NCBI GenBank assembly: GCA_045533905.1 | Contig: JAZSIR010000011.1 | Span: 37,956 to 101,955, forward strand | Origin: Clostridia bacterium | GTDB taxonomy: Bacteria; Bacillota; Clostridia; UMGS1883; UMGS1540 | Direction: 5' to 3' | Length of the DNA: 64,000 nucleotides | The notes under the pieces: generated by a model | What the model was told of the DNA's origin: nothing | Seen by the model: only the letters and a program-made list of their open reading frames with translations | Database searches by the model: none | Shown here: one piece after another, positions 1-64,000 of the stretch | Numbering within the stretch: the stretch's first letter is position 1 | Layout of the letters: each line of letters begins with the position of its first letter | Translations under genes and position numbers: made by a program

Positions 1-894
1 CTGCATCATTTCAATATCGTAATTCGTGCGCTGGGCAATTCTTTGTGCCTCTAAAAGCTTTCCTTCGCGCTGAAAATAGGCCACGCGCTCGTCCGCTTCT
101 ATACGGATTTGGCGAATCGCCTCCTGAAGGCGTTCGCCTGTGGTTACATAGTGGGACGCCGGATAGATGCCCACATGGTTTCGCCGCCCGATAATCTCGC
201 CCGTGAGGACGTCAATTTCCGTAATGCGTTCAATTTCGTCCCCAAAAAATTCCACACGGATGGCTCTGTCGCCCGAGCCTGCAGGGAAAACTTCAAGAAC
301 ATCGCCTCTTACGCGGAACTTGCCGCGTGTGAAATTTACGTCATTTCGGGTATACTGAATATCCACAAGCCGGCGGATAACCTCATCCCTATCCTTTTGC
401 ATACCGGGGCGAAGGGACACAATCATACGGGCATAGTCCACCGGGTCACCAAGGCTATAGATGCACGACACGCTCGACACCACAATCACGTCGCGCCTTT
501 CAAGTAGTGCCGCCGTGGCGCTATGGCGAAGCTTATCGATTTCATCGTTTATCTGTGCATCCTTTTCGATATACGTATCCGTCTGCGGAATATAGGCTTC
601 CGGCTGATAATAGTCGTAATACGAAACGAAATACTCTACTGCATTATTCGGAAAAAACTCGCGAAACTCATTGCAAAGCTGAGCCGCCAGCGTTTTATTG
701 TGAGCGAGAACCAGTGTCGGGCGGTTGACATTGGCAATAATATTGGCCATTGTGAAGGTTTTGCCAGAACCTGTAACGCCCAGCAAAATCTGTTCTTTTA
801 GACCCCGGTTCAGTCCATCTGTCAATTTCGCAATTGCCTGCGGCTGGTCGCCCGTGGGCACAAATTTGGATTGCAGCATAAACTTTTCCGACAT
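1..894 (-). CDS. uvrB: Excinuclease ABC subunit B, 5' part (runs off the window edge)
   Basis: Manual translation [21 protein letters not shown]...[12 protein letters not shown] (Walker A)...[20 protein letters not shown]; AGGAG RBS upstream; absent from ORF track because no stop in window. Confidence 0.96.
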
Positions 895-924
895 GTTCTC
901 ACTCCTTTCTTTTCAGATGCTTTT

Positions 925-3900
925 TTACTCGCAGATTTCTGCATGAAGCTCCTGCAGGGACTTCATCACACCGCACCCCGGCTTATGCATCGATTTGATG
1001 CCGCTTGCGGCAGCCTTTGCGGCGGCAATGGTGGTAATGTAGGGTACCTTCTTTTTGATGGCGGCTTTTCGCAAATAGCTGTCATCCGTAGCGCTTTCAT
1101 CGCCCGAAGGGGTATTGATGATAAGGTCCACCTTGCCGTTTATAATCATATCATGAATATCCGGTCTTCCTTCTCCTAATTTATACACAAACTCTGAGAG
1201 AACGCCGGCATCCGTCAGAACCTTTTGTGTGTTCTTGGTAGCCAGAATTCGGAAACCTGCATTCTGTAAATCACGTGCTACTTCCAGTACTTCTTCTTTA
1301 TCCTTGCTGTTGACAGAAATCAGAACGTTGCCCGAAAGCGGCAGCTCGGTCTGTGTGGCTTCCTGTGCCTTTATAAAGGCTTCGCCGTAAAAGTGCGATA
1401 ATCCCAGCACTTCCCCGGTGGAACGCATTTCAGGGCCGAGCAGCGGGTCCACCTCCGGGAACATATTGAAGGGGAAAACGGCTTCTTTTACGCCGTAATA
1501 CGGAATTTTCCGTTCGCGAAGGTCGGGCACGGGCGATTTCCTGCCAGTAAGCTCTGCCGTTACAATATCAATCGCCAGAGGGACCATACGGATATTGCAG
1601 ACCTTCGACACAAGCGGCACGGTGCGGGAAGCTCTGGGATTGGCTTCAAGCACGAACACCTTGCCGTCTTCAATGGCATACTGCATATTCATAAGGCCTT
1701 TTACGCCCATTTCTTCTGCAATCTTTCGGGTATATTCCTTAATCGTCGCCACATTTTCTTCTGAAATATGGCGGGAAGGAATAATACAGGCAGAGTCGCC
1801 GGAGTGCACGCCCGCAAGCTCGATATGCTCCATAACGGCGGGAACAAACGCGTGCTTACCGTCGCTTATGGCATCGGCTTCACATTCCAGTGCATGGTTT
1901 AGGAAACGGTCGATAAGGATGGGACGGTCCGGCGTAACACCTACCGCGGCCGCCATATACTTTTTAAGATTTTCGGAGTCGTACACAACTTCCATTCCCC
2001 GCCCGCCGAGCACGTAGGAAGGACGCACCATTACGGGATAGCCAATCTTTTCGGCAATCGCAAGCGCTTCCTCCACGGTAACTGCCATACCGGATTCAGG
2101 CATCGGAATCCCGAGCTTTTCCATCATCGCACGGAATAAGTCTCTGTCCTCCGCCAGATCAATAACAGACGGCGGTGTGCCTAAAATTTTAACACCGTTC
2201 TTTTCGAGATCGGCTGCCAGGTTCAAAGGCGTCTGCCCGCCAAACTGCGCAATGACGCCGACGGGTTTTTCCTTATGATAAATACTGAGAACATCCTCAA
2301 GCGTAAGCGGCTCAAAGTAAAGCTTGTCGGAAGTGTCGTAGTCCGTAGATACGGTTTCGGGATTGCAGTTGACAATAATGGTAGCAAAGCCCAGTTTCTT
2401 GAGCGCCAAAGACGCGTGCACACAGCAATAGTCAAATTCAATGCCCTGCCCGATTCTGTTGGGGCCACCGCCCAAAATCATAACCTTCGGTTTTTCTTCG
2501 GCAATGGGATTTTTGTCCGTGCCGTTATAAGTGGAATAATAGTAGGCCTTATCCTCTGTCCCGCTGACGTGCACGGGCTCCCATGTTTCGGTGATGCCGA
2601 GCGCCATCCGGCGCGCGCGGATGCTGTCTTCCGGGATTTCCAGAATCTGGCTTACATACTTATCGGAGAACCCGTTTTGCTTCGCGCTACGCAGTGCTTC
2701 GTCAGAGGGCAAGCTTCCCTTCCATTCCATAAGCGCCTGTTCCTCCTGCACCAATTCCTGCATTTCCCGGATAAACCAATGCTTCACATGTGTAATGGCA
2801 TGAATTTCTTCAATAGTGGCGCCTTTTCGCAGTGCTTCATACATCATAAAATGTCGTTCGCTTGAAGGCGTATGCAAGCGGCGAAGAAGTTCTTCTTTGG
2901 AAAGCGTATTAAAATCTTTTGCATACCCAAGGCCGTAGCGTCCCGTTTCCAGACTGCGGATAGCCTTCTGGAACGCTTCTTTATAGGTTTTGCCGATACT
3001 CATAACCTCGCCGACCGCGCGCATCTGTGTGCCGAGCTTATCTTCTACACCCTTGAATTTTTCAAACGCCCAGCGTGCGAATTTGATGACGACATACTCG
3101 CCGTCCGGCACATATTTATCCAGCGTGCCGTACTTTCCGCAGGGGATATCCCGGAGCGTAAGCCCTGTTGCAAGCATTGCAGAAACCAAAGCAATCGGAA
3201 AGCCGGTGGCTTTTGATGCCAGCGCCGACGAGCGGGAAGTGCGGGGATTAATTTCAATTACGATATCTCGGTCCGTCTTCGGATCATGAGCCCACTGCAC
3301 GTTTGTACCGCCGATCACCTGCACGGATTCGACGATTTTGTACGATTTTTCCTGCAGCCGTTTTTGCACATATTCAGGAATTGTAAGCATCGGCGCAGAG
3401 CAGAATGAGTCGCCCGTATGTACACCGAGCGGGTCAATATTCTCAATAAAGCAAACAGTAATCATATTGCCGTCTTTATCGCGAACAACCTCAAGCTCGA
3501 GTTCCTCCCAGCCGAGGATGGATTCCTCCACAAGCACCTGCCCCACAAGGCTTGCCTGCAGCCCGCGTGCGCAAACGGTGCGCAGTTCATCCTCGTTGTA
3601 CACGAGGCCGCCGCCGGAGCCGCCCATTGTGTACGCCGGGCGTAATACTACGGGGTAGCCAAGTTCTTCTGCAATGCCGAGCGCCTCTTCCACAGAATAG
3701 GCAACCTCACTTCTTGCCATTTCAATGCCGAGGCTATCCATAGTTTGCTTGAAGGCAACGCGGTCCTCCCCGCGCTCAATCGCATCCACCAAAACGCCGA
3801 TAACTTCCACATTATATTTTTCCAAAACCCCTGCCTTTGCAAGCTCCGAGCAAAGATTCAAGCCCGACTGCCCGCCAAGGTTCGGAAGGAGTACATCAGG

Positions 3901-4134
3901 GCGCTCTTTTTCGATAATCTGCTCCAGTCTTTTCACATTCAGCGGCTCAATGTATGTGGCATCTGCCATTTCGGGATCCGTCATAATCGTAGCGGGGTTG
4001 GAATTTACCAATACAATTTCATACCCCAGATTCCTTAGCGCTTTGCAGGCCTGGGTGCCGGAGTAGTCAAATTCGCAGGCTTGTCCTATGATAATAGGAC
4101 CGGAACCTATAATCAGCGCTTTTTTCTTTTTCAT
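925..4134 (-). CDS. carB: Carbamoyl-phosphate synthase large subunit
   Basis: 1069 aa; IIGSGPIIIGQACEFDYSG, NSNPATIMTDP, second ATP-grasp half GGGPNRIGQGIEFDYCC, C-terminal MGS-like domain. Confidence 0.97.
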   Translation of the reverse strand: MKKKKALIIGSGPIIIGQACEFDYSGTQACKALRNLGYEIVLVNSNPATIMTDPEMADATYIEPLNVKRLEQIIEKERPDVLLPNLGGQSGLNLCSELAKAGVLEKYNVEVIGVLVDAIERGEDRVAFKQTMDSLGIEMARSEVAYSVEEALGIAEELGYPVVLRPAYTMGGSGGGLVYNEDELRTVCARGLQASLVGQVLVEESILGWEELELEVVRDKDGNMITVCFIENIDPLGVHTGDSFCSAPMLTIPEYVQKRLQEKSYKIVESVQVIGGTNVQWAHDPKTDRDIVIEINPRTSRSSALASKATGFPIALVSAMLATGLTLRDIPCGKYGTLDKYVPDGEYVVIKFARWAFEKFKGVEDKLGTQMRAVGEVMSIGKTYKEAFQKAIRSLETGRYGLGYAKDFNTLSKEELLRRLHTPSSERHFMMYEALRKGATIEEIHAITHVKHWFIREMQELVQEEQALMEWKGSLPSDEALRSAKQNGFSDKYVSQILEIPEDSIRARRMALGITETWEPVHVSGTEDKAYYYSTYNGTDKNPIAEEKPKVMILGGGPNRIGQGIEFDYCCVHASLALKKLGFATIIVNCNPETVSTDYDTSDKLYFEPLTLEDVLSIYHKEKPVGVIAQFGGQTPLNLAADLEKNGVKILGTPPSVIDLAEDRDLFRAMMEKLGIPMPESGMAVTVEEALAIAEKIGYPVMVRPSYVLGGRGMEVVYDSENLKKYMAAAVGVTPDRPILIDRFLNHALECEADAISDGKHAFVPAVMEHIELAGVHSGDSACIIPSRHISEENVATIKEYTRKIAEEMGVKGLMNMQYAIEDGKVFVLEANPRASRTVPLVSKVCNIRMVPLAIDIVTAELTGRKSPVPDLRERKIPYYGVKEAVFPFNMFPEVDPLLGPEMRSTGEVLGLSHFYGEAFIKAQEATQTELPLSGNVLISVNSKDKEEVLEVARDLQNAGFRILATKNTQKVLTDAGVLSEFVYKLGEGRPDIHDMIINGKVDLIINTPSGDESATDDSYLRKAAIKKKVPYITTIAAAKAAASGIKSMHKPGCGVMKSLQELHAEICE

Positions 4135-4165
4135 ATGGGCATCTCCTCTTTATAAAAACAAATTT

Positions 4166-6019
4166 TTACTTTTTTTCCCGGAAGTAATCGGTGCGGAGCA
4201 CAATTTCGTTTACACGCTCCCGTTTATAAAATTTTTCGTTCATACTGTCAATATACGCTATCTGGGAAAGGCTCTTCTGTTCCGTATCCGCCTCGGCAAA
4301 GTAATAAATCTCCCCGTCATACCACGCGCCACTGCTGAAATAGGTGTACCCTTCATATGCAGCATCGAAAATATCCCTGCCGAGCCAGTAGGGCGTCTTT
4401 TCAAGACCGAAAAGATTCACTACCGTTGGCAGAATATCAAGCGTATTCGTCACCTTGTTGATTTTTATGCCTGAAAGGTCTTTTGCATAAATGAAAAACG
4501 GCGCCTTTTCAAGCATATTCGGATTTTTCGCGTCGGACAAAGCATAGAGCTTTTCCCAGCTCGAAAGCCCATAGGCGAAATGGTCGGAAAATGCTACGAT
4601 AACCGTGTTGTCCATCTTTCCGTCCGCCTCCAGCTTTTCAAGAAGGATACGGAAGAACTCATCCGTATCGTGCGCCAGAATACGCGCATTATTGATTTCT
4701 GCATCCATCTGCCTGTCTATAAGGTGCGGGTAGTCGGCACGAATCTTGGAAAGCTTCGTATCCATATAGGTGTACGGCAGATGCGCGGAGTACGTAATGA
4801 TATAATCAAAGAACGGTTTGTCCTGCGTGGGCACCATCTTTTCGTAGAGCTTCTCGTTCTTTATGGCCGTACCGTCGCACTGGGCTTCGCGCTCTGTCAT
4901 ATACGTCTGGTACGAAACATATTCCTCGTACCCGAACGCCTTATGCATATCGCCGCGGTTATAAAAATCGGGCGTGTTGAAATGGAAGGAGCGCGTCTCG
5001 TACCCTTTTTTCTTGAACTGGTTCGCAAGCGAATACGGATAGGCATTTTGCGAAAGCGCCGCCGCGGGCGTTCCGGCCGCCATGGCGTGATAGCCGGTAT
5101 TTACGGTAAATTCTGTATTGAAAGTGTAGCCCGTGCCGAAGGTAGAGGCGAAATGATTCGTAAAATTGATGCCGTTTTTCATCATATAGGAGATGGTGGG
5201 CGTGTACTTTTCATCTATCATCCACCCGTCCATACTCTCCATCATAACCATAATCACGTTTTTGCCCTCGAAAAGCCCTGTCATATCATTCTCGGGAGAA
5301 GGTGTATTTTCGGCAAAGTAGTCCGCGGCCGCACCTGCCGAATCGGCGAGGAGGTCTTTTTCCGGGAAGGTCATACGAAGCACATTTCGAAATACATACT
5401 GGTATGCCCCTGCCGTGTGCATCGAGCGGGCCGTATCCGTAAAGTTTCTGTATACGCCCTTGGCGTACAGAACGTCGGTACTTTGCGGCTCGGTGCCTTG
5501 CCCTGCATCGGTCATCATAAACGTGTGGAGCGTTACGAGCCCTAAAATCGGCACCAGAATCCATAGCCCCGACGGCGAAAACCGTTCCTTTCTCCAGTGG
5601 CGGAAGGTGACGATAATGAGAAAAATCTCGAGTACCGCCGAAAGCAGAAGCCAAATATCTATAAAGCCCAGAATATAGCCGGAGTAATCCATCGCCTGCC
5701 CCGTCATCCCGACATTATCGAGCCAGAAAAACTGATTGAAAATGCAGAAATACACATAGCCCGATAGCATAAACACCGCAAAAAGCGAGGCAATACCAAG
5801 ATACAAAGCGCGCCCCCACCTGCGCGATACAAAGCCGGTTAAAAGAAGCACAAAGAAAGAAACCCAGAGCACCGTAAAAAGTGCAGGCACACCTCGAAGC
5901 GCCTCAATCTGATACGATGCGCTTTTGGCACGGAGCACCACATCGGGCAGCAAAAGAGACAAAACCATCGTATATAGGAACAGATTTCGTTTTAGAAAGT
6001 TTTTTATTTTTTCTGCCAT
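4166..6019 (-). CDS. LTA synthase family (sulfatase-fold) membrane protein
   Basis: About five N-terminal TM segments then NVIMVMMES, TFNTEF, AHLPY, FSDH metal-ligand motifs; start reset to MAEKIK behind AAGGAA. Confidence 0.85.
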   Translation of the reverse strand: MAEKIKNFLKRNLFLYTMVLSLLLPDVVLRAKSASYQIEALRGVPALFTVLWVSFFVLLLTGFVSRRWGRALYLGIASLFAVFMLSGYVYFCIFNQFFWLDNVGMTGQAMDYSGYILGFIDIWLLLSAVLEIFLIIVTFRHWRKERFSPSGLWILVPILGLVTLHTFMMTDAGQGTEPQSTDVLYAKGVYRNFTDTARSMHTAGAYQYVFRNVLRMTFPEKDLLADSAGAAADYFAENTPSPENDMTGLFEGKNVIMVMMESMDGWMIDEKYTPTISYMMKNGINFTNHFASTFGTGYTFNTEFTVNTGYHAMAAGTPAAALSQNAYPYSLANQFKKKGYETRSFHFNTPDFYNRGDMHKAFGYEEYVSYQTYMTEREAQCDGTAIKNEKLYEKMVPTQDKPFFDYIITYSAHLPYTYMDTKLSKIRADYPHLIDRQMDAEINNARILAHDTDEFFRILLEKLEADGKMDNTVIVAFSDHFAYGLSSWEKLYALSDAKNPNMLEKAPFFIYAKDLSGIKINKVTNTLDILPTVVNLFGLEKTPYWLGRDIFDAAYEGYTYFSSGAWYDGEIYYFAEADTEQKSLSQIAYIDSMNEKFYKRERVNEIVLRTDYFREKK

Positions 6020-6217
6020 ACAAAATTCCTTTCTTTTCAGGAAAGATTTATATAAGGGACAGATACCGACTTTTTTACTGCATTGCGATCGCGGGCTGCT
6101 ATAAAAACTATATCCTCTGCATATGCCCTTCTCTCCTTGATTGCAGGAATGCAATATTGATTATTTCTACCAACATTTGAAATCTCTGCTATAAATGAGT
6201 AAGGTTTGGGCACAAAC

Positions 6218-6883
6218 TTACAGCATAAGGCTTTTAAGCGAATCTCCCTTATCTATATAAATGGTTGCCGTTTTTCTGATTTCATCCTGACCGTAGTTGT
6301 ATTTATCATAAATTCCAACTGTTTTCATTCCTAGTTTATCCGCAGTACATATTGCAATATGTGAATCTTCTATTATACAGGTTTTATCTGCCGGCGTTCC
6401 AAGACATTCAAGCGCATTCAAGTATATATCCGGTTTGTCTTTGCCTTTGCCGATTTCTGCACACGAAAGAATATCTGTAAAATATTTTTCAATTTTACAA
6501 TGCTTAACAGCAATTTTTATCAAATTGATATCCGTTGCAGAGGCTATACACATCTTAATTTCCTTGTTATAGCAGTATTCCAAAAATTCTGCAACGCCTT
6601 CTTTCAGTTCAACCTCTTCAGAATAGAAATCTATCATTATTTTATTTGCAGTTTCAAACAACTCGTTCCCTGTTTCCCCGATATTGTACTTCGTATGTAT
6701 ATAGTCCATTGCATCTTTTAGCGTCATTGTTCTTACTGCTTTGTCGTCAGCTGATGAAGGTGCAAAACTTTTTCCTTCACAAAATAAACTGCCAAAATTC
6801 TTCCAAATTACATCCCACAACATCAAGGAATCAACCAAAGTTCCATCCATATCAAATATTGCACCCTTAATATTTTGAAACAT
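6218..6883 (-). CDS. HAD-IA family phosphatase (AT-rich relative to neighbours)
   Basis: IFDMDGTLVDS motif I, KDKPDIY, IIEDS motif IV; GAAAGGAG RBS before MFQNIKG. Confidence 0.9.
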   Translation of the reverse strand: MFQNIKGAIFDMDGTLVDSLMLWDVIWKNFGSLFCEGKSFAPSSADDKAVRTMTLKDAMDYIHTKYNIGETGNELFETANKIMIDFYSEEVELKEGVAEFLEYCYNKEIKMCIASATDINLIKIAVKHCKIEKYFTDILSCAEIGKGKDKPDIYLNALECLGTPADKTCIIEDSHIAICTADKLGMKTVGIYDKYNYGQDEIRKTATIYIDKGDSLKSLML

Positions 6884-7028
6884 TCTCCATTTCTCCTTTC
6901 GACAGCTTACCATATGCAAACACAATACGGTATGAATTCTTGTCACGTCAGCGGCATATTGCGTGTGAAGCACATTTCGGGAATTCGTAAGAATTCATAT
7001 CGATGTGTTGCAATGGCCATACAGAAAT

Positions 7029-7058
7029 ATTATACCACGGTCAATACAAAAATTGCAA
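7029..7058 (-). promoter_or_regulatory. sigmaA promoter for HAD gene leader
   Basis: TTGCAA-18-TATAAT with extended -10 TGn. Confidence 0.6.
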
Positions 7059-7085
7059 GAATCTCCGCGGATTTCCTCTTTTTAT

Positions 7086-7114
7086 TTGACGGACTTCCCC
7101 GCATATGGTATACT
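7086..7114 (+). promoter_or_regulatory. sigmaA promoter
   Basis: TTGACG-17-TATACT with TGn, ahead of AAGGAGG RBS. Confidence 0.7.
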
Positions 7115-7139
7115 GGTAAAAAAGAAAGGAGGTGCCGCG

Positions 7140-8681
7140 GTGCAGACTTTTTCCGTAAGCCTTTCCCTGCCACCCGAAGGCGGTGACCTTGTAAAAGCAG
7201 CCGCCCGAAAGCTTGGCACGGCAGAAAACAATATTACATCCGTTTCGATTCTCAAACGTTCCATCGATGCACGCCGCGCGCCTCAGTTTGTATACAGCCT
7301 TGCCGTGTGCGTAAAAAACGAAAAGAATATCCACGCGCCGGTGTACAGGGAACCGGCCCCTTTTTCTGTGCCGAAGGTTTCGCTCCCCCGCCGCCCCGTT
7401 GTGGTAGGGCTCGGCCCTGCCGGCCTTTTCGGTGCGCTTATTTTAGCGCGGGCAGGCGCACGCCCGATTGTACTCGAGCGCGGGGAATCGATTGAAAACC
7501 GCGCCGCCACGGTGCAGCAGTTCATGGATGGTGGTGCCCTTTCCCCCTCTTCCAACGTGCAGTTTGGCGAGGGCGGTGCCGGTGCGTTTTCGGACGGTAA
7601 AATCGGCACAGGCATCAAAAGCCCTCTGCTCCGTTTTGTGAAAGAAACCTTTATCGAGCACGGCGCTCCCGAGGAAATTGCCTTTGATGCGCATCCGCAT
7701 ATCGGGTCGGACCGGCTTCCCGCCGTCGTGCGCGGGATTCGCGAGGAAATCATTGCGCTCGGCGGCGAAGTGCATTTTTCTTCACAGATGACGGATATAA
7801 GAACTGCGGGCGGTACCGTTTCGGCGGTAGAGACGCTCGATGCCATATATGAAACCGACGCCGTGCTTCTGGCCGTGGGCCACAGCGCGCGCGACACGTT
7901 TTCGCTCCTTCGGGAAAAAGGCGCAGATATGATTGCAAAGCCGTTTTCGGTGGGTGCGCGTATTGAGCATCCGCGATCTGAAATTGACCGCGCGCTCTAC
8001 GGCGCGGCCGCCTCTATTCTCCCCGCGGCGGAATACCGCCTTGTCTGCCATCTTCCCACAGGGCGCTCGGTATACACCTTCTGTATGTGCCCGGGCGGCT
8101 ATGTTATCCCGGCCGCAAGTGAGGCGGGCGGCGTGGTTACAAACGGCTACAGCCTCCACGCGCGTGACGGCGAAAATTCCAATGCCGCCGTTTTGGTGGG
8201 TATCGGGCCCGAAGATTTTGGCACAGACCCCTTTGATGGCGTACGCCTTCAGCGTGAAATAGAAGAAGCCGCCTATAAAATAGGCGGCGGCACATATAAA
8301 GCACCGTGTCAGCGCGTTTCGGACTTTCTTGCAGACCGCCGCACAGCTGCCTGCGGCACGGTTTCGCCCACCTATGCCCGCGGCGTATTGCCGGGACATA
8401 TCGGAGACTGCCTGCCTTCCTTTGTGACGGACGCGATGCGCGAGGCGCTCCCCGTCTTTGCCAAAAAGCTTTCCCCCTATGGGATGGGAGATGCTCTCCT
8501 TACGGCACCGGAAACGCGCAGTTCCTCCCCGCTCCGCATTCTGCGCGGAGAGGATGGACAAAGCAATCTCCGCGGCCTTTATCCCGCAGGCGAGGGCAGC
8601 GGATACGCGGGCGGCATTATGTCCGCCGCGATCGACGGCATCGGCGCCGCACTTTCTATCCTTTCCGGATCCAGAGTGTAA
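7140..8681 (+). CDS. NAD(P)/FAD-dependent oxidoreductase (uncharacterised FAD dehydrogenase family)
   Basis: VVGLGPAGLF dinucleotide motif, FGEGGAGAFSDGK, FCMCPGG, ETRSSSP, GEGSGYAGGIMSAA; GTG start after AAGGAGG. Confidence 0.9.
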   Translation: MQTFSVSLSLPPEGGDLVKAAARKLGTAENNITSVSILKRSIDARRAPQFVYSLAVCVKNEKNIHAPVYREPAPFSVPKVSLPRRPVVVGLGPAGLFGALILARAGARPIVLERGESIENRAATVQQFMDGGALSPSSNVQFGEGGAGAFSDGKIGTGIKSPLLRFVKETFIEHGAPEEIAFDAHPHIGSDRLPAVVRGIREEIIALGGEVHFSSQMTDIRTAGGTVSAVETLDAIYETDAVLLAVGHSARDTFSLLREKGADMIAKPFSVGARIEHPRSEIDRALYGAAASILPAAEYRLVCHLPTGRSVYTFCMCPGGYVIPAASEAGGVVTNGYSLHARDGENSNAAVLVGIGPEDFGTDPFDGVRLQREIEEAAYKIGGGTYKAPCQRVSDFLADRRTAACGTVSPTYARGVLPGHIGDCLPSFVTDAMREALPVFAKKLSPYGMGDALLTAPETRSSSPLRILRGEDGQSNLRGLYPAGEGSGYAGGIMSAAIDGIGAALSILSGSRV

Positions 8682-8928
8682 GCAGCGAAAGCGCACCTAC
8701 ACCCGGAAGGCCGAGCGTGCCCGCCAGAAATGCCGTGACGGGATTTACCGCAAGCTGCCACCCCCACACCGTGCCGACCGTATTCCCAAGGCACAAAAGC
8801 GCACCGCCAAAAAGCATACGGAAAAGGATGCGGCACAAAAACCAAAGCGGTTTTCTGAAAATCCGCAGGAAAAATATAAGCGCTACAAAAAGAGCAATAT
8901 AAAAAAGCACTTCCAGATGAAGCTGCAT
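8656..8928 (-). CDS. bofA: Pro-sigmaK processing inhibitor BofA family protein
   Basis: ~90 aa hydrophobic protein ending AVNPVTAFLAGTLGLPG, typical BofA C-terminal motif. Confidence 0.8.
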   Translation of the reverse strand: MQLHLEVLFYIALFVALIFFLRIFRKPLWFLCRILFRMLFGGALLCLGNTVGTVWGWQLAVNPVTAFLAGTLGLPGVGALSLLTLWIRKG

Positions 8929-8990
8929 GTCCAAAACCCCCTTTTCAGCATATATATGCACGAAAAGGGAGTTTTAGTATCTCTTTTTAT

Positions 8991-9818
8991 TTAGAGTCTG
9001 TTATTTTGCCGGAGCTCTTCGTCAATCACGCTCGTGCCGTAGTAAATGTAGGCAAAGGTAGTGGCAGAAAAGCCGAGGGCTGCAAACAGCATAATAAAGC
9101 CGAGGTTCAGATAGAAAAGCATAAAGAATACTGCAAAGACCACGAGACTTGCCAGAAAAACCAGAATACAGCTGGGCAGATGCCGGAGCGTAAGCTGCAG
9201 TGCCGTTTTGAGTATGCCGCCGAGGGACATATCCATCGTTACCATAAGCGGATAGAGGAAAAAGTGCATCATCAGATACATAAAGAGTATACTGAGTGCG
9301 AAAAAGCCGAGTACCATCGATACAAACGGCGGAATCGGCATCGCCGCGCTGTTTGCAAAATACAGGTACGCCGCGCCGACAAGGACGATGAGAAGGACGA
9401 TATCCAGGAGGAAGAGAAAGAGGCCTTTCCAGAAATTCTCCTTCGTGTTGGAAACGAAATCATCCCACACCCAGGCGTGCTCTTCGCGCGCGAAGTTACG
9501 AAGTACATACGCGTGCCCTGCGCTGCCCGGGCCTGCGCCCATAAAGCTTGTAAGAAACAGCGAGAGATATATGCTCATATAAAATACAAAGGCCGTATCT
9601 TTGATGGGGCTGAAGGCCATCTGCAAAAAAGTGCCTACCCAGAAGAACGCAATGAATGCAGGGATGGCAAACAGCGTGTAGGAAAGGCTGAGGCTTACAA
9701 GCCGCCAGAATTTCCGAACGAAAATATCGAAAAACAGAAAAAACCCGCGTTTTTCCGGCCCATCCTTATATACGCCGGGGCCCGGCTTGTCAAAATTAAA
9801 AAGTCCAAAAAAACCCAT
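8991..9818 (-). CDS. DUF624/YesL-like integral membrane protein
   Basis: KPGPGV N-terminus, RNFAREEHAWVWDDF loop, multiple TM helices. Confidence 0.7.
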   Translation of the reverse strand: MGFFGLFNFDKPGPGVYKDGPEKRGFFLFFDIFVRKFWRLVSLSLSYTLFAIPAFIAFFWVGTFLQMAFSPIKDTAFVFYMSIYLSLFLTSFMGAGPGSAGHAYVLRNFAREEHAWVWDDFVSNTKENFWKGLFLFLLDIVLLIVLVGAAYLYFANSAAMPIPPFVSMVLGFFALSILFMYLMMHFFLYPLMVTMDMSLGGILKTALQLTLRHLPSCILVFLASLVVFAVFFMLFYLNLGFIMLFAALGFSATTFAYIYYGTSVIDEELRQNNRL

Positions 9819-9831
9819 TGTAATCTCCTTT

Positions 9832-10458
9832 TTATTTTTCCGTCAAGGTTTCCACTGCGCGGGGCGGCGTTTTGCCGATATCCTTGCCCGGCACGGTGCG
9901 GTAATCAAAGCTGCGGGTAAATTCGCCGATTTCGCCGCGAAGGCGCGAAAGCTTCTCCGCCATATGCGCATAAAGCACCTTATAAAGTGCCGCATCGCCC
10001 TTACCCATTTTTTCGGAAAGCGCATAAAAATGCGAAAGGCATACTCCCTCTGTGCTGAGATATTTTTCGAGAAACTCCGGTTCTTTCCGGAGAAGCCACA
10101 GGCAGTTTTCCAGACACTTATCCATCTGCCCGTCCCGCCGTGCACAAACGGCGCACGTTTTTCCGCGATGCTTACCGGGCTTTTTGGCTTTTAGGAATTC
10201 TTTTTCGAGCGTATCGAGCCTCGTTTCCAGTGCCAGCATCAGCGGCAGTTTCTTCTGCATCCCGAGCATAGCCTCACCATGTGTGCGGCAAAAGCCGAGC
10301 GCATTCGTTTCGATGCGCACCGAAGGCTCCATTACCGCCGCGCCCATATAATATTCGAGTGCTCTTTCTGTAAGGTCCTTTTCAATTTTGCAGAGGAAGC
10401 AGGAATGGCCTTCCTCGAGTGCTTCTGTAAGCGGAATCGTGTAGTTATGCTCTTTCAT
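9832..10458 (-). CDS. Conserved Cys/His-rich protein (DUF6062-like)
   Basis: MKEHNYTIP start, CFLC, GFCRTH, CAVC, GVCLSH repeated Zn-ligand motifs; overlaps pgsA stop. Confidence 0.7.
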   Translation of the reverse strand: MKEHNYTIPLTEALEEGHSCFLCKIEKDLTERALEYYMGAAVMEPSVRIETNALGFCRTHGEAMLGMQKKLPLMLALETRLDTLEKEFLKAKKPGKHRGKTCAVCARRDGQMDKCLENCLWLLRKEPEFLEKYLSTEGVCLSHFYALSEKMGKGDAALYKVLYAHMAEKLSRLRGEIGEFTRSFDYRTVPGKDIGKTPPRAVETLTEK

Positions 10459-10985
10459 ATAAGCTTTCCCTCCCGCACCGTTCGCAGAAACGAATGAAAA
10501 TACAAAATGAACGCCAGCGTAGCCACACATACGGGAAGCCACTCGGCAAAGCCGCGCCAGAATGCGGACATTTTTTCATAAAACAGAAGAAGGGACATCA
10601 CGGAAAACGATGTGACAACCGTGGCCATCTTGCCGTACCAGTTCGCGGCCACCACGATTTTCTTCCGGTATAAAAAGAGGCCACCCAAAAACATCATACA
10701 TTCTTTTGCCAGAATGACGCCTACGGCCAGAAAGGGCATCCGGTCGCAAATGGCAAGAGAAATGAGCACGGTAAGCTGCATACCTTTATCAGCAAGAGGG
10801 TCCAGCAGTTTTCCGATATCGGTAACCATCGAGAATCTGCGGGCAATGTAGCCATCCAGAATATCCGTAAGGCACGCGGCAAAAAATACGACTGCCGCAG
10901 CCCCAAATGCATCCAGCGAAAACATATAGGCTGCAAGCGGTATCATACAAAGCCGAAGCAGTGTTAAAAAATTCGCGATGTTCAA
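10455..10985 (-). CDS. pgsA: CDP-alcohol phosphatidyltransferase (PgsA-like)
   Basis: NIANFLTLLR, TDILDGYIARR...GKLLDPLADK signature; TTG start after GGAGG. Confidence 0.85.
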   Translation of the reverse strand: MNIANFLTLLRLCMIPLAAYMFSLDAFGAAAVVFFAACLTDILDGYIARRFSMVTDIGKLLDPLADKGMQLTVLISLAICDRMPFLAVGVILAKECMMFLGGLFLYRKKIVVAANWYGKMATVVTSFSVMSLLLFYEKMSAFWRGFAEWLPVCVATLAFILYFHSFLRTVREGKLI

Positions 10986-11167
10986 AAAGCTCCCCTCCGT
11001 TCCATCAAAAAGTAAAGGATGCTGCCGAAGTTTTGTCTTTTGCAAAAACCAATAATATATTATTATAGTATATCCGTTTGGAATTTGCAACCATTTTTGT
11101 GATTTTTTCAACGGACACTTGACCTTTTCGCAAAATCGGTATATACTACTATGCGAGGTGAATTTTT

Positions 11168-11689
11168 ATGAAACAACATCTTGTGACTGCAGGAAAGCTT
11201 TTTCTCGACCGGCTTCTTTTTAACATTGTCGCACTTCTTCTCCTGCCGTTTTGCATTGCTATGATTGATATGATGCAGGGTGGCCCCATCCTCTTTTCGG
11301 TCACTGTCTGTATGCTCTATCTCGGCATTATCTATGACCTTCTCTGGAAAGTCGGAAAACACGACAGGCAGTCCTACGCCACAGAAAAATATTACGCCTT
11401 AAAAGGCCTTGTCATCGGGCTTATCAGCGAAATCCCGTTCCTTATCCTCTTTCTGTTTCTCGCATGGAACCCCTCCGCGCAGGGCTTTTTCGCCCTCTAT
11501 CGCGTCATCGCCGTCGGGGCATACATGGGATTTTTGCCCGAAACACATTTCACCGTAGGGTACGGCCTTGTGCTTCTGATAGCGCCCCTTTTCACTACGC
11601 TCGGATACATCGTCGGCCACAGGCGGCCGGATTATGAGAATAAAAGTTTCTGGCATCATATCTTCTACAGAAAGAAAAAATCCAAATAA
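11168..11689 (+). CDS. Hypothetical multi-pass membrane protein
   Basis: 173 aa, 4-5 hydrophobic segments, GAGGTG RBS, upstream TTGACC-17-TATACT. Confidence 0.75.
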   Translation: MKQHLVTAGKLFLDRLLFNIVALLLLPFCIAMIDMMQGGPILFSVTVCMLYLGIIYDLLWKVGKHDRQSYATEKYYALKGLVIGLISEIPFLILFLFLAWNPSAQGFFALYRVIAVGAYMGFLPETHFTVGYGLVLLIAPLFTTLGYIVGHRRPDYENKSFWHHIFYRKKKSK

Positions 11690-11720
11690 AAATTGCGGCT
11701 CCGTTCGGGGCCGCAATTTT
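11690..11720. terminator. Bidirectional intrinsic terminator
   Basis: AAAATTGCGGCTCC-GTTC-GGGGCCGCAATTTT between convergent genes. Confidence 0.75.
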
Positions 11721-12661
11721 TAATAGCCGATTTCCCGGGCACTTTGCCAAAGCACTTTCGCACTTTCGCGAAGTGCTTTTTCTTCTGCCTCCGAAAGCGG
11801 CGGTGTTATGGCCTTGCCGATGCCCGCAGCTGAGACTGTGCGCGGAAGCGAAAGGCAAACGTCCCGGATGCCGTATTCCCCTGTGCAAAGGCCGGAAACG
11901 GTGAGAACTGCATTCTCTGCGCCGCCCATTGCGCGTACAATGCGCTCGGCACACATCGCCACAGCAAAGTACGTGGCGCCCTTTTTTTCCACAATCTCGT
12001 ACGCCGCATTTTTTACATTCCGGCGGATTTCCGAAAGGCTTTGTCCGTCGCAGGTGCCGCAATGGCTGCAATATGCCGCAATGGGAAGCCCTGCGATTGT
12101 GGCGGCGTGCCATGCCACTACCTCGCTGTCGCCGTGCTCACCGATGACGAGCGCATGAATATTTCTCGCATCAATCCGCGTATGCGACGAAAGGAGCGCG
12201 CGGATGCGCGCTGTATCGAGCACCGTGCCGCTACCGATAACGCGGGCGGGCGAAATATCCGTGATTTTCAGCGTGATATATGTCAGAATATCCACAGGGT
12301 TAGTCACAACCAGAAAGAGCGTTTCTGCGCTCGCATAGCGCATTGCCTCTTCCAGAATACTTTTGAAAACGGCGGCATTGCGGGATAGAAGGTCCAGCCG
12401 TGTTTCGCCCTTTTTCTGTGCGGCGCCTGCGGCTAAAACCACAATGTCCGCCCCCGTAATATCCGCATATGTGCCTGCATAAATTTTAGAAGGACGAACA
12501 AAGGGGGTGCCATGCATAATATCCATGGCCTCCCCTTCTGCTTTTTTTCTGTCTATATCAATAAGTACGATTTCACGCACAGTTTCTTTTGCCATCAGCG
12601 TGTAGCCGATTGCAGAGCCTACAAAGCCTGCGCCGATAATCACAATTTTTCTGTCCTTCAC
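11720..12661 (-). CDS. ldh: L-lactate dehydrogenase
   Basis: IIGAGFVG, GETRLDL, VVTNPVD, SGTVLDTAR, IGEHGDSE, KKGATYF; GTG start after GAGGTGAGG. Confidence 0.92.
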   Translation of the reverse strand: MKDRKIVIIGAGFVGSAIGYTLMAKETVREIVLIDIDRKKAEGEAMDIMHGTPFVRPSKIYAGTYADITGADIVVLAAGAAQKKGETRLDLLSRNAAVFKSILEEAMRYASAETLFLVVTNPVDILTYITLKITDISPARVIGSGTVLDTARIRALLSSHTRIDARNIHALVIGEHGDSEVVAWHAATIAGLPIAAYCSHCGTCDGQSLSEIRRNVKNAAYEIVEKKGATYFAVAMCAERIVRAMGGAENAVLTVSGLCTGEYGIRDVCLSLPRTVSAAGIGKAITPPLSEAEEKALRESAKVLWQSAREIGY

Positions 12662-12679
12662 TTTCCTCACCTCAGAAAA

Positions 12680-12707
12680 AGTTTGCCCTCTTTCTGAAGA
12701 AATATAC
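12680..12707 (-). promoter_or_regulatory. Candidate forespore sigmaF promoter for ldh
   Basis: GTATA-15-GGCAAACT, matching the Bacillus sigmaF consensus (GYATA-N15-GGHRARHT). Confidence 0.55.
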
Positions 12708-12713
12708 GGAAAA

Positions 12714-13472
12714 TCAAGAAATGCCGAGAAGTCTTTCCGCGTTTTTGTATGCAATTTTTTCAAGGTCTTCCGTGGAAAGCTTCTCAAATAGTACGCCCTC
12801 CGTATACATTCCGGGATTGCAGGACGGAAAATCGGTGCCGAATAAAATGCGGTCTGCCCCCACCGTTTTCACGGCGTACTCAAGCATCGTGTAGCGGAAA
12901 AGACCTGTGCCGGAAATATCGAGATACATATTCTCAAAATCCAGCATTCTTTGAAGGTGCGCGCGGAACGGGCCGGGCTCGTTCGGGTGCGCGAATACAA
13001 ATTTCAGCTTTGGAAATGCCGAGAGTACGGCGCGCATATCTTCATCATCGGTCGGGTGACAGCTTATGACCATACCGAGTTCCTCACAAAGTGCAAAAAT
13101 TTCTGCACAGTCGCGGTACTGCCAGCCGCCCTGCGAATACGGCGTAAGCTCGCCGATTAAACGAAAGCCCTTTTTATGTACGTTTTCAACCAGCTCACAG
13201 CTTTCTTGGGTGTAATTCGGGTCTACGCGAAAACCGGGAACAAAAAAGTCCGGATGTGCCTCGTAAATCTCCATAACAATTTCGTTTTCGCGGCGCAGTT
13301 TTTCGCCGAAATCCGAATGCTTTGTAAGAACGGAGCCTGCCGCACGGGTAATGCCCACCTTTTCAAGTAGCCTTCTTTGCTCATCATAGCCACGCGGCGC
13401 ATCCTTTGCATAATGCGCAATATTTTCCGGTCGTTCCATATACGGATGGGTATGAAAATCAAAAAAACGCAT
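12714..13472 (-). CDS. Amidohydrolase family protein (copy 2)
   Basis: DFHTH, SCHPT, FVFAHP, ILFGTDFP motifs of the amidohydro_2 TIM barrel. Confidence 0.88.
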   Translation of the reverse strand: MRFFDFHTHPYMERPENIAHYAKDAPRGYDEQRRLLEKVGITRAAGSVLTKHSDFGEKLRRENEIVMEIYEAHPDFFVPGFRVDPNYTQESCELVENVHKKGFRLIGELTPYSQGGWQYRDCAEIFALCEELGMVISCHPTDDEDMRAVLSAFPKLKFVFAHPNEPGPFRAHLQRMLDFENMYLDISGTGLFRYTMLEYAVKTVGADRILFGTDFPSCNPGMYTEGVLFEKLSTEDLEKIAYKNAERLLGIS

Positions 13473-13484
13473 GTCTCTTCTCCT

Positions 13485-14249
13485 TTAGTTAAGACCCAAA
13501 AGTCTTTCGGCGTTCTTATAGGCAATTTTCTCGAGGTTTTCCGTGCCGATTTCCTCAAACTGCACGCCGCCTACATACATACCTGCATTGCAAATGGGGT
13601 AATCCGTGCCGAACAAAATGCGATCCGCCCCCACACATTCAAGGCCGTGCTCGAGCATCGTAAAGCGGAAGAGACCGGTGCCGGAAAGGTCAAGATACGC
13701 ATTGTCAAAGTCGCGTATTCTATCAAGATGCGCCTTATACGAAGGCACTTCACCGGGATGTGCAAATACAAAGGTAAGATGCGGAAATTCGCGGCAAACC
13801 GCGCGCATATCCTCATCATCCGTGGGGTGACAGCTTACGACCATACCGAGTTCCTCTGCAAGGGCAAAAATCTCCCCGCAGTCCCGATACTGCCAGCCAC
13901 CTGCCGACTGCGGCGTAAGCTCACCGATGAGACGGAAGCCTCTTTTATGCATCCACTCCAGAAGCTCGCAGCTTTCCCTCGTGTAATTCGGGTCCACGCG
14001 GAAGCCGGGCACGTAGAAATCGGGATGTTCTTCATAAATCTGCAGTGCAATTTCATTTTCGCGGCGCATTCTTTCTCCGAAATCCATACCGTCGCGGCGT
14101 ACGAGTACGGAGCCCGCCGCGCGGGTAATGCCGATGCTTTCAAGCGCCTTTCTCTGGTGCGCATAGCCTGTTTCCTCGCTCGGCAGATATATCGTTATGT
14201 TCTCGGGTTTTTCAATATACGGATGCGTGTGAAAATCAAAAAAATGCAT
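13485..14249 (-). CDS. Amidohydrolase family protein (copy 1)
   Basis: Same motifs; start reset to MHFFDF behind AAGGAGG; upstream perfect TTGACA-17-TATAAT. Confidence 0.88.
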   Translation of the reverse strand: MHFFDFHTHPYIEKPENITIYLPSEETGYAHQRKALESIGITRAAGSVLVRRDGMDFGERMRRENEIALQIYEEHPDFYVPGFRVDPNYTRESCELLEWMHKRGFRLIGELTPQSAGGWQYRDCGEIFALAEELGMVVSCHPTDDEDMRAVCREFPHLTFVFAHPGEVPSYKAHLDRIRDFDNAYLDLSGTGLFRFTMLEHGLECVGADRILFGTDYPICNAGMYVGGVQFEEIGTENLEKIAYKNAERLLGLN

Positions 14250-14366
14250 AAAACCGCCTCCTTTTCCTTTATTATAAACACCTCCTCCTCCTTTGTCAAG
14301 GCCAAAATTCGCCACTTGCAATTGCCTCTTTCCTATGGTAAGATAAAAGAAAAAGGAGGTGCCCGC

Positions 14367-15617
14367 GTGGAGCGTTTGATTTTTCATATTGATGTAAACA
14401 GCGCGTATTTATCCTGGGAAGCCGTGCGGCATCTCGAAAAAACGGGTGAAGATATCCGCCTTATTCCCTCCGCCATCGGTGGCGACCGTGAAAAGCGTAC
14501 GGGCGTGATTCTGGCGAAATCCATCCCCTCTAAAAAATTCGGCATCAAAACGGGCGAACCTGTCGCAATGGCGCTTCGAAAATGTCCCTCTCTCTTTCTG
14601 GCAAAACCGGATTTCCGGCTGTATGAACGGTCCTCCGCCGCTTTTATGGAGATCTGCCGCGACTATACGCCCGTTCTCGAAAAATTTTCGATTGACGAGT
14701 GCTTTCTCGATATGACGGGAACAGAGCTTTTATTTCCGAATCCCGTAAAAACAGCGCACGAAATCCAAGACAGAATCCGACGGGAGCTTGGGTTTACGGT
14801 CAACATCGGCATCGGCGAAAACAAGCTCCTTGCCAAAATGGCCAGCGACTTCGAAAAGCCCGACCGCGTGCATACGCTTTTCAGACACGAAATCGAGAAA
14901 AAACTCTGGCCGCTTCCCGTGGACGCCCTCTTTATGGCGGGCCGTTCCACGGCGGAAAAATTAAAAAAACTGAATGTAAATACAATCGGGGAAATTGTTT
15001 CTATGGGCGTACATACGCTCGAATCCGTATTCGGTCCGCGGCTCGGCGCGCAGCTTTTTGCACGCGCCTCGGGCGAGGATGATTCGCCCGTTTTGGCTGT
15101 CCCCGAAAAAGCAAAGGGCTACAGTATTTCCACAACCCTTGAGGAGGATGTGGAAACGGAAGAGGCCGCGCAGCACATCCTCCTTGCACTTTCCGACAGT
15201 GTTGCCGCCCGTATGCGGGCAGACGGAGCCTCGGCCTCTTGCATTGCCGTTACTATCCGTGCAAACGACTTCAAAAATCATTCGCATCAGGAAACGCTCT
15301 CCGCGCCGACAGACGGCACGATGGAAATTTATGAACATGCCTGCCGCCTTTTCCACGCACTTTGGGACAGGCGTACACCGCTTCGGCTTTTAGGCATCTC
15401 TCTGACCCAGCTTTCCCGCGAAGAAAGTGCCCAATTTTCTTTCTTCACCGATGAAAAGCGGGAAAAAGAAGAGCAGCTTGACAAAACGATGGATTCTATC
15501 CGCGCGCGTTTTGGCCGCGGAACACTCTCACGGGGGACCCTCTATCGTGCCCCGCTTTCGATTGGCAAAAAATACGAAGCCGAAACAGAGGCTATAGAAA
15601 AACGGCAGTCCGAATAG
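14367..15617 (+). CDS. dinB: DNA polymerase IV (Y family)
   Basis: FHIDVNSAY, FSIDECFLD, NKLLAKMASDFEKPD; GTG start after AAGGAGG. Confidence 0.92.
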   Translation: MERLIFHIDVNSAYLSWEAVRHLEKTGEDIRLIPSAIGGDREKRTGVILAKSIPSKKFGIKTGEPVAMALRKCPSLFLAKPDFRLYERSSAAFMEICRDYTPVLEKFSIDECFLDMTGTELLFPNPVKTAHEIQDRIRRELGFTVNIGIGENKLLAKMASDFEKPDRVHTLFRHEIEKKLWPLPVDALFMAGRSTAEKLKKLNVNTIGEIVSMGVHTLESVFGPRLGAQLFARASGEDDSPVLAVPEKAKGYSISTTLEEDVETEEAAQHILLALSDSVAARMRADGASASCIAVTIRANDFKNHSHQETLSAPTDGTMEIYEHACRLFHALWDRRTPLRLLGISLTQLSREESAQFSFFTDEKREKEEQLDKTMDSIRARFGRGTLSRGTLYRAPLSIGKKYEAETEAIEKRQSE

Positions 15618-15630
15618 GACTGCCGTTTTC
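15598..15630. terminator. Bidirectional intrinsic terminator
   Basis: AAAACGGCAGTCC-GAATA-GGACTGCCGTTTT between dinB and hup. Confidence 0.75.
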
Positions 15631-15642
15631 GTATGGGTCTGA

Positions 15643-15915
15643 TTATTTTACGCTTTCTTTCAGAGCTTTGCCAGCCTTGAATACCGGAACCTTTGCGGCC
15701 GGAATCATGACTTCTGCACCTGTCTGCGGGTTCTTGCCCTTGCGAGCTGCGCGCTGACGGGTTTCGAATGTGCCAAAGCCTACGAGCTGTACCTTGCCGC
15801 CATCTGCGAGTACATCGGTGATGGTGTTGATAGCAACTGCCAGAGCCTTGTCAGCATCCTTCTTGGAAAGTTCTGCGTTTGCTGCGATTGCAGCTACGAG
15901 TTCTGCCTTATTCAT
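15643..15915 (-). CDS. hup: DNA-binding protein HU
   Basis: [32 protein letters not shown]. Confidence 0.97.
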
Positions 15916-16010
15916 GGTTTTTCCTCCTTCCGGGAAGCAATAGCCACCCGCATCTTACCTTATATCTGCATACTGCATAAAGCAGTACGGGATATGCATA
16001 CAGTGGAAAA

Positions 16011-16406
16011 CTATCTCTTCGAGAACTGCGGTGCGCGACGAGCAGCCTTGAGACCGTATTTCTTTCTTTCCTTCATTCTCGGGTCACGAGTGAGGAAGCC
16101 TGCCTTCTTCAGAACTGCACGATTGTTTTCGTCAACAATCAGAAGTGCTCTTGCAATGCCGTGACGGATTGCACCGGCCTGACCGGTAACACCGCCGCCT
16201 GCAACCTTACATACAACGTCCATTTTGCCGAGGTTGCCGGTAATGTCGAGCGGCTGACGTACGATAGTCTTTAATGTTTCAAGACCAAAATATTCGTCAA
16301 TGTTTCTGCCGTTTACGGTTACATTGCCCGTACCGGGGAAAAGGCGTACCCTGGCAACGGATTTCTTTCTTCTGCCTGTGCCGTAGAATTCAGTTTTTTC
16401 TGCCAT
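16011..16406 (-). CDS. rpsI: 30S ribosomal protein S9
   Basis: [12 protein letters not shown] ... [19 protein letters not shown]. Confidence 0.98.
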
Positions 16407-16420
16407 AATCTGTTACCTCC

Positions 16421-16846
16421 TTATTCCCAAACTTCGGGCTTCTGTGCCGCGTGCTTATGCTCTGCATCTTTGTAGACACGAAGTCTTGTGAGAGCTTCTC
16501 TGCCGATTGTGGTGTCCGGAATCATACCTTTGATTGCCAGAAGCATTGCACGATCAGCATTTGTGCGCATCATAGCGCGTGCGCTGGTTTCCTTAAGGCC
16601 ACCAACATAACCGCTGTGTCTGTAGTAAGATTTCTGGTCGAGCTTCTTACCTGTGAAGACAGCTTCGTTGCAGTTGATAATGATAACATGGTCACCACAG
16701 TCAACGTGCGGGGTATAGGTCGGCTTATGCTTGCCGCGCAGAAGTGTGGCTGCAATTGTAGCTACACGACCAACGGGTTTGCCTGCCGCATCGATAATGT
16801 ACCAGTTTCTTTTCACATCAGCCGGCTTTGTCATAAAAGTACTCAT
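16421..16846 (-). CDS. rplM: 50S ribosomal protein L13
   Basis: [40 protein letters not shown]. Confidence 0.98.
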
Positions 16847-16882
16847 GTGCTTTTCCCTCCATTTTTATTCGAATGCTTGCAT

Positions 16883-16911
16883 ATTATACGCCACAAAATT
16901 CCTTTTGTCAA
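16883..16911 (-). promoter_or_regulatory. sigmaA promoter of rplM-rpsI-hup
   Basis: Perfect TTGACA-17-TATAAT. Confidence 0.85.
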
Positions 16912-17017
16912 TAGGTTTTTTGAAAAAATTTATTTTTATTTTGCATTACTCTCGTTTTCTCTCTTTTTCTCGTTTTTTCTCTTGTTTTCTCACGCGCCAT
17001 TTTTGTTTTTCGTGCTA

Positions 17018-17046
17018 TTGACTGCCCAAAAAAAATATGGTACAAT
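17018..17046 (+). promoter_or_regulatory. sigmaA promoter of rqcH
   Basis: TTGACT-17-TACAAT with TGn. Confidence 0.7.
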
Positions 17047-17076
17047 AAGAAAAAACAAGAAAACTGGGAGAATTGT

Positions 17077-18798
17077 ATGCCATTTGACGCTACGGCCCTC
17101 TCGGCCATTGCGCATGAACTGCGCGCCACCGTCCTTGAGGGACGTATAGATAAAATATATCAGCCCGAACGCGACGAAATTGTGCTTTTCATCCGCACAC
17201 CCCGCGAAAATGTGCGCCTTCTGATCAGTGCAGGGCATATGAATCCGCGGGTGCACCTTACCGAAGTGCGGAAGAAAAACCCCATCGACGCGCCGATGTT
17301 CTGCATGCTTCTCCGCAAGCACCTTTCCGGCGGCCGGATTGTAGAAATCACCCAGCCGGATTTTGAGCGTATTCTTCGCTTTACCATAAGCGTATATAAT
17401 GAAATGGGCGACGTGTGCGAGCGGTTTTTATACGCCGAATTTGTCGGCCGCAATCCAAATATTATTCTCACCGATGAAAGCGGAAAAATTATAGAAGCCG
17501 CGCACCATACCGACCTTTCGGCCGGCCGCGGTATATTACCGGGGCTTCGCTATTCCCCGCCGCCGTTGCAGGATAAGGTAAACCCCATAACGGCAAATGC
17601 AGAAGCGGCTACCGCCCTTCTCGGGTCGATGCCCGAAGCACTCGCCGAAAAAGCGCTCGTTACCCTGTTCCGCGGGCTTTCCCCTATGGCCGCGAGGTGC
17701 ATCGCAGCGGAAAGCACAGGGTGTGAGGATGCACCCGTACGCGGAAATGAAGCAGCACTCGCGGGCGGTCTTATGGCTTTTGCAGACCGCATACGCCGCG
17801 GCGAATTCTCTCCCACTCTGCTTCTCTCGCCGGAAGGTGTACCCGTGGATTTCACGGCATACACGCCTTTCGCGCATAAAGATATATTAAAGGAAGAAAA
17901 AGCCGAAACGCTATCAGAAGCGCTTGACCTTTTCTATGCCGGACGGGACAAAAGCGATCGTCTCCGTCAGAAGGGCGCAAGCCTTAAAAAGCACGCTGTC
18001 AATATTCTGGCAAGGCTCCGGAAGAAAATCAGTATTCATACGGCCACGCTTTCGGAAACAGAAAATATGGAAACCTTCCGGATATACGGCGAGCTGCTTC
18101 TGGCCAATCTCCATCGCGGCGAAGCCGGAATGGCGCGTATTTCTCTCGAAAACTTCTATGACGAAATGCGCCCCATAGAAATTCCGCTTGACAAAACAAA
18201 AAACCTTGCCGTCAATGCACAGTTGTATTTCAAAAAGTACAGAAAGCTTAAAACGGCGGCCGTTATCGTAAAGGAAGAGCTTCAGCGCACACAAGAAGAA
18301 TGTGCCTATATGGAAACGGTGCTTGACGCCATCTCGCGTGCCGATTCCGAGGAAGCGCTTTCGGGAATCCGCGCTGAGCTTTCTGCAGGTGGCTATATTA
18401 AAACGGAAGTGCGCGGCAAAAAACAGAAGGAAGCGCCTTCTTCCCCGCTTGCAATCACGGTGGATTCTTTTTCCGTTCTTGTCGGGCGGAATAACCACCA
18501 AAATGACCTTGTAACTTTCCGTCTCTCGCGTGCCGAGGATATCTGGCTGCACGTGAAGAATATGCCCGGTTCCCATGTTCTGATACAGTCGGAAAGGCGA
18601 GAGGTGCCCGATGCCTGCATTCTCCGTGCTGCCGCCATCGCCGCCTACTTCAGCAGCGGAAAAAACAGTGCGCAGGTGCCCGTGGACTATACGGCCGTCA
18701 AAAACGTATGGAAGCCTGCCGGCGCACGGCCGGGTATGGTTCTGTATGAAAAGCAGCATACGGTCTACGTAACCCCCGCGCCGCCCGAAGGACTCTAG
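17077..18798 (+). CDS. rqcH: Ribosome quality control factor RqcH (FbpA/NFACT family)
   Basis: GRIDKIYQP, PMFCMLLRKHL, FERIL, VGRNNHQND, DIWLHVKNMPGSHV, VPVDYT. Confidence 0.93.
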   Translation: MPFDATALSAIAHELRATVLEGRIDKIYQPERDEIVLFIRTPRENVRLLISAGHMNPRVHLTEVRKKNPIDAPMFCMLLRKHLSGGRIVEITQPDFERILRFTISVYNEMGDVCERFLYAEFVGRNPNIILTDESGKIIEAAHHTDLSAGRGILPGLRYSPPPLQDKVNPITANAEAATALLGSMPEALAEKALVTLFRGLSPMAARCIAAESTGCEDAPVRGNEAALAGGLMAFADRIRRGEFSPTLLLSPEGVPVDFTAYTPFAHKDILKEEKAETLSEALDLFYAGRDKSDRLRQKGASLKKHAVNILARLRKKISIHTATLSETENMETFRIYGELLLANLHRGEAGMARISLENFYDEMRPIEIPLDKTKNLAVNAQLYFKKYRKLKTAAVIVKEELQRTQEECAYMETVLDAISRADSEEALSGIRAELSAGGYIKTEVRGKKQKEAPSSPLAITVDSFSVLVGRNNHQNDLVTFRLSRAEDIWLHVKNMPGSHVLIQSERREVPDACILRAAAIAAYFSSGKNSAQVPVDYTAVKNVWKPAGARPGMVLYEKQHTVYVTPAPPEGL

Positions 18799-18897
18799 AA
18801 TCTGGGGATTCTACATTTTTTTACCAAAACACTTGCTTTTTTGTGATTCGCAATGTATAATAAGGTTGATTCTAATTATTTTAGGAGGTTTTTTCCA

Positions 18898-19680
18898 ATG
18901 AAAAGAACAGTATTGTTTCTTCTGGCCGCTGTAATGGTTTTCTCCTTTGCTGCATGTCAGAAGGCACCCCAGACGGAAGTTCCGAACGTACCGTCTGCAA
19001 CCTATGAAGGCACATACGCCGAAGCTCTCAAGATGGGCACAAACGCTGCCTTCCCGCCGTATGAGTACAAAGAAGGCGAAGCTTTCAAGGGTATCGACAT
19101 TGACATTGCTACCGCAATCGCCAAGGAACTCGGCACTACCCTCGAAGTTGTAGATATGGAATTTGATTCCATCATCGCTTCCGTACAGAAGGGCGAAGTA
19201 AACTTCGGTATGGCCGGTATGACCGTTACCGACGAACGCAAGGAAGAAGTTGACTTCACCGCAAGCTATGCCACAGGCGTTCAGGTTGTTATCGTTACGG
19301 AAGATTCCGCAATCGCTTCCCTCGATGACCTCGCCGGCAAGAAGATCGGCACACAGCTCGGCACCACCGGTGATATGTACTCCAAAGACGATTACGGCGA
19401 AGAAAATGTAACCAGCTACGGCAAGGGTGCAGACGCTGTTATCGCTCTCCTCGGCGGCGACGTTGACGCTGTTATCATCGACAACGAACCGGCAAAGGCA
19501 TTTGTTGAACAGAACGCAGGCCTCAAGATTCTTGACACGGAATACGCCGTAGAAGACTACGCCATTGCAATTGCAAAGGAAAATGCTACGCTTCTTTCCG
19601 ACATCAACAAGGCTCTTGAAAAGCTGACGGCTGACGGCACAATCGATGCCATCATCGCAGAATACATTAGCGCCGAATAA
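18898..19680 (+). CDS. Polar amino-acid ABC transporter substrate-binding lipoprotein
   Basis: Lipobox FAAC, GTNAAFPPYE, GIDID, MTVTDER, QLGTTG. Confidence 0.92.
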   Translation: MKRTVLFLLAAVMVFSFAACQKAPQTEVPNVPSATYEGTYAEALKMGTNAAFPPYEYKEGEAFKGIDIDIATAIAKELGTTLEVVDMEFDSIIASVQKGEVNFGMAGMTVTDERKEEVDFTASYATGVQVVIVTEDSAIASLDDLAGKKIGTQLGTTGDMYSKDDYGEENVTSYGKGADAVIALLGGDVDAVIIDNEPAKAFVEQNAGLKILDTEYAVEDYAIAIAKENATLLSDINKALEKLTADGTIDAIIAEYISAE

Positions 19681-19693
19681 AGAAACAAAAACC

Positions 19694-19726
19694 CTATAAA
19701 AGCGGGAGTTTCTCCCGCTTTTATAG
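19694..19726 (+). terminator. Intercistronic hairpin/terminator after the binding-protein gene
   Basis: CTATAAAAGCGGGAG-TTT-CTCCCGCTTTTATAG perfect inverted repeat. Confidence 0.7.
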
Positions 19727-19801
19727 TCGTTTTATAAACAATTCCTTTAAGTGCAAAAATGGTGTTTGCCTTTAAAAGAATTGTTTAAGGGAGAAAAAAA
19801 C

Positions 19802-21187
19802 ATGCAGAAAAAGAAACTGATTTCCTGGCTTCTGGCGGCAGCTTTGCTTGTCGCGGTCGTAGTTGGGTTTGTATTTGCAATGAAAAATGAAACGGAGGCC
19901 TCCGAAATCACACCGGAAGAGGCCGCGATTCTTATCAACCAGCAGCTTGACAAAATGGCCACCTCCAAAACGATGCAGAAGGTAGCGGCGGAAAACGAAG
20001 TTGTGGTCGATGCCATCGTCGAATACGGAACGGAACGCGATGTGTTTTTAGACTGTACCGTGCGCTCTCTCGATCTGCACAGTGCCATCGCACCGCACTA
20101 TTCCGTCTTCCTTTCTTCTGACGAGAAAAAGCCGGGAAGTACGATGTTCAAGTCCGCGCTGAACTTCAAGATGGAGTTTGAGCCGCTGTTGGACACGCTT
20201 TTAGCCGAAGCCGAGGAAAAGACAACGTCGCTTCGCATTGCACTGTATGAAACGCGCGAAGGCTTTCTGGTATATGCAGACGATGCACTCACCAATGCCG
20301 CTTTCGGTGACCTTCTCGAAATTGAAAAGGATCTTGCAGGCATTGATTCCGTACAGATTACAAAGCCGGACGGTACGACGGAAGAAAAGATTTTCTCTTC
20401 CGCGAATATCAAAAAGGGCCTTATGCAGTGCCTCGAAATAAACCGTCCGAAAAAGCCGGACACTTCTTCCCCTCTCGGCAGCTTCTGGAATAATCTTTCC
20501 GAAGATTTTGAAAGAAACTTTATTGAAGCCGACAGATGGAAAACGATTTTCACCGGTCTCTGGACGACGATTAAGCTCACGCTTTTCGCCCTGTTTCTCG
20601 GTATTATCATCGGTTTTCTGGTGGCATTTGTCCGTTCCACCTATATTAAAACCACCCGCCACAACATTGTGCTCAAACTCTTAAACGGCATTTCGCAGGT
20701 TTACCTCACCGTAATCCGCGGCACGCCGGTTGTGGTGCAGATTATGATTATTTACTTCGTAATCTTTATGCCTCTCGGCATTGACAAGTTCCTCGCGGCT
20801 GTCATCTGCTTCGGCCTCAATTCCGGCGCATATGTGGCAGAAATTGTGCGCGGCGGTATTATGAGCGTCGACAACGGCCAGACGGAAGCCGGCCGTAGTC
20901 TCGGCTTTGGATATATGCAGACGATGTTCTACATCGTATTCCCGCAGGCCTTCAAAGCTGTACTCCCCGCACTTGCAAACGAATTTGTTGTGCTTCTTAA
21001 AGAAACTTCCATTGCATTCTATATCGGGCTTGGCGACCTTATGTATGCCGGCAACGCCATCCGCGCGGCCACATACTCCGCCTTTATGCCCCTTATCGCA
21101 GTTGCCATTATTTACCTTGTGATGGTGCTTGCACTCCAGCATCTCGTCACACTTCTGGAAAGGAGGCTGCGCAGCAGTGAAAGATAA
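19802..21187 (+). CDS. Amino-acid ABC permease with ~230-aa extra N-terminal extracytoplasmic domain
   Basis: C-terminal HisM/GlnP core ([39 protein letters not shown]) in frame with N-terminal TM plus soluble region. Confidence 0.88.
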
Positions 21188-21923
21188 TAGCGAAGTTATC
21201 ATCCGCACCGAAGGTCTCTCGAAAACTTTCAAGGAAACCATCCACGCGCTTCGCGATGTGAACACGGAAATTCACAGAGGCGAGGTTGTCGTTATCATCG
21301 GTCCTTCCGGGAGCGGAAAATCTACCTTTCTCCGCTCCCTGAACCTTCTCGAGGAGCCCACGGGCGGACACATCTATTTCGAAGATACAGATATCATAAA
21401 CCCAAAGGTTGACATCAACCGTATGCGCCAGAAAATGGGGATGGTGTTTCAGCAGTTCAATCTGTTCCCGCACTACACCGTTTTAAAAAACCTCACACTG
21501 GCGCCTATGAAACTTCTTAAGATTTCGCAGGCGGAAGCGGAAGAAAAGGCGTATGCGCTTCTCGAGCGCGTTGGTCTTCGCGACCGCGCCGAGGCGTACC
21601 CCTCCCAGCTTTCCGGCGGACAGAAGCAGCGTATCGCCATTGTGCGCGCTCTCTGTATGAATCCTGAAGTTATGCTCTTTGACGAGCCTACAAGCGCGCT
21701 CGACCCCGAAATGTTCGGTGAAGTTCTGGATGTTATGAAGCAGCTGGCCCGTGAGGGGATGACGATGGTTATCGTTACCCACGAAATGGGCTTTGCACGC
21801 GAGGTGGCCGACACCGTAATCTTCATGGATGAAGGCACCATTATGGAAAAGGGCACACCGGAGGAAATTTTCTCCGCGCCAAAGAATCCGCGTACACAAT
21901 CATTCCTTCGTAAAGTTCTGTAA
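21177..21923 (+). CDS. Amino-acid ABC transporter ATP-binding protein (GlnQ-like)
   Basis: [38 protein letters not shown]; GTG start overlapping permease end. Confidence 0.93.
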
Positions 21924-21948
21924 AATAAATATAGAGAGGATTTTGAAA

Positions 21949-23022
21949 ATGAAACTGAAAGAAAACTGCAAATGGTCCTTAGTTGTTCCCACCAGCATGG
22001 GTGTACGTATCACCCCCGAAAACGGCCAGCCGACACACGCGAGCGACCGTTTCGTAATGCAGGCTACCAGCGCTGAAACGAACGTAGCCAGCATTTCTTC
22101 GTACTTAGGTCTTCCCGTAAAGGTTCTCACAACCTTCGTAAAGGGCAGCCCTATTGCACACTTTATTAAGAGTAACCTCACCGCACGCCATATGGCCTAC
22201 GAAGGCAAGGAAGTAGAACAGGGCGGCCCCTGGGGCTACCGTCACCAGTTCAACATTGCTGACAGCGGCTACGGCTCCCGCGGCCCGCGCGTACAGAATG
22301 ACAGAGCCGGTGAAGTTGGCAGAACGCTCAGCATCCGCGACTTTGATCTCGAACGCATTTTCGGTGAAGAAGGCGTACAGGTTCTCCACCTTTCCGGTCT
22401 TATCGCCGCACTTTCTCCCGAAACCACAACCTTCTGCCTCGAGCTTGCCCGTGCTGCCAAGAAGTACGGTACGCTGATTTCCTTTGACCTTAACCACCGC
22501 GCCTCCTTCTGGATTGGCCGCGAAGAGGAACTCGGCAAGAGCTTTGCAGAAATTGCAAGCGTTTCCGATATTCTTATTGGTAATGAAGAAGACTTCCAGC
22601 TTTGCCTCGGCATGAAAGGCCCCGAAGCCGGCGGCAAGGATATTTCTTCCAAGATTGAATCCTTCAAAGGCATGATTATGGAAGTGAAGAAGGCATATCC
22701 CCACACCTCAGTATACGCAACCACACTCCGTCAGGTTATCAACACCAACTGCCACCTCTGGGGCGGCATTATGCTCGAAGGCGACAACTGGCATATAGTG
22801 GAACCCCGCGAAATCCATGTTCTCGACCGTATCGGCGGCGGCGATGGTTTTGTGGGCGGTCTGCTCTACGCTATTCTCCGCGGCTGGGCACCGGAAAAGT
22901 GGATTCAGTTCGGCTGGGCCAGCGGCGCACTCGCTACCACCTTCCTTACAGACTATGCACAGCCCGCTGACGAAGAACAGGTTTGGAGCATCTGGGAAGG
23001 CAACGCACGCGTAAAGAGATAG
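21949..23022 (+). CDS. PfkB-family sugar kinase (KdgK-like)
   Basis: AETNVA, ISFDLNHRASFW, LIGNEEDF, DRIGGGDGFVGG. Confidence 0.85.
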   Translation: MKLKENCKWSLVVPTSMGVRITPENGQPTHASDRFVMQATSAETNVASISSYLGLPVKVLTTFVKGSPIAHFIKSNLTARHMAYEGKEVEQGGPWGYRHQFNIADSGYGSRGPRVQNDRAGEVGRTLSIRDFDLERIFGEEGVQVLHLSGLIAALSPETTTFCLELARAAKKYGTLISFDLNHRASFWIGREEELGKSFAEIASVSDILIGNEEDFQLCLGMKGPEAGGKDISSKIESFKGMIMEVKKAYPHTSVYATTLRQVINTNCHLWGGIMLEGDNWHIVEPREIHVLDRIGGGDGFVGGLLYAILRGWAPEKWIQFGWASGALATTFLTDYAQPADEEQVWSIWEGNARVKR

Positions 23023-24104
23023 TGGATACACGTATTCTGCGCGTTGCGGAAGGCTTTCTCCCCCCGGGCTCTATCCGGAATATTGAGCCGCTCGGGCAAG
23101 GGAATATCAATGATACCTTTGTCGTGGAGGGAAAAGGCAAATTCGTGCTTCAGCGCATAAATACAAAAGTTTTTAAAAACGCCGAAGAGGTAATGCGAAA
23201 CATCCATCTCATAACGGAGCATCTTTCAAGAAAAGTGCGCGCCGCCTGGCGCGATCCGTCGCGGCAGGTGCTGCAGTTTCTCCCCGTCCCGGAAACCGGA
23301 AAATATCTTTTCTGGGCTGAGGACGGCACAGCCTGGCGTATGTATCACTTTATTGACAATGTGATGACGCTGCAAAATGTTTCGTCTGTCGGACAAGCCT
23401 ATAAAGCGGCCTTTATCTTTGGTCGCTTCCAGAATCGTCTTTCTGATTTCGACGCCACACAGCTTTCGGAAACGATTCCCGACTTCCACAATACGGAAAA
23501 GAGATGGGAAACACTTCAAAAAGCAGTGGATGCGGACGCTGCAGGCAGAGCACACGAGGTCCGGGACCTGCTTGAGACGGCAGAACGCTTTTCGCATCTT
23601 GCCTCTGCTATCACCAAGCCCTTCTCGGAAGGGAAGTTCCCCGTACGCGTTACACATAATGACACGAAAATCAATAACGTTCTTTTTGATAAGAGAACGG
23701 GACACGGTCTTTGTGTCATTGACCTTGACACGGTAATGCCCTCCACCGCCCTGTACGATTTTGGGGATATGGTGCGTTCGGGCGCAAATGCTACCACCGA
23801 AGAAGATACCGACCTTTCGCGCGTAGCGCTCAATATGGACTATTACGAGGCATTTCTCCGTGGGTACCTAAACGGAACCGATGGAAAGCTTACAAACACA
23901 GAAATAGAAAATCTGGCGCTTTCCTCCCTCGTTCTCACCTTTGAGCTTGCTATCCGTTTTCTGGCCGACTATCTTATGGGGGATGTCTATTTCTCCATCC
24001 GCACACCGCGGCAAAATGCCGAACGCGCGGCCAATCAGCTGGCACTCCTTTGTGATATGGAAAAGAAATATGACGAAATGCAAAATCTTCTGTTTAACCT
24101 GTAA
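23022..24104 (+). CDS. Aminoglycoside-phosphotransferase-fold kinase (N-acetylhexosamine 1-kinase-like)
   Basis: GQGNINDTF, VLQRIN, IPDFHNT, RVTHNDTKINN, VIDLDTVMP, RFLADYL. Confidence 0.85.
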   Translation: MDTRILRVAEGFLPPGSIRNIEPLGQGNINDTFVVEGKGKFVLQRINTKVFKNAEEVMRNIHLITEHLSRKVRAAWRDPSRQVLQFLPVPETGKYLFWAEDGTAWRMYHFIDNVMTLQNVSSVGQAYKAAFIFGRFQNRLSDFDATQLSETIPDFHNTEKRWETLQKAVDADAAGRAHEVRDLLETAERFSHLASAITKPFSEGKFPVRVTHNDTKINNVLFDKRTGHGLCVIDLDTVMPSTALYDFGDMVRSGANATTEEDTDLSRVALNMDYYEAFLRGYLNGTDGKLTNTEIENLALSSLVLTFELAIRFLADYLMGDVYFSIRTPRQNAERAANQLALLCDMEKKYDEMQNLLFNL

Positions 24105-24113
24105 AAACATAGA

Positions 24114-24144
24114 AAAAGGGCTCTCCAGGAGGGAGAGCCCTTTT
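24114..24144 (+). terminator. Intrinsic terminator
   Basis: AAAAGGGCTCTCC-AGGAG-GGAGAGCCCTTTT. Confidence 0.75.
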
Positions 24145-24189
24145 GTGTTTGAATCGTTTTTTTGTTCTGCGCCTTTCCTATCCCTACGA

Positions 24190-24225
24190 GAAAGAGCGGC
24201 AAAGCCTACGCTTTGCCGCTCTTTC
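24190..24225 (-). terminator. Hairpin terminator after the GH2 gene
   Basis: GAAAGAGCGGCAAAGC-CTAC-GCTTTGCCGCTCTTTC. Confidence 0.7.
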
Positions 24226-24228
24226 TTC

Positions 24229-26973
24229 TTATTTCTTATTTCTGCGCGTTGCTGTGATATCGTTCTGGTTCATCGCAAAGTTTGTGTTCTCGGCAGTCTT
24301 TGTGTACGTGTCCGAAAGTAGTGCCGCAAGGCCCGCTCTGTCGATAGCATCCGCGGGACAAAATGCATCGCTCTTTGCATATTCGATAAGTCTTGCACGT
24401 AAGTACTGCGCCATCGGGTCATTTTCATCGAAGCGGAAGCCGCAAACGAGAAGTCTTCCCGAGAGTGCGCGGTACTCAAAGAGAGAAGCCTGCCGCACGA
24501 CGCACTTATGCGTCGGTGCCACTTCTACGATGGGGTTAAACGGCACGCTGTCGTCAAAGCATACACTCTTACCGCCCGTCAAAAGCTCTGCAAACTGCCA
24601 GCCGCAGAAACCTTCGTGCGGAATGTCGCGCATTACGGGATGGTCGGCGATCACTGTGGCAAGGTAGCCGCTTGTGCGCCCTGCGAGGGAAATACGGAAG
24701 GACGTGTCGCGGCTTACAAACGGCTCCGCGCCGAAAATCAAAACATCTTTCCCCTGTTCAAGCGCATCAAAAAGTTCTTTGTCCGTCATACCGTCGGAAA
24801 CAAGCAAGTCCCCGTAGGAAGGCATCTCTACCTTCGGGAAAAGGTACAGTTCCCATTCGTTCTCGGTGAAAAGTCCATCACCGTCAAGCGTTACATAAAG
24901 CTTCATATCCGCAGGTTTTTTCACCTCGGGCAATGTAAACTGCAAATCGTAAAGCTTCGAAATTTTGCCGTTCGGAAGCCGGTCTACTTCTACTTCCTTG
25001 CGGTAAATTACCTTGCCGGAAAGCGAGAGGCGGATGGTTAAAATGCCGCCTATAAGGTCACGCTCGCCAAAGTACGAAGCATGAATACCGGTTTCGAGCA
25101 CTTCTCCTTCAGTGAAATTCGAACGGCGGTCAAGGTCCGTGAGAAGCACGGTGGGCGAATTATACATGCGCACATTTCGCACCGTCTCACCGGGCTTTAA
25201 TTCATAAAACTCATTCATCATACCTACATCGTAGCCAAAGGTATGCCAATGTGTATCGATGGGGCCGAGGAAGTCATAGCCGCCGAGCTTATGGCAACGG
25301 CGTACAGCTTCAAAGCAGTGCTTCCGTATGCGGCGCTGCCATTCGGAAGAATTCTTAAAATACAGCGGTGCCTTGTGGAGAACGCCTTTTTCTTCGAGAT
25401 GGCGTTCAATAGAAGAAAACATATCCGTTTTGCCAATTTTCCAGCCACGATAGCGGTCTTTAAGGCTAAGGTCGGCGTATGTACCATCAATACAAATTTC
25501 GTGCGTTACGCGCGGTTTATTGTACACTACGCTCCAATTATCCACTTTTTTCGGATCAGCAGTCAGAGAATTATAGCTGAGCTGACCGAGCGGATAACTT
25601 GCATACATATCGGTAAATTCGTCTACCAGTTTAAAGCGGCCGGGATGATGCAAAAACGGCTCTGTTTTCATATCGGGGTCGAGCGCGCTCTCCTTCGGAA
25701 ATGCATATTCAAGGCCACGGATGGCGTTCATGGGCGTAAAGAATGCATCTGTCCGCGCATGCACATCGGCGGCGCATTTGCGGAAGTGCTCAATATAGTC
25801 CTCATCCACCCAAAGCTCATTACCGCCGCAGTAAATCACAACCGAAGTGTGACGGCGGCAGAAAGTGACAATCTCCTTCCACTCCGCCTCGCTAGTATTG
25901 TTCGGGGTTTCTACATGCAGAAGCATGCCGAGCTCGTCCGCCGCCTGCATATATTCCTCCGCAGGAATAAAGGTATGGAAGCGGATAAAGTTAAAGCCGA
26001 GCTTTTTGAATGTTTTTATCATTTCGCGGTAATACGAAATATTATGGTCAGGATGTACAGTTTCGGGGAAATAGCAGTGCTCACAGATGCCGCGGAGATA
26101 ATACGGCACGCCGTTTAAGCGGAAATCTGTGCCATCGACCGTGAGCTTTCTTACACCGAACTGCCTTAAAAGGAGCGAGCCTTCGCACTCGATGCGCAGT
26201 GTGTAAAGCTTCGGACTCTCCGGGCTCCAGAATTCGAGGCCTTCCGTACTAAACGAAAAATCGCCGTTTGCTTTGCCCGTTTTGAGCTCCGTCTCGCCAT
26301 CCCAGACGCTCCAGGTATATTCCGCTTCGGAAACTGCGGTAATCTGGACACTGGCCGTTTTGCAGTCCTCCGAAATAAGGACAGCCGCATCGCGAAGGGG
26401 GCCGGTGTATACGCGGAGTGTAAGCTCGCCCGTGATACCGCCCGTACATTCATTGGCCGCGCGCGACGTAAGGCCCGAAACCGGCTCGCCACCATATCCC
26501 ATAAGGCGGTGGTTGGAGATGGAGAGGATGACTTCATTCTCCCCGTCCACAAGGAGCCCTTCCGGAATCTGTACCGCAAAGGGTGCGCTGTAGCCCTCGT
26601 GGCGACCGAGATACGTGCCGTTTATCCATACGCTTACGGCATTCTGCACGCCTTCAAAATGCAGGCAGGCATCCCCTACGATATTTTCGCAGCAAAATGT
26701 GCGACGATAGAAGAAGTTGCCTACAATATTGGGAAGTGCCATATCCGGCACCACGCCCGAAATCGGGTACTGCTGAAGACCATAAAGCGGGTTGATTTCG
26801 AGTTTGCAGAAAAAGGGCGCCATCAAAAACGAATCCGTCATATCCTCCCAGTATCCGGGGACGGCGTTTTTCACAGGCTCCCACTTGACAACGGGCACTT
26901 TAGTGTCAAGATATGCATCTTTCGCATAATCCATTTCCCAGGTGCCGCTAAGAGAAAAAGAAGTATACATCAT
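24229..26973 (-). CDS. Glycoside hydrolase family 2-like protein
   Basis: LHFEGV-VWING-HEGYSAPF sugar-binding domain, WSPESPKLY, FGVR, GFNFIRFH, ADELGM, GGNE acid/base; no signal peptide. Confidence 0.85.
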   Translation of the reverse strand: MMYTSFSLSGTWEMDYAKDAYLDTKVPVVKWEPVKNAVPGYWEDMTDSFLMAPFFCKLEINPLYGLQQYPISGVVPDMALPNIVGNFFYRRTFCCENIVGDACLHFEGVQNAVSVWINGTYLGRHEGYSAPFAVQIPEGLLVDGENEVILSISNHRLMGYGGEPVSGLTSRAANECTGGITGELTLRVYTGPLRDAAVLISEDCKTASVQITAVSEAEYTWSVWDGETELKTGKANGDFSFSTEGLEFWSPESPKLYTLRIECEGSLLLRQFGVRKLTVDGTDFRLNGVPYYLRGICEHCYFPETVHPDHNISYYREMIKTFKKLGFNFIRFHTFIPAEEYMQAADELGMLLHVETPNNTSEAEWKEIVTFCRRHTSVVIYCGGNELWVDEDYIEHFRKCAADVHARTDAFFTPMNAIRGLEYAFPKESALDPDMKTEPFLHHPGRFKLVDEFTDMYASYPLGQLSYNSLTADPKKVDNWSVVYNKPRVTHEICIDGTYADLSLKDRYRGWKIGKTDMFSSIERHLEEKGVLHKAPLYFKNSSEWQRRIRKHCFEAVRRCHKLGGYDFLGPIDTHWHTFGYDVGMMNEFYELKPGETVRNVRMYNSPTVLLTDLDRRSNFTEGEVLETGIHASYFGERDLIGGILTIRLSLSGKVIYRKEVEVDRLPNGKISKLYDLQFTLPEVKKPADMKLYVTLDGDGLFTENEWELYLFPKVEMPSYGDLLVSDGMTDKELFDALEQGKDVLIFGAEPFVSRDTSFRISLAGRTSGYLATVIADHPVMRDIPHEGFCGWQFAELLTGGKSVCFDDSVPFNPIVEVAPTHKCVVRQASLFEYRALSGRLLVCGFRFDENDPMAQYLRARLIEYAKSDAFCPADAIDRAGLAALLSDTYTKTAENTNFAMNQNDITATRRNKK

Positions 26974-27063
26974 CTTTCTCCTTTCTTCTTTACATATTGT
27001 AATCAATATACCACACTCCACCCGCCTTGTCAACGTGTTTTTCAAAAGTTTTACGGGCATCGA

Positions 27064-27090
27064 AAAAGGCGGCAAAATTGCCGCCTTTTT
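27064..27090 (-). terminator. Intrinsic terminator after ftsZ
   Basis: AAAAGGCGGCAA-AA-TTGCCGCCTTTT. Confidence 0.7.
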
Positions 27091-27098
27091 GGGTTTTC

Positions 27099-28193
27099 TT
27101 AGAATTCGATATTCGGTTTGCGCATGAATTCCGGAAGCTGTAAATCTTCGGAATCAAAGTTTGTCGGCTCAGAAGGCGTCTGCGGCGTGATGCCACGATT
27201 TTTGTCAAATGTCGGCACCTTGAGATCCTCGAGATCCTGCTTTCTGCCGCTTCTGCAGCCCGTTGCGATAACGGTGATGGAAATCTCATCGCCCATCGTC
27301 TCGTCGATTGCCATACCGAAGATAACTTCTGCATTGGCATCTGCGCAGCTATGTACAAGGTTTGCAGCTGCATTGACTTCGAGGAGCGTGAGTTCTTCGC
27401 CGCCGGTTACGTTAATGAGAATACCGGTTGCGCCATCGATAGAAGTTTCGAGAAGCGGGCTGGCAATTGCCATACGGGCAGCTTCTTCTGCACGGTTATC
27501 ACCGCTGGCGCGGCCGATACCCATATGGGCAAAGCCTGCATCCTTCATAATGCGGGTAACGTCTGCAAAGTCAGCGTTCATATCGCCTGCAGTATTGATG
27601 AGCTCGGAAATGCCGGATACGCCCTGACGAAGCGTTTCGTCCGCCATTTTAAAAGCTTCTTTCACAGTTGTTTTTGCACTGCAGAGTGCAAGGAGCTTAT
27701 CGTTCGGGATAACGATGATGGTATCTACCGCTTCACGAAGTGCGGCGATGCCTTCTTCAGCCTGATTCATACGGCGCTTAAGTTCGAAAGAGAAGGGCTT
27801 AGTTACGATACCTACTGTGAGGATACCCTTTTCCTTTGCAATGGATGCCACAACGGGAGCCGCACCTGTACCTGTGCCGCCGCCCATACCGGCCGTTACG
27901 AATACCATATCGGCATCTTCCAGAAGCTTTTCGATTTCTGCACGGCTTTCTTCCGCAGCCTTTCTGCCAACTTCCGGATTTGCGCCTGCACCCTGGCCCT
28001 TTGTAATCTTTTCGCCGATCTGGATAGTCTTGTCGGCCTTCGAGCAGCCAAGTGCCTGCTTATCTGTATTGATTGCCACGAATTCAACACCGCGAACGCC
28101 GGCTTCCACCATACGATTTACGGCATTGCCGCCGCCGCCACCGACGCCGACAACTTTAATCACCTGTGCCAAATTCATATCTTCTAAAGCCAT
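27099..28193 (-). CDS. ftsZ: Cell division protein FtsZ
   Basis: [22 protein letters not shown] tubulin signature, NADFADV, C-terminal LQLPEFMRK. Confidence 0.98.
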
Positions 28194-28281
28194 TTATGAA
28201 TCCTCCTTAGTCTTTATCTACTTTATTGTATCGCTTTTTCCGCGTTTATGCAAGAGAATTTTGAAAAATTTTTCATTTTTT

Positions 28282-29019
28282 TCAGTTTTTATTCTGTCGG
28301 TACGAGAAATGTCCCTCGCTTGTCCACCTGAGGACGCCGCTACTGTCTTTATTGAGACCTGCACGGCCGCCTTCCAAAATGTTGCGGCACATCTGCAGCT
28401 TATAGGAAAGCTCGTCCAGACTCCCGAGATGGATTTCCATACCGCCGCGCGTTTCTAAAATCACCTCTGATGCCGACTCGAGCGATATCCGCGCAAATTC
28501 GAGCGAGAGATTTTCTTTTTCGATGGTAGCAAACAAATTTTTAAGGTCCGCCGTAAAACGCGCATCCTTCATAAGGATTTCCGTACCCGGCATCGCCGTA
28601 TCCACCGTGGCGCCGCCAATTACGGGGATGTGTTTCTCCTCCACAGGTGTCAGGCGCAGCACGCGGCACGCTTTATCAATGACGGCGAAGCCGCCCGGGC
28701 ATATGACGGCTCCTGCCTCTTTTCGCTCTGTAACCGCGATGACCACTCTTGCCGGAAAGCGCCGCCCGACCTTGGCCGAAAGAATATACGGCAATTCCTC
28801 CACGCGCGCGCCGGCCTTTTTCATAGAAACGCGATACGTGTTCGTCCCTACCGGGATATGCGCAGCTGCCAGAATTTCTTCGGCGGCAATCGTTTCGTTC
28901 CCCGTGACGGTGACCGTGGTAATATTAAACACAGGTGTTGTGAAGGTAACAACAACGGCGATGATAAAAAGTACAAGCAGTATAAAAGCACCGCCAAGGT
29001 TCCTTTGTTTTCTTGCCAT
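28282..29019 (-). CDS. ftsQ: Cell division protein FtsQ/DivIB
   Basis: Basic N-terminus, one TM, POTRA-like FNITTVTVTGN...RRFPARVVIAVTER; position upstream of ftsZ. Confidence 0.85.
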   Translation of the reverse strand: MARKQRNLGGAFILLVLFIIAVVVTFTTPVFNITTVTVTGNETIAAEEILAAAHIPVGTNTYRVSMKKAGARVEELPYILSAKVGRRFPARVVIAVTERKEAGAVICPGGFAVIDKACRVLRLTPVEEKHIPVIGGATVDTAMPGTEILMKDARFTADLKNLFATIEKENLSLEFARISLESASEVILETRGGMEIHLGSLDELSYKLQMCRNILEGGRAGLNKDSSGVLRWTSEGHFSYRQNKN

Positions 29020-29032
29020 ATGGCCTCTCCTT

Positions 29033-30283
29033 TTATTTTTTTCGGATCTCCGCACCGAGCTTTCCCATATCCTCTATAAGGCTACTGTACCCGCGGGCAA
29101 TATGCGCCGTGCCGGAAACCTCCGTTTTTCCCTCTGCCGCAAGGCCCGCAATCACAAGCGCTGCACCGCCGCGAAGCTCCATGGCTTCCACACGCGCACC
29201 CGTAAGACGCGGCACCCCGCGGATGACGGCGATGCTGCCGCGCGTGGTAATATCTGCGCCCATACGGCAAAGTTCGCCGCAGTGGCGGAACCGGTTTTCG
29301 AATATCGTTTCCTCCACGATGCTCGTGCCCTCGGAAAGCGTCAGCATTGCCGACAAAATGGCCTGCGCATCTGTGGGAAAACCGGGATAAGGCATCGTAC
29401 GAAGCCGTTTTATTGCTTTCATTCTTTTCGGTGCGGAAAGCGCTATGCGGTCTCCCTCGGTATGGATACGTGCACCCGCCTCGCGGAAAACATCCAAAAT
29501 TGCGCCAATATGCCCGGCCGCGGCACCAAGAAGTTCAATCTCGCCACCCGTCATCATCCCTGCCGCGAGATAAGTGGCAGCAACGATTCTGTCGGGAATA
29601 ACGCGGTGATGTGCACCGGAAAGATGCGGCACACCTTCAATGCGGATCACATCGGTGCCGGCGCCCTCTATTTTCGCACCCATTTTATTCAGAAAGTTTT
29701 GTAAATCACAAATTTCAGGTTCTTTTGCAGCATTTCGCAAAACCGTTTCGCCGCGTGCACGGGATGCGGCCATCATCAGATTTTCCGTAGCACCCACACT
29801 CGGAAAATCGAGATGCACCTCACCGCCGGCAAAATCGCCAAGCTCTGCTCTTACCGTGCCGCCGTATTCTTTCACGCGGATGCCGATTTTTGAAAGTGCC
29901 TTGATATGTAAATCAATCGGCCGCGGCCCAAGCTCACATCCGCCTGGAAAGCTCATCTCCGCCTCACCGCACCGCGCGGTGAGCGCGCCTAAAAAGGTAA
30001 TGGATGAGCGCATTTTGTGCATCAGCGTATCGGGCACCGTGCTTCGCAAAATGTGTGAGGCGTCCACCACAACGGCATCGTCCTCCCACCTTGTGCGGCA
30101 TCCGGCCCAATCTAAAATTTCCAAAGAACAATCTACATCGTCAAGACGCGGACAGCCGTAAATCACGCTTTCTCCCTCGCCCAGTATTGTCCCTGCCAGA
30201 ATAGGGAGAACGGAGTTTTTGGCGCCCTGCACCCTTGTCGTGCCGGCAAGCGGTCTGCCGCCGGTGATTTCTATCGTATACAT
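29033..30283 (-). CDS. murA: UDP-N-acetylglucosamine 1-carboxyvinyltransferase
   Basis: GAKNSVLPIL, PGGCELGPRPIDLH (catalytic Cys), SVGATEN, PYPGFPTDAQ. Confidence 0.95.
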   Translation of the reverse strand: MYTIEITGGRPLAGTTRVQGAKNSVLPILAGTILGEGESVIYGCPRLDDVDCSLEILDWAGCRTRWEDDAVVVDASHILRSTVPDTLMHKMRSSITFLGALTARCGEAEMSFPGGCELGPRPIDLHIKALSKIGIRVKEYGGTVRAELGDFAGGEVHLDFPSVGATENLMMAASRARGETVLRNAAKEPEICDLQNFLNKMGAKIEGAGTDVIRIEGVPHLSGAHHRVIPDRIVAATYLAAGMMTGGEIELLGAAAGHIGAILDVFREAGARIHTEGDRIALSAPKRMKAIKRLRTMPYPGFPTDAQAILSAMLTLSEGTSIVEETIFENRFRHCGELCRMGADITTRGSIAVIRGVPRLTGARVEAMELRGGAALVIAGLAAEGKTEVSGTAHIARGYSSLIEDMGKLGAEIRKK

Positions 30284-30345
30284 TCTGCACCTCCATAGTA
30301 CGAAAACGTTCGCAGTACATACTATGCAAGGTACATATCAGTTGG

Positions 30346-31425
30346 TTACTGCATCTGCTCTTCTACCCACGCATAAATGCGCGCGCAGGCATCGGTGATG
30401 GCAATACTCTTCGCCGCTTCTTCCATCTCAGAAAGCCGCTTTCTGTCCGACAAAAGCGTGCGGATCTGCCCTGCTAAAATCTCGCCCGAAAGCTCCGTTT
30501 CCGGAAGCAGCACGGCTGCGCCCGCTTTTTCCATAGCGCGGGCATTATAGGTCTGATGGTCGTTTGTGACATTCGGGCTTGGAATTAAAACGGAAGGCTT
30601 TCCGAGTGCGCAGAGCTCGCTTATGGTAATCGCCCCGGCTCTTGTTACGGCAATATCGGCCTCGGAAAGTACCGCATCCATATTATGAATATACGGCAGA
30701 ATCTTCTTATTCTCCGAGAGCCGTATCTTCTTTTCTTCGATTTTTTGCATCACCGCATCATAATTTCTCTCGCCTGTGGAGGCAATGATGCCAAAGTATT
30801 CCTGCCCCTCCATCGCGAGAAGCTCTATGAGCGCTTCGTTTAGTTTGCCTGCGCCAAGGCTTCCGCCGCTTACAAGGACCAGCGGCTCACCGTTTTTCTT
30901 CTCCGCCTTCGCACGAAGAAGCTCGGGACGGATGGGATTCCCCGTCAGAAGCACACGCCGCGGTGGTTTTTTGAAATATTTTTCCGTTTCCGGAAAGCTT
31001 ATGGCCGTATCCACGCGGCTGCCTGCCACGCGGACGGCAAGGCCGGGAAATACATTCTGTTCGTGCACAAGCGACGGAATTTTCATTTTCGCCGCGGCAA
31101 GCATTACGGGAAGACAGACATAGCCGCCCGTGCCGATTACGATATCGGGCGCAAATTCTTTCAGGATTTTTGCAGCCGCAAAGCGGGAAGTTACAAACCG
31201 CACCGCCGTTTTGAAATTCTCAAGGCTGAGGCTTCTCCGAAGACCCTGCACGCGCATAGTTTTGATAGAATACCCTGCACGCGGCACAAGGCGCGTTTCC
31301 ATACCGCCCTCGTTGCCGATAAATAAAAACTCGGTGTCCGGTTTTTGTTCCTTTATATAGTTTGCGATAGCGATGGCCGGATAAATGTGCCCACCCGTGC
31401 CGCCGCCGGAAAGCACTACTCTCAT
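30346..31425 (-). CDS. murG: Lipid II GlcNAc transferase
   Basis: GGGTGGHIYP, HEQN, TGNPIR, GGSLGA, RAGAIT, HQTYNA. Confidence 0.96.
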   Translation of the reverse strand: MRVVLSGGGTGGHIYPAIAIANYIKEQKPDTEFLFIGNEGGMETRLVPRAGYSIKTMRVQGLRRSLSLENFKTAVRFVTSRFAAAKILKEFAPDIVIGTGGYVCLPVMLAAAKMKIPSLVHEQNVFPGLAVRVAGSRVDTAISFPETEKYFKKPPRRVLLTGNPIRPELLRAKAEKKNGEPLVLVSGGSLGAGKLNEALIELLAMEGQEYFGIIASTGERNYDAVMQKIEEKKIRLSENKKILPYIHNMDAVLSEADIAVTRAGAITISELCALGKPSVLIPSPNVTNDHQTYNARAMEKAGAAVLLPETELSGEILAGQIRTLLSDRKRLSEMEEAAKSIAITDACARIYAWVEEQMQ

Positions 31426-32558
31426 TTTTTATCCTCCTTCCGGCGCATGGCACCTTTTGGCTTTATCTGCCGTGAGATGCCGAGCACCACGCCCATCGCC
31501 GCCATCATAAAGATGAGCGACGAACCACCGGCGCTGAAAAAGGGAAGCTGCATACCGGTGTTCGGAATCGTAGAAGTTACAACGCCGACGTTGATTAAAT
31601 ACTGCAGGCCGATAATGGCAATGATGCCAAAGACCGTAAGGCTCGAAAAGGTATCTTTGGTTTGCAGGGCAATATAGATGCCGCGGTAGATAAGAAGCGC
31701 AAAGAGCACCGCCACCAAAATGGCGCCCGCAAAGCCGAGTTCCTCGCAGATGATGGCATAAATATAGTCATTATGTGCTTCAGGAATGTACAAAAACTTT
31801 TGCCGGCTCTGCCCGAGGCCAAGCCCGAACAGGCCGCCGGATGCAACGGCATAAAGGCCCTGCACAATCTGCCAGCCCTCTTCCATTTTTACGGCAAACG
31901 GGTCCGCAAAAGCGATAAGACGCTTGAAGCGATACGGCTCAAAAACAGCGAGAAGGCCTACACCTACGGCGCCGAAGGCCGACAAAAAGCCGATGTGCCA
32001 AAGATTCGCACCGCCGACAATCAGTACAATGATGCCTGCAGCCATAATCATAATCATACCACTTAAATGGTCCTGCAAAATCATAACGCCTGCAAGGCCG
32101 ACCAGAATCAGAAGATACGGCAGGAGTCCGCGTCTGAAATCGAGAAGGTCATTCTTCGCTCTTTCGGAAATGCGCCTTGCAAAATAAAGAACCAGTGAAA
32201 ATTTTACAAGCTCGGACGGCTGAAATCGAATCGGACCGAGAGACAGCCAGCGCTGGGCACCGCCGCCCACACTGCCGATGGCCAGAACGAGGAGCAAAAG
32301 ACCGACGGAAATGTAAAAAACCAGATTTGTAAGGCGCTTTACATGCGGCGTAATAACGATGCATGCCACCATCGCCGCCGTGCCCATACACGTGAAAAGG
32401 AGCTGTCTCTTGATATAGTACAGCTTATCGCCCTCATTATAAAATGCCGAAGGGGCACTCGCGCTGAAAACCATAATAAGGCCGAAAATAATCATCGTGA
32501 GCAAAATGACAAGAAAAGGGATGTCGATCCCTTTGATGCTGTACTTCTTTTTCTGCAT
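31422..32558 (-). CDS. ftsW: SEDS peptidoglycan polymerase FtsW/SpoVE
   Basis: GLIMVFSAS, GAQRW, QPSELVK, PEAHNDYI, EELG, LPFFSAGGSS. Confidence 0.92.
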   Translation of the reverse strand: MQKKKYSIKGIDIPFLVILLTMIIFGLIMVFSASAPSAFYNEGDKLYYIKRQLLFTCMGTAAMVACIVITPHVKRLTNLVFYISVGLLLLVLAIGSVGGGAQRWLSLGPIRFQPSELVKFSLVLYFARRISERAKNDLLDFRRGLLPYLLILVGLAGVMILQDHLSGMIMIMAAGIIVLIVGGANLWHIGFLSAFGAVGVGLLAVFEPYRFKRLIAFADPFAVKMEEGWQIVQGLYAVASGGLFGLGLGQSRQKFLYIPEAHNDYIYAIICEELGFAGAILVAVLFALLIYRGIYIALQTKDTFSSLTVFGIIAIIGLQYLINVGVVTSTIPNTGMQLPFFSAGGSSLIFMMAAMGVVLGISRQIKPKGAMRRKEDKK

Positions 32559-32582
32559 ACGCGGGTACTCCTTTCCTGTTTT

Positions 32583-33536
32583 TTAGCGAATTGCCAGATA
32601 CCCTACTGCTGCGGCAAGTACGGTGACTGCCGTAAACACGGAAACAATCTTCGCTTCACTCCAACCGCACATTTCAAAGTGATGATGAATGGGGCTCATC
32701 TTGAAGATGCGCTTTCCGGTAAGCTTAAAAGAAGCGACCTGCAAAATAACGGAAAGCGTTTCCACCACATAAATACACCCGACAAGTACCAAAAGGAGTT
32801 CATAGCGCAAAAGGATTGCCGCGCCGGCTACAAAGCCGCCGAGAAACAGCGAGCCCGTATCGCCCATAAACACGCGGGCGGGATGTACATTGAAAAGTAA
32901 AAAGCCTAAAATACCACCCGCAAGCACAAGGCAGGTTGCGGCAAGGGACATATTCCCGCACATATACGCCGCAAGTGCCAGAAAGAGCACTACTGCCTCG
33001 GTTACAAAGCCGGCAAGCCCGTCTACCCCGTCGGTAAGATTGACGCCGTTTACAAAGCCAAGCTGGAAAAAGGCCGCAAACGGCAAAAAGAGGATACCGA
33101 GATCCACGGGGCGAGCACAGAACGGGATGAGAATTTTCGTGTCAATTCTGCCATCATACATAAGGAACAGAAGAAACGCGAGTGTAACGAAAAACTGCGC
33201 CAGAAACTTCTGCCGCGCCGTAAGGCCGAGATTGCGTTTTTTCACAACCTTAATATAATCGTCACAAAAGCCGATAACGCCGTACAAAACAGCGCAGATT
33301 GCAAGCGCCAGCGTGCCGCTGTTTCGGATAACAAACGGCGTGACCATTAAAAAGGCACCAATGAACATAAGCCCGCCCATTGTGGGCGTTCCGTTTTTCT
33401 TCTGATGCCACGCGGGCCCGATTTCCCGGATACTTTGTCCGCACTTAAGGCTTCGCAGAAGCGGCAGAATCAAAAGTCCCAAAATGGCCGCGGCCAGAAA
33501 AGCCGCTGAAAAGCTGATTACTTTTTCCATACTCAT
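32583..33536 (-). CDS. mraY: Phospho-N-acetylmuramoyl-pentapeptide transferase
   Basis: KNGTPTMGG, DDYIKV, NLTDGVDGL, FMGDTGS, MSPIHHHFE. Confidence 0.96.
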   Translation of the reverse strand: MSMEKVISFSAAFLAAAILGLLILPLLRSLKCGQSIREIGPAWHQKKNGTPTMGGLMFIGAFLMVTPFVIRNSGTLALAICAVLYGVIGFCDDYIKVVKKRNLGLTARQKFLAQFFVTLAFLLFLMYDGRIDTKILIPFCARPVDLGILFLPFAAFFQLGFVNGVNLTDGVDGLAGFVTEAVVLFLALAAYMCGNMSLAATCLVLAGGILGFLLFNVHPARVFMGDTGSLFLGGFVAGAAILLRYELLLVLVGCIYVVETLSVILQVASFKLTGKRIFKMSPIHHHFEMCGWSEAKIVSVFTAVTVLAAAVGYLAIR

Positions 33537-34861
33537 CCCCTGATTTTCTCAAAAACTTCTCCCATTTTCATACCGTGGGAGCCTTTTATCAAAATGCGGT
33601 CTCCTTTTGTCAGAATGCCCGACAAATAGGCCGCAAGGCTTGCATTATCCGCAAAGTGGCGCACCGTTTTCACGCCGCCGTCCTCCGCGCTTTCAGCCAG
33701 AAACTTCGTTTCGTTTCCGACAGTGAGAACAATATCCACTTTTCGCTCCGCCGCCGCTCTGCCGATTTCGCGGTGGCTTACCTCACTGTAGGCGCCAAGC
33801 TCCAGCATATCGCCGAGAACTGCGATTCTCCTCGTAGCCTCGCCTTTTGAAAGCATCGAAAGCGCCGCGTGCATAGAATCGGGGCTTGCATTATAATAAT
33901 CGCAAATCACGCGGATACCTCCCGGGATTTCCACCTCGCTCTGGCGGATGCCGTCCGGCGTATAGGAGAGAATGCCGGCGGCTACAGCTTCGCCGGAAAG
34001 GCCTTCTTTCCTTCCGATAGCGTAAGCCGCCAGCGCATTGTAAAGATTATGCCGTCCCGTCACGGGGACGCGGATCGTGGTGCCGTCTACCCGGAGAGTG
34101 TCCTCACCCAGAATTTCTCCGCGCACCTCGGCTTCTTCGTTTTGAAATCCAAAGCGTACAACGTGCACGCCCGAAGGCGCAACATCCCGAAGGAAGGGGT
34201 CATCGCCGTTTACAAACAGCGTGCCGCCCGCAGAAAGCCCCTCGCAGATTTCAAGTTTTGCATCGCGGATGTTTTCCTGCGAGCCTAAATTTTCAATATG
34301 CGAAAGCCCTACATTGGTGATAACCGCCACCGTAGGCTTTGCGATGCGCGTGAGATACGAAATTTCGCCTTTGGCGCTCATACCCATTTCGATAACGGCC
34401 GCCGTGTGCTTTTCCGAAAGGCCGAGCACCGTAAGCGGCAGACCGATATGATTATTGAAATTGCCTTCCGTTTTCAAAACCGAGAACTTTTCCGAAAGCG
34501 CAGCCGCAATCATCTCCTTGGTCGTCGTTTTGCCTACGCTTCCCGTAACACCTACCACGGGGAAGGAAAATTTCTCGCGGTGCGCACGTGCCAATGCACC
34601 GAGCGCACGAACACCGTCCTCTACCTTTATGTAAGCACAGCCTTCGCCCGGGGTAAACTCGTCGTTTCCGACGGCAACGGCTGCGCCCTTTTCAAAAGCA
34701 GAAGAAAGAAAGCGGTTTCCGTCAAACTGTTCGCCGCGGATAGCCACAAAAAGGGCACCTTCTTCTATTTTACGGCTGTCTGTGGAAATGCTTTTTATTT
34801 CCGCATTTCCATCGCCAAAGAGTGTGCCGCCTGTCACAGAGGCAATTTCAAAGCCTTTCAT
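33533..34861 (-). CDS. murF: UDP-MurNAc-tripeptide D-Ala-D-Ala ligase
   Basis: STDSR, TGSVGKTTTKEM, NFNNHIGLP, DYYNASPDSM, KGSHGM. Confidence 0.95.
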   Translation of the reverse strand: MKGFEIASVTGGTLFGDGNAEIKSISTDSRKIEEGALFVAIRGEQFDGNRFLSSAFEKGAAVAVGNDEFTPGEGCAYIKVEDGVRALGALARAHREKFSFPVVGVTGSVGKTTTKEMIAAALSEKFSVLKTEGNFNNHIGLPLTVLGLSEKHTAAVIEMGMSAKGEISYLTRIAKPTVAVITNVGLSHIENLGSQENIRDAKLEICEGLSAGGTLFVNGDDPFLRDVAPSGVHVVRFGFQNEEAEVRGEILGEDTLRVDGTTIRVPVTGRHNLYNALAAYAIGRKEGLSGEAVAAGILSYTPDGIRQSEVEIPGGIRVICDYYNASPDSMHAALSMLSKGEATRRIAVLGDMLELGAYSEVSHREIGRAAAERKVDIVLTVGNETKFLAESAEDGGVKTVRHFADNASLAAYLSGILTKGDRILIKGSHGMKMGEVFEKIRG

Positions 34862-36288
34862 CCCTTGAAAATCTCCTTTACGATGGCACGCTCGTCAAAA
34901 TCAATCGTGCCTTCTTTCAGAATCTGATATGTTTCGTGGCCTTTACCGGCCAGGATGATCACGTCGCCCTCTCCTGCATATTCCATAGCATAGCGGATGG
35001 CCTCTTTTCTGTTTTCTACCACGGTGTATTTATCGCGGTACTGTGTCATCCCCGCTTCAATATCGCGGATAATCGCGCTCGGGTCCTCCGTGCGCGGATT
35101 ATCACTCGTAACCACGGCATAATCGGAAAGACGCCCTGCAATCTCGCCCATTTTGGGGCGCTTTGTTTTGTCACGGTCGCCGCCGCAGCCAAGGAGCGTG
35201 ATCACCTTCCCTTTTGCAAAGCCACGAACGGTGTTTATAATATTTTCAAGCCCGTCGGGCGTATGTGCATAGTCGATAAGTACCGAATAGGGCGCCGCAA
35301 TCGGCACCACCTCGGCTCTGCCGCAAACACCTTTTGCCAGAATGAGGCCTTTTAAGATTTCATCCATCGGGATGCCCATACCAAGACACGCTGCCGCCGC
35401 GGCGAGCGCATTATATACAGAGAATCTCCCGGGTATACCAAGGCGAATCTCATACGGCGCATTGCCGATATAGGTCGTGCAGATAACGCCGCGCTCCGAA
35501 AGACGGATGTTTTGGGCGCGCAAGTCACTTTTTTCTTCTATACTGTAGGTACTGATGGGGCAAAGGGCGCGCTTTTGGATTTCTTTGCCGTATGCATCAT
35601 CTGCATTGATGACGCCGTGACGGGCATTTTCAAAGAGCTTTGCCTTGCACTCCATATAGTTTTCCATCGTCTCGTGAAAATCGAGGTGATCCTGGGTCAG
35701 GTTGGTGAAAACCGCCTCGTGAAAACGGACGCCGTGTGTACGGGAAAGCGCGAGCGAATGGGAGGAAACCTCCATAATCACATACTCCACGCCCGCATCT
35801 ACCATATCCGCGAACATTTTCTGCAAATCCAGAGACTCGGGCGTTGTGCGCGCCGCGGGCAGAACTTTGTCGCCGATGATATTCTGGTTTGTGCCGATAA
35901 GGCCCGTTTTGCACCCCAGAAGATCCAGCACCTGCTTTATAAGGTAGGTGGTTGTCGTTTTGCCGTTTGTGCCGGTAACACCTATGATTTTAAGCTTTTC
36001 TGCGGGGTTTCCGTAAAACTGTGCGCCGGCCTCGGCAAGGCCGCGGCGTGTATCGTCGCATACGGCTACGGGCACGCCCACCTCGCAGTTTTCTTCCGCT
36101 AAAATCGCGGCTGCGCCGTTTTCGATAGCCTTTTCAATATAGGTATGCCCATCCACGGAAAAGCCGCGAACCGCCACAAAAAGGCTGCCGGGCACTACCT
36201 TTCTGGAATCATACTGCACGCTTTGGATTTCGACATCTTCTCCGTAAAGCGTGTACTTTGTATTTTGTAATACATCACTCAGTCGCAT
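34858..36288 (-). CDS. murE: UDP-MurNAc-dipeptide meso-DAP ligase
   Basis: TGTNGKTT, MEVSSH, DYAHTPD, DNPR (DAP-specific), AGKGHE. Confidence 0.96.
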   Translation of the reverse strand: MRLSDVLQNTKYTLYGEDVEIQSVQYDSRKVVPGSLFVAVRGFSVDGHTYIEKAIENGAAAILAEENCEVGVPVAVCDDTRRGLAEAGAQFYGNPAEKLKIIGVTGTNGKTTTTYLIKQVLDLLGCKTGLIGTNQNIIGDKVLPAARTTPESLDLQKMFADMVDAGVEYVIMEVSSHSLALSRTHGVRFHEAVFTNLTQDHLDFHETMENYMECKAKLFENARHGVINADDAYGKEIQKRALCPISTYSIEEKSDLRAQNIRLSERGVICTTYIGNAPYEIRLGIPGRFSVYNALAAAAACLGMGIPMDEILKGLILAKGVCGRAEVVPIAAPYSVLIDYAHTPDGLENIINTVRGFAKGKVITLLGCGGDRDKTKRPKMGEIAGRLSDYAVVTSDNPRTEDPSAIIRDIEAGMTQYRDKYTVVENRKEAIRYAMEYAGEGDVIILAGKGHETYQILKEGTIDFDERAIVKEIFKG

Positions 36289-36303
36289 TTTGGTCCTCCA
36301 CTG

Positions 36304-38499
36304 TTATTCATTGCCTGCATAGCGAAATTCCACCTGCACAATTGTGCCTTGGGGTACTTCGCTACCTGCCGGCGGATCCTGCCCTACGGCCTGCAGAAGG
36401 CCCTGGACATCGAGTTTCCCCGTGCCGCGCAGCATAAAGTTCAGATTACTGTTTGTAAGGCCTGCATTCACCTGGGAAAGAGACAGACCCAAAACATCGG
36501 GCACCACGGCTTTCTCCTCCGCAGCATCCCCTGCATACAGAATACCTACCGCATCGCGGCGCACCGCTGTGCCTGCGCGCGGCATCTGGCTCGTTATCGT
36601 TTCGCTTTCATTTCCTACTACGTGATATTTAAGACCTGCCGATATGAGAATCTGCGCCGCCTCGCGCGCGGATTTACCCGTAACGTCCGGCATATTGATA
36701 TCGGTGTCTGTTTCTTCATCTGCGCTGTACTGGCGTTCTATGCCGAGGTAACGAAGAGAATCTTCCATAATTCTGCCCACAACCGGCGCCGCAATAAGGC
36801 TTCCGTAGTATTCACCTACCGGTTCATCCAAAATGACGATACAGGCAAGCTGCGGGTCATCTGCGGGTGCAAAGCCGAGGAAGGAAGCCACATACTTGCC
36901 GTTTCCGCGCGGCTGTTTTTCACTGGTACCCGTTTTGCCGGCGATGCGGTAGCCTTTTACATAGGCATTTTTACCGCCGCCACTTGAAACAACGCCTTCT
37001 AAAATTTCGCACATTGCGCGGCTGGTTTCTTTCGAAATAACCTGCCGCACCACCGTCGGCTCCGTCACTTTTACGGCATTGCCGTTTTCATCGTTTATCT
37101 GCTTTACGAGATACGGCTTCATAAGATAGCCGCCGTTTGCAATTGCGCTCATCGCCGTAATCATCTGGAGAGGCGTTACGTTAAACCCCTGCCCGAAGGA
37201 GCTTGTGGCAAGCTCAAGGTCGTGCATATTTTCGCGGGAGAAGAAGATACCTTCCGCCTCGCCCGGAAGTTCAAAACCGGTCGTTTCCCCGAAGCCGAAA
37301 TTCTTATAGTATTTGTAGAAATTATCCCAGCCGATACGTGCGCCGATTTCCATAAATACGGGGTTGCAGGAATTATGTACGCCCTGATCGAACGTCTCGG
37401 CGCCGTGCCCTGCTGTTTTATGGCAGTTAATGCGAACGCCCGAAACAGTATGGCTGCCCGAGCAGTAAAACCCTTCATTTCGGCCTACTACATTCTCCTC
37501 AAGGGCTGTTGCTGCGACCACCGCTTTGAAGGTGGAGCCCGGCTCGTATGTATCTACAACGGCTTTATTTCTCCAAAGTTTATTGAGCTCTTTGGAATAT
37601 GCCTCCTGATATTCCTCACCGGAAAGTGCGGAAAGGCTTTCCATAATGCCGGCATCCAGCTGCATCGGCTGATTCAAGTCATAGTCCGGCTTTGTGGCCA
37701 TCGCCAGAATTTCGCCGGTTTTGGGGTTCATCACAATTGCGGCCGCGCCGTTTTGCACATTCGTTTCCGCCACCGCCGTCTCGAGATGTCCTTCTACAAA
37801 GGACTGAATCGTTCTGTCAATTGTCAGCACAAGGTCATTCCCGCGTACGGGGTCTATATACTGCTCGTATGCATACGGCATATCCGAGCCGTTTGCACTT
37901 TTTGCCGTGATAATACGCCCTGCGCGCCCTGCCAACACTTCATCGTATACACTTTCAAGTCCCCAGAGGCCCTGATTATCGTCTCCGGTAAAGCCGATGA
38001 TATGCGAGGCAAGATTTCCGTTCGGATAGTAGCGCTTTGTGTCTTCATCGAGACGAATGCCGGCAAGACCGAGGTCGCGGATTTTCTCCACTTCCTCCGC
38101 TTCCACGCGGCGTTTTACAATCTCGTAGTAGCTGTTTCTCTGTGTCTTTTTATAAACGGTTTCATAGTCAAGCTCCAAAATCTCAGAAAGCGCGCGCGCG
38201 ACTTCTTCGCCGTTCCCCTCCGCTTTAATGGTAACCGGCACCACACACACCATATTAGTGGTGGCGCTTTGCGCTAAAACGTCGCCATTTCTGTCGCGGA
38301 TTGTGCCGCGCTCGGAAGAAACGACACTGTCACGCGTTTGCTGCTCAATGGCTTCCTGCTTGAGACTCGGCCCTTTTATAATCTGCCAGTACCCCGTGCG
38401 CAGCAAAAGAACGACCATCGCTAAAAGCAAAAGGCCGTACATAATTCTCATTCGTTTTTTACTGCTGATTGTACCGTTTTTTCGCAATACCGATTTCAC
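36304..38499 (-). CDS. spoVD: Class B penicillin-binding protein with two PASTA domains (SpoVD/FtsI-like)
   Basis: RGTIRDRNG, YEPGSTFK (SxxK), SCN, KTGT, two C-terminal PASTA repeats; exact start uncertain. Confidence 0.85.
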   Translation of the reverse strand: MKSVLRKNGTISSKKRMRIMYGLLLLAMVVLLLRTGYWQIIKGPSLKQEAIEQQTRDSVVSSERGTIRDRNGDVLAQSATTNMVCVVPVTIKAEGNGEEVARALSEILELDYETVYKKTQRNSYYEIVKRRVEAEEVEKIRDLGLAGIRLDEDTKRYYPNGNLASHIIGFTGDDNQGLWGLESVYDEVLAGRAGRIITAKSANGSDMPYAYEQYIDPVRGNDLVLTIDRTIQSFVEGHLETAVAETNVQNGAAAIVMNPKTGEILAMATKPDYDLNQPMQLDAGIMESLSALSGEEYQEAYSKELNKLWRNKAVVDTYEPGSTFKAVVAATALEENVVGRNEGFYCSGSHTVSGVRINCHKTAGHGAETFDQGVHNSCNPVFMEIGARIGWDNFYKYYKNFGFGETTGFELPGEAEGIFFSRENMHDLELATSSFGQGFNVTPLQMITAMSAIANGGYLMKPYLVKQINDENGNAVKVTEPTVVRQVISKETSRAMCEILEGVVSSGGGKNAYVKGYRIAGKTGTSEKQPRGNGKYVASFLGFAPADDPQLACIVILDEPVGEYYGSLIAAPVVGRIMEDSLRYLGIERQYSADEETDTDINMPDVTGKSAREAAQILISAGLKYHVVGNESETITSQMPRAGTAVRRDAVGILYAGDAAEEKAVVPDVLGLSLSQVNAGLTNSNLNFMLRGTGKLDVQGLLQAVGQDPPAGSEVPQGTIVQVEFRYAGNE

Positions 38500-38569
38500 C
38501 CCTCGCCGGTATTAAAAGTGGGAGCGAGTCCTTTTCTCCCGCTCCCTCGCTTGTATATCATATGGTGTA

Positions 38570-39040
38570 CTATCCGAAATATTCCAAAACATTATCGGCA
38601 ATAGAGGAAAAGAAATTTCCGGTTTTCGGCGTCTGACACGTCACAGCATAATCGCAGTTACCCATATCGACATATACCGTCTGTGCCTTTGTCGGGCGCT
38701 GCATACCGAGCCGTGTCACGGCTTCTTCTTCTATACGGTGGAGATCCATATCCCGCTCTATTCTGAATTCACCGGCTACCACCTGCGCATTGATATTCTC
38801 AAGCTGTTTCTCAAGAGCGGCAACCTCTGCATTCTTTTCTAAAATCTGGGCATTGCTGAGGAGCAGGCCAAACGCCAGAAAAACGGCCAGCACCGAAAAT
38901 ACAAGGCTCCGTGCGGCGGAAAGATTCTTCTTGCGCTTCCCCGTCGCCACCTTTCGCGCTGTTTTTACTGCCGGTACTTTTTTGATTTCGTAATAGCTTT
39001 CGTACTTGTAGGCGTTGTTACCGTAAACCGGTACCTGCAT
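38570..39040 (-). CDS. ftsL: FtsL-like cell division protein
   Basis: Basic N-terminus, one TM, coiled coil, IEEEAVTRLGM; located between rsmH and the PBP. Confidence 0.75.
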   Translation of the reverse strand: MQVPVYGNNAYKYESYYEIKKVPAVKTARKVATGKRKKNLSAARSLVFSVLAVFLAFGLLLSNAQILEKNAEVAALEKQLENINAQVVAGEFRIERDMDLHRIEEEAVTRLGMQRPTKAQTVYVDMGNCDYAVTCQTPKTGNFFSSIADNVLEYFG

Positions 39041-39044
39041 GCGC

Positions 39045-39974
39045 TCACCTCTTCTCTGCAATTCGTAATTTGGCACTGCGTGCTCGCGGATTTTCTGTAA
39101 GTTCTTCTTCACTCGGGAGTATGGGCTTTCGCGTAATAATCTGCATTGTGGGCTTTTTCCCGCATATGCAAACGGGGTATTCCTTCGGGCAGGTACATCC
39201 GATGCTCGCTTCCGAAAAAGCATTTTTTACGATTCTGTCCTCAAGGGAATGGAAGGTGATAATGGAAATCCTTCCGCCCGATGCAAGCATCTCTTCGGCA
39301 TCCCGAAGTGCCGCACGCAGAACATCGAGCTCTCCGTTTACCGCGATGCGGATGGCCTGAAAGGTTCTTTTTGCCGGATGCGGTCCGTCGCGTCTTGCGC
39401 CTTTGGGCACCGCCGCTTTGATAACACTTACAAGCTCTGCGGTGGTTTCAATCGGCTTTTCGCTTCTCGCGCGTACGATAAACTCTGCAATGCGCTTTGC
39501 CCATCGTTCCTCGCCGTACTCAGAAATGATGCGGAGAAGCTCACTTTCCGTAAACCCGTTTACCACCTCGTATGCGGAGAAGGCGTTGTCTCTGTCCATC
39601 CGCATATCCAGCGGCGCATCCTGCATATAGGAAAACCCGCGGTCCTTATCGTCAAGCTGGGGAGACGAAACCCCAAGGTCTGCCAAAATCCCGTCTACTT
39701 TTTGTATACCGAGCGTACTAAGTACGCTTTTTATCTCTTTAAAATTGCTTTTTACCGGTGTGAATGCGTTTCCGAATCGCCCGAGCCTTTCGCTTGCCGC
39801 GGAAAGGGCTACCGCATCCTGATCGATGCCGATGACTCTGCCGCCGCGGGAGAGGATTTCCTCACTGTGTCCGCCGCCGCCAAGCGTCATATCGACATAC
39901 AGCCCGCCTTGTTTCACCAAAAGGCCATCCACCGTTTCTTTTTTCAGTACCGTGGTATGGCTAAACGCCGTCAT
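39045..39974 (-). CDS. rsmH: 16S rRNA m4C1402 methyltransferase
   Basis: [52 protein letters not shown]. Confidence 0.97.
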
Positions 39975-40405
39975 ACGCCCATCCCCGAAAGGCGAGCCGC
40001 CGCTTCCTCAAGGCTCATAGCCTCTTCGTCGTTATTATAGCGTTCCCAAGCACCGCCATCCCAGATTTCTACGCGCGAAATGGCGCCGATGACCATAACC
40101 TCTTTCTCAATGCCCGCATGCTCGCGAAGATGTGCCGGCAAGAGGATTCTGCCCTGCTTGTCCGTTTCACACGTAACAGCGCCCGATGCGAACATACGGA
40201 GAAGGCGGCGTGCATCTGCATTGTGCCCCGGCATACTCATAAGCTGGGCGGCGAATTTTTCCCACTCTTCTTCTGAGTATACGGTAAGGCAACCCTCGTA
40301 GCCCTTTGTGACCACAAAGGTCTCTCCGAGCTGCTCACGGAAACGGGAGGGCATGATTACGCGGCCCTTCGCGTCGAGGTTATGACAATATTGACCGATG
40401 TACAT
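39971..40405 (-). CDS. mraZ: Division/cell-wall transcriptional regulator MraZ
   Basis: Two DxxGR repeats (LDAKGRV, TDKQGRI), RVEIWD. Confidence 0.96.
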
Positions 40406-40410
40406 GCACT

Positions 40411-40450
40411 CACCCACTTTCTTGCACAAAGTTGCACTTTCTACCACTTA
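40411..40450 (-). promoter_or_regulatory. MraZ-binding direct repeats
   Basis: Four 10-bp-period units (minus strand TAAGTGGTAG AAAGTGCAAC TTTGTGCAAG AAAGTGGGTG) downstream of TTGAAA-17-TAAAAT. Confidence 0.8.
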
Positions 40451-40541
40451 ATGAAATTTTACACGATTTTTGCTTGAATTTCAAGCCTTTTTTGAAAAAA
40501 CTTTGATTTTTACCCCTGTTTTTTTCACTTTCACATTACTG

Positions 40542-40587
40542 ACCCAATATATTTGTGTTACATTTTTGTAACAACAATATATTGTAT
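40542..40587. promoter_or_regulatory. Tandem NrdR-box-like palindromes
   Basis: CCCAATATATTTGTG and AACAATATATTGTAT, 30 bp apart. Confidence 0.45.
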
Positions 40588-40666
40588 GTGTCTCTGTGCT
40601 TTTTTGTGGGAACCGGCATATTTTTTTTACATTTTGATATACTATACAGAAAGAAAGGATGATTAT

Positions 40667-41716
40667 ATGAAAAAAATCACATATATGGCCGCGTTGGTGG
40701 CACTTTCTGCCGCGGTGGCTTTTCTCGTTTCCGCGGTTATGCTCGATGATGCAGGCAGCGGCGATGCCTCTCTCTCCCTTCGTGCCGAGGCGGACACCGC
40801 GGCGGTTCCCTCCATTGCCGAGCGACTTTCCCCTTCCGTGGTGGGCGTTTCCTCCCTCGGACGAAGCCACGCCTTCTCGGCACCCCAGAATGTGGAAAGT
40901 ATGGGAAGCGGCATTGTGGTAAGTACGGACGGCTACGTTCTTACGAATCAACATGTTGTGGGTGACAGAAGTGAGCCGTACGTTACACTTTTTGACGGCA
41001 ATACCGTCCCGGCAAAAAGAATCTGGAGTGACAGTGCGCTGGACCTCGCTGTTTTGAAAATTGACGCGCGCGGGCTCTCGCCCGCACCGCTCGGCGATGC
41101 AGCTACGCTTTCTGTCGGCGATGCGGTGCTGGCCATTGGGAACCCCTTGAGCCTGCAGTTTCAGCGCACGGTAACGGCCGGCATTGTAAGTGCGAAGGAC
41201 CGCACGCTTTTCCTGCCGGAAGGCGGCATTTTAATGGAGAACCTTATTCAGACCGATGCTTCTATAAACCCCGGCAACAGCGGCGGTCCCCTTATCAATA
41301 TGCGCGGTGAGGTGGTGGGTATAAACACCATCAAGGCGCAGGACGCCGAGGGCATCGGTTTTGCGATTTCCATCAACATCTGTCGCCCGATTCTGGAAAG
41401 AATTTTCGAAGAAGGAAAATACGAAATGCCATATCTCGGCATCTATGCGCTCGACGCCGCCACAGCGCGGTATATGGGCGTGCGCGCGCCGGAAAACGGC
41501 CTGTATGTAAGTGAAGTGGCAGCCGGCAGTCCTGCAAGGCTCGCAGGACTTTGTCGCGGCGACATCATAACGGCGATTGAGAACACGCCCCTCACTCGTA
41601 TGGCGGAGCTTCGCGAGGCGCTCCTCTACTATCGGGCAGGCGATGAGGTACACCTTGACGTAAACCGCGACGGCACACTCTTCACCGCAACCGTCTCGCT
41701 TTCCTCCCCGCGCTGA
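40667..41716 (+). CDS. HtrA/DegP-family serine protease with PDZ domain
   Basis: N-terminal TM, LTNQHVV, DLAVLK, IQTDASINPGNSGGPL, C-terminal PDZ; upstream GCATA-17-TATACTA resembles a sigmaF/G promoter. Confidence 0.92.
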   Translation: MKKITYMAALVALSAAVAFLVSAVMLDDAGSGDASLSLRAEADTAAVPSIAERLSPSVVGVSSLGRSHAFSAPQNVESMGSGIVVSTDGYVLTNQHVVGDRSEPYVTLFDGNTVPAKRIWSDSALDLAVLKIDARGLSPAPLGDAATLSVGDAVLAIGNPLSLQFQRTVTAGIVSAKDRTLFLPEGGILMENLIQTDASINPGNSGGPLINMRGEVVGINTIKAQDAEGIGFAISINICRPILERIFEEGKYEMPYLGIYALDAATARYMGVRAPENGLYVSEVAAGSPARLAGLCRGDIITAIENTPLTRMAELREALLYYRAGDEVHLDVNRDGTLFTATVSLSSPR

Positions 41717-41733
41717 TTTTTTTCGTTTTTCCG

Positions 41734-41762
41734 TTGACAAACAGTTCTTTTTCCTGTATACT
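41734..41762 (+). promoter_or_regulatory. sigmaA promoter of the pfl leader
   Basis: TTGACA-17-TATACT. Confidence 0.8.
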
Positions 41763-41776
41763 GTAGGTAAATAAAG

Positions 41777-41858
41777 CTTTTACATGACTGACGGGTTTGC
41801 GGAGTACCGCAAGGGAGTGTAAAAGAATGCGCAAATTCTCACGGCCGACCGTCTGGGC
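41777..41858 (+). ncRNA. ZMP/ZTP riboswitch (pfl motif)
   Basis: P1 CTTTTACA...TGTAAAAG around TGACTGACG...TTGCGG-AGTA-CCGCAA-GGGAG, linker, then GCCGACCGTCTGGGC; lies 5' of pflB. Confidence 0.92.
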
Positions 41859-41894
41859 AAATCAGTTTTATGGAAAAGCTGGTTTGCCTTTTTT
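41856..41894 (+). terminator. Riboswitch expression-platform terminator
   Basis: GGCAAATCAGTTT...AAGCTGGTTTGCC-TTTTTT overlapping the aptamer 3' end. Confidence 0.85.
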
Positions 41895-41926
41895 GATTGG
41901 CGCCGGCACCGAAAGGAGCGTATACA

Positions 41927-44161
41927 ATGGAAATGCATAAAAATTGGGAAGGTTTTACGGGTGGCAGCTGGCAGACGGAGATTTCCGTCCGCGATTTCAT
42001 CCAGAAAAACTACAAGGAATATACAGGCGACGAAAGCTTTCTGGCCGCCGCCACACCGCGCACGCGTACTGTGATGCGAAAGCTCGAAGCGCTTTTTTCT
42101 CTGGAGCGGCAATTCGGCGGCGTTTTGGATATTGACACTACCACGGTTTCGTCGCTCACAAGCTATGCCCCGGGGTATATTGATAAGGAAAACGAGCTTA
42201 TTGTAGGCCTGCAGACAAGCCGCCCCTTAAGAAGAGGCGTAAACCCCTTTGGCGGCATCCGTATGGCGCGGCAGGCGTGCGAGGCTTACGGCTATGCACT
42301 CAGCGACAAGATTGAAGAGGAATTCCGCTACCGCACTACACATAACGATGGCGTTTTCCGTGCCTATACCGACGAAATGCGCGCCGCCAGAAAATGTCAC
42401 GTTATCACAGGGCTTCCCGATGCATACGGCCGCGGCCGCATTATCGGCGACTATCGCCGCGTGGCGCTTTATGGCGTAGACTGCCTCATCGCCGAAAAGC
42501 AAAAAGATAAGCAGAAGCTTGCAAACGACAATTTGAATACGGATACTATCCGGCTGGAAGAAGAACTCTTTCAGCAGATTACCTTCCTCGGCTATATGAA
42601 GGAAATGGCCGCTATGTACGGCTATGATATCAGCGAACCTGCAGAAAATGCACGTGAAGCCATCCAGTGGACATATTTTGCATATCTCGCCGCCATCAAA
42701 GAACAAAACGGCGCCGCGATGAGCCTCGGGCGCGTTTCCACCTTCTTTGATATTTATTTCGAGCGTGATTTTGCGCGCGGCATTCTCACAGAAGAAGGCG
42801 CGCAGGAACTTTTAGACGATTTTGTTATGAAGCTCCGCGCCGCACGCCACCTGCGCACGCCCGAATACAATGCCCTTTTCGGCGGGGACCCGATGTGGAT
42901 CACCGAAGCTGTGGGCGGTATGGGTGAAGACGGCCGCACGCTCGTTACCAAATCGAGCTTCCGTATTCTGCATACGCTCTACACGCTCGGCTCGTCTCCC
43001 GAGCCAAACCTTACGGTGCTCTGGTCCACTTCGCTTCCCGCGCCCTTCAAAAAATACTGTGCGCGTGTTTCGGTGGATACCGATTCCATTCAGTATGAAA
43101 ACGATGACATTATGCGCCCCATCTATGGCGACGATTATGCCATCGCCTGCTGCGTTTCCGCTATGCGCGTAGGGAAAGAAATGCAGTTCTTCGGTGCAAG
43201 ATGCAATCTCGCAAAGCTTCTTCTTATCGCCATAAACGGTGGGTACGATGCCGAGAGCAATATGCATATCGGCCCGCAGATGGAACCCCTTTCGGGCGAT
43301 GTGCTTTCCTTTGAAGAAGTGGAAAAGCGGCTTGACACCTATATCGAATGGCTCTCGCATCTCTATGTAAACACCATGAATGTCATTCATTATATGCACG
43401 ATAAATACGCCTACGAAAAAACACAGATGGCACTGCACGACACCGAGGTCGGCCGTTTTATGGCCTTTGGCATTGCCGGTCTTTCCGTGGTGGCCGACTC
43501 CTTAAGCGCCATAAAGTATGCGCGCGTACGTCCCATCCAGAATGCAGACGGGTTCGTTACGGCATTTGAAACCAGCGGCGAATTCCCGAAATTCGGCAAT
43601 GACGATGACAGAGTGGACCTTATCGCCAAAGACCTTACACATAAGATGATCACGGCGCTTCGCAAAACACCTACATACAGAAACGCCGTACACACGCTTT
43701 CGGTCCTGACGATTACCTCCAACGTAATGTACGGCAAAAACACGGGTGCCACGCCCTGCGGCAGAGGCGCAGGCCAGCCCTTTGCACCGGGTGCAAACCC
43801 GATGCATAACCGCGAAGAAAACGGCGCGCTCGCCTCTCTGAACTCCGTGGCAAAACTCAGCTATGACGATTGCCGCGACGGCATTTCCAACACCTTCTCC
43901 ATAACACCCGAAGCGCTCGGTCGCACGGACGACGAGAAAATCGAAAACCTTGTTTCTATATTAGACGGCTACTTCAAAAAGCGTGCGCATCATCTCAATG
44001 TGAACGTACTCCGCCGCGAAACCCTGATGGAAGCATATGAAAATCCGGATGCCTACCCGAACCTTACCATCCGCGTTTCGGGCTACGCCGTAAACTTCCA
44101 TAAGCTCTCACGCGAGCAGCAGCGCGAAGTTATCAGCCGCACGTTCCACGAGGCGCTGTGA
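41927..44161 (+). CDS. pflB: Pyruvate formate-lyase
   Basis: [24 protein letters not shown] (Cys-Cys active site), RVSGYAV glycyl-radical motif. Confidence 0.97.
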
Positions 44162-44877
44162 TGGCGACCGGCATCGTACATTCCATTCAGTCTCTCGGCA
44201 CGGTGGACGGGCCCGGTGTGCGCTTTGTTGCCTTTCTGAAAGGCTGCAACCTCCGGTGCGGCTATTGCCACAATCCCGACACGTGGGAAAAGACGGGGGG
44301 AGAACTCTACACACCCGAAGCGCTGTATGAAAAGGCCGCAAGGTGCCGCGAATATTTCGGGGAATCGGGCGGCGTGACGGTTTCCGGCGGCGAGCCGCTT
44401 CTGCAGGCAGAATTTGTGCGCGCATTTTTCGCACTTTGCCGCCGCGAAGGTATCCATACGTGTCTTGACACCTCGGGAAGTGTTTTGAACGAGGATTGTC
44501 GCGCACTTTTATCGGAGACCGACCGCGTGCTTCTCGATATAAAATTTACCACCGACGCGCTCTACAGAAAGCATACAGGCATTTCTATGGACGCGCCCCT
44601 TCAGTTTCTCGCGTATCTTAACGAAATCGGTATGCCCACAACAATAAGGCAGGTGATTGTGCCGTCTATAAATGATACACGCGAAAACATAGAGGCACTC
44701 GCCTCTATCTGCCAAAAGCACAAGTGCATAGACAAAACGGAGCTTTTGCCGTTTCGAAAAATTTGCAAGGTAAAATACGAAAGGCTCGGCATTCCCTTCC
44801 CGTTTGACGCGTATCCCGTGCCCACGGCCGAAAAGATGCAAAGCCTTGAAAAAATGCTTTCAAAATTTCTTGCATAA
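44161..44877 (+). CDS. pflA: PFL-activating enzyme (radical SAM)
   Basis: GTVDGPG, CNLRCGYCHNP, SGGEPLLQ, CLDTSG. Confidence 0.94.
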   Translation: MATGIVHSIQSLGTVDGPGVRFVAFLKGCNLRCGYCHNPDTWEKTGGELYTPEALYEKAARCREYFGESGGVTVSGGEPLLQAEFVRAFFALCRREGIHTCLDTSGSVLNEDCRALLSETDRVLLDIKFTTDALYRKHTGISMDAPLQFLAYLNEIGMPTTIRQVIVPSINDTRENIEALASICQKHKCIDKTELLPFRKICKVKYERLGIPFPFDAYPVPTAEKMQSLEKMLSKFLA

Positions 44878-44879
44878 GT

Positions 44880-44909
44880 AAAAAGGGACAGTTTTCACTG
44901 TCCCTTTTT
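44880..44909. terminator. Bidirectional intrinsic terminator
   Basis: AAAAAGGGACAGT-TTTC-ACTGTCCCTTTTT. Confidence 0.8.
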
Positions 44910-45554
44910 TCATATCGCTAAAAGCGCACGAAAATCACAGATATAAAAGTCTGTAATTTTTCGCATATCCGCTTCAAATTCTGCGGAAGAGGCGTCATAT
45001 ACGCCGCACGTTGCCATTCCTGCTTTCTTTGCCGTAACGTCGGCATTATAATTATCATCGAGAAACAGAATTTCTTCTATGGGTTTGCCGATTTTCACTG
45101 CCGCCTTTTTGTAAATTTCGGGGTCAGCTTTCGTAGTGCCGAAATCGTCACATGACCATACATTGTCAAAAAGCTCGTACATTCCGAGGCGGTGAAGACA
45201 CGGGTCCAGCGCTATGTGCGGGCTTGCCGTCAAAACATGCAGGTCCGCGCCTTTTTCCCGAAGCGTGCGGAGCGTTTCCATTACATACGGCTTTGCAGGG
45301 ATTTCTTCGAGATACGCTTTCAGAATATATCTCTGCATCCTATCAAAAATTTCCTCCATCGACATATCGAGCCCCAGCGAAATAAAATATTTTGCCGTGC
45401 CGATATAGCCGAGCGGCGTGATTGTTTTGACAAGGTCGTCGCCGTATGCGATGCCGTTTTCATCAAGAATCCGCTTCATTGTGGATACAAAGGCCGGCAT
45501 CGAATCGACGAGCGTGCCGTCAAAATCAAATAAATACGTAGAGTATCGCATCAA
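44910..45554 (-). CDS. HAD-IA family hydrolase
   Basis: FDFDGTLVDS, LTAS, KADPEIY, FLDD. Confidence 0.9.
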   Translation of the reverse strand: MMRYSTYLFDFDGTLVDSMPAFVSTMKRILDENGIAYGDDLVKTITPLGYIGTAKYFISLGLDMSMEEIFDRMQRYILKAYLEEIPAKPYVMETLRTLREKGADLHVLTASPHIALDPCLHRLGMYELFDNVWSCDDFGTTKADPEIYKKAAVKIGKPIEEILFLDDNYNADVTAKKAGMATCGVYDASSAEFEADMRKITDFYICDFRALLAI

Positions 45555-46570
45555 AGTTCCTCCATAAAGTATGCACGCGTGTCGGCGTGCTTTCCTTCCG
45601 CATCCTGTACGCTTATGCGGAAATACATCTCATCTCCCCGAAGCGGAAATACCGCCTCCTCCACAAAGCCGCCCCGCTCTGCTATGACAGACTTTGCCGA
45701 GCGCGCGTTCGTGTTCATTGTGATGCGAATGGCTGGGGAGGTCTTTACATGCACCTCGCCATCCTCTATATACAGGTCGTAAATTTCAGGGCCGCGTGAT
45801 GCATAGAAGTTGCCTTTGAAAAGTGCATCCGTAATGGCTTCATACTGAAGGGATTCCGCCTTTATCATGACATATCCCCCGCCAATGTCGCACTTCGGAT
45901 TGGAAAGCAGAAGACCGCTATGTGTATCATCTGCCGCCACAGCGTAAATCTTTTTGCCACCGCGGAGCATATCGTCATACACCCCCGGCACATATGCTTC
46001 ATAGCCGAGAAGGTACGTATCGGTATTAAAAATTTCCATCGCATGCATACCTTCGTACTGCATATATGTTTCATACCCCTCGAGTGACCAGGTGGGGTGA
46101 TTATACGTCACAAAAAAGCCTGCTTCTCTACCACGGCGTATCATTTCATTGATATTTTCGGGCGTATATTCTCTTTCAAAAAACGGCTCAGTCACATCAT
46201 ATTCCACTTCGTCTAGATGTTCTTTCGCGTGCCCGGGGGTGGCATACTTCGGGTTCCAAAAGGGCTGCTTTCGCATGGCAGCGCGACCTGCTACAAAGCA
46301 AATATGGCAGGTCGGTACATCCGGACTCTTTGAATACCCCGGCGGGCATACTTCAACCTCAAAGCCGGAAAGCGCAAGGAAATTTTCATCCGTAAGTTCC
46401 GTATGCGGAATGAAAATATCATGGTCCGTGAAGGCCACAATGGAATACCCAAGCTCCATATACACTTCTTTCAGCTCCGCGGGCGTAAGCTTTCCGTCAG
46501 AGTAGGTCGAATGGGTGTGTAAATTTGCTTTGTAAAACTTACCTCCCTTTGGCAATAGATACTTTTTCAT
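45551..46570 (-). CDS. PHP-domain metallohydrolase
   Basis: KANLHTHSTYSDG, AFTDHD, YNHPTWS, MEIFN, ADDTH. Confidence 0.85.
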   Translation of the reverse strand: MKKYLLPKGGKFYKANLHTHSTYSDGKLTPAELKEVYMELGYSIVAFTDHDIFIPHTELTDENFLALSGFEVEVCPPGYSKSPDVPTCHICFVAGRAAMRKQPFWNPKYATPGHAKEHLDEVEYDVTEPFFEREYTPENINEMIRRGREAGFFVTYNHPTWSLEGYETYMQYEGMHAMEIFNTDTYLLGYEAYVPGVYDDMLRGGKKIYAVAADDTHSGLLLSNPKCDIGGGYVMIKAESLQYEAITDALFKGNFYASRGPEIYDLYIEDGEVHVKTSPAIRITMNTNARSAKSVIAERGGFVEEAVFPLRGDEMYFRISVQDAEGKHADTRAYFMEEL

Positions 46571-46580
46571 TCTCTACCTC

Positions 46581-46748
46581 CTAATTTTGCTTTTGCACCA
46601 TTTTATATTCATCGTAAAACCGATAATACGGACAAGCCCTTCGGCTTGCATGCAGCATCGCCATCTCGTCCTCATCAAAATTTACCGTGCAGACGGATTC
46701 TTCCATCTCATCGTCGTATTCATAATACGCGCAGGTTTCGCATTGCAT
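46581..46748 (-). CDS. Small Cys-rich acidic protein (DUF6472-like), 55 aa
   Basis: Manual translation MQCETCAYYEYDDEMEESVCTVNFDEDEMAMLHASRRACPYYRFYDEYKMVQKQN; TAATG coupling to upstream gene; below ORF-track cutoff. Confidence 0.8.
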   Translation of the reverse strand: MQCETCAYYEYDDEMEESVCTVNFDEDEMAMLHASRRACPYYRFYDEYKMVQKQN

Positions 46749-46960
46749 TAAGCCTCTTCTCCTTTTCGCCGCACCTTTTGCTTATTGCCTTCCGCATCCA
46801 CAATATACACATTCCCGAGCGTATTTTCCATACCCTGCCGAAATTCCTTTATATACTGTGCGCGAAGAGCAGCCTGCTCCTCTTTTTCTTCGGGCGTAAG
46901 GCCTTCCGTTTTCGATTTTCTCGCAAGAAAATTAATCCGTTTCAAAAGTTCTTCTGTCAT
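46748..46960 (-). CDS. DUF896 (YnzC-like) small protein
   Basis: RINFLARKSKTEGLTPEEKEEQAALRAQYIKEFR. Confidence 0.88.
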   Translation of the reverse strand: MTEELLKRINFLARKSKTEGLTPEEKEEQAALRAQYIKEFRQGMENTLGNVYIVDAEGNKQKVRRKGEEA

Positions 46961-46987
46961 ACTCCTCTTCCTTTCAAGGCTACTTTT

Positions 46988-47104
46988 CTATCTTTCTCCG
47001 AATAAGTCATAATAGAGCCAGAGCACGGTATATATGTACACACATTCCATGCTGCAAGTGTGTTCTTTGCCGCAATCGCATTTTACGCCGTTTAGGATGC
47101 TGTT
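46988..47104 (-). pseudogene. Internally deleted sn-glycerol-1-phosphate dehydrogenase (AraM/EgsA-like) relic
   Basis: After AGGAGG RBS, no ATG: NSILNGVKCDCGKEHTCSMECVYI fused to YTVLWLYYDLFGER*, resembling the N- and C-termini of clostridial G1PDH. Confidence 0.65.
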
Positions 47105-47112
47105 ATTTCCTC

Positions 47113-47904
47113 CTACCCTATTAAAGCCTCGTATACTTTCCGGATATTTTCATATATAAACTCCGGCTTTGCTTCGCTTTTTTCTGCGTCTTCCATCGTA
47201 CCTTCGCCACTCAGTACAAAAATCGTGCTGATGCCCGCATTTACACCGCAGGCGATATCGGTATAGAGTCTATCGCCCAAAAGCACGGTCTCTTCCTTTG
47301 AAAATCCGGTTGCCTCCATAGCAAGGTACGCCATATCCGGCTCCGGCTTGCCAATAAACTTCGGGCGTTTTTTGGTTGCGTTATAAAGGATATCGGCAAA
47401 AGAGCCGCAATCGGGCACAAAACCGTACCAAGCGGGACAGACCCAGTCGGGATTTGTGGCTATGTACTCGATATCGTCACGAAGCAGAATACATGCATCC
47501 TCCAGCTTTTGAAATGTAAGCTCCGTATCATTGGAAAGGCAAAGGCAATCGATGCCCTCCTCCCTTTCGGTAGTGACAGGAAGCCCTGCCTTTCTGAGCT
47601 GGTTTACAAAGGACTTTGTGCCAAAGGCATATATTTTCTTATGCGCTTTTTCTTTAAGATACAAAATGGTCGCCTCGGTAGACGTGAGAAAATCCTCTGC
47701 TTTTGCAGAAATTCCCATCGCGCCAAGTTTTTCAATGTATGTATCCACGCCTTTTGAGGAATTATTGGTGAGGAAAATATATCTGCCGCCGATTTCTTTT
47801 ACGTACGCCAGAAAATCAAGCGTGCCGTCAAAAAGCTCGTTGTCGAGATATATGGTTCCGTCCATATCCAAAAGAAATAATTTCTTATCTTTTAAACTGC
47901 TCAT
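47113..47904 (-). CDS. HAD-IIA (NagD/AraL-like) phosphatase
   Basis: LLDMDGTIY, FLTNNSS, IATNPD, IGKPEP, GDRLYTDI, VLSGE. Confidence 0.92.
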   Translation of the reverse strand: MSSLKDKKLFLLDMDGTIYLDNELFDGTLDFLAYVKEIGGRYIFLTNNSSKGVDTYIEKLGAMGISAKAEDFLTSTEATILYLKEKAHKKIYAFGTKSFVNQLRKAGLPVTTEREEGIDCLCLSNDTELTFQKLEDACILLRDDIEYIATNPDWVCPAWYGFVPDCGSFADILYNATKKRPKFIGKPEPDMAYLAMEATGFSKEETVLLGDRLYTDIACGVNAGISTIFVLSGEGTMEDAEKSEAKPEFIYENIRKVYEALIG

Positions 47905-48446
47905 TCTTTGCACTCCCAAAACTCTTTTTTGCCTGTGGAAACGGCGATGGCGCCGGCGCGGATTGCCTCCTCCGCCTCTTTTTCCGTTTCAATCAAACCG
48001 CCTGCAATAATCGGGACATTCAGTTCTTTTGCAAGTTCTTTTGTCACCTTTGTCACCGTGCCGGGCATAATCTCTATCATATCTGCCTTGGAGGACTTTG
48101 CCGTTTCTACGCTTGTGAACACCGACTGCGTATCCACCGCAAAAAAACGCTGAATTGCGAACATTTCTTCCTTTTTCGCAAGCTTTATAATACTCGAACG
48201 CGTACTGATGATGCCGTCCACCCCGAGTGACTTTGCATAGCGAATGCCGTAGGCATCTTTCCCAATGCCCTCAGCAAGGTCAAGGTGGATAAAAAGCTTT
48301 TTATTCGCCGCGTGTGCAGCCGCAGTCTGTGCAGGGATATCCACAATATTCGGCGCAAGCATAAATATAATACCCACCCCAGAATGTACCGCAGACAAAA
48401 AGGCATCGTTATTTCTTACGGCTGCAATGATTTTTATATTACGCAT
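47901..48446 (-). CDS. glpP: Glycerol-3-phosphate-responsive antiterminator
   Basis: IIAAVR, FIHLDLAEG, DGIISTR, IQRFF, IEIMPG, PIIAGGLI, AVSTG. Confidence 0.9.
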   Translation of the reverse strand: MRNIKIIAAVRNNDAFLSAVHSGVGIIFMLAPNIVDIPAQTAAAHAANKKLFIHLDLAEGIGKDAYGIRYAKSLGVDGIISTRSSIIKLAKKEEMFAIQRFFAVDTQSVFTSVETAKSSKADMIEIMPGTVTKVTKELAKELNVPIIAGGLIETEKEAEEAIRAGAIAVSTGKKEFWECKE

Positions 48447-48804
48447 TTTCACCCTCCGCAAAAGACATATTCCGCGTGGCAATAACCCGACTCCCAAATA
48501 CATCTTTTATTATAACATCTCCTACTCCGACTTGCAAGAGGGGATGCACATTCTTTATCATTTGCATGGCCTCCGAAACCTTTTCTTTTGGAATGGGGCA
48601 CTCGGTCTTTACGGGGATAATCTCGCCGTGCGCGCACCGTACCGTTGTAGTGAGTGTTCGCATTGGGGCGATACATTCGCTTTCGGCATACGCCTTCCCT
48701 CTCGGGCAGGTGTTGCCGTGCACTTCTGTGACTACGCCTTCCTCGATTTCTGCCGTAAGGCTACAGCCTATGGGGCATACGATACATGTCAGGTTCTTTT
48801 TCAT
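48439..48804 (-). CDS. DUF1667 Cys-rich protein
   Basis: CIVCPIGC, GNTCPRG, PMRTLTTTV, PVKT. Confidence 0.88.
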   Translation of the reverse strand: MKKNLTCIVCPIGCSLTAEIEEGVVTEVHGNTCPRGKAYAESECIAPMRTLTTTVRCAHGEIIPVKTECPIPKEKVSEAMQMIKNVHPLLQVGVGDVIIKDVFGSRVIATRNMSFAEGENA

Positions 48805-50039
48805 GCCTCTACCTCCAAACTGAAAGTAAGCGTCTTTGTGCTTTCTAAAAGGCTTCCCCGAAGCTTCACTCTTTCCATTTCGCCGGGGCTTACTTTGGGG
48901 CGTTTTACGGAAAGTAAGGTATTTTCTCCGTCCGAAACCGAGATTTTCACATTTCGAAAAACATCCGCCACTCTGAAATATACCGTCACGTCCTGCGCTT
49001 TAGTGATTTTTTGCGGCACGGTGTAGCGAATTTTTCCGTCCGTCCGGATGGTGATTTCCGTGTTCTTTTCCAGAGTGTCCCGAATATACGCCGCCGCACC
49101 TCGGCCTGCAATCTCCGCTTCCTCCGAAACGAAATCAACAAGGTCATGCACGTGTAAAACATTGCCGCAGGCAAAAACGCCTTCGCACGATGTTTGTCTG
49201 TCTTGATCTACCACGGCGCCTTGTGTTGTTCTATCGAGTGTGATAGAGGCGCGTCTTGTAAGCTCGTTTTCAGGGATGAGCCCCACGGATAAAAGAAGCG
49301 TGTCACATTCGATATATTCTTCCGTGCCGCGGATGGGTTTTCGTTTGTTATCTACTTTTGCAATCGTTATCCCTTCTACGCGGTCTTTGCCGTGTATCTC
49401 CACTACGGTATGCCCGAGTTTTAGGGGGATATCAAAGTCATTTAGGCATTGCTCGATGTTTCGCGCAAGACCGCCGGAATAGGGCATCAGTTCGCATACT
49501 GCCTGAACACAGGCGCCTTCGAGCGTCATGCGCCTTGCCATAATAAGTCCGATATCACCCGAGCCTAAAATGACCACTTTATTCCCGGGCATATACCCCT
49601 CCATGTTGACAAGCTTTTGGGCCGTACCCGCACTGTAAATGCCTGCCGGACGAGTCCCCGCAATATTGAGTGCGCCTTTTGCGCGCTCACGGCATCCCAT
49701 AGCGAGAATAATGGCTTTTGCCTGCATTTGAAAAATGCCTTCTTCGCTGTTTTGCGCCGTAACTACTTTATCTTCTGTGATATCCAGTACCATCGTATTT
49801 AGTTTATACTGTATTCCAAGCTCCCGAACCTTCTGTTCGTAGCGCCACGCATATTCGGGGCCGGTAAGCTCTTCCCCGAATTTATGAAGGCCGAAGCCGT
49901 TATGTATGCACTGCTGTAAGATTCCGCCAAGGGCCGAGTCACGCTCCAAGATACATATATCGCGAATGCCTTTTTCGTATGCCGCAATCGCTGCGCTCAT
50001 GCCTGCCGGCCCGCCGCCGATGATAACAAGTTCTGCCAT
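48801..50039 (-). CDS. NAD(P)/FAD-dependent oxidoreductase (partner subunit)
   Basis: IIGGGPAG, GGILQQCIHNGFG, AMGCRER, GSGDIGLIMARR, ACGNVLHVHDLVD; alternative GTG start at 50051. Confidence 0.9.
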   Translation of the reverse strand: MAELVIIGGGPAGMSAAIAAYEKGIRDICILERDSALGGILQQCIHNGFGLHKFGEELTGPEYAWRYEQKVRELGIQYKLNTMVLDITEDKVVTAQNSEEGIFQMQAKAIILAMGCRERAKGALNIAGTRPAGIYSAGTAQKLVNMEGYMPGNKVVILGSGDIGLIMARRMTLEGACVQAVCELMPYSGGLARNIEQCLNDFDIPLKLGHTVVEIHGKDRVEGITIAKVDNKRKPIRGTEEYIECDTLLLSVGLIPENELTRRASITLDRTTQGAVVDQDRQTSCEGVFACGNVLHVHDLVDFVSEEAEIAGRGAAAYIRDTLEKNTEITIRTDGKIRYTVPQKITKAQDVTVYFRVADVFRNVKISVSDGENTLLSVKRPKVSPGEMERVKLRGSLLESTKTLTFSLEVEA

Positions 50040-50040
50040 T

Positions 50041-51474
50041 TTACGCTTCACCTCCGGTTTTCCCTGTAAGCATTTTGGACGCGCCGCCGCATTTTGTGAT
50101 TTTTTCGAGCGGTATACCGAGTTCCTTCGACAAGAGTTTCATACTATACGGCGTGCAAAATCCGCCCTGGCATCTGCCCATCTGGGCACGCGTGCGGCGC
50201 TTTACGCCGTCAAGGTCTCTTGGCTTCGGGTTTTGGCGGATGGCTTCTAAAATTTCGCCCTCTGTAACGCCTTCACATCGGCAGATAACGCGGCCATATG
50301 CTTTGTTTTCTTTTATCATGCGATTTTTCTCCTCGAAACTTGCTTCGCGGAAGTGGTCCATGGATTTTCTCGTCGGGACATACCCTTCTTTTTCAGAAAG
50401 GGCAAGGCCTTCCGCCATGAGAATATCGCGCACCATAAGTGCAATGGCCGGGGATGCAGAAAGCCCGGGCGATTCGATGCCGGCTACATTTATAAAGCCT
50501 TTTTTTCCTGTGCGGATAATGAAATCGCCTGTATCTCCGGCGGCACGCAAACCGCAGAAAGAAGTAATCGTCTTACCAAACGGGATGCCTTCTATATTTT
50601 CCTGTGCCTCTTTTATAACTTTTGCAAAGCCTTCGGGCGTTGTTTTCTTATCTTCTTTGTCCTCTATGTCCTCGGCGGTGGGGCCTAATAGAAGATTCCC
50701 GTCCACTGTGGGACTTACCAAAATACCCTTTCCCATTTTGGAGGGCGTACGGAATATGGTATGAGACGCAAGGTTCCCGCATTCTTTATCGAGCAAAATA
50801 TATTCGCCGCGGCGCGGTGTGATCGTGAAAGAGGGGTCTCCTACCATGCGCGCGATTGCATCCGCATATAGACCTGCGGCGCTTACAACGAAACGCGCCT
50901 GTATCTTGCCTTTTTCAGACAAGATTTCATAGCCGCCGTCTATTTCGCGGATAGCGGAAACCGCAAAATTCGTTTTAAGGTCTGCGCCGTTATCCATGGC
51001 ATTTCCGATTGCCGCCACGGTAAGTTGATACGGGCAAACGATACCGGCACTTGGCGCTTCGAGCGCGCAAAGTACGTTTTTCGAGAGATTTGGCTCCATG
51101 CGCGAAAGTTCCTCTTTTTCGAGAATACGGAGACCCGAAACGCCGTTTTCTTCCCCTCTTTTTAGAAGCTCCTCGAGAACCTTACGGTCTTCCTCCGTAA
51201 AGCCGATAACCAGTGACCCGTTATTTTTGTACTTTACACCGAGTTCCTCTGTGACTTTAGGCATCATCGCGGCACCTTCTACATTGAGCTTTGCTTTCAG
51301 CGTGCCCGGTTTTGCATCAAACCCTGCATGCACAATCGCCGAATTCGCCTTTGTGGCACCCATGCAGACATCATTTTCCTTTTCCAAAAGGCAAATGGAG
51401 ACAGCATACGCAGAAAGTGTTCTGGCAATCATACCGCCCACTACACCCCCGCCTATTATGGCTACATCATACAT
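50041..51474 (-). CDS. FAD-dependent oxidoreductase with BFD-like [2Fe-2S] domain (GlpA-like glycerol-3-phosphate dehydrogenase)
   Basis: IIGGGVVG, ANSAIVHAGFD, GIESPGL, VICRCE...RAQMGRCQGGFC. Confidence 0.88.
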   Translation of the reverse strand: MYDVAIIGGGVVGGMIARTLSAYAVSICLLEKENDVCMGATKANSAIVHAGFDAKPGTLKAKLNVEGAAMMPKVTEELGVKYKNNGSLVIGFTEEDRKVLEELLKRGEENGVSGLRILEKEELSRMEPNLSKNVLCALEAPSAGIVCPYQLTVAAIGNAMDNGADLKTNFAVSAIREIDGGYEILSEKGKIQARFVVSAAGLYADAIARMVGDPSFTITPRRGEYILLDKECGNLASHTIFRTPSKMGKGILVSPTVDGNLLLGPTAEDIEDKEDKKTTPEGFAKVIKEAQENIEGIPFGKTITSFCGLRAAGDTGDFIIRTGKKGFINVAGIESPGLSASPAIALMVRDILMAEGLALSEKEGYVPTRKSMDHFREASFEEKNRMIKENKAYGRVICRCEGVTEGEILEAIRQNPKPRDLDGVKRRTRAQMGRCQGGFCTPYSMKLLSKELGIPLEKITKCGGASKMLTGKTGGEA

Positions 51475-51495
51475 CTTTTTCCCTCCTTAAAATAC

Positions 51496-51557
51496 AAAAA
51501 GACGCACCAAAATAAACCTGCAGTTTATTTTGATACGTCTCCAAATCTCTGTATCAA
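51496..51557 (-). promoter_or_regulatory. Leader terminator/antiterminator, probable GlpP target
   Basis: Terminator AGACGTATCAAAATAAAC-TGCAG-GTTTATTTTGGTGCGTCT-TTTT overlapped by alternative hairpin TTGATAC-AGAGATTTGGAGAC-GTATCAA; promoter TTGACA-17-TATACT at 51562-51590. Confidence 0.75.
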
Positions 51558-51600
51558 CTTCAGTATAGCATATGAGAGCCTGCCTGTCAATCCAAATTTT

Positions 51601-51765
51601 TCATTTCTTATCGTTCGAAAGACACTTACCTTCATTTTTCCGCGCACAGCTGCCGGCATACGGACATCCAGCACAGCTGCCACCCCTCTTCCGGGCGCGG
51701 TACATCGCACGGACGGCAAGCGCCAAAAGTAAAAGTAAAATGGAAATCAAAAGTATGTTTTGCAT
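51601..51765 (-). CDS. FeoB-associated-type Cys-rich small membrane protein, 54 aa
   Basis: Manual translation MQNILLISILLLLLALAVRAMYRARKRGGSCAGCPYAGSCARKNEGKCLSNDKK; GGAGG RBS; own TTGACA-17-TACAAT promoter. Confidence 0.8.
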   Translation of the reverse strand: MQNILLISILLLLLALAVRAMYRARKRGGSCAGCPYAGSCARKNEGKCLSNDKK

Positions 51766-51837
51766 AGATACCTCCCCGAATAAGGCCCCTTTTCCGAAAC
51801 TATTGTAGCAAACTGTGTTTTCTCTGTCAAGTCCCTC

Positions 51838-52212
51838 TAAAAAAGAAATGACCCTCGATTACTTTGCATCTCGTAATCGAGGGTCATTTCTGTTCACTCT
51901 TGATATCTAACATCTTTGGTTAACCTCTCTTTCGTAGTTTGCCTTTTGCTTTTTCCATCTTCTTCGCGTTTTTTCTCTCTTTTTCTTCCCTATGCCGGGA
52001 GCAGCCTGTCACTCCGATGTCTTTTCGCAAAAGGTGGGGTCCTGACGCATGCCATACATTTCTTTATTGTCTTTGGAAACGCTCTTTATTTAAAAATCCG
52101 CCGTTTACTCTATCCTTCTTCTTTTCCTACGTTTCCTTTTTTCCCGAGGTGTACTTCATATGCTGCGCCGCTCTTCTTACTTCATTGGTCTGTACCTTCC
52201 TTTCCTTTGTTG
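51838..52212 (-). ncRNA. Candidate purine-rich non-coding RNA carrying a Met-Lys-stop minigene
   Basis: Promoter at 52218-52246, RBS AAAGGAAAGGAAGGT, ATGAAGTAA at 52185-52177, no ATG-initiated ORF over ~16 codons, terminator at 51839-51891. Confidence 0.6.
51839..51891 (-). terminator. Strong intrinsic terminator
   Basis: 19-bp perfect stem AGAAATGACCCTCGATTAC / GTAATCGAGGGTCATTTCT, 10-nt loop, U-tract on the minus strand. Confidence 0.88.
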
Positions 52213-52217
52213 ATTTT

Positions 52218-52246
52218 AGTATAGCACAGAAAAACGCGCTTTGCAA
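52218..52246 (-). promoter_or_regulatory. sigmaA promoter of the candidate ncRNA
   Basis: TTGCAA-17-TATACT with extended -10 TGn. Confidence 0.75.
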
Positions 52247-52320
52247 TTGGCAAATTGACAAAATAATTTCTGTATTTTTTGTATAAAACGCAGATTTTAT
52301 TGTATTGGCGCATTTTTCTC

Positions 52321-52349
52321 TTTACAAACCGCATTTTTTATGATATTCT
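52321..52349 (+). promoter_or_regulatory. Divergent sigmaA-like promoter with no downstream gene
   Basis: TTTACA-17-TATTCT with TGn. Confidence 0.5.
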
Positions 52350-52381
52350 AAAAGAGTGGTCGGCAGAAAAAGCCGGTTTAG

Positions 52382-52413
52382 AAAGGGGACTTCCTTTTGG
52401 AAGTCCCCTTTTT
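52382..52413. terminator. Intrinsic terminator, longer U-tract on the plus strand
   Basis: AAAGGGGACTTCC-TTTT-GGAAGTCCCCTTTTT. Confidence 0.8.
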
Positions 52414-52415
52414 GT

Positions 52416-54710
52416 TTATTCGAGCCACAAAATCATTTCCAGAAGCCATTTTACGCACACCTTCAGCTCATCTTTCGTGTTTTGTACGGAAATTGTATCG
52501 CGGTAGCTTTCGCCCGTCCAGGTGGTCGAGGGCATACGGATGTCATTTCCGGCGCTCACTTCTTTGTGCTTTTCGGCGGTGTTCCACCAGTCGGTAGTGA
52601 CGAGGCCGCGGTATCCCCATTCGCCGCGAAGGATGCCCGTAATAAGCTCCGCGTTTTCAGAGGCGCGCACATCGTTTACGATGTTGTATGCTGTCATTAT
52701 AAGCTTCGGGTCGCTCTCCCGCACACAGATTTCAAAACCCTTCAAATAGATTTCGCGAAGTGCGCGTTCCGACAAAATGGAATTTGATTCCTTGCGGTTT
52801 GTTTCCTTATTATTGCAGGCGAAATGCTTCGGGCACGCTGCAATGCCTTCGCTTTGGATGCCCCGCACCATAGCCGCCGCCATTTTTCCCGCTACAAATG
52901 GATCCTCCGAATAATATTCGAAGTTTCGGCCGCATAGCGGACTTCGGTGAATATTGAGGGCAGGCGTCAGCCATATCGAAAGGTTATTTTCCTTTGTTTC
53001 AAGTGCCCCTGCGCGCCCCACTTTTTCTAAAGTTTCCGTGTTCCATGTGCAGGCAAGCATCGTAGCTACGGGGAAAGCGGTTGTGCGAATCCCGGTATTT
53101 GGACGAATGCGAACGCCGGCAGGGCCGTCCACCGTCATCGGCGCAGGAATGCCATATTTCGGCAGATTCCCCATACCGTCGGTATTGGCAACGCCCGTGT
53201 TTTTCTGCCCTACGAGAAGAGAGAGCATTTCTTCTTCATCGAGCTGTTCTATAAAGTCTTCAAGCGACACATCGCCGTTTGCCACATCGATAAGAAGCTT
53301 CTTTTCTGCCGGCTTTGTGCCGGAGAAGGTGGGCACTTCGAAGGTTTTCGGTGTGTACTCTTTTTGCAAAACTTCGCGATAGGTGCCATCCGCCATAAGC
53401 CGTTTGGAAAGCTTTGTGGGTGTGCAATACTCCGTCAGCTTCTGGACGATTCTGTCCTCTTCGAGAACATAGGTGAAATCGATTGCAGCGGCATCGCGCA
53501 CATTTGCGCCTACAAAAATTTTGTATTCGCCGCGTTCCATTACATACGCGTATTTTTCCACATCGCCCACATCATCATACGAGGCCATATCGGAAATCGC
53601 AACGGAAAGTACGAGTGTTTGGCTCTCTCCCGGTGCGAGGAGTTTTGTTTTTTGGAATGCACAAAGCACGCGGGCCGGCTTTGTGATTTTGCCCGCAGGC
53701 GGTGCAAAGTACACCTCTACCACTTCTTTGCCGCACCGCTCGCCAATGTTTTTCACATCAAGCGTAATCACGATTTCCTCACCCACGGCACAGGTGCGAA
53801 TGTTCTCCAGCGAAAACTCGGTGTAGGAAAGGCCGTATCCGAACGGGTACACCACGCGTTCTTTCTTCCCCGGTACCGTTTCAAAATAGCGGTAGCCAAC
53901 AAAAATATCTTCTGTGTATTCTACGTAATCCTCGGAGGCATGGAAGCCTTCGGAGGAGGGATAATCGTCAAAACCTTCCGCGCAGGTGTCCACAAGTTTC
54001 CCCGAAGGCGTCACTTCCCCAACCAAAATATTCGCCGCGGCCACTGCGCCTTCCATACCGCCCTGCCAGAGCATGAGCGCGCCTTGAATTTTCGGATTCA
54101 TTGCAAACCACGATACGTCAATCATAGCACCTGTATTTAAAAGAACGATGACCTTTTCGAAATTCTCGGTTACGGTCGCTATCATACGCTTTTCGTTTTC
54201 ACTCAAGGTGAAATACGCGTCCGTGCCGTCATTTTTGCGGTCTTCTTCCTCGGCAGAGTAGCGATTTATCGTGATGACCGCGATATCAGCTGCCGATGCC
54301 GCTTCTCTTACAAGCCCCTCGGGAAGGGTGGCTTCTTCGAGCCTTCCGTTTTGGCCGCCGTTTTTATACGCTTCCTCTACATACGCCTTGTAGAAGAGAG
54401 AAAGCTTATCGAAAACTTCGACTTGCCCCTTTTTCATAGCAAGGCTTTCGTAAATATCGCGCACATACGCGCAGTACACGTCGCCGCTGCCGCCGCCGCC
54501 TTTGACATAGTCAATCTGCGCCTTGCCGAAAATGGCAAGACGGGTGCCTTTCCGAAGCGGCAAAATATTCCCTTCATTTTTAAGAAGGACGATGCCCTCC
54601 TCCGCCGCCTCGCGGGAAAGTTCAATATGCCGTGCACAGCCTGTGATAAGCGAACGGTTATCCCCAAGCGGCAGGCACGGTTGGTATTTTATTCTGGCCC
54701 ATTTTTCCAT
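52416..54710 (-). CDS. GH3 beta-glucosidase with inverted domain order
   Basis: EGIVLLKN, GGGGSG, PSGKLVDT, EDIFVGYRYF, YPFGYGLSYT first; then DGPAGVR, GRNFEYYSEDP, KHFACN, VTTDWW nucleophile. Confidence 0.92.
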   Translation of the reverse strand: MEKWARIKYQPCLPLGDNRSLITGCARHIELSREAAEEGIVLLKNEGNILPLRKGTRLAIFGKAQIDYVKGGGGSGDVYCAYVRDIYESLAMKKGQVEVFDKLSLFYKAYVEEAYKNGGQNGRLEEATLPEGLVREAASAADIAVITINRYSAEEEDRKNDGTDAYFTLSENEKRMIATVTENFEKVIVLLNTGAMIDVSWFAMNPKIQGALMLWQGGMEGAVAAANILVGEVTPSGKLVDTCAEGFDDYPSSEGFHASEDYVEYTEDIFVGYRYFETVPGKKERVVYPFGYGLSYTEFSLENIRTCAVGEEIVITLDVKNIGERCGKEVVEVYFAPPAGKITKPARVLCAFQKTKLLAPGESQTLVLSVAISDMASYDDVGDVEKYAYVMERGEYKIFVGANVRDAAAIDFTYVLEEDRIVQKLTEYCTPTKLSKRLMADGTYREVLQKEYTPKTFEVPTFSGTKPAEKKLLIDVANGDVSLEDFIEQLDEEEMLSLLVGQKNTGVANTDGMGNLPKYGIPAPMTVDGPAGVRIRPNTGIRTTAFPVATMLACTWNTETLEKVGRAGALETKENNLSIWLTPALNIHRSPLCGRNFEYYSEDPFVAGKMAAAMVRGIQSEGIAACPKHFACNNKETNRKESNSILSERALREIYLKGFEICVRESDPKLIMTAYNIVNDVRASENAELITGILRGEWGYRGLVTTDWWNTAEKHKEVSAGNDIRMPSTTWTGESYRDTISVQNTKDELKVCVKWLLEMILWLE

Positions 54711-54843
54711 TTTGCTCACTCCTTTTGTTTTAGTATAGCATACCGCGGCCAGGATGCAAGTCATTTTTCTCTAAAATATTCACCAAAATATGCTTTTCTT
54801 TTTGAGGGGTTTATGGTATACTGAAAAGGAAGGGGGCACCGCT

Positions 54844-55635
54844 ATGTATCCGTATTTAGAAAAAAGCCAAAAATCCATTTTCATTTCGCACGAAACGCAA
54901 ACATATAATTTTCCTGCCCATTTTCATAATTTTCTCGAAGTGGCGTTCTGCTTTTCGGGGCGGCAGAATGTGAAGGTGGGCGAAACGGTACATACATTGC
55001 AAGAAGGCGATGCCGTTTTGATCTTCCCGAACACCGCGCACGAATATATCGCGCATCCCGCTTGTGACACGCCGACCGAGGTGCTCGCGCTGATTTGCAA
55101 CACAAAGCTTCTTGCCGAAAGTATGCCCGACATTGTTACAAAATCTGCGCCCTCGCCTTTTATCGAGAAACGCCGCGTTCCCCAAAACGCGCGCCTCGCC
55201 TTTGAAAAGATTCTTTCGGCCAAAACGGAAGCCGAGCTTCTCGGGTGGACGTATATTTTGCTCGCCGCGCTTTTAGAGGTTGTCGAGCTTTCGCCGCATG
55301 CGGGGAATCTGGAGCTTCCCCAAAGGGTTATCGCCTACATCGATGCAAACTTTAAGGAAAATTTGACCATCGAGCATATTGCAGGCGTGTTCGGTTATCA
55401 TCCGTCTTACATCGCGCATCTTTTTTGCGATCAGCTCAAAATCCCGTTCCGCACATATCTTGGCGCCGTACGAAGCGAATACGCGGCCGCGGAAATTCGC
55501 ACTGCCGATAAAAGCCTTACGGAAATTGCGTATGATGCAGGCTTCGGTTCCTTAAATTCCTTTTGCCGCGGCTTCAAAAAGCATTTCGGTGTAACGCCGT
55601 CCGGGTATAAAAAAACAAGAAAAAGCACCTCATAG
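54844..55635 (+). CDS. AraC-family transcriptional regulator
   Basis: FPAHFH cupin N-terminus; LTEIAYDAGFGSLNSFCRGFKKHFGVTPSGY. Confidence 0.92.
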   Translation: MYPYLEKSQKSIFISHETQTYNFPAHFHNFLEVAFCFSGRQNVKVGETVHTLQEGDAVLIFPNTAHEYIAHPACDTPTEVLALICNTKLLAESMPDIVTKSAPSPFIEKRRVPQNARLAFEKILSAKTEAELLGWTYILLAALLEVVELSPHAGNLELPQRVIAYIDANFKENLTIEHIAGVFGYHPSYIAHLFCDQLKIPFRTYLGAVRSEYAAAEIRTADKSLTEIAYDAGFGSLNSFCRGFKKHFGVTPSGYKKTRKSTS

Positions 55636-55647
55636 AGGTGCTTTTTC
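55619..55647. terminator. Bidirectional intrinsic terminator
   Basis: GAAAAAGCACCTC-ATA-GAGGTGCTTTTTC. Confidence 0.75.
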
Positions 55648-55651
55648 TTGT

Positions 55652-56647
55652 TTACGGTGCTACTACGACTTTTACGAGATTGCCGGGGTTTTCTGCCAAC
55701 TGCTTAAAATATTGTGGCGCTTCCTCCAGAGAAATCGTCTTACTCAACAATTTTGAAACCTCGAGTTTTCCATCGTTTATGAGGCCCACGACTGTTTCAA
55801 AGTCATGCAGGCTATACAAAAACGTTCCTTTGATTTTCAACTCACGCGTGACAATCTGCTGCATATTCACGTCGATAATAGGCTTGTTATTTCCAATCCA
55901 CACAGCGGTACCGCCAAACGCCAAAGCATCCATGGCACCCTTTACCGAGCCCGCTGCACCCACTGCTTCAAAAACAACATCTATGTCATTTGTGCTTTCA
56001 TTTTTTCCGGGATTGCATACAAAATCCGCACCCATCTCTTTTGCAAGCTGAAGTCTCGCATCGCTAAAATCTGAAACCGTAACAGACGCAGGTTTTTGCA
56101 ATCTGCAGCACGCCAAAACGAGGAGCCCTATCGTGCCCGCCCCTACAATCAGCACTTTCTTGCCGTTTAAATCTCCCGCGTGCAAGAAGGCGTGATAGGC
56201 AACCGCAAGCGGTTCCATGAGACTGGCCACTTCAAAACTGACGGTATCCGCAATCGGAAAACAAAGGTGCGCCGGCAAAGCAATGTATTCCGCGAATGCG
56301 CCATCTACGGTCAACACCCCAAACTGTCTCTTATTCGCACAGAGGTGCTTCATATCTTTTTTGCAAAGCTCACATGTGCCGCAATAGTCCACCGGATACG
56401 GACACACTCTGTCTCCCACAGAGAGGGCAGTAACATTTTCACCGACTGCTGCCACTTCACCTACAAATTCGTGTCCCATCGTCATGGGCGGGATTCTTCT
56501 TCCCGTAATGCCCAGATACCCATGCACGTCACTTCCGCAAATACCGCATGCTCTGACGCGGAGCAAAACTTCATTTGCCTTGGGAGTGGGTTTTTCCACT
56601 TCCAAAACTTCCAGTTGATTCGGTCCTAAATATCGTAAAGCTTTCAT
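55652..56647 (-). CDS. Zn-dependent (MDR) sugar/sugar-acid dehydrogenase
   Basis: CGICGSDVH, GHEFVG, CGTCELC..C structural Zn, EPLAV, GAGTIG. Confidence 0.9.
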   Translation of the reverse strand: MKALRYLGPNQLEVLEVEKPTPKANEVLLRVRACGICGSDVHGYLGITGRRIPPMTMGHEFVGEVAAVGENVTALSVGDRVCPYPVDYCGTCELCKKDMKHLCANKRQFGVLTVDGAFAEYIALPAHLCFPIADTVSFEVASLMEPLAVAYHAFLHAGDLNGKKVLIVGAGTIGLLVLACCRLQKPASVTVSDFSDARLQLAKEMGADFVCNPGKNESTNDIDVVFEAVGAAGSVKGAMDALAFGGTAVWIGNNKPIIDVNMQQIVTRELKIKGTFLYSLHDFETVVGLINDGKLEVSKLLSKTISLEEAPQYFKQLAENPGNLVKVVVAP

Positions 56648-56648
56648 A

Positions 56649-57545
56649 TTACTTCCCTTTTCGTACTTCTACGCCCGTTATGCGCTCATAGAACTTTAAG
56701 ATACCGCTATGGTCATCATTGCCGCAACCGTTATTGTGAAGCCACTGCATCATCTCCTGCACGCTGGAGGTCAGCATCATGGGCGTGCCGAGGCCATGCC
56801 CTGTATCCAGCGCATTGTTCAAATCCTTTATATGCAGGTCAATGCGGAAACCCGGCTTAAAATTGCCATCCATCATCATAGGCACTTTCGCATCCATTAC
56901 GGTGCTGCCGGCAAGTCCGCCGCGAATGGCGTCAAACACACACTCCGGATTCACGCCGGCCATTGTAGCCAAAGAATATGCTTCTGCACACGCCGCAATA
57001 TTTACGGCAACGATAATCTGGTTTGCTAATTTCACGGTATTGCCCGAACCGTTGATTTCACCGCAATGCACCACAGAGGCGCCCATGACGGACAAAAGGT
57101 CTTTATACTTTTCAAAAATTGCCTTCGGACCGCCGCACATAATGGATAGCGTTCCATCAATCGCCTTGGGCTCCCCGCCCGAAACAGGTGCATCCATCAT
57201 ATGTACGCCGCGTTTTGCACATTCTTCCGAAATAGCTTTTGATTCAAGTGGTGCAATAGAGCTCATATCAATAATGGTAAGGCCTTCCTTAGCACCTTCC
57301 AAAACGCCGCCCTCGCCCAGAACAGCTTCCCGAACCTGCGGCGAGTTCGGCACCATGATAATAACAACATCGCTCTTTGCGGCAACCTCCGCATTGCTTT
57401 CTACCGGCACAGCGCCACATGTAATTACATCCTGCATGGCCGCTTCTCCACCCAAAGTATAGGCAGTTACCTCATACCCTGCTTTCAGCAAGTTTTTGCA
57501 CATGGGGTTTCCCATAATTCCGAGTCCAACAAATCCAACCTTCAT
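56649..57545 (-). CDS. garR: 2-hydroxy-3-oxopropionate (tartronate semialdehyde) reductase
   Basis: GFVGLGIMG, IDMSSIAPL, DAPVSGGEPKAIDGTLS, KLANQIIVA, AIRGGLAGSTV, FKPGFRIDLHIKDL. Confidence 0.88.
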   Translation of the reverse strand: MKVGFVGLGIMGNPMCKNLLKAGYEVTAYTLGGEAAMQDVITCGAVPVESNAEVAAKSDVVIIMVPNSPQVREAVLGEGGVLEGAKEGLTIIDMSSIAPLESKAISEECAKRGVHMMDAPVSGGEPKAIDGTLSIMCGGPKAIFEKYKDLLSVMGASVVHCGEINGSGNTVKLANQIIVAVNIAACAEAYSLATMAGVNPECVFDAIRGGLAGSTVMDAKVPMMMDGNFKPGFRIDLHIKDLNNALDTGHGLGTPMMLTSSVQEMMQWLHNNGCGNDDHSGILKFYERITGVEVRKGK

Positions 57546-57559
57546 ATTTTTCCTCTCCT

Positions 57560-58489
57560 TTATATAGCATTTACTTTTCGGATAGCCCGGGCAACGGCAT
57601 CCGCATCGAGTTCATATTCTTTTAAAAGCTCCCCGTAGGTGTGCGCGCTGAGGCCGAATGTGTCTTTTACGCCCACAAATTCAATCGGCTTTTTAGATTT
57701 GCAAAGAATCTCGGCAATCAGCGAGCCGAGGCCGCCTTTTATGGTATGCTCTTCTGCTGTAACAACGCCTTTTACATCTTTGCAAAGGTCGCGGATAGTC
57801 TGTTCGTTTAAAGGCTTTATAGACGCCACGTTTACCACCTTCACGCTAATGGTGTCCTTCACCATTTCTGCCGCCAAAAGAGCCTGACCGACCATATATC
57901 CTGTCGCAAACACGACAATATCGGTACCTTCCTTCATAACGGAAGGCTCGCCGATTATAAACGGCTTTCCTTCTTCCGTAACATTTTCATAGTCATTACG
58001 ATTCAACCGCAAGTAGCACGGTCCGTCATATTCCGCGATTGCTTTTACTGCCTCTACCGTTTCGTTTGCGTCCGCAGGGCAAATCACCGTCATATTCGGC
58101 ACGGCACGGAAAATGGCCATATCTTCTATGCACTGGTGGGTTGCGCCGTCGCCAAAATCGGAAAGGCCCGACGAAGAACCGCAAATTTTTACGTTCAGTT
58201 TGCCGATTGCAATGGTCTGGCGTATCTGGTCAAAGGCTCTGCCGCCTGAAAACACGGCAAAAGAACAAGTGAATGGGATTTTCCCCGTCTGTGCGAGGCC
58301 TGCCGCCACCGATGTCATATTGGCTTCGGCGATTCCCATTTCAAAATGGCGCTCGGGATATGCCTGTTCAAAAAGCTTTCCCATTGTGGATGCACACAAA
58401 TCCGCATCCAGAACCACTATGTTTTTATTTTCTTTGCCCAGGGCAACCAAGGTTTCCCCAAAGGCAACTCTCTGATTTGTATAGCCCAT
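57560..58489 (-). CDS. Transketolase C-terminal subunit
   Basis: VLDADL, MGIAEAN, DGATHQ, CPADANE, TAEEH..GGLGS. Confidence 0.92.
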   Translation of the reverse strand: MGYTNQRVAFGETLVALGKENKNIVVLDADLCASTMGKLFEQAYPERHFEMGIAEANMTSVAAGLAQTGKIPFTCSFAVFSGGRAFDQIRQTIAIGKLNVKICGSSSGLSDFGDGATHQCIEDMAIFRAVPNMTVICPADANETVEAVKAIAEYDGPCYLRLNRNDYENVTEEGKPFIIGEPSVMKEGTDIVVFATGYMVGQALLAAEMVKDTISVKVVNVASIKPLNEQTIRDLCKDVKGVVTAEEHTIKGGLGSLIAEILCKSKKPIEFVGVKDTFGLSAHTYGELLKEYELDADAVARAIRKVNAI

Positions 58490-58500
58490 TTCCTTCCTCC

Positions 58501-59328
58501 TTATTCCGATAATTCTGCCAATGCTTTATCATATAATTCCTGTGTTAAAATACCATTGTGGAAAGATACAACATTTTCCGCGAAACTGACCCCTTTGCCT
58601 TTTACGGTGTTGGCCAGAATCAGTGTCGGCTTCCCTTTAATGGTATCTGCTGCATCTAAAGCGCTGAGAATTTCTTCCATGTTATGACCGTCTATCTCAA
58701 TCACGTGCCACCCGAAGGCTTCCCATTTTGCCTTGAGGTCGCCCGAGTCAAACCGCTCGCGAACAGGACCCATGGCCTGCAATCCGTTTCTATCCAGTAT
58801 CGCCATCAAATTATCCGCCTTGTGTACGCTTGCCGCAAGGGAGGCTTCCCAGATTTGTCCTTCTGCAATTTCGCCGTCGCCGCAAAGCACATACACCTTG
58901 CTGTCAATTTTATCCATCCTAAGACCCAATGCCATACCCAGACCAATCGAAAGACCTTGCCCGAGCGACCCTGTACCCGCCTCAATGCCCGGCGTTTTCA
59001 AAACATCAGGGTGTCCCTGCAGATAGGAGCCTATTTTCTTTGTGGTAGACAAATCCTCCACAGGGAAATAGCCCGCCTGCGCCAGCGCTGCATATTGCAA
59101 AATCGCGGCGTGGCCTTTGCTGAGCAAAAAGCGGTCGCGGTTAGGCATTTTCGGATTTTTGGGGTCGTGCTTCATTTTGTAAAAATATAAAGCTGCCACA
59201 ATATCAGCTGAAGAATTTGAGCCGCCCAAATGTCCTGCCACCCCAACGCCAATGCATTTTACAACATTTCGTCTGAGCTCTTTCGCCTCTCTACTGAGTC
59301 TGCCAATCAGTTCTTTACTGTATCCCAT
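58501..59328 (-). CDS. Transketolase N-terminal (TPP-binding) subunit
   Basis: GHLGG, RDRFLLSKGHAA, LQGHP, GSLGQG, GDGE..EGQIWE..N, TVKGKG. Confidence 0.93.
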   Translation of the reverse strand: MGYSKELIGRLSREAKELRRNVVKCIGVGVAGHLGGSNSSADIVAALYFYKMKHDPKNPKMPNRDRFLLSKGHAAILQYAALAQAGYFPVEDLSTTKKIGSYLQGHPDVLKTPGIEAGTGSLGQGLSIGLGMALGLRMDKIDSKVYVLCGDGEIAEGQIWEASLAASVHKADNLMAILDRNGLQAMGPVRERFDSGDLKAKWEAFGWHVIEIDGHNMEEILSALDAADTIKGKPTLILANTVKGKGVSFAENVVSFHNGILTQELYDKALAELSE

Positions 59329-59462
59329 TTTCTTGCCCTCCCCTAAAGTTTAAAAAGTACAAATTGACAATTCACTATTTTAATGGTATCATATACATAG
59401 ATAAAATTCTTGCAAATTTTTCTGTATTTTTTGTAATTTTTTTACCTTTTGGGAGGGGCCTT

Positions 59463-60257
59463 ATGCGACCGATATTCGGGATTGAGCGCGAGCTTTGCAA
59501 AGATATTTTCTATAAAGAGTGCGAAAATGACAGCGGTGATTTTCACTTTCATTCGCACATTGAAATCTGTATGGTGGATGCAGGGCAAACCCGCGTAATA
59601 ATCGGAAGTCGCGAAAAAGTTTTAAAGGCAGGCGATATATCCATTGCTTTAAGCTACGATGCACACCTCTACCGCCCGATAGAATATGCAAAAACGAGCG
59701 TTTTAATTATCCCGTCACATCTGTGCACGGAATTTACAAATTTCATGGAAAATAAAAAAAATATTGCGCCATTCATTTCAAATCCTGCTCTTTCCGCAGA
59801 ACTCAAGCTGTATTTCGAAAAGCTTAAAAAGGGAGGACATAATGAGATTTCCGCTCGCGGCTACATCTATACCATACTCGGGCTTTTGGTGGATACCCTT
59901 AAGCTCGTCCCTGCAGATACGGCAGTTGCACACTCGCTGACCTCCGGCATATTGGAGTATATTCATAAAAACTTCAAAAGCGACATCAGCATAAAGTCTA
60001 TTGCCCATGCTTTCGGTTATAACCAAAGCTATATTTCGAGAAGCTTTAAAGCACAGTTTACAATCGGGCTCAAAAAATATGTGACGCTTCTGCGTCTCAA
60101 AAATGCCGTTTCGCTGATGCATCAAAACAAAGATATTTCCTACTGTGCTTTTGAAAGCGGCTTTACCTCGCTTCGCACATTCTATAACGTTTTCGAAGCG
60201 GAATTTGGGTGTACACCTAAGGAATATATAAAAAGCATCCATGGCCGCCGCGTGTGA
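59463..60257 (+). CDS. AraC-family transcriptional regulator
   Basis: FHFHSHIE cupin; CAFESGFTSLRTFYNVF..TPKEY; divergent from the transketolase operon. Confidence 0.92.
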   Translation: MRPIFGIERELCKDIFYKECENDSGDFHFHSHIEICMVDAGQTRVIIGSREKVLKAGDISIALSYDAHLYRPIEYAKTSVLIIPSHLCTEFTNFMENKKNIAPFISNPALSAELKLYFEKLKKGGHNEISARGYIYTILGLLVDTLKLVPADTAVAHSLTSGILEYIHKNFKSDISIKSIAHAFGYNQSYISRSFKAQFTIGLKKYVTLLRLKNAVSLMHQNKDISYCAFESGFTSLRTFYNVFEAEFGCTPKEYIKSIHGRRV

Positions 60258-60300
60258 CAATGAAGAAGCACTTGCAAATTGCAAGTGCTTCTTCATTGTC
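60256..60300. repeat. 45-bp palindrome (REP-like, copy 1)
   Basis: GACAATGAAGAAGCACTTGCAA-A-TTGCAAGTGCTTCTTCATTGTC, perfect 22-bp arms. Confidence 0.85.
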
Positions 60301-60317
60301 GTATGCCTTCTCGCCTG

Positions 60318-60920
60318 TTATCTTCCGATAAACATCTGCGTCCAGTATTTTCCGTCCTCTACGTATCCCACGCCGATGTGGGTGTAGGATGCATTTAGAA
60401 TATTCGCGCGATGGCCGGAGGAATTCATCCACGCATTCACGACCTCCTCGGGGGTGCGTTGCCCTTTTGCGATATTCTCGCCTGCGCTCCGATAGGAAAG
60501 CCCGAAGTTCTTCATCATCTGAAACGGTGTGCCGTACACGGGACTTGTGTGCGAGAAATAGCGGTTATCCTTCATATCCTGCGATTTGATTCTGGCAACG
60601 CGGCTGAGTTCCCAGTCCTCCGAAAGCGCGGTGAGTCCGTTTTGCATTCTTTTCTCATTGACAAGCCGCACGACCTCTTTTTCGTAACTTAACACCGAGG
60701 AATCTATGTTCGGTATCGCAATCGTCTGCCCCGGATAGATAAGGGCAGGATTTACAATCTGCGGATTGGCTTTTATGATTTCACCAAGGCCCACTTCGTA
60801 TTTGACTGCAATCTTCCACATGCTGTCCCCGGTTCTCACTCTATGCGTGGTCGCGGCACTTGCCCCTGTAGATACTATAAGTCCCACCGCTACTATGGCG
60901 GATAGCATTCGCTTTTTCAT
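60318..60920 (-). CDS. safA: LysM + CAP domain protein (SafA/ExsA-YkwD type)
   Basis: Signal peptide, GDSMWKIAVKY..ANPQIVNPALIYPGQ, then YFSHTSPVYG, GENIA, WMNSSGHRANIL. Confidence 0.85.
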   Translation of the reverse strand: MKKRMLSAIVAVGLIVSTGASAATTHRVRTGDSMWKIAVKYEVGLGEIIKANPQIVNPALIYPGQTIAIPNIDSSVLSYEKEVVRLVNEKRMQNGLTALSEDWELSRVARIKSQDMKDNRYFSHTSPVYGTPFQMMKNFGLSYRSAGENIAKGQRTPEEVVNAWMNSSGHRANILNASYTHIGVGYVEDGKYWTQMFIGR

Positions 60921-61031
60921 AGTGTTACCTCCTTCCTTTATTAGTGTACCATCCCGGAGAGTACACTTTCAAGAGGTAAGTATTGCATCGCAAGGTAGCA
61001 AATGCCGGTATTCCAATCCTTTGGATGCATG

Positions 61032-61265
61032 CTAAAAGTCATGACGAAAACCGCAGTCGATATTATATTTTTCAAATATACAAACAATTTCTTCTATTGC
61101 ATCAAAATCAGAATATTTTTCGTCCTTTATGACTTTTTGTATTTCATATAGCATCTCTGTGGCAGTTGTATCGGTAATCTGCGATGCATCAATTTCCAAA
61201 TCTTCGATTTTGCATTTTATAAAGTCGGATAGGTAATTTCTTAATAATTCAAGTTTTATATGCAT
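61032..61265 (-). CDS. Small acidic hypothetical protein, 77 aa
   Basis: GGAGG RBS, own TTGACA-17-TACAAT promoter, ends CGFRHDF; AT-rich. Confidence 0.75.
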   Translation of the reverse strand: MHIKLELLRNYLSDFIKCKIEDLEIDASQITDTTATEMLYEIQKVIKDEKYSDFDAIEEIVCIFEKYNIDCGFRHDF

Positions 61266-61305
61266 ATTTTGTCGCCCTCCACGAAATGTTACATAATGTA
61301 CCATA

Positions 61306-61332
61306 ATTATTGTAACAAATTGTTACAATAAT
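61306..61332. promoter_or_regulatory. Operator palindrome overlapping the leftward sigmaA promoter
   Basis: ATTATTGTAACA-AAT-TGTTACAATAAT; promoter -35 at 61332-61337 and -10 at 61309-61314 on the minus strand. Confidence 0.75.
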
Positions 61333-61348
61333 GTCAAGGAGGGATTCT

Positions 61349-61552
61349 ATGAAAGGATTAAAACAAATCAGAAAGGAACGTAATCTCAACCAATTAAAGG
61401 TTGCTATGGATTTAAATATTTCTCGCGAAGCACTGTCCCATTACGAAAACGGCAAAAGAGAACCAAGCCTTGACCTCCTGAACAAACTGTCTCAATATTT
61501 TAATGTTTCAATAGATTACCTGATAAATGGCGAGGAATTTAGAAAAAGATAA
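61349..61552 (+). CDS. XRE-family HTH regulator, 67 aa
   Basis: LKQIRKERNLNQ..VA..LNISREALSHYENGKREPS..FNVSIDYL; AAGGAGG RBS. Confidence 0.93.
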   Translation: MKGLKQIRKERNLNQLKVAMDLNISREALSHYENGKREPSLDLLNKLSQYFNVSIDYLINGEEFRKR

Positions 61553-61569
61553 AAAGAGCACTACGTGCT

Positions 61570-61720
61570 CTTTTTTTGTTTTGTATTTTACAGTTGAAAC
61601 GGGTACTTTTAAAGTGCGTGCAACCCCCTCGTAAGTCATATCATTATAAACCGAAGGGTTATGTAGGTGGCTGCCTTTGGACTCAGTTTGCATATACAAT
61701 CCATTACGCCGATTTCACCT
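61570..61720 (-). pseudogene. Frameshifted region-4 fragment of an ECF-type sigma factor
   Basis: MDCICKLSPKAATYITLRF / frameshift / YNDMTYEGVARTLKVPVSTVKYKTKK; no region 2 upstream. Confidence 0.6.
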
Positions 61721-61860
61721 TTGCAAAAGCTCTTACCTCTATTAGACAATTTAGAAACGAAAAAATCAAGAGTTTATTATTTTGTATGAAAACAAAGTAT
61801 TAGTTGCACCCAAAATGATTCTATGATAAAATTATTTTATCAGAAAGAAAGAGGTGCCTT

Positions 61861-62604
61861 ATGATAGATACTGGGCGTATTTTAGATAAATTAGATGCGT
61901 TTCTTAATAAGAATGAGTATGCCGGCGCCGAGAGGCATATTTTGTACTGGCTGGAAGAGGCAAAGCTTGCAGATAATAAGAGAACTATGCTTCTTTTACA
62001 AAACGAGCTCTGCGGCCTTTACAGAAAGCTGCAAAGGGAAGAAGATGCCCTCGCCGCCGTGGAAACCGCACTCGCACTTGTCACGGATATGGGGATAGAA
62101 AATAACATCGGCGCAGGCACAACCTATATCAATGCGGGTACTGTTCTAAAGGCCTTTGGCAGAGCAGAAGAAGCGATTCCTCTGTTTGAAAAAGCATGCG
62201 CAGTATATGAAAAAGAACTTCCCGAAACCGACAAACGCTTTGGCGGACTTTATAATAATATGGCGCTCGCTTTCGTGGATATCAAAGAGTTCGAAAAGGC
62301 CTTGGAATTATATGAAAAAGCCATCCGCGTTATGCAAAGCGCGGAGGACGGTATGCTCGAAGTTGCCATAACGCACCTCAATATTGCAAGCCTTCGGGAA
62401 GCCGAGCTTGGGCTTGAAAATGCAGAGAAGGAGATAGAAGAACTACTCGACAAGGCTGCCCGCATCTTGGACGCGCATGAAAACAGAAACGGCTATTACG
62501 CCTTCGTATGCGAAAAATGCGCATCCGTTTTTGGGTACCACGGCTATTTTGCCTACGAAAAAGAGCTTTTAGAAAGGGCGCGGGAGATTTATGAAAGGTC
62601 TTGA
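61861..62604 (+). CDS. Tetratricopeptide-repeat protein
   Basis: Helical repeats (TYINAGTVLKAFGRAEEAIPLFEKA; LYNNMALAF..FEKALELYEKAI); GAGGTG RBS. Confidence 0.88.
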   Translation: MIDTGRILDKLDAFLNKNEYAGAERHILYWLEEAKLADNKRTMLLLQNELCGLYRKLQREEDALAAVETALALVTDMGIENNIGAGTTYINAGTVLKAFGRAEEAIPLFEKACAVYEKELPETDKRFGGLYNNMALAFVDIKEFEKALELYEKAIRVMQSAEDGMLEVAITHLNIASLREAELGLENAEKEIEELLDKAARILDAHENRNGYYAFVCEKCASVFGYHGYFAYEKELLERAREIYERS

Positions 62605-63532
62605 GCTTGCCGAAAAATTTTATAAAGAGTACGGCGAAAAAATGATAGAGGAGAACTTTTCTCACCTGAAACAATACCTCGCCATAGGTCTATGCGGAAG
62701 CGGCTCCGAATGTATGGGATTTGATGATACTCTGTCGCGCGATCACGATTTTGAGCCCGGTTTTTGCATTTTCCTACCCGATGAAAGCCTCGTTTCCTCT
62801 CGGGATGAATTCTTACTCGAGCGCGCGTATGCAAAGCTTCCGAAAGAGTTTTTGGGATTTACAAGAAGTCCCTTAAATCCGGTTGGCGGAAACCGTCACG
62901 GTGTTATAAGAATCCATACTTTTTTTGAGAATAAAACAGGCGATAAAAACGGAGAGCTCTCCACAAAAGGATGGTTTTATGTTTCCGAACAGTTTCTTTT
63001 AGAGGCAACGAACGGGAGAATTTTTTCCGATAACTTTGGCCTTGTAACCGCGATCCGCCAAAGGCTTTCGTATCTGCCTGAAGACGTGAGACGTAAAAAA
63101 CTCGCGGGAAATCTTCTTGTCATGGCGCAGGCCGGGCAGTATAATTACGCCAGATGCATAAAAAGAGGCGAGGCGGGTGCGGCACAGCTCGCCATAGGCG
63201 AATTTGTGAATGCCGCATTAAAAGTCATTTTTCTTCTAAATAAAAAATATATTCCGTATTATAAATGGGTTTTCAAATCCTTAAAAGACCTTGAAATACT
63301 CTCTTCCCTCGAGGATGACCTTGTGTATCTTATTTCAAACGCAAACTCTGAAAGTGAAGCCCGCGCAAAGACAGAAATTATAGAAAAAATCTCGTCCGGC
63401 ATTATAGATGAGCTTCAACGCCAAGAACTTACAAGAGTTTCTTCTGGAAGCCTTGAAGCTCACGCGTATTCGGTAAATGACAGAATTAAAGATCCCGAAA
63501 TCCGAAATCTTCACATTATGTACGCGGTATGA
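62591..63532 (+). CDS. DUF4037 domain protein (nucleotidyltransferase-like N-terminus)
   Basis: GLCGSGSECMGFDD..SRDHDFEPG, ATNGRIF.D, AQAGQYNY.RC, PYYKW. Confidence 0.8.
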   Translation: MKGLELAEKFYKEYGEKMIEENFSHLKQYLAIGLCGSGSECMGFDDTLSRDHDFEPGFCIFLPDESLVSSRDEFLLERAYAKLPKEFLGFTRSPLNPVGGNRHGVIRIHTFFENKTGDKNGELSTKGWFYVSEQFLLEATNGRIFSDNFGLVTAIRQRLSYLPEDVRRKKLAGNLLVMAQAGQYNYARCIKRGEAGAAQLAIGEFVNAALKVIFLLNKKYIPYYKWVFKSLKDLEILSSLEDDLVYLISNANSESEARAKTEIIEKISSGIIDELQRQELTRVSSGSLEAHAYSVNDRIKDPEIRNLHIMYAV

Positions 63533-63564
63533 TGTAAAGCTCCGCACAAAGTGACATGGTGCTG

Positions 63565-63596
63565 AAAAAAGCACTTGCAAATTGCAAGTGTTTTTT
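63565..63596. repeat. REP-like palindrome (copy 2), also usable as terminator
   Basis: AAAAAAGCACTTGCAA-A-TTGCAAGTGTTTTTT; 22-bp core identical to copy 1. Confidence 0.8.
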
Positions 63597-63722
63597 ATTT
63601 TCATGTGCATGGTGCGTACAAATAAAATAAGCTTTGCAAAAAGCAAAGCTACCGTAATTATTAATTATTCATTAGCCGCAGGCGACTTCATCATTCATTA
63701 TACATTCAAAAATCCTGTCGCA

Positions 63723-63761
63723 AAATGAATAATGAATAGTGAATAATGAAAAATGAATAAT
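63723..63761 (+). repeat. Degenerate heptamer tandem repeat (AATGAAT) x5
   Basis: AATGAAT AATGAAT AGTGAAT AATGAAA AATGAAT; complementary ATTCATT units at 63657-63708. Confidence 0.8.
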
Positions 63762-63762
63762 A

Positions 63763-63802
63763 CAAAACAAAAAATCCTATCTTTCGACAGGATTTTTGTT
63801 TT
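63763..63802 (-). terminator. Terminator-like hairpin 3' of the tRNA fragment
   Basis: AAAACAAAAAATCCTATC-TTTC-GACAGGATTTTTGTTTT. Confidence 0.6.
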
Positions 63803-63962
63803 GGCTCCCCCTGCCCCTCTTGAACCAACGACAACAACAGGTTGAAACCATCTCGTCTCGAAAGGCTCCTCTGTCGCCTTTCTGCGACTCGGGTTTCTGC
63901 CCATTCTCGCTCTCCCTTCATCGTCCACCGGACGCGGTCGAGCTCCAATCAGTTAACAGCCG
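63802..63962 (-). pseudogene. Degenerate tRNA-Asn(GTT) 3' fragment interrupted by a ~113-nt insert
   Basis: Minus strand CGG-CTGTTAA-CTGAT-TG [insert] GTC-GTTGG-TTCAAGA-GGGGC-AGGGGGA-G-CCA; T-stem unpaired, no D arm or 5' acceptor strand in window. Confidence 0.65.
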
Positions 63963-64000
63963 CTACGCGGCTGTTAACAATGTAGTCCGTGCAAATCTAA

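Follow-up and report, generated by a model that had tools for sequence, protein, structure and literature searches.

A conserved two-promoter unit of gut Clostridia, with a start-stop minigene and a nine-codon frame, that may make a dual-function regulatory RNA

Among described systems, the element reported here apparently works most like a dual-function small RNA (sRNA), and its layout as a whole was matched to no known system found; RNAIII, VR-RNA, and Spot42/SpfP are presumably further sRNAs close to its type, and STAB-SD we take to be a further 5' ribosome stabilizer resembling the arrangement of its first Shine-Dalgarno sequence (SD1). The dual-function sRNAs of Firmicutes SR1/SR1P and SR7/SR7P (PMC10730256) share with it a free-standing small transcript and a translated small open reading frame (ORF), both predicted in our case, as well as an own promoter and terminator and constraint at the RNA level, while SR1P and SR7P differ in having 39 codons against 9. 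To this type the element adds a 5' start-stop minigene and a predicted tiny RNA from a helically phased divergent promoter; a search for base-pairing targets of the element found none, and Rfam searches revealed no sequence likeness. The 5' ribosome stabilizers of Bacillus subtilis, such as hbs (PMC5737220), likewise combine a very strong SD close to the 5' end with a structured leader ahead of another strong SD, and RNase J is present in the host, but hbs works without a start codon, whereas the element keeps an AUG, two to three codons, a stop, and a 9-codon cargo. CreT/CreA (PMC8501985) and toxic minigenes (PMC2490762) resemble it in that a small RNA carries a strong SD, an AUG, and a mini-ORF and that another small RNA adjoins it, whereas the element has no consecutive rare codons in its commonest frames, no cas family among the scanned neighbors, and no complementarity of its two RNAs. 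CreTA is further marked by linkage to a CRISPR-cas locus and by handles resembling CRISPR repeats on its antitoxin. In type I toxin-antitoxin systems, a hydrophobic membrane toxin of ∼30 to 60 residues (PMC10730256) is paired with an antitoxin complementary to the toxin mRNA, unlike the short, hydrophilic frames (2 to 3 and 9 to 10 residues) and the not specially complementary tiny RNA of the element. CsrB/RsmZ are likewise purine-rich small RNAs of similar length, but GGA is not enriched in the element, and CsrA was not found in the element-bearing genomes of the order. Leader-peptide attenuators need a conserved codirectional downstream operon and an alternative antiterminator, neither of which was found. 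Finally, tmRNA, 6S RNA, RNase P, and SRP RNA have only their length range in common with the element; as the preliminary description of this DNA had noted, their hallmarks are lacking, Rfam gave no match to them here, and the host's own copies sit elsewhere.

The unit occurs once in its genome (G000, 95.5% complete) and lies within the window, by which we mean the whole stretch of 64,000 nucleotides that was analyzed. A glycoside hydrolase family 3 gene flanks it upstream, and downstream lies the gene of a FeoB-associated, Cys-rich small membrane protein (51765-51601, minus strand) with its own promoter and no feoB adjoining. The promoter, SD, 8-nt spacer, Met-Lys-stop frame, and 19-bp terminator stand on the minus strand exactly where the preliminary description placed them. 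However, the unit extends upstream beyond its coordinates, to a divergent promoter, and that promoter and the conserved 3' ORF, both central parts, had been overlooked. Its features are as follows.

52246-52218, minus strand: main promoter of the extended -10 sigma-A type, TTGCAA-17-TGn-TATACT, read from the sequence
52211, minus strand: predicted +1 of the main promoter, an A
51839..52211, minus strand: predicted main transcript of ∼373 nt, deduced from promoter and terminator
52207-52194, minus strand: SD1, a bulged near full-length complement of the 16S rRNA 3' end
52185-52177, minus strand: 5' minigene ATG AAG TAA (Met-Lys-stop); in the family, Met-X-X-stop or Met-X-stop
51934..52176, minus strand: variable body
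52106-52098, minus strand: degenerate subfamily motif within the body
52037-52027 with 51949-51941, minus strand: long-range body helix
52001-51985, minus strand: inner body hairpin
51933-51924, minus strand: second SD (SD2), GAAAG(A/C)GAGG, complementary to the 16S rRNA 3' end with one bulged base
51913-51884, minus strand: 9-codon ORF MLDIKSEQK; in the family, M[L/I/V]D[I/T]K[S/N/I]xx[K/E]-stop
51891-51839, minus strand: intrinsic terminator with a perfect 19-bp stem, the final codons of the ORF and its stop falling within the 5' arm
52251..52263: proximal of two conserved boxes in the inter-promoter region, some two helical turns away from its partner
52277..52296: distal of the two inter-promoter boxes, a candidate regulator site
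52321..52349, plus strand: divergent sigma-A promoter TTTACA-17-TATTCT, 74 nt from the main -35
52356..52414, plus strand: predicted tiny divergent RNA of ∼59 nt, with the 5' motif GUGGUC here, followed by hairpins and a terminator

The unit is 68% purine, SD1 lies ∼5 nt from the predicted start and 8 nt ahead of the ATG, and the terminator of the tiny RNA is common to the convergent glycoside hydrolase gene. The reported repeat of ATGAAGTA 26 nt downstream is present; since the SD of the second ATG there (MKYTSGKKET) is weak (-4.9 kcal/mol) and the ATG reads ACG in the congener L002, this start is, judging from the sequences, incidental.

By blastn (E ≤ 0.01), 31 of 61 related genomes matched the unit, the strong matches being confined to its two ends, which places it beyond chance. 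A model of the 3' part detected it in 45 of the 87 genomes of the order and 4 of 18 genera, and a broader model in 47 of 87, two of them weakly. At the class level, the 3'-part model matched 13 of 151 genomes, and 5 of 151 when near-complete genomes were taken; among 151 genomes sampled from the phylum, strong matches came only from G000 and one genome of the same class, with 10 weak matches outside the class (E of 3.8e-4 or worse). A pattern scan of GTDB returned 122 loci (∼1300 stretches being an estimate from 6 of the 64 parts), titled Oscillospiraceae, Acutalibacteraceae, Monoglobaceae, Lachnospiraceae, and unplaced Clostridia, together with one Bacteroidaceae bin and one Collinsella bin that may be misbinned, and a metagenome scan added 120 further loci. 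Because SD2, some positions of the ORF, and CC before the AUG were prescribed in the search patterns, the invariance of these is partly built in, and the copies are kin rather than independent draws. A 5' unit could be placed in 111 of the 154 distinct elements, while 6 had no upstream DNA and 37 gave none, 24 of the latter with a flank of only 300 nt; the metagenome set comprised 106 elements, including L222, a likely chance match left out of later counts. The suggested Rfam scan returned no match for the window unit at gathering score (by E-value, only terminator-type noise) and none in 20 family loci; 20 other loci gave only Gut-1 RNA and two tRNAs, all outside the element. One such locus, L098, carries a tRNA and Gut-1 RNA after the element (176-590, minus strand). 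As for mobility, which was considered and rejected, 1 of 12 viral matches was a true member, the only phage match was at chance level, and the sole match in the plasmid collection was an 861-kb non-mobilizable replicon.

No paper with the peptides or the motif was found, topic searches gave no such family at the level of abstracts, and six of the eight supplementary files of PMC8040213 held no match; a bare listing in catalogues of microbiome small proteins may exist. On the sequences, this is a real, large, and apparently undescribed family, a widespread unannotated combination of RNA and small ORFs in abundant, mostly uncultured gut Clostridia. A full, unannotated copy in the cultured Vescimonas fastidiosa (NZ_AP023416.1, ∼65460-65175, minus strand) makes it directly testable.

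In our preferred reading, to which we give slightly less than an even chance, the locus would be a conserved free-standing two-promoter unit making a dual-function regulatory RNA. Ribosomes cycling on the start-stop minigene, and thus parked at the 5' end, would protect the RNA against 5'-to-3' degradation by RNase J. The likely effector would be the 3' module (SD2, nine codons, and terminator hairpin), which would give rise to a nonapeptide and at the same time be recognized at the RNA level by a partner, either protein or RNA; ribosome occupancy would gate this module. An RNase J gene is present in G000, and in B. subtilis a strong SD occupied by a ribosome stops RNase J1 (PMC5737220). Because shielding needs only an SD according to the same source, it leaves the fixed length of two to three codons and the arrays of up to four minigenes unexplained.

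Both promoters are recognizable across the family. A pyrimidine-purine step at positions 6 and 7 after the -10 is found in 111/111 main promoters and 79/88 divergent ones, compared with 33/85 controls. The predicted start is an A in 91/111 main promoters and a G in 65/88 divergent promoters; as A is also the commoner start in the controls (22 A, 11 G), the distinctive feature is the G of the divergent promoter alone. This divergent sigma-A promoter accompanies 89 of 97 elements and 46 of 48 metagenome copies, whereas just 17 of 85 control promoters have one, at spacings that cluster at 63 to 65, 73 to 75, and 85 to 86 nt, about one helical turn apart. Behind it, a GUUGGG/AUGGG-type motif, defined after the data had been seen, follows 76/91 divergent promoters but only 2/284 promoter-like sites in G000, one of which is the window locus itself, and a terminator stands within 100 nt in 66/91 cases; the predicted tiny RNA is mostly 20 to 45 nt long in relatives. 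A matrix of the inter-promoter boxes built without the window locus scores that locus at 42.8 and the next best site in G000 at 17.8. The boxes may loosely resemble the consensus sites of DnaA, Spo0A, and VirR. As to a regulator, CodY was not found in G000, the sole LytTR protein of this genome sits, by its reading frames, among relaxase-like and integrase-like genes, and no homologue of the WYL pair of locus L192 was seen in G000 or the other family loci examined. A link to sporulation was considered and rejected, since Spo0A occurs in G000 and SpoIVA in 78 of the 87 genomes, with and without the element, and thus does not discriminate.

A G at +1 is reported to make a promoter respond downward and an A upward (PMC3113569), so that the pair of starts may, speculatively, act as a GTP/ATP (stringent-response) switch. 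An extension of this idea, which we regard as unlikely, is a protein-free stress switch, in which two helically phased promoters with opposite start nucleotides would toggle between a tiny GUUGGG RNA and a minigene/nonapeptide RNA capturing ribosomes or one translation factor. If true, this would establish a novel type of RNA system controlling translation, whose ORF is among the shortest conserved in bacteria.

No part of the unit is better conserved than the 9-codon ORF led by SD2, at variance with the earlier view that only Met-Lys-stop is encoded and that the remaining tiny ORFs lack a convincing ribosome-binding site: SD2 reaches -13.2 kcal/mol (family median, -13.6), compared with -13.9 for SD1. 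An in-frame ATG or GTG, not demanded by the search pattern, is present in 154/154 elements; the free gap is 9 or 6 nt, both in frame, in 154/154, although 10 lengths were allowed; the stops interchange (TGA 92, TAA 50, TAG 11); and TGG at the stop position occurs in 1/154 and, in the metagenome set, 0/106, against ∼7 expected in each from column frequencies. Taken together, these in-frame starts, frame-keeping length changes, interchangeable stops, and near absence of TGG argue, at the level of sequence, that the ORF is under selection for translation. In addition, its codons are locked: among 174 non-redundant copies, GAT stands in 172 and GAC in 2, and AAG in 159 and AAA in 15, compared with genome-wide GAT:GAC and AAG:AAA usage in G000 of 57:43 and 48:52, and where the metagenome pattern allowed any YTN codon for Leu, 104/106 end in A. 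The same first residues in seryl-tRNA synthetase (SerRS) genes use TTA/CTT and GAT/GAC freely and AAA in 5/5, and because synonymous sites are locked in the element, unlike in these SerRS starts, the RNA sequence itself appears to matter besides the frame. Thus, a 9-codon frame, below the reporting size of gene callers, would be under constraint on both the peptide frame and the nucleotides. A SerRS gene of G000 (contig C17, near 42041, minus strand) shares the first five residues of the nonapeptide. Mimicry of SerRS was rejected, as SerRS reads MLDIK in 4/4 genomes whose peptide reads MLDTK, with no covariation.

An alternative that we consider improbable, but still a serious contender, is that the transcript is a plain mRNA of a bioactive nonapeptide, in which the peptide alone acts, as an intracellular ligand or an exported signal, and minigene and body form only a regulatory leader. 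The kept start, stop, and frame speak for it, as do copies found without the pattern whose changes are conservative (MIDIKSEQK, MVEPKSEEN, MTDFKTEQR) and tandem diverged copies that may recall families of signal peptides. However, synonymous sites stay locked while Ile and Thr alternate freely, residues 6 to 8 vary widely, the peptide is hydrophilic and without a signal sequence, and no receptor, transporter, or modifying gene recurs beside the element among 111 neighboring frames scanned.

At the 5' end, the minigene has three codons in 96 of 111 elements, two in 14, and five in 1, so that 110/111 fall at 2 to 3 codons, whereas only 22% of other ATGs in the body are followed by a stop within three codons; 62/63 minigenes of the metagenome set agree. 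A looser search of 13 longer misses recovered a 2- to 3-codon frame in six, a 6-codon frame in one, and 10-codon frames in two, and found no minigene in four (L101, L114, L126, L142). The longest located 5' frames of the sets have 5, 12, and 10 codons, and none continues into a long protein. The residues are free (MYR, MNR, MEK, MYK, and MRK being commonest), with M-X-X-stop in 96/111 and Met-Lys-stop in just 2/111; length and stop are kept, and Lys is not. Of the proposed check, whether Met-Lys-stop is kept while the body varies, the short length and the stop are borne out across the 111 elements and the metagenome set but the Lys is not, and together with the lack of a long frame this supports, by comparison, the earlier idea of a probably ribosome-loaded regulatory RNA rather than a pseudogene. 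Such frames, with their length kept across families, provide a natural experiment on the role of start-stop minigenes in bacteria.

These features would also suit a ribosome decoy, in which the RNA, under stress, would sequester 30S subunits, initiation factors, or initiator tRNA on two to five very strong SD-AUG-stop sites and damp translation, a reading we think quite unlikely. With the 16S rRNA 3' end read from a relative of the class, the family median of SD1 (-13.9 kcal/mol) equals the window value, and SD1 and SD2 rank among the strongest of G000, where ∼6% of long ORFs have an SD reaching -13; an open SD2 is predicted (mean unpaired probability, 0.71), the minigene residues are free at a fixed length, and minigenes, which start 22 to 34 nt behind the -10, are repeated two to four times in L002, L003, L015, L110, L146, and L163. 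However, 105/111 elements carry a single minigene in the strict search, one RNA would presumably hold few ribosomes and short frames free them fast, and the locked 3' codons and the tiny RNA would be left unexplained.

Very unlikely, in our judgment, is an RNA toxin-antitoxin pair, in which the minigene RNA would be the toxin, either CreT-like or acting through peptidyl-tRNA drop-off, and the antitoxin would be the tiny divergent RNA. A strong SD, an AUG, and a very short frame are indeed found in CreT (PMC8501985), the last minigene codon is AGG or AAG in 66/111, the predicted small RNA lies divergently alongside, and the spread over 4/18 genera of the order is patchy. On the other hand, no two consecutive rare codons were found in the commonest frames, AAG being common in G000 (48% of Lys codons); complementarity of the tiny RNA to the main RNA of its own locus does not exceed that to others (longest stretch, 7.08 versus 7.05 nt; duplex, -10.4 versus -11.1 kcal/mol); no cas gene family appears among the 111 scanned neighbors; and only one true member occurs among the 12 viral matches.

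The terminator hairpin is well supported by covariation, with 99.2% of cells paired and 6 of 19 pairs changed on both sides. The lower stem is unusually conserved in sequence across the family, and a GUAAAGA/GUGAAAG-type loop motif, found in 54/172, or the stem may be a protein site; G000 holds no complement to the 20-nt 3' motif that is longer than 12 nt, and none convincingly placed. The ORF stop within the 5' arm of this terminator, and an AYYAAG stretch that could pair with that arm, might recall an attenuator or antiterminator, with the 3' ORF as a leader peptide governing read-through into a downstream gene. This we hold to be highly improbable, considering that the alternative pairing lacks covariation and appears in 24/172 folds, that downstream genes are unrelated and convergent in 35/63 cases, and that the next gene in the window has its own promoter. 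The neighbors are varied housekeeping or metabolic genes in either orientation, the commonest being ThiI (6 among 111 frames).

The body ranges from 16 nt (L192) to over 400 nt. It had been called weakly structured, which is partly true, but its helices covary in relatives: in the window subfamily (30 of 42 copies), both partners have changed in 16 of the 22 named pairs, and 88.9% of cells are paired, compared with 38 to 60% in slid controls, the tested structure having been taken in part from the consensus and thus being biased in its favor. Moreover, a hairpin with a CUUA-like loop precedes SD2 in 35/111 bodies versus 2 in shuffles. Pairing of the subfamily body motif with 16S rRNA was rejected, for although 8 to 9 nt could pair, a G-to-A change covaries with the motif's own partner strand, which favors a part in an internal hairpin. 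That the unit is a CsrB-type protein sponge, as had been offered earlier, or a decayed protein gene is almost certainly wrong: the purine-rich body and the lysine/arginine-rich open stretches of the window notwithstanding, GGA is at the level predicted by base composition, as the preliminary description had itself counted (11 versus 10.7 expected in the unit; 418 versus 446 over 111 bodies), CsrA is absent from G000 and occurs in 2/87 genomes of the order, neither with the element, 7/7 frames lack a Pfam match at E ≤ 1, the minigene and the ORF share no frame (37, 33, and 41 across the three), and a stop-free frame spans 90% of the leader in only 5/111.

Several minor observations were made as well. 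In L077, L083, L090/L091, L128, L060, L238, and contig C43 of G005, the whole unit is present in diverged copies that lie in tandem or close together, the peptide being altered in some. The minimal copy, L192, retains both frames around its short body and lies directly behind a WYL/WCX gene pair, near a tRNA and an integrase (609-3060). An RUGUUR string recurs across the family, perhaps by chance, at three places: the 5' end of the tiny RNA, the loop of the body hairpin, and the beginning of the 3' ORF. Elsewhere in the window, a ZMP/ZTP riboswitch (41774-41865, plus strand) scores above the gathering threshold upstream of a pyruvate formate-lyase-like gene, a known arrangement, and a promoter followed by a 20-pair terminator-like hairpin precedes an operon that is probably glycerol-3-phosphate dehydrogenase-like and holds a probable GlpP-like frame (51590-51498 and 48503-47901, both minus strand). 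The hairpin is likely a site of GlpP antitermination.
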